The position numbers were made by a program, and so were the translations under genes. From NCBI RefSeq assembly GCF_040938485.1, contig NW_027271191.1, positions 496,001-560,000 on the forward strand: DNA of 64,000 nt. Reading direction: 5' to 3'. Below are positions 1 through 64,000 of the stretch, piece by piece. The notes under the pieces are model-generated. The model saw only the letters and a program-made list of their open reading frames with translations, was not told where the DNA came from and made no database searches. Numbering within the stretch: position 1 is the first letter of the stretch; each line of letters begins with the position of its first letter. This DNA is from Diadema antillarum (lineage: Eukaryota).

Positions 1-40272: not shown

Positions 40273-41160
40273 GTTTACAGGTTACTGTACTGATGACAAT
40301 TAAAAAAAGAAAACAAAGCAAATGAGACAGCAGAATGTCATATTCTCTCCAACAGAAGCAAAGTCAAAACCCTTAACATGAGAAAAATAAGTGTTCATGT
40401 AGCAAGTTTACATCAAACACGGATGTAAATACATTAACATTGTTCAGATGAGGTAAGATACAAAATCTAAAATTCATAAAACAATTCATTAGCTCAGTTA
40501 TTGTTGTTCACAGAAATAATTGGGCTCAAAGACAGTCTGGTCACCAGATAGTACCCATCACGAATATTATGGAGGATTGCATCTAGTGCATGTGCATGCA
40601 TGCATACACACACACATACACACACACACACATGAATATACTCACGCACAACCTTACATACCAATGCATCTGACACTGATTCTCATTGATTGTCGATTGT
40701 TTTCCGCAGCTTTTCACATACACATTGCACACACTGCTGCTATTGCTCTCACAGTGCCTGTATATGCATTTTGGATTAGCTTCATCTCTTGTGGATAGTG
40801 TTTGCATGCACTGAAAGAGTACCTTACATGTGCTCATACAATTTGCTACAATTTGACAAGATATACTGCAAGGGGTTCAATCGATTCCCCCATAATTTGT
40901 CCTCGGTGTCAGCTGGACATATCTGCAGCATCTTTAAGTGCAATAATGCAACTGTCCCACAAACAGGCCATTGCAATGCAACATATAAATCACCCAGTGC
41001 CTACTCATCACAATCATTGACACTTTGTTGCAGGACTTCGTCCACCAATGGCACAAACAACATCATGCTGTGGGATGTGTCAATTTGCAGGCAAAGCAAA
41101 GGACAGTGTGGGTGTAATCAGTGAAGGACATTCATGTGAATGCATAGGGTGGAGTCAGTG

Positions 41161-44100
41161 TCATAAAACGTTCTTGTTGAGGGCCTCCTTCAGAATCTTC
41201 TCGGTGAGCTCCCACATGGCCGCCCCAAGCTCCTCACTCTGGGCCTCGTCAGACGGCATGCAGGCACAGCAGTGGTTGAAGTACATCCCGCCCACTCCCT
41301 CCAGCTCCCGTGCTGTGGCACAGAAGATACTGGTGGCTGCCCCTTGTTGCTATGGGAACAGAAAGAAAGAGAGAGAGAGTTTATATCACTCTTTCTTTTG
41401 GCTCTCATCTTCAACTATGAGCTCAATCTGAGTAAGAGGTTTGAGTGTTAACTCCCAATGTTGGGCATATATTTCCAACAAAGCTTGTTGTACATGTAGA
41501 CCACCAAATAGATTGTATTAACTTTGACTAACATAACAACAAAAATTCTACACAAACACAATTCTAAAGTGGATCCCTGCTCTCTGTCAGGTTACATGAA
41601 GAAGTCTATCAGAAAGATTGTCTTGTCAAATTCCTCCTTGCACTAGGTTTGCCTTATCTCTTCTTTTTATTGTTGGAAAACCAACAAAAAAGAAAGAATG
41701 ATTCCCATATATATTGTATGATACAATGTACAATGTATGTGTGGCATCATGCAAAAACACATTTTGTAAATTGGTAATGCAGATATACAAAGTTACAATT
41801 GGTAAGGAATTTATGATATCTTTAAGATACAGTCAAACCTGCCTTAGCGGCCACCTGTCTATAGCGGCCACTGAAAAATCCCCCGAGAGAAAAGCCCTGT
41901 TAAAGACCCTGTGTATAGCGGCCACCTGTCTAACGTGGCCAGCGGCCACAAATTTTGTTTCCCGCACTAGATTTTAACATGTCTATAGCAGCCACAGACC
42001 CGATGGAGCCGTAGCCGAGCCGATAATTAAACATGTTTTTTCTGCTATGTAGCTGTGCCATTCGTTCATGGACAATGCTCAGTGATCGCCACCGATGCAT
42101 TCATCACTCACTCAGTCATAATAATGCGCTAAAGTTAGGCTTTCTTCACGACTGTACACATGCTACTGTGCAACCGGTGATAAACACCTGCATTGCCCAT
42201 GAAATGCATGATAATGCATGGAACACACGTGTGCATGTACACACGTACTTACACATGTATACAATGATGATACATGTACATGTAGGCAATGCACGCAAAG
42301 TTAGATAACCTGTCTATAGCGGCCACCTGTCTATAACAGCCATTCTTTTTGTTTCCCTTGGGTGGCCGCTGTAGACAGGTTTGACTGTATACCGTGCATA
42401 ATATCTGCTGCAGTACCAGGTATATTGCACTTCTTCATGTATCTAAAAATGCTCAAGTCAATTCATTAAAATCTTTAAAGTCATTAAAAAAACCTAGAAA
42501 TGTCACTATGGCGACTGGTATGCCTCTGCCATAATGCATGGTTCTCCAAATAGGTCTACAGTACAATGTCTTGACAATGTGTGATGAGTTTCACATAAAT
42601 GGCAAAATATTGAAATGACAGGTTTGTCACAGAAAAAAAGAAAAAAGTAAAATTTTGAAATTTTCACTTGACCTCTGTCCTTTGACCTTATGACTTGAAA
42701 CTCTCTCTGGAGAATCTTTATTTGGTACTACATGTACCACGGTATACACCAAGTTTCAAGAAAAAACTCCACACATTGCACAGATATGGGGGAAATAATG
42801 AAATTTTGAGCATTTGACATTGACCTTTTGACCTTTGACCTTGAGCATGTGTGCCCAAAAGTTGATAGGCACAACTTCCTCCACTCATGCATACACATAC
42901 CGAGTCTCATTAGGATACCTTAAAGGGACTGTACAGTACTGGTTGAGGTAGGGATTCATGGTTTTAACATTTCTACGTGAGATAATGAGAAACCTCTTAT
43001 GAAATATGAAAGAGCATGTAATTTTAAGAAGGATTCAATGTTTATTTGATGAAAATTGGTTTTTAAATGGCTGAGATAACCAAAAAAGTGCTAATGATAA
43101 AAGGCGACATGCCACAATTTTATTAGGATCTCTTTGTTTTACCTTGTTTTTGGATATCTCAGCCATTTCAAAACCGATTTTCATCGAATAAGCTTTTGAT
43201 ACCCCTTAGAACTGCATGCTCTTTGACATCTCGTAGAGTGGTTTCTGAATATCTCGCAAAACGTTGAAAGTTAAATCCTCACCTCGACCAGAACTGTACA
43301 CACCCTTTAGACGGTTTTTCAGTTACGCTGTCCACAAAATTCATTACCGAAGGACGGAAGGACGGACAACCCGAAAACATAATGCCTCCGGTGACACTTC
43401 GTGGCGGAGGCATAAATAAACATATCACAATTACTTGAACTCTCGTACAGTCAGAAAAAACAAAATTGTGGCACACTCACAGCGGACTTTGTGAAGGGCC
43501 GAACCAGGTGCCAGAGGAGGCGGTAAAACCACCAGTTCTTGCCAAGTCCCGTGTAGATCATGTTGCCCGGGTGGAGTGCGTTACAGGTGACATTGTGAGA
43601 TGACAGTCGCCGGTTGAGCTCGTTGCTATGGAGGATATTGGCTAGCTTGGATCGGCCGTAGGCCAGGATTGGCCAGAACTTCTCCTTGGGTACAGCCACC
43701 TCGTTCATGTCCAGCTTGCTGGAGTAGAAGTCAATGAACCTGGAGAGAGAGGAATGTAGCAAAAAATAAAGAGGTTATTTTCACAAACATCTCCCCTGGT
43801 AATGCACCAGCATTTCAAATGTAAAGGTGGAAGACTTTAATGTGGAAATTTTCACACATTTCATGCTCTGTGATACTTCCACAAAAACAAAAGCATGTAA
43901 ACATTTGATTCTATTTGTTTTGCTAACATGAATTCATAGTGTCTACAGTCAACAAATCTAAAGCATGACAATGGCTGGACGAGCATATTTTTGTAAAAAC
44001 TATTGTCTTGCTCTGTAAGATTATCAGAGAGATAATCAAAAAACAGAACACGTATGCATTTCTAGATCTATTCCCCCATTCTGAGTCATATCAAGAAGCA

Positions 44101-47100
44101 GGGCAGAAAGCTAGCTTGGTTACGTGCCTGTGAGATTCTGAGGACACAATCACTATCCTGGCTGGGGCAGACTTCTTCAGGACTTCGGTCAGGAGGTTGA
44201 CCAGGTAAAAGTGCCCGACGTGGTTGACCTGGAATGTCATCTCGATGCCATCTTCTGTCTGTTGCCATGGCAGACCAAATACTGCTGCATTGCAGATCAG
44301 CATGTGCAGAGGCCTGGCATAACAATAACAACAACAAGAATTACATTCGAAGTAAAACAGGTAGAAAATTGAATTTATAACATAAAAAACTATTTGCTTA
44401 CAGACTTCAAAATTCTGAATAAAGACCCTAAATGCATTGGTAGTATTCAACCTAATAGTTTTTGTTTTAGATGCAAGTTCAATAAAAACTTGATGTGATA
44501 TAAAAGAAAAAGAAAAGAAAAATAAACACAAAAATCCAAACCCTGCTAGAAAAGAGAATCACTGCTCTGCCTCTTACCAGTCTCTGAGGATATAGTTCTG
44601 GGCAAACTGCTTGATGCTGCGCAAGGAGGCTAGGTCTAGGTGCATGACAACCACTTGGGCCTGGTCCAGCTCCTTCCTGATCCTACCCGCGGCATCGTTG
44701 CCACTCTTCAGGTTACGGCAGGCCAGGACCACGTGAACTCCATGAAGAGCAAGGGACCTAGCTGCCTCAAAGCCTAACAAATGTGATGGGAAGGAAGTCG
44801 ATGAGTCAAAACAAGCTTGACTCTTTATGTGCCATGGTGGAAACCCCCTGTGTGCCACATTATTCTGAGACAACAACGTAGTCATATTTTGAGAAAATAT
44901 TCTGTTTTTCCAAGCTATGTAACTTTTATAGATTACTGTCAAGCTGGACATGGAGTGAGCAAAGTTGTGGAAAATGCCAAGTTTTACTTTGATGTAAATT
45001 GTATGTCAAATCTATGATTGTTTTTCTTTCAAATGACCAGTAGCTACATTACTGCAAAGGATTGATATTTGCACGAAAAACAGTGACAGAAACTTAGAAT
45101 TTACATGCACATCCAGTCGGGAACGCCGTTTGCTAATCAATCACCACATAAAATGTAAGCTAAACATGAGAGGAATGGAATCGCCAGAAACACTTTCATT
45201 GAACTGTGGCATTTGGCAATTTATCAATCGGTTTGGGCAGGTTTGTGCGTTTGAGCAGAATATGCGAAGTTGGCACGCCATCAACTGAGTCAGGCATATG
45301 AACGTGGCACATAAAGAGTTAAACCATTGCTGTGTTTCATTCATTGATAGGCAGACATGCTGCCTTGCTTGCATGGCTCACTAGCCAAGATGTCTTGAAT
45401 CTTACTGTCAATTGAAATAGGAATTACTGTAAAACCAGAAATATTCGTGGCATGAAATTCTTGCGAATTGGAGCCAACGGCATTCTTTGCAGCATGAAGT
45501 TTTCATGCATTGTCGCAGGCATTCATCTCATATATATAATATGTAGACAAGAACTCTCATGTGCATTTTAATTTCGTGAATCTTGGCTCTTGCAAAATTC
45601 ACAAAATTACAATGCATTCAAAATTTCTGGTTTCACAATATGCAAGCTATACATCACTGGGGCAAATATGAAAGACTGTGACATCGATATGAGTGAGTAG
45701 GTTGTCTAACTGTGTACGAAGGTCAAATTTTAGGTAAAGTAACCAAATACCAGTAAGATAGCCTGGCAAGTAACATTGGAGTACATTGTCACATTAAGAG
45801 TGAAATATGAAAAAAACTGTTTTCAGTGCAAAAGTGGAAAGCACTGGCATTGTAGAAACATAATTGCATCCTTATATTTTTCTTACTTTGTTCCATAAAC
45901 AATATGCCTGACTATGATGGATAAGATATTTCAGTCTCCCGTGTGGAAAGAAGACAGGGTTAAGTTTGTTTTCATGAGCCAAAGCTTTAATACTTAGTAC
46001 AAATCTTATTGAAACCAAATTCAGAGAAATTATCAGCTTACAGGCAACTGACACAAGCATAACGTCGCTGGGGCGACAAGACCTCATATCTACAAAATGT
46101 CAAATGTTCAGGAGAGCTAAAAAACATGGCGGCCAAAGCACTATACCGAATGGGACAGCCATTCCTTTGACGTGCCATGGTGGTTTCATTTTTGGGGTAA
46201 CACAGCTAGGATTTGGACAGGACATCACTTAACCGATTATTTGACCATAAATGCATAAGAGTCATTTTCACCAAAATTGCAGATACAAGGTCTTGTCACC
46301 CCATCGACAATAAGCTTCCCTTTCAAACATGGCTTTACACGTGATGTTGCATTTTTTGTATGTGTCAGGTCCACGAGGTACTGCTGTCATTGGGTGTCTG
46401 AGCATATTTTGTTATTGGTGGACAAGAATGCAACGTTCACAATGAGATGACAAACTCCACACTCAAATGCTGGTCACTGTGACTGAAAAAAAGAAAAGAC
46501 TCACCAATGCCAGAGTTTGCTCCCGTCACAATGGCATACTGCCCACTGAGGTCTCGTCCCTGTAGGACATGGAGGGCTGTGCTGTAGGCATCAAACCGCT
46601 GGGCGAGCTTGCTGGGATCGGCGCTCTCCTCCATGGCAAACGCCAGGCGGGGATCTGTGTACGTCGTTCTCTTCTTGAGATGGCTATGGCGGCGACAAAA
46701 AGAAAAAGAGAAACAGAATATTTACCTTGATGAAAACTCTGAAGACATTTTTTCTTTTAAATTTCCTAAGTAAAATATAATGGAAATTTGTCCCCATCGA
46801 ATAAAGATTAGGATTAGCAGCTGGAATACATTGAATTCCTCATTTTAATCGAGTTCTTCTTTAGCTCTCCCATTCTTTCTCTCTCGGTCTCTCTCTCTCC
46901 TCTCTTTCTCTTGTCATCATGTAACGCTGATTTTGATTTTCTCGATTGATCAATAATGCTCATTGACTTGGAGATTTTTCCCTCAAAGACGCCACTTTTG
47001 TTAAATTACTTCATACTTCTCCTTTTTTTTTTAGTGAAGATAATAAGCAACTGCTGAAGAAACTACCCCCACTAAATGTCAGCTAAAGAAAATTTTGCCT

Positions 47101-50100
47101 AAACCATACTGTGAACATCTGCACTCACTAAATGCAAACTGCACATGATCCATAATACCAAATAATGTCTGAGACAATGCTACCCAGCAGCATGTGACAG
47201 AGAGACAGATTTGAATCATAAAGTAGGATATGTTACGTCAAATATCAAGTACTGTAAAATTTGAATTATGTCACTTGCATTTTTGAACTTACTCAACAAA
47301 GAATTGCCTTCCTTTGTCATCCACTGCTTTTGTCCATCCAAAGGGAAGTTCTGTGAGAATCAATTCCAACTGACATGTCATTTCACCAAGCTTTGCTTGA
47401 AGGTAAGAACAACTTCAACACACCAGGCATCCACATCTTTCTAGATTTTTTTTTTTTTTGACTACATGAAAAGATAAGGTCATAGTTTGAATCACACTTG
47501 CTACCCAAGCATTTACAAACTACGCAATATTTGATATTCTTTTTGAATACATGTCCACTGAAACCAGACCCCTAACTTTAGATAATCCGTGCATAATCAG
47601 AAAATTATTTTTCTGGTATCGCATCGCAATTTGCTATGCATTTTTACACCAATGCTATACAACTATTTTTTGTGTAGCAGTTTTCTCCCATAGAAGTGTA
47701 AAAGATACCATATAAAATATTGTTTATCAGCTGAAATTGCTAATCAAATTTTAGTTTGAAAATCATTCCCTGGATTAAGGAATAAACTAGAGAGTTTAAC
47801 ATCATCATGTCATTGGGAATGCTTCTGAAAGTCCTTTCATTTCATGGTTTCTAGGTTAGATTCATATTGCATGAGGAAATGAAAACATAACCAACAGACA
47901 GACAGACATATGGTTGAATAAAAACAACAACAGGTATACCAATACAGTATTCAGAATGTAAGTTTGTTGGTCTGGCTACACCTTTTACAGACCCCCTTTT
48001 CATGATTTACTAAAAATGCAAACTGCTAACTTATGGCAATAATGAAAAAAAAAACCATCACAATGACGTTATCTTTGTTCATGGGAACAATGTAAAAACC
48101 ATCTACAGAGGCACAATAAACCATTGCCTTGGATCAGGTTGCAGAATCATACCTCCAGTTATCCTCTTCCTCTTCCCAGTGCGAGGGTGGACCCATGTTG
48201 TGGTTTGGTCTTGATGGCTGGAAAAGAGAGACAGAGAAAGAAAACTGAGGTACTGAAATAGCAGATATAGATGGTAAATAGAAATGTCATCTGGTTGCCT
48301 ACTTGCCTTCTGAGCAACAATGCCAACAACAGTTACCACAAATGCTGTGTTTTGGTCATCAAAGTTGGGAGCCAATTCAAAGGGTAAGGCTGAGTTTTAA
48401 ATGTAAGTCTTTGCACGTTACTGCATATATGAGCAATCAGAGGTACATACCAAATATGTTCCTAGTGCTGTCATCTTTCCAGATTTCATGACAGTCATCC
48501 GTGCATTATCTTTATGGACTAACAAATTCATATTATGTTCATCTGTTGTTTATGCTGTTTTTGTTGTTTTGTTTTGGGGGTGTTTGGAAGGGGGCAGGAG
48601 ATGTGCGGCATGAGTAGTGTATATTCGAAAGCTGTTATTTTCACAAAGGTTTCATTTTCGCGAAATTTGCGAATCACAGTTGGATTGCAAAATTAACAAC
48701 ACACGAAAATGTTGCCAGATGCTAGAGTAATAGTGCATTTTAATTTACGTCGGCGTCACTTCAAAAAACAAGATCTCGCGCATACGTCTATGTCCTCCTC
48801 ATTCACGAAAATAACAGCTTATACAGTAGTCATCCACTCAGGCGACCGTAAGAAGAACCAAAGAAACAAACACAATATCTAGGTGTATGCATGATGGTTA
48901 CAATTTATTCCACCATCATCGTGCAATAAGCTTAGACTATGTCCAGAGTTGAATAGGACACTGCTGTGGATTATTGGTAAATCATAGATGGTAAATACTG
49001 TAATTAGCAAACACACAACAGTATTGTTGTAAGCTGGACTAAGTTGCATATGATGACGTCTGACACACTGCCACTGGTCTCCGGTTTAAATGGGATTTAT
49101 TGAGCAAATAAACAGTCCAAGTCTACAGATTCAATTATTGTATCAAAATCCAGTATTACATACTGTCACCAGTGCTGGACAATATGAAAAACAACAACTA
49201 TACTACAAACATAGTTAAAACTATAAATACAATCACCAACGAGCACAATGTATTATAATCATACATAAATGTATCTATGCGCCTCTCAAGATGAAAATGA
49301 ATACCAATCAAGCCCTTGCATTTGTAATCTCATAATTTCAATTTTCATTGCGTCCGGCCGTGCCAACCACCATGCAAGTAACGCCACTGGCATGGTCACA
49401 GAACAGAATGGTAGCAGAATGTATTCCTCAGATACAAATTTGTCTTTTTATGATGACAAGATAAATCTTGGCAGACATTACCCCCTTCCCCCTAAACACA
49501 CATACACACACACGGTAGAAATGAACAACAGAATAGGCAAGTGATTATATGAACACATTTAACAAGTATAGGTCTATGTGTCGGCTGCATTCTACGTGCC
49601 CATCCACTTTCCATTAAATCTAGTTTCAAGATGACAGTTGAAATCAAACTACAGGTAGGGGAATTTCGCTGCAATAATACAATCAGGTCAACCGTCTTCG
49701 TGAAGTGCACTATGATATGAAATAATGTATGGATGATGGGCCCTCACAAAAATTTGAACACCATGTTCCACACCAGATCCATTTTCAAAAGCATGCAATC
49801 ATTCCCTGAGCTGCCTAACCTTACCACAAAGCCCATGAAATGCTTTACCATTAGTGCATACAAGACATTATACTGCAAGAAAATGTGCCATTTGTACTTA
49901 ACCCGTTGAGGACGAGTCCCGAGTATACTCGGGCAGGTGTCTATAGGAAATGCGTGTTGTGGCAAAATCAAACCGTCTTAAACGGGTTAAAAATGTAATT
50001 TACATGAAAAGTGTCACCACAGACAAAGTGAAAAAGTACAATAATTGGGTGGTTAAAGTAACATTAATGTGTAAATATGATCATATGAAGCAGTTTATAA

Positions 50101-50551
50101 TTACAATAGTGTCCTGACGACCACAATGTGTAACTTTACATTTTGGGCATCAGGTGACTTGAACCAAAATAACTGTACTTTGAACAGTCTATGAGATATG
50201 CTCACATTCATGTCACGACCCGGCCCCCCGGGCGGTACTACAGCTGTACTACTACTAGCATTTCACACCAGCGCAGCGCCAGCGGGAGCTCAGCCAACCG
50301 CAGCCGGCTAGCTGCGGGGCGGGGCTGCGTTTCGTCTAGTATGGTATTCGCTACTATGCAACCACGACTGTAGGCGATACAAATATCTACTTAAGGCACA
50401 GTCCAGATGCCACCTAAAACATAAAATAAGGAGAGTAATTTACTTACTTGGCATAATAAACTCTCCCGTCATTAGTGCTTCTCTCTTCCCATCCAGCAGG
50501 TAACTCTTCGTCGCTGTCTGTGTCGAGGAGGGTGCTCGGTGGGTCTGCCAT
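41161..50551 (-). CDS. WWOX: WW domain-containing oxidoreductase, 8 coding exons, 411 aa
   Basis: Exons on - strand: 50551-50448, 48217-48153, 47350-47293, 46683-46505, 44773-44578, 44313-44128, 43739-43481, 41349-41161. Sum is 1236 nt. WW1 [40 protein letters not shown]2 [33 protein letters not shown] motifs TGANSGIG and YGRSK, C-terminal [11 protein letters not shown]...GGMYFNHCC. Confidence 0.97.
41830..42387. mobile_element. Tc1/mariner(pogo)-like MITE (family J)
   Basis: TA|CAGTCAAACCTG...CAGGTTTGACTG|TA, with repeated ATAGCGGCCACCTGTCT subterminal motifs. Confidence 0.85.
42494..43414 (-). mobile_element. HINE-like family D element (inverted) with a nested MITE
   Basis: The ends are reverse complements of those of 20570-21527. 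It is interrupted by a family C element. Confidence 0.75.
42924..43306. mobile_element. Kolobok-like MITE (family C), nested
   Basis: TTAA|AGGGACTGTACAGTACTGG...ACTGTACACACCCT|TTAG. Confidence 0.8.
45427..45638. mobile_element. Family E MITE
   Basis: TA|CTGTAAAACCAGAAAT...ATTTCTGGTTTCACAA|TA. Confidence 0.65.
46064..46308. mobile_element. Family F MITE
   Basis: Highly similar along its length to 17723-17967. Confidence 0.8.
48617..48826. mobile_element. Family E-related MITE
   Basis: Degenerate GTGTAT...ATACAG|TA ends with TTTTCGCGAAA motifs. Confidence 0.55.
49902..49986. mobile_element. 85-bp piggyBac-type MITE
   Basis: TTAA|CCCGTTGAGGACG...CGTCTTAAACGGG|TTAA. Confidence 0.8.
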
Positions 50552-50850
50552 TTTACACTGCGGGCGCCTCGCGCAGTCCCAGCTACATAATATTCACGTC
50601 GGGTAACGGTACATATAATAGCGACGGAAAGGCACTTCAGCACCGATATATCGATCCGTACCCGTGCCGTCGCACCTCTATCGCCCAAACCCATAGAGAT
50701 GTATACTTTATGAGTGATTTTCTTCACTCGTCATCTCGGCGAGCGAATGTGCGCCCCCCCCCCCCCCCCCCCCCTACATCTCTATGCACAAACCTCGCCC
50801 CGGATTGTCGTTCGAAAGAGGTGGAAGATCGAAGAGGACCTTGTTTTATG
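50200..50850 (-). promoter_or_regulatory. CpG-rich WWOX promoter / first-exon region
   Basis: Local CpG enrichment around the ATG at 50551, GC box GGGGCGGGGC at 50316-50325, AAAATGGC (YY1/Kozak-like) at the start codon, and a run of about 21 C at 50754-50774. Confidence 0.55.
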
Positions 50851-51705
50851 ATGATCGTATGATGTTTGAAACATGTGAAAGTTGCGAACAGTTGCACATA
50901 CAGTGGCACCAAAAAGGAAACAATAAATAGGACTAATATTATGCTGTGATTTTTGTTTGTTTGTGGGTGTGTGTGTTTTGTTTTGTTTCGGGTGTTTTTG
51001 TTTGTTTGTTGTTGTTTTTTATAGTGCGGCTGTCGCATAGTTACTGCAAATTTACATTATCGCAATTATCTTTAGGCCTATGGAACGTTAGAAAATAGAA
51101 ATTATAGCTTGAATATATTTGGCGCAAACAAATATGCGTGAAAAAAATTAAATTGAACCGTGTGTTGTGCTGAAATTTTAAATATGCTAACAATTTTCGA
51201 AGATCTTTACTCTAGCTTCTGAATCCAAATAATACTGTATACATGCAGAGTGACTTTGATGGGAATGACTAGTGAGTCAAAGTCAAGGGGAAGAGTGGAG
51301 TTTTCATATTTGAGCAAAGGCTGCGGCATACGTCAGTGATGTTAATGACATCAGTTTTCAGAATTGTCCCCTGTATATTATCTTAACACATCACAGTGAA
51401 TAAACTGACTCTGATTCTATGCCGGTATTTGCTGCTTTCTTGTTTAATCATGCAACAGGCTATACAGCAGAGACTTCACAGCAGTAAAAAACAACTAGGC
51501 TCACTCTGGTACCACACACACTCTAGAGCGGAAATATTACTTCTTTGCACCATCAGATACCGAGTAGTCTAAATTGAAGCAGGCGCATATTTTTGGTCTC
51601 ACTTAGAAATGCAGTTCAAACAGTCGGACCCGTAGTTGTAGAGGCAATTCATGTCAAGTGACATAATTATCATGTTACATAATGGACATAACATGCACAT
51701 TTTTC

Positions 51706-53579
51706 CAGGCCCCTGGGAGCAACTTTTTCCACAGGGGTGCTGAACCCCTGACCCACCCCGGTTGCCGGACCATATTAGCAGCGTTTTAGTATATTGGGGG
51801 GGGGGGGGCAGGGGAGGTGAAAGGAGGGGATGGGGACATCGAAACGAGGGTGAGAAAGCCATCTAGGTGTCTACCACACAAGGAAACTTTTGCACTCTTA
51901 TTGAAATTGAACACACTTTATGTGGTCAATTTTGACATTCTTCAATCAAAGAAAAAAAAAAGTGAATACTCGTGGACTATGTTCATGGATGAATTGCTGA
52001 ACGCCCCACCTCTTGATTCTTGTGTGTGTCTTCACTTTGTATAAGTCCATGGAAGGGGACCTACGGGGGAGGGTGTGGGAGGGGGTATCCCCCTCCCACA
52101 CTGGAGAGATTTTGAATTTTCATTCCTGAAATTCAGCGATCTGGTGCACACTTTTGGTGAAATTTCTTAAAAGTATTTAAAAAAATATTCACAGAAATGT
52201 GAATGACCATTAAATCGGGTTACAATCAACTCTTGTTCCGTGTGCGCGTCATCAATCTGACGCACACTTTTGGTGAATATTTTTAAAAAGTATGAAAATA
52301 AAATATTCACAGAAATGTGAATGACCAATAAATTGGGTTACAATCAACTCTTGTTCCATGTGTGCGTCATCACTGTGAAATAACTGTATGGAAGTTGATG
52401 AGGCGGGGATGGGAGGTGGCTACCATGCGACGGAGCTTTTGCATTTGTAGAATTTAATTACAACGATATGATGCACAATCATGGTATGGACTATCCCCAT
52501 ATATGTATCAGAGAATCGTTTGTTGGTCTTTGCTTTGTATAAGTCTATGGAAGGGGACATAAGGGGGAGGGTGTGGGAGGGGGTATCCCCCTCCCACACA
52601 AGGGAGATTTTTGATATTTAGACCTGAAATTCAGTGATTTGGTGCACACTTTTGAAATTAAAAAAAAAAGTATGAAAGATAAATATTCACAGAAATGTGA
52701 ATGACCATTAAATCGGGGTATAATCAGCTCTTGTTCTAGGTATGCATCATCACTGTGTGATAAATGTAAGGAAGTTGAGAAGGCGGGGTTGGGAGGGGGT
52801 AGCCCCCTCCCAAACGACGGAGCTTTTGCATTTTTAGAATTGGAATATACATTGTACAATGTTTAATGATCTGATGCAAAATCTTGGTGGAATATCCTGG
52901 AGTTTGTATTAGACAAGTGTATTAAGACATCTATGGAGGGAGACCAAGCGGGGGAAGGATGTGGGAGGATGTATCCCCTTCCTACAAGAGAGAGCTTTTG
53001 CATCTTTTTGACTGTGATTCAAAGATGTGGAATTTCTGGCGCATATTTTTGATTTAATATGTAATGTAATGTAGCTATAATCAATGCAAGGGGTGGAGGC
53101 TAATACAGCAAGGTGGAGGATTTTAGAAGGGGTCGTCCCCCATCCCCTAACCCCTCCCATTCGAGAGAGCCTTTGTATTTTAAGGATTGAAATGAAAATA
53201 TTTTGTCTCTACACAACAGTCATTTATGATGGAGTATTTGAAAAACTGTCAAACAAAGAAGCATAAGCCCACTAAATGTAGCAGGGGAATAAGGGTAAAC
53301 TGAAAGAGAATATCCCCTTCCCACATTTTGGAACTTTTGGATTTGTTTAAATTGAAGTGACAGATCTGGGGGGCACTTTTTGATGAAATATTCAAAAAGT
53401 GTCGATCTCAAAAGTCTACTAAGTGGATGGAAGTTGGCCTATAAGGGGGGGGGGAGGGGGTATCCCTCCCAGGGTCATTTTCCATTTTCAGAATTGAAAT
53501 TAAACGATCTTGTGCACTTTTGGTGAAATATCTGAACAGTTTCTATTTTTTTAAAAAATTAAAAATTCCACATCGTGGG

Positions 53580-53612
<33 letters not shown>

Positions 53613-54816
53613 GGGGGGGGATTGGGAGGGTGGGGGCAAAGCTTTGCATAGCTCCCACCCAATATTTTTATTCCAGGATTAATGCTATTTGGTATGAGGA
53701 AACTGTGTTATTTTTAGAATCCAATTGACATTGTCTCGCAAACACATTTTTTTGGTGGAAGTAGGGAAATAATCAATCCAAGAAGTGTACTACTACTACG
53801 TCTATGGAACGTATGGAGGGGAACTAAGCGGGGAAGTGGTTAGGGCCTAAATGAAAGGAGGATATTATATTCCCACACGAGAAAATTTATCTTGCATTTT
53901 TTGAACAGAAATGAGAGATCTTTTGATGAAAGAAATCATTCGGAGATATGCCAATCTTATGGGAAAGGACCAAAGGGGGAGGATGGGGAAGGGGGTATAA
54001 ACCCATTTTTTAGAATTGAACTGCAACAATGCCGTGCACAGTTTCGGTAAAATATTTGGACAGTTTTCCATCACAAAAAACAAGAAAATCTCCGACATCC
54101 CGAAAATCATTATTGGAGGGGGGTAATATCATGGCAACTACCCCGCACCCTTGCATACGAGGGAGCTTTTGCATTACTCTAGAATAGAAAGGAAAATATC
54201 GTGAGAGGGGGTATTTCCCTCCAATACAAGGGAGATTTCGCATTTCAGAATTGACAGGTGCACACGTTGTATGAAGATTGGGACAGTGTCGAATAAAAAA
54301 AAAATCCACATCTTGGAAATTACTGGGGGGGGGGTCAACATGATATGCTGCCCCCTCCATCGATGCTCTCCTGAAGGGGGTACCCTCCCCCTAATGAGGG
54401 AACTTCTGCATTTTTAGATTTGAAATTCAGCAATCTAGTGAGCCCTTCAGGTATAGCATATTTTTAAAAAAATCAATAGAAAAGTAGGAAAAGCAAAATA
54501 TCCAGGGACAATGGAAATGCTTTAATAGTGCTGTCTGCACTTTAAGCTTGTTCTGCGTGGGAGGGGGATACCCCTCCCACGCTATGGGGATTTCGCATTT
54601 TCAGAAGTGAAATTCAGCAATCTGATGCACACTTTGGGTGGGATATTTGGACAATTTTCTATTTAAAAAAAAGAAGCAAATTTCCCTGTAAAAAGATATA
54701 AGTTGGGGGTGCAGAAGCACCCCCAACTTTTATTTTTCACAGGGGTGCTATGCCCCCCTGCTCAAAAAGTCAGGGGTGCTGCAGCACCCCCAGCACCCCC
54801 GGCTCCCAGGGGCTTG
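51706..54816. mobile_element. Large non-autonomous hAT-type element (3111 bp) built from nested sub-repeats
   Basis: TIR CAGGCCCCTGGGAGC / GCTCCCAGGGGCTTG (14/15 match) and perfect 8-bp TSD CATTTTTC (51698-51705, 54817-54824). The interior holds many copies of GGGGTATCCCCTCCCA...TGAAATTCAGCGATCTGGTGCACACTTTTGGTGAAAT; no transposase ORF. Confidence 0.88.
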
Positions 54817-54919
54817 CATTTTTCCCACCTCTCCCTCTCTCTCTATCTGTTCGTCTCCTTTACCTGTTCTCGAAATGCAGTTATCACTCTGACACGAATT
54901 CTATACACGTTTCATCATT

Positions 54920-55163
54920 GGCACGTATTACTCCCTTATTCATATCCTTACACTTGCACTTTCATTAGGATCTGTCAGACGGAACGCGGTATCGTCATTG
55001 CTATTCGTCGAAAGTTCATTGAGAAGCAGTGCGTCACTGCGTGCCCTGGCCTCGCGTTCTTTCATTGGCTGAGCGTATTATGCAAATATGCGTGACCAAA
55101 AGTCTTTGATGACGTTTGAAGGTTACGCACGCGCACACTCTCTCTGTCTTGTTTTGGTAACAG
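54920..55163 (+). promoter_or_regulatory. Putative promoter of the kinase gene
   Basis: CpG-rich, with ATTGG (inverted CCAAT) at 55064-55068, octamer ATGCAAAT at 55080-55087 and a TGACGT site near 55109. Confidence 0.45.
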
Positions 55164-58100
55164 ATGTCGATAGGAAATGTTGTCATTAGTCCTTTGACTG
55201 ATTTAGCTTTTGACTGCACTTCGGAGCATTGGAAAGCTTTCTATTCCTTTTGCATTCAATTTTGCGAAAGAATCAGGTAAAACAGACTTTCACATGATTT
55301 CTCTTGTTTACAATACTTCTGTAGACATGTCCTTACAAGTATGTCTTTGTTACTTTAGGTTACTTTAGGTTACTACTAGGTAATCATATCCCACAAAAAT
55401 GCGTACAAGAAATTCCTGCTTTTCTGACAAGTATTTACTTTCTGTACCAGCTTGTCCCATTTTTTCATAGTAACATAAATATCATGGAGATCGTTCTTTC
55501 GCTGTTGCGGCACCGATTCTAGGGTTGAGATAGGCACTGAGCAAATGGCAAAATCTAACATACTTATCTTTAATTTAGGTCTATGGAGTTCTGCAAATTG
55601 CATAGAGAGTCTGCAAATGCCCTATAAATGCAGACTATTATCATAACCTTTCTATCTACCCATTCAAGTGTGGTTAATGCAATTATACCTGTACAGCATA
55701 ATTTCAATGGCATCTACCACAATAAACCTTGTTCATTTGTCAATTGAGATAGGATTATGGAAAAAAAATGATTTTATAGAAATACCGAACTTCTAGTCAA
55801 GTCCTAACACCTAACTCTGTTCCTAGAACCCTTTCTAGTTATATGTTCACCGTGATGTTTGATATATCGTGTACTTGTGTGGGGAAGCTATATGTAGCAT
55901 ACAAATACCATGTCCCCTAAGTAGATGAACAGAATGATGTATTGCAGCAAAATTGAATTGAACAATATGCAATGCACTTTGCTTTGTGTTTGTTTGTTCC
56001 TTATCATTGTAGGATGCCATACTTTCTTGGTTATCTTGGTTCTTGGATGGCGAATGAGACGTCTTCCATCTTCACGTCTCTCCTATGCCAAGATATCATC
56101 AAAGATGCCAGAACTAAAGCTCAGGTATATAATTATATGACACGTCCAGTCTAACATTGATTGGGTCTCTTCTTGTCCTTTCTTTTGTATATGATATATA
56201 CGCGAAATAATGTTTGGGAAATATTCTGTTGACTTCTGTTTGAAACATGCATTAGGCCTAATATAAATATCTACTCGCTTGAAAATGAATCCTCTGTACT
56301 GTTTTGAAGCCAGATACCTTACTCTTAGGTTGTTATTTTTCTCTTTTAGGCGAGTCTATTTGCACATCATTACTTGATATTCAATAAATAGATGACTGTC
56401 TGCTTGTTTCCTTTGTATTGATGGACTGTGATTCGAGGTACACACCGGAGAATGACGGATACAGGGTGTGTGGTCGCTTTCACCATGCTAGGCTGTCAGA
56501 TTGTGAATGATTGCAAAGACTGATGATTCTTTTAAGTGCAGTACGGTACCACTCTCGATTCACGTTAACTTTATGAAATGAAGTAAAACTAAATTAAAAA
56601 ATATCATAATTATAATAGCTTCATCAAAATTGGACATCAAATATTAAAGCTGTGAAATTTTTAAGTTTCACTTGGTTTGAAAGACCAGAGATAATTGCTG
56701 CAACCACACATTAGATGATCAGAGTGATGATTTCATCATATCACAGCTCTCAATTAGATTGAACACATATAAAATTTTATGTTTTGTCTATAATTCATCA
56801 ATTCAACCATTTCCATCTGGAAATAATCACTGGTATAGTATCATAGCACAACAACAATTTGATGTATTACAAATATCATCTGACTCATTCGAAGAAAATT
56901 AGTGACTTTCTGTATTCAAGTCAATAGGACTTTGTCACATTGTATGTGAGGTGATGTCACAGTCGTGACATCTATTTTGGGACTTAGTTGCCTATTTTTA
57001 TGGAAGGATGTGTCACTTCAATACCCTTTCAGTTTTTCATTTCATGTTTGATTTTTGTAGGACACGCACCATCCTGTGTTTCTGATTTTTGCTATACATG
57101 CTTACATGAAAGTCAGCTCGAACACTGAGAGCTAGGAATTGATACCATTATCTTCGAATCCCTGGGCATTGTTTGCTCGCCTTGTATCCAAGTCGTCTAT
57201 ACCGCAATAAATGAAATCAGGCTGTCATCGTCGTCTCTTTGTTTATTTCTTTCTCTATTTCACTGCAGAGATTATCTGGCTTTTTTCTGCACACACCCTT
57301 GACGGAGACCAACACCCGGCCACCATCGGACAAGTTCCCTTGTGGCTCGCTGCTTCTTAGAAGTCTTTGTGTGTTGGATAGGAAGGAAGAGACTATCAAG
57401 GTCAGTTAATTGAAATGGTATAATTGGTATTTTCGTGTAGAGTAAAGAAAAGGAGACAGCTTGCTGAATTTAATGAAATCAACGTCAATTGGCCATTATT
57501 TTGTGTTTCTGGCTCATGCTGTAGACTGCTGTATCAATGACTGACTGAAGAAAAAAAATATTCTCAGAATGGCGTCTTCGTATCGGTTTGTGTATAGTTC
57601 ATGCAATTTGATATCTTTTAAAAGAAAAAAAATGTCCAATAAAACCCCCAATTTCCCTATAGACTATACAATGATTTCGAGAAAATAAAATATAAACCGG
57701 TATGTTTTCATATTTCGCGGATGATTCTTTCACAGACAGCATGTCGGCGCAAATAGCCACATATTCGAACAAATCACGTCGCTTTAATATAGCAGTTTAT
57801 TTGTCAGTCGTGAAGATGAACTTTTAGGCGGTCTGTCGTGATGTGTTGACGTTATGAAAACTACTCCGTGTCTGAATTTTATTGACATCTATGTTTTTCA
57901 ATGTGCAGCGTCTCCACCTGATGACTGAAAGATCAAGGGAGAAGAACCAGTTTTACCAATCCTATCTCAGGGTAGGTACAATTTGCTCGTAAATGTACTA
58001 TTTTAATTGAATGAGCATAATTTTTTCACATAGTGAAAGAACACGAGAAATCTAATAGGGCCTACTTAGAAAATACATTTGTTATCTTTATTCGGTAAAA

Positions 58101-59566
58101 GAACACGAACGACAAAAGATGAATGCTGAAAGAGAAAACGAACTCCTTATATACATGGAAAAATGGACTCATTATCTTTGTGTTGACAACGACGTTTGCT
58201 CTGCTGTAAAGACAACAGATTTCAGCCAGTAATGTGCAACATAGATACGACACGATCGCATATAATCAATTTTTGTCACAGCGATGATAATAACATACTT
58301 TTTTCCCCCACAGACACTTGTGTGTACTATGAGATTGGATGATATTGCCATCAAGCTGAATGGTGGTGTACTCAAGAGAATCCCTCGTGCGTGGATGTTG
58401 AGTCGCCGAGAACTCCGCGGATCACACTCCCGGCTGGAGACGCTGCGCGCGACAGTTAGGGTAGGGAAATATGTCTCAATTTAATACTGTCTTTCTTTGC
58501 TACATCAAATAAGTTCGTGCTTTATTTCGGGTTTTAAATCTCAAGCAAATAATTTCTTTCCATGACGGTGGTTTTTGTTCAGTGAGCACACAAAAAACTT
58601 CCTCAGGTTCAGCAGAAAATGTCCATCAGTTTTATGTGACTCCCAAGAAACTGGTATTGGAGTAATGTTGTGTTGATATGATTATAGAAATGTGTTCGAG
58701 AAATATTTTCGAACACCTCTAACGATTGTCAATGATCGTTGGATAGTAATTATGGAAACTTATTTGTGACGTTTTTATTTAAACAAAGTCAATGATGCAA
58801 GAAATTAACAGAAATCGAGTTCCTTTCTTGTCGTGTACAGACAAAGGTTCTAGCTAGATAGGCACCTGCACGACAATTAATCATAACCGAAATGTCTGTC
58901 TCTGTTACAAGGACGTCGCAAAGACAATGGGCGTCGAATCACAACGCTGCGAGGAGTCTTTGCTCGTTAAGATGGCAGAGAAGTGGTCGCTGAGTCAGAG
59001 CAAGATTCAAGATCTCGAGAACAAACTTGAGATCGAGAAAGAAAAAGTGTGTCAACTTTCCAAGGATGCACTGTTGGTAAGTAGATATCCATGCTTCATT
59101 ATTAAATGCGGGTTATGGGTGCTGTGTTGTGATTAGACAGATAACCAGATTAGCCACAGTGCAGTTTTACTACCCGTTAAAACTTTCGAGTCGATGTTGT
59201 TCTTAGAATTTAAATAAGAAAGAGAACATACACGCAAGAGACTATAAGAAAAACATACCATAATACTATCATGTCGTCTTAGGAATAATCTGTATTCTCC
59301 ATTGATGTCAAGATTAGAGAAAAAAGAGTTTTCTGGGATGATAATGCAGGAGATGCCTGAAGATATAACCTTTTAGATTTCCTGATTGATAATGTGATGA
59401 TTATTGCTTGTTTTTCCTCTTTATTTGACAGAAACGAGTCGCAAGCCTTGAGCAGGCCTTGCTTGCAGAAAGCGACAAGGCCAAGCGAGCTACTCAGTGT
59501 CTTCAGGTATGAATGACGGAAGTCAATATTCTCATTCACACGAGTCAATTGAGCCTGCGCGGAAAC

Positions 59567-59605
<39 letters not shown>

Positions 59606-60791
59606 AAAGAAAAGAAAAGAAAAACACCTCAAAACAAGGGTTTGCCTATGAACTTTCCAATCAATTGATTCCATATAAAGATACCGCCTGTCGCATTCAT
59701 AAGTTCATATCATATGACTAAATGTAAGAAAAAAAAAATCGGCATTTTTGCTCTCTTCGATGGTAAGCTAGATATACACACGCCCTTTGCAAAGAAGTAG
59801 TTTTCGTTCGGGAATATAATAAGGTGTGCGTTGAATGTGAAGATACGGCAAAATTAATTTCAAATTTTGCATTTTATTGCTTGGAATTACACACACACTA
59901 AACACTGCACGACGACACTCATGTCTGCGTCCTCTTCTTTTTCGTCTTCTTCTTCTTCTTCTTCTTCTTCGTCTATAGGTTCAAAAGTGCACGCTTGCCG
60001 TCCAAACCTCACCAATCCCTGGACCTGTAGTCTATTCTCGGGGAGCTCAGACTACTTTCACTGATTTGGTGCCCTTCGACAAGTAGGTAGCAGTGTTTTT
60101 GTCGGTTTTTCACGAGAGAAAGACGCAAATTATTTTTTAAATTCTGTCTGGGTTGTTAGGAAGGATATCCTTTGATGTTCCTCATGAGTACGAGCAAGAG
60201 ACATACTTCAAGAGAATTTGAAATTGACTGAAGGGAGGAGAGCATACTTGACATAATCTGCAATATTTTGATGAAATTGATCATATTTCATTGTGCAAGT
60301 AATAAAAAACAACAACAACGCATTACCGTTTTCTATGCAATGTAACATTGTCAAACAGAGAAATACAACGATTGAAAATAATATCTTCCTCAGATCAAAT
60401 GGGGACGCTGGCACCAATACCGCACTGGGCGGTAACCTGTCAAATGTTACTATGGCCATCGAAAATGCCTGCGAGGGTGACGTCACTCTACTTTCGTCCA
60501 ATGAAATGGCAGCTTCTCCGGCACGTCTTGCTATCCACTCATCGCCTTGTAGCCCCGAGGAAGCATTCTACGACGCCCTCTCCGCACTTCCATGCCAGAT
60601 TTCGTTTTCCTTCGGGAGTGGTACAGAGTACGTTGTCGATCAATTGTGCCATTGATTATTAGTCCTATGCTCGTGTTTAGGATTTAGCATTAGAGCGTAT
60701 ATAACGGCGTGTGACGTAAGGAGAAAGATACCGTCGTCATTATTGGTATCAGTAGCATGTAAATGTCAATCTATCGATTACTATATATAAA

Positions 60792-60823
<32 letters not shown>

Positions 60824-62399
60824 AACCAAACCAAAGAAGTAAGATGAGAACAAGGAAGTTTAGTTTAATGCACAATAGCTATACTCATCTCTTCGGCATG
60901 GAAGTGGTTCTACTTCAGTGATACTATATAGGGTACCAGAGTTGACAGAAGGAACGGCCGTTAAGTTTAAAATCTAAACAGGCATCAGGCGGCAAGAGTT
61001 AGGAGTGGCAGAACATCTGAGGAGATATCAGGAAAAGGACATGCAGAAGTGTAGATGACAGTGTTACAGGCACCTCCAAGCGAGTACACGAAAGAGACCA
61101 AACTTCTGCGATAGCAAATCTTCAAGGAGTGTTGTTACAATATTTGGATTGAAAACATCAATGCTCTTTGCAGCAGAGTTATATATATTACAAAAAAATC
61201 AAACGCATAACACATTTCAGTGTACAAATACAGTGGTATATTGGCTTGGGTTTTCTTTTTGGTTTATTCATTTATTTGTTTGTTTATAAAAAATTGTTTG
61301 CTGTTGTTGTTGTCTTTCTATTTTCTCTCTAGTTCTTTTTGTTTAAACCTCTTTTCAACTTTTTTGTGTACTTCCACTCAGGAAAAAATCGGCAGCCAAG
61401 CCATCCAAGGCCTCCCTAGAGGTTGTCGACTCTCTCCAAGCTGTCATCCTTACTTTAAATAATGACAACCCCAGCTTTGACGCGGCAAGCACAAACTCTC
61501 AGAGATTCATTCCAAAGAACCTATCTGCCAGAGGTCTCATGGTAAGGAGTACTTCTGATCTTCTTCCCTGGGGCGCGTCTGGAGACGAGGTTGAACTTGG
61601 TAGTGGTACTACCGGCACAGTTTACCTCTATGCTCATGCAATTAGCCACCGCCCTGTTGCGCTCAAAGTCATGTCAGTTCCGCCAAAAGATTTCTGCAGA
61701 GAGGACAGGCGACAAGTGATCAGAAAATTGAAGCAAGAAGTTCAGATTCTGACTGCCCTCGGCAACAAAGACTGGTTTCCCGAGTTCTACGGCTGCATCA
61801 AAGTCGGACCAGATACGGTTGGTATTGCCATGGAGTTCTGCGGAGATGAATCCAAGGGGAAGAGCTACTCCATCGCCGATTGTTTGGAAAGAAATGGACC
61901 CCATCTCAGCAGGGATGACTGGATGGGAGTCATGCAGGATGTGGCTGACGGATTGACCGTGATGCACAGGAGGGGTTTCCTATGCAACGATCTCAAAGAG
62001 GACAATGTGCTAGTGGTAGAGTCGGAAGAAGAATGGGGCGTGAAGATCGTTGATTTTGGTTGGTCCAGCAGTATCAACAGGCCTCTCAGACTTCGGTTCA
62101 CTGCATCACAGAAGCAAAGTTACAAAGACGAGCAGCTCTACAGTCAAATTGCCCCGGAATGTGCCCTAGACGGGAAACCATGCTCGGTTTCCAGCGACGT
62201 ATACGCCCTGGGCAGATTGACTGCCTTCGTCGGGCAGCGAATGGGACTGAAGGACCTGGAGGACTTTGGAATGTACATTTACCAGTGCCCCAGGGAGAAG
62301 AGGCCATCACTGAAGGACTACATCGCCGAAGTCACTTGCCTCAGGAATGGCGGCAGCGTGGGCAGTGAGAGCAGCGATGACAGTGACGAGGATTTGTGA
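55164..62399 (+). CDS. Putative multi-exon coiled-coil + Ser/Thr protein kinase gene (about 720 aa), family not recognised
   Basis: GT-AG exons, all open and phase-compatible: 55164-55276 (phase 2), 56013-56124, 57269-57400, 57909-57971, 58314-58460, 58912-59076, 59432-59506 (all phase 0), 59979-60082 (phase 2), 60394-60627 (phase 2), 61382-62399. Sum is 2163 nt = 720 aa + stop. The middle exons encode heptad-like KIQDLENKLEIEKEKVCQLSKDALLKRVASLEQALLAES. The N-terminal exons are supported only by splice and phase consistency. A weak optional phase-0 exon may lie at 57061-57111. Confidence 0.6.
59568..59622. repeat. (AAAG)n microsatellite
   Basis: Directly visible; a second (AAAG)n lies at about 60790-60826. 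Confidence 0.9.
61382..62399 (+). CDS. Terminal exon encoding an entire protein kinase domain
   Basis: The acceptor cttccactcag ends at 61381, and the frame is continuous with ORF 61539-62399. Motifs: GSGTTGTV (Gly loop), VALK, alphaC E (KQEVQIL), CNDLKEDN, DFG, APE, SDVYALG, KRPS, then an acidic tail SESSDDSDEDL. Confidence 0.9.
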
Positions 62400-62648
62400 A
62401 TAGGAGAAAGAAACGGGAGGAGACAAGTCCACATAAACTGAAATGTGCCATTTTGTTATGCCATTGGTTTCATCTACTGCACAAATCGCTCCAAGCAATA
62501 ATACCCTGGAGATGATAATGGACACCAATGCCAAATTCATTAATTAATATTATCGATCATTTGTATATGATCTTCAAATTTGTGGGCTTGTTATCGAGAC
62601 TCTGGGTTCATACTTCATTGAAAACATTGAGAAAAATACATTTTGTGA

Positions 62649-62654
62649 AATAAA
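62649..62654 (+). terminator. Candidate polyA signal of the kinase gene
   Basis: AATAAA 250 nt after the stop codon at 62399. Confidence 0.5.
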
Positions 62655-62962
62655 CTCCAAATGGATTTTTATACACTTGACCAAGTTCCTTTTTTTGAGG
62701 ATTGATTGTGGTTGTGACTTTTTTGAAAGTACAGTGAGTCACTAATGATCCTTGCCATGAATTACATTGATTTCACTCAAATGTGCTTCAATGTGACAGA
62801 GCTGTTACATCTTGACAGTTTAGGTGAGATGTAGACTGAGTGCACTCACGATGTGGGATTATTTTCAGACGCCAAGATACATTGCATTGATTACATGTTG
62901 TTGAAAATTTTTAAGCACTGTTGTTATGATGGAAAGTGTTATATCACAACAGCATCCCAAGA

Positions 62963-62975
62963 ACACACACACACT

Positions 62976-63015
<40 letters not shown>
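62963..63015. repeat. (CA)n microsatellite
   Basis: Directly visible; another lies at about 40606-40632. Confidence 0.9.
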
Positions 63016-63017
<2 letters not shown>

Positions 63018-64000
63018 TACATATGCCCCTCATTCAAACCTCGGCAAACATGGGTGGGAAGTTTCATAGTACTCTGACTGATATTTCGTGATATGCTGCA
63101 GTAACTCAGAAGTACACTGTATAGTAGACTGATTGGCAAATAGCTTTGTATTTGTCAGGCACCCTTCGTTCATAGGCAAATGCAAGTAGATAAATGTATC
63201 AATAGAAGGAGAAAAAAGAAAAGAAAAAAAGAAATCAACAATATTTCTTGGATATTTCAACCACAAACAACATCATCAACAATGCATACAGAACATACAT
63301 AGGACAGACCCAATGACCAGAATTAAAATGCAACAACATGCCACTGAAAGTTGCAGGAAGATGATAATGATGTATTTGACATTGCTCATTGCTCAGGTGA
63401 AACAGCACAGACACACCCACTTTTTTTGGCACTCAAAAAAACATGTTTTCCTCAAAACAGCGCATAACCAAGGTCATTCATATCAATGTCCTATGTCTCC
63501 ACAATGATGACACAGTATTTCCACTCCCTGGACTGGCCTGTACCACAAAAATATACATAAGTATGATTTCAAAATGTCCACAATGGTTAATGGCACTTTC
63601 AAGCCACGGGTTCAACATTAAGTCTCATTTAAAAAGAAGCTGATACATGTCCATGAAGAGCCAGCTTTTATTCTATTTTCTAAACAACCCTAACCCATAT
63701 CAACATCCAACGCCTCATGCAATGAGGAAATGGTATGTTTACTCCCTGGAACTGATACAAAGAACAAACACATGATTTCCACATGTCCACAAGGGTAAAC
63801 AGCACCTTCAAGCCAATAGGTTCAACATTATGTCTTATTGAAAAAAGAAACTAGTAAAGTTATACAGAACCAGTTTTCATTCTATTCACAAAGTAACAAT
63901 AACCTATATCCCATTATATTAATGGTATCTTAGCAATGTCATGGTATATGTTCACTCTTTTGACTGATATCATACAAATGAGACTAAATAATGATTTTCA

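Follow-up and report, generated by a model that had tools for sequence, protein, structure and literature searches.

An apparently intronless kinase of Diadema antillarum is probably the last exon of a ten-exon gene in an echinoderm-expanded kinase family

Kinases peculiar to sea urchins were described in the Strongylocentrotus purpuratus kinome, in which 21 'urchin-specific' kinases were placed in the Other group (Bradham et al. 2006, summarised in PMC4883820); they lack homologues at family level in model organisms, and no function is known for them. The kinase described in this study, from Diadema antillarum, likewise showed no preference for any single solved group of kinases. Unlike what the 'urchin-specific' label implies, its family reached crinoids, one sea star and, through a kinase-domain relative, the brachiopod Lingula. 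Closer counterparts were three camarodont urchin proteins that RefSeq calls 'uncharacterized', encoded by LOC129271265 of Lytechinus pictus (XP_054764622.1, 631 aa), LOC121423518 of L. variegatus (641 aa) and LOC105436755 of S. purpuratus (XP_011660961.1, 635 aa). The remaining systems for comparison were paralogous Diadema kinases (e.g., D. setosum XP_072178705.1, 763 aa) with the wider echinoderm family, and the clients of VAP that carry an FFAT motif, such as ORP1L, OSBP and CERT.

Within the window (the whole 64,000-nucleotide stretch of DNA analysed), the track of open reading frames alone gave only a 286-aa kinase without introns (61539-62399). The sequence-only reading had proposed that nine upstream GT-AG exons chain in phase into the kinase exon to give 2163 nt, and an exon-by-exon reconstruction recovered all ten, with the same 2163-nt total, AG/GT borders, good polypyrimidine tracts and no stop in the chained phase. 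The 286-aa frame sat inside the last exon. We put at roughly 0.75 the probability of the full explanation preferred here, in which the supposed intronless kinase forms the final exon of a genuine sea-urchin gene with ten exons on the plus strand, encoding about 680-720 aa with a coiled coil, an FFAT-like linker and a C-terminal kinase that would work by the mechanism proposed below. The components of the model were as follows:

55164-55276, plus strand: exon 1 under the ATG 55164 model; probably 5'UTR or an optional extension of the N-terminus
56013-56124, plus strand: exon 2; ATG 56014 is the likely family-conserved start, followed by the motif LLCQDIIKDAR
57269-57400, plus strand: exon 3, 132 nt, phase 0-0, putatively coding
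57909-57971, plus strand: exon 4, 63 nt, phase 0-0, putatively coding
58314-58460, plus strand: exon 5, coding, containing Met 58329
58912-59076, plus strand: exon 6, 165 nt, phase 0-0, one full coiled-coil module of about 54 aa
59432-59506, plus strand: exon 7, half a module that continues the coiled coil
59979-60082, plus strand: exon 8, where the linker begins; holds a degenerate FYDA copy
60394-60627, plus strand: exon 9, Ser/Pro-rich disordered linker with the FFAT-like motif SPEEAFYDALS at 60551-60583
61382-62399, plus strand: exon 10, a 52-aa leader, then the whole kinase domain, then an acidic tail
62649-62654, plus strand: first AATAAA past the stop codon, a possible poly(A) signal from a pattern scan

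A search for transcript-derived fragments with exon 9 found none.

By sequence comparison, the Diadema gene is the orthologue of the three camarodont genes. Among 1.84 billion representatives, their orthogroup gave the best kinase match outside Diadema, at 51% identity, and searching in the opposite direction placed the D. setosum orthologue directly after the three camarodont proteins; paralogous kinases of the gene's own genome reached only 39-44%. Exons 6-10 were colinear with the 631-641-aa proteins of Lytechinus and Strongylocentrotus, and exons 6, 8 and 9 aligned in order with all three (z-scores 5-6). Against the L. pictus protein, the exon 5 alignment was colinear but weak (residues about 69-117), exon 6 matched residues 118-170 (z=6) and exon 8 aligned to residues 226-250 (z=5.6). 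Exon 6 also matched module exons that stand in tandem at four paralogue loci, and exon 7 matched paralogue modules and had its counterpart in an 81-nt exon of L. variegatus. In the AF2 model of the orthologue, residues 132-220 formed a long helix, the FYDA region was disordered and the kinase was modelled with confidence; together with these module matches, this bore out the coiled coil that had been read from exons 6 and 7; the proposed Ser/Pro-rich linker was likewise present, as low-complexity sequence in exons 8 and 9. The two groups of genes share the order of module exon, coiled coil, FYDA linker, leader helix, kinase and acidic DSDED tail, as well as the exon layout seen in L. variegatus, where a module exon measures 162-165 nt and one exon holds the kinase. 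They differ in the number of FYDA motifs, one in Diadema against four in camarodonts, and the Diadema gene also has one coiled-coil half-module fewer, an intron that splits the linker exon, and a first 150-190 aa (exons 1/2-5) that cannot be aligned with the camarodont N-terminus.

That the exon chain is more than an accident followed from cross-species conservation and not from its open phase. Nine phase-compatible open exons had been thought unlikely by chance, a point that did not hold, as a dynamic-programming count still gave 1e13-1e14 stop-free, in-phase GT-AG chains of nine exons when the same 6.3 kb was shuffled with its composition kept, and intron 9 alone offered 77 in-phase open AG..GT candidates. 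Such abundance, along with an ORF track that contains the kinase alone, speaks for a reading in which open GT-AG segments fell together by chance in the upstream chain and nothing but the 286-aa intronless kinase is real. Against D. setosum, however, all ten exons were 92-99% identical while flanking introns were 62-85%, exonic indels were of 3 nt only, and 19 of the 20 splice dinucleotides were kept; the nine upstream exons stood out as blocks of raised conservation, each ranking by identity among the top 0.2-10% of background intervals of equal length. Exons 5-8 (dN/dS 0.17, Fisher p=1.4e-6) and exon 10 (dN/dS 0.21, p=4e-7) are, judged by these substitutions, under clear purifying selection, with 8 synonymous and 2 non-synonymous changes in exon 5 (dN/dS 0.08), 3 and 0 in exon 7, and a dN/dS of 0.13 in exon 8. 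Homologues of exons 2, 6, 8 and 9 and the alignment with the L. pictus orthologue pointed the same way, and the exon 9/10 junction was already present in a 396-aa D. setosum RefSeq protein. Chance assembly was thereby effectively refuted and is exceedingly improbable, and the hidden multi-exon gene joining upstream exons to the kinase was upheld. A division into two genes is less remote but still unlikely. RefSeq splits the D. setosum locus into a 159-aa product, which starts at the exon 5 Met (58329) and ends 4 nt into intron 8, and the 396-aa product, which starts inside exon 9; a small coiled-coil protein from exons 5-8 followed by a kinase of the 396-aa type from the exon 9 Met would match these two exactly, and read-through of the exon 8 donor does reach a stop after one codon. 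Weighing against such a division, the coiled coil, linker and kinase lie in one ORF in many paralogues and in the three camarodont RefSeq orthologues, where that ORF also spans the FYDA motifs, and the exon 8 donor, exon 9 acceptor and phase are conserved in both Diadema genomes. Exon 9 is moreover open upstream of its internal Met, begins at a good acceptor and has no conserved promoter-like block before it.

As for the start codon, it is possible, although we consider it the less probable case, that the gene is the same but that exons 1-4 are non-coding 5'UTR, perhaps alternatively spliced, with translation starting at Met 58329 to give about 575 aa, as in the D. setosum RefSeq CDS. Relative to D. 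setosum, exons 1-4 had 5 synonymous and 9 non-synonymous changes and no coding signature; all codon positions were equally conserved, with dS 0.058 (about 0.13-0.20 elsewhere) and a non-significant dN/dS of 0.48. The one lost splice site was the exon 2 acceptor (AA in D. setosum), where the shifted acceptor breaks the exon 1 frame, and the 3' part of exon 4 with its donor has been expanded there into a minisatellite of 42 copies of 38 nt. The exon 3 region was open in several frames, and camarodont orthologues had no counterpart of exons 1-4. Opposed to this, exon 2 was 99% identical to D. setosum, and its peptide motif and its layout of acceptor AG, one base and ATG were found upstream and on the same strand at 6/6 paralogue loci, whose kinases are only about 40% identical, which a UTR would not readily account for; a paralogue-derived HMM matched exon 2 at E=5.9e-5 (next match 0.33). 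Exons 3 (96% identity, flanks 76%, splice sites kept) and 4 (97%, flanks 74%) are multiples of three, stop-free and in phase 0-0 in both Diadema species, and exon 3 equals in length the exon of 132 nt that paralogues carry next after their exon-2-like exon. Exon 1 was 92-94% identical, with its donor kept and a 3-nt indel as its only one, and contained 2 of 21 haplotype differences. Within the ten-exon model, exon 1 is probably 5'UTR, and ATG 56014, giving 682 aa, is the more likely start, fitting the family and D. setosum better than ATG 55164. The chain of exons in the earlier proposal was retained, and its start at ATG 55164, and therefore its length of about 720 aa, became doubtful.

The kinase domain scored 83.8 bits against Pfam Pkinase PF00069 (cut-off 31.7), and exon 10 was 94% identical to the D. 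setosum protein. Its main motifs were:

61596-61622, plus strand: glycine-rich loop (GSGTTG), exon 10
61656-61670, plus strand: lysine (VALK), exon 10
61980-62006, plus strand: catalytic loop CNDLKEDN, exon 10
62052-62066, plus strand: DFG, exon 10
62148-62162, plus strand: APE, exon 10

With the alphaC Glu (KQEVQ), the catalytic set was complete, from the Gly-rich loop and beta3 Lys to the catalytic Asp and Asn, the DFG Asp and APE. The catalytic columns were invariant or nearly so across 30 family members, the family invariants being K, E, N, D, N and D. The motif C-N-D replaces HRD, and Asn was invariant at the Arg column of the family alignment; it is therefore a non-RD kinase, of active-looking type. 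The family profile matched JAK, TNIK/MINK, BRAF, MST and IRAK4 alike (E-values 1e-20 to 1e-27), and Foldseek returned Src, JAK2, MST3 and IRAK4 alike. Assignment to a named group (TKL, STE, TK or others) was rejected, as none was clearly better by sequence or structure.

The linker upstream of the kinase resembles known VAP clients. The exon 9 core AFYDALS was identical in 6/7 positions to the ORP1L core EFYDALS and has the features of a seven-residue FFAT core, an aromatic pair at positions 2-3 followed by Asp (4) and Ala (5); the D. setosum equivalent was AYYDALS. Acidic and phosphorylatable residues precede the core, and its surroundings were disordered in the AF2 model of the orthologue, where residues 223-306 had a pLDDT below 50; this setting may resemble that of such clients. 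The differences are an Ala in place of Glu/Asp at position 1, a short acidic tract (only two Glu, plus Ser-Pro sites) and a host that is a kinase and not a lipid-transfer protein, and VAP binding is a prediction. The motif occurred in four copies in each camarodont orthologue, its position in a linker upstream of the kinase domain was confined to this orthogroup among 173 proteins compared, and the genome contains an MSP-domain gene.

Upstream of the gene, three features were located:

50444-50551, minus strand: first coding exon of WWOX, an ORF from Met with the start codon and the beginning of the WW domain
51707-54815, strand not assigned: young multi-copy transposable-element insertion between WWOX and the kinase gene, outside the latter
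55007-55163, plus strand: conserved promoter/5'UTR block directly upstream of exon 1, a putative promoter judging from its motifs

The proposed head-to-head placement with WWOX was thus found in the window, and in D. setosum a called WW/adh_short gene adjoins the kinase locus at the syntenic position; no match to WWOX exon 1 occurred within 10 kb of the L. variegatus orthologue. The insertion was missing from D. setosum, did not align in the twin haplotype and had at least 20 further copies in the genome at 97-99% identity. The block at 55007-55163 was about 97% identical to D. setosum (100% in its last 60 nt) and contained three motifs: CCAAT in reverse (55064), the octamer ATGCAAAT (55080) and a CRE-like TGACGT (55110).

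In the preferred explanation, transcription would run divergently from WWOX, out of the conserved block just upstream of 55164. Exon 1 is most likely untranslated and exons 2-5 would encode a poorly conserved, probably disordered N-terminus; exons 6 and 7 encode a helical coiled coil made of the family's exon module of about 54 aa, exons 8 and 9 a disordered Ser/Pro/acidic linker with one FFAT-like motif, and the single exon 10 a C-terminal Ser/Thr kinase with its catalytic residues all in place and Asn for the HRD arginine. Gene structure, conservation and homology are shown by the comparisons above, whereas the mechanism is inferred. The coiled coil could dimerise the protein and bring two kinase domains together for trans-activation, while the FFAT-like motif may dock it on the VAP MSP domain at the ER surface.

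The sequence-only reading had regarded the gene as an orphan, restricted to its lineage, with a novel and non-homologous N-terminus. Exons 2, 6, 7, 8 and 9 have relatives, and non-homology outside Diadema stood only for exons 1, 3, 4 and nearly 5: no homologue of exon 1 or exon 3 was detectable there, nor any relative of exons 3-5 (about 114 aa) aside from the weak exon 5 match. In paralogues of the gene's own genome, the single kinase exon is preceded, on its own strand, by a first exon resembling exon 2 and by 3-4 module exons. Like these paralogues and the wider family, the gene has a single-exon kinase domain, an invariant Asn for the HRD Arg, N-terminal helical modules of about 54 aa (in tandem in the family) on 162-165-nt phase-0 exons and a first exon with a related short motif. 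The Diadema paralogues differ in kinases only 39-44% identical to this one, in having 4-6 modules against about 1.5, and in their want of an FYDA/FFAT-like motif. Tandem coiled-coil modules precede the single kinase exon in the paralogues, and the architecture is therefore typical of the family and not that of an orphan; a long coiled-coil N-terminus with a C-terminal kinase was common in urchins, crinoids and a sea star. By these comparisons, the gene belongs to a large, uncharacterised, echinoderm-expanded kinase family, and it adds a further member, with orthologues annotated in other urchins, to a kind already known but unstudied.

The ten exons of the coiled-coil kinase gene were rebuilt from the lengths and anchor coordinates of the sequence-only reading. 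All ten had AG/GT borders and decent polypyrimidine tracts, and every exon was stop-free in the chained phase over a summed length of 2163 nt, which confirmed the in-phase GT-AG series that had been proposed. The 286-aa ORF of exon 10 matched Pfam Pkinase at 83.8 bits, identifying it as a kinase domain, and a RefSeq protein from Diadema setosum shared 94% identity with the product of the last exon. Conservation in D. setosum and the presence of homologues bore out a hidden multi-exon kinase gene.

Exons of the kinase gene and the adjoining WWOX exon (window positions; exons 1-10 by AG/GT-chain reconstruction)
55164-55276, + strand, exon 1, as modelled from ATG 55164
56013-56124, + strand, exon 2
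57269-57400, + strand, exon 3
57909-57971, + strand, exon 4
58314-58460, + strand, exon 5
58912-59076, + strand, exon 6
59432-59506, + strand, exon 7
59979-60082, + strand, exon 8
60394-60627, + strand, exon 9
61382-62399, + strand, exon 10, kinase ORF
50444-50551, - strand, WWOX exon 1, adjoining the kinase gene

As WWOX exon 1 lies on the minus strand, the head-to-head arrangement was right. Between the two genes, a 3.1-kb transposable-element insertion (51707-54815) was missing in D. setosum and did not align in the twin haplotype, and at least 20 genome copies shared 97-99% identity; it is a young insertion in a bidirectional promoter region and probably still polymorphic. The genome is a two-haplotype, 1.75-Gb assembly with a twin locus on another contig, and the haplotype differences (21 in 8 kb) were too sparse to serve as a coding test.

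It had been argued that nine open, in-phase exons are unlikely by chance. This was not borne out, as a dynamic-programming count on composition shuffles of the same 6.3 kb gave 1e13-1e14 nine-exon GT-AG, stop-free, phase-compatible chains, and intron 9 alone held 77 in-phase open AG..GT candidates. In the exon 3 region (57211-57409), two plus-strand frames and one minus-strand frame (a 60-aa ORF at 57217-57399) were open, so openness alone says little there. When the orthologous D. setosum locus (L001) was aligned to the window, all ten exons were 92-99% identical, against 62-85% for the introns, with just two exonic indels, both of 3 nt. The exons were open in both species, and 19 of the 20 splice dinucleotides were kept. 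Against background intervals of equal length, each upstream exon ranked within the top 0.2-10%, and each coincided with a block of 95% or higher identity. Judged by this cross-species conservation instead of the phase-openness argument, the exon chain is real. Blocks of at least 95% identity also lay in the introns (55925-55990, 56278-56490, 56794-56937, 59752-59818 and 60706-61042); a search of the conserved intron-9 blocks (60706-61042) for a cassette exon gave many chance candidates and no convincing one.

Nei-Gojobori counts against D. setosum, with the exons grouped as 1-4, 5-8, 9 and 10, showed purifying selection in exons 5-8 (dN/dS 0.17; 20 synonymous and 12 non-synonymous changes, Fisher p=1.4e-6; dS 0.196, similar to introns) and in exon 10 (dN/dS 0.21, p=4e-7). 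Exon 9 had a dN/dS of 0.45, which was not significant. The coding signature did not extend to exons 1-4 (dN/dS 0.48), where five synonymous and nine non-synonymous changes and a dS of just 0.058 indicated even conservation at all codon positions. By these counts, exons 1-4 are under constraint, though not demonstrably as protein. In D. setosum, the region orthologous to window 57936-57981 (L001 5633-7233) was occupied by 42 tandem copies of a 38-nt unit, which comprises the final 36 nt of exon 4 and the donor site. The array yields 42 identical donors; the window has one copy.

The chain was open from ATG 55164, which had been proposed as the start of a protein of about 720 aa; the paralogues and the D. 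setosum acceptor pointed to a later start. Exon 2 opens with AG, one base and ATG, and six of six paralogue loci had the same layout upstream of the kinase, followed by a related peptide with a QDII..AR-type motif at its end. An HMM built from the paralogue first-exon peptides matched exon 2 with E=5.9e-5, the next match being at 0.33. The exon 2 acceptor is AA in D. setosum, where the sole nearby AG lies one base further 3'. Splicing to that AG would disrupt the frame from exon 1 and leave the exon 2 ATG unaffected. From this layout, motif and acceptor shift, ATG 56014 was taken as the more likely start (682 aa), and exon 1 is more likely a 5'UTR or an optional extension. The 60 nt immediately 5' of ATG 55164 were 100% conserved in D. 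setosum and carried CCAAT, octamer and CRE-like motifs, making this block probably a promoter. Exons 3 and 4 (132 nt and 63 nt, each phase 0-0) would be coding if exons 2 and 5 both are; being symmetric in phase and conserved at every codon position, they could also be conserved alternative cassette exons. Paralogue and camarodont N-termini searched against the six-frame window gave no match on exons 1, 3, 4 or 5.

The D. setosum RefSeq annotation splits the locus at exon 8/9 into two products (L001 7914-9626 and 10001-12007), which put junction 60082/60394 in question. Its 159-aa product begins at the exon 5 Met and runs on through four bases of intron 8 to a stop, and its 396-aa product begins at the exon 9 Met and is spliced to exon 10, confirming junction 60627/61382. 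Two separate gene products were less favoured, however, as the camarodont orthologues are single ORFs: the closest relative outside Diadema in an exhaustive HMMER search was a 631-aa Lytechinus pictus protein (XP_054764622.1) with a C-terminal kinase (51% identity), and further orthologues were found in L. variegatus (641 aa) and S. purpuratus (635 aa), all named "uncharacterized". Exons 6, 8 and 9 aligned colinearly to residues 118-170, 226-250 and 243-261 of the L. pictus orthologue with z-scores of 5-6, and exon 5 aligned weakly at the correct position. The L. variegatus locus (LOC121423518) was organised like the Diadema gene: a module exon of 162 nt was followed by one of 81 nt and then by a linker exon, and the kinase lay on one exon. 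Paralogue modules are also joined to the kinase in a 763-aa D. setosum RefSeq protein, and neither Diadema genome has lost the exon 8 donor, the exon 9 acceptor or the phase. A single gene is therefore favoured by orthologues, paralogues and splice sites, and the two-product annotation is likely a mis-split gene model. Junctions other than 9/10 are supported by conservation and homology; the exon 9 peptide, used as a word-search query for transcript-derived fragments, matched none.

The earlier description of an orphan gene with a non-homologous N-terminus proved largely wrong, as exons 6, 8 and 9 and the exon 2 motif have relatives. Four same-genome paralogue loci carried three to four exon-6-like segments on the kinase strand and 1.5-4 kb 5' of the kinase exon, as phase-0 exons of 162-165 nt each coding a helical module of about 54 aa. 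Such exons stood in tandem at paralogue loci L021 (5561-7409), L023 (4851-6604) and L024 (5606-7644), where the module, a short helix, loop and long helix, forms an exon-duplication repeat without a Pfam model. In a local search, the best exon-6-like module outside the locus (G000 C101:752660-752821; L027 2661-2822; E=6e-6) was not followed by a kinase exon over the next 7 kb, and may be a module-only gene or have a more distant kinase exon. With both haplotypes counted, the diploid assembly contained at least 72 matches to the kinase exon. Each was a single exon, and several stood in tandem arrays; paralogue arrays at G000 C837:376657-412503 and C655:979135-996338 had a spacing of about 8.5 kb. 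Crinoids, a sea star and other urchins also had relatives with long coiled-coil N-termini, and Lingula had a kinase-domain relative. By homology, the gene belongs to a known, uncharacterised family of echinoderm coiled-coil kinases. The oyster kinome paper (PMC4883820, citing Bradham et al. 2006) reports that 21 kinases in the S. purpuratus kinome, placed in the Other group, are "urchin-specific", of unknown function and with weak embryonic expression.

Pfam assigned no family to the nine upstream exon peptides (the lone row, DUF4940 at E=0.068, was below cut-off) and gave just sub-threshold coiled-coil look-alikes (Striatin, Myosin_tail) for the N-termini of six homologues; an ESM Atlas feature search with the L. 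pictus orthologue N-terminus returned no usable match. The Diadema exons were searched individually, and the L. pictus orthologue was folded with a 30-sequence alignment as a proxy for the Diadema protein.

Segments of the L. pictus orthologue model
Residues 1-98, low confidence
Residues 99-122, helix
Residues 132-220, 89-residue helix, pLDDT 74-88
Residues 223-306, disordered
Residues 307-325, helix
Residues 345-622, kinase, pLDDT above 90

The kinase retained the Gly loop, Lys, Glu, catalytic Asp and Asn, DFG and APE, with Asn at the RD-kinase Arg position, invariant across the family alignment. By sequence and by fold, it was no closer to one solved kinase group than to the others. An MLKL/RIPK-like reading, a helical N-terminus with a kinase, was dropped, as sequence and fold showed no preference for that group. 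We infer that the protein dimerises and is catalytically active.

Exon 9 contains SPEEAFYDALS, comparable to SEDEFYDALSD, the FFAT motif of ORP1L (FFAT motifs bind the MSP domain of VAP). The D. setosum version is AYYDALS, and all three camarodont orthologues had four E-x-[FY]-Y-D-A copies each in the disordered linker. Among 173 proteins compared, a linker FYDA motif preceding the kinase domain was limited to this orthogroup, and the genome contains an MSP-domain gene. VAP docking through this motif is offered as a reasoned hypothesis. Under it, the FFAT-like array (one in Diadema, four per camarodont) in the disordered linker would tether a non-RD kinase, dimerised by its coiled coil, to the ER surface. 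That the orthogroup is a VAP-docked ER-contact-site kinase, and the surrounding echinoderm expansion, with its tandem arrays and exon-module shuffling, a fast-evolving signalling or immune-type repertoire analogous to non-RD IRAK/RIPK-type kinases, we consider doubtful, at a probability of about 0.2.

The gene reveals no new kind of system. The gene model is corrected, where an ORF scan shows just an intronless kinase and the sister-species RefSeq gives two products. One orthogroup of a large, unstudied echinoderm kinase expansion gains a name and an architecture in which a non-RD kinase is accompanied by an FFAT-like motif and by coiled-coil modules that are exon-encoded. With it comes a cheaply testable hypothesis in which VAP/ER docking would be combined with coiled-coil-driven activation.
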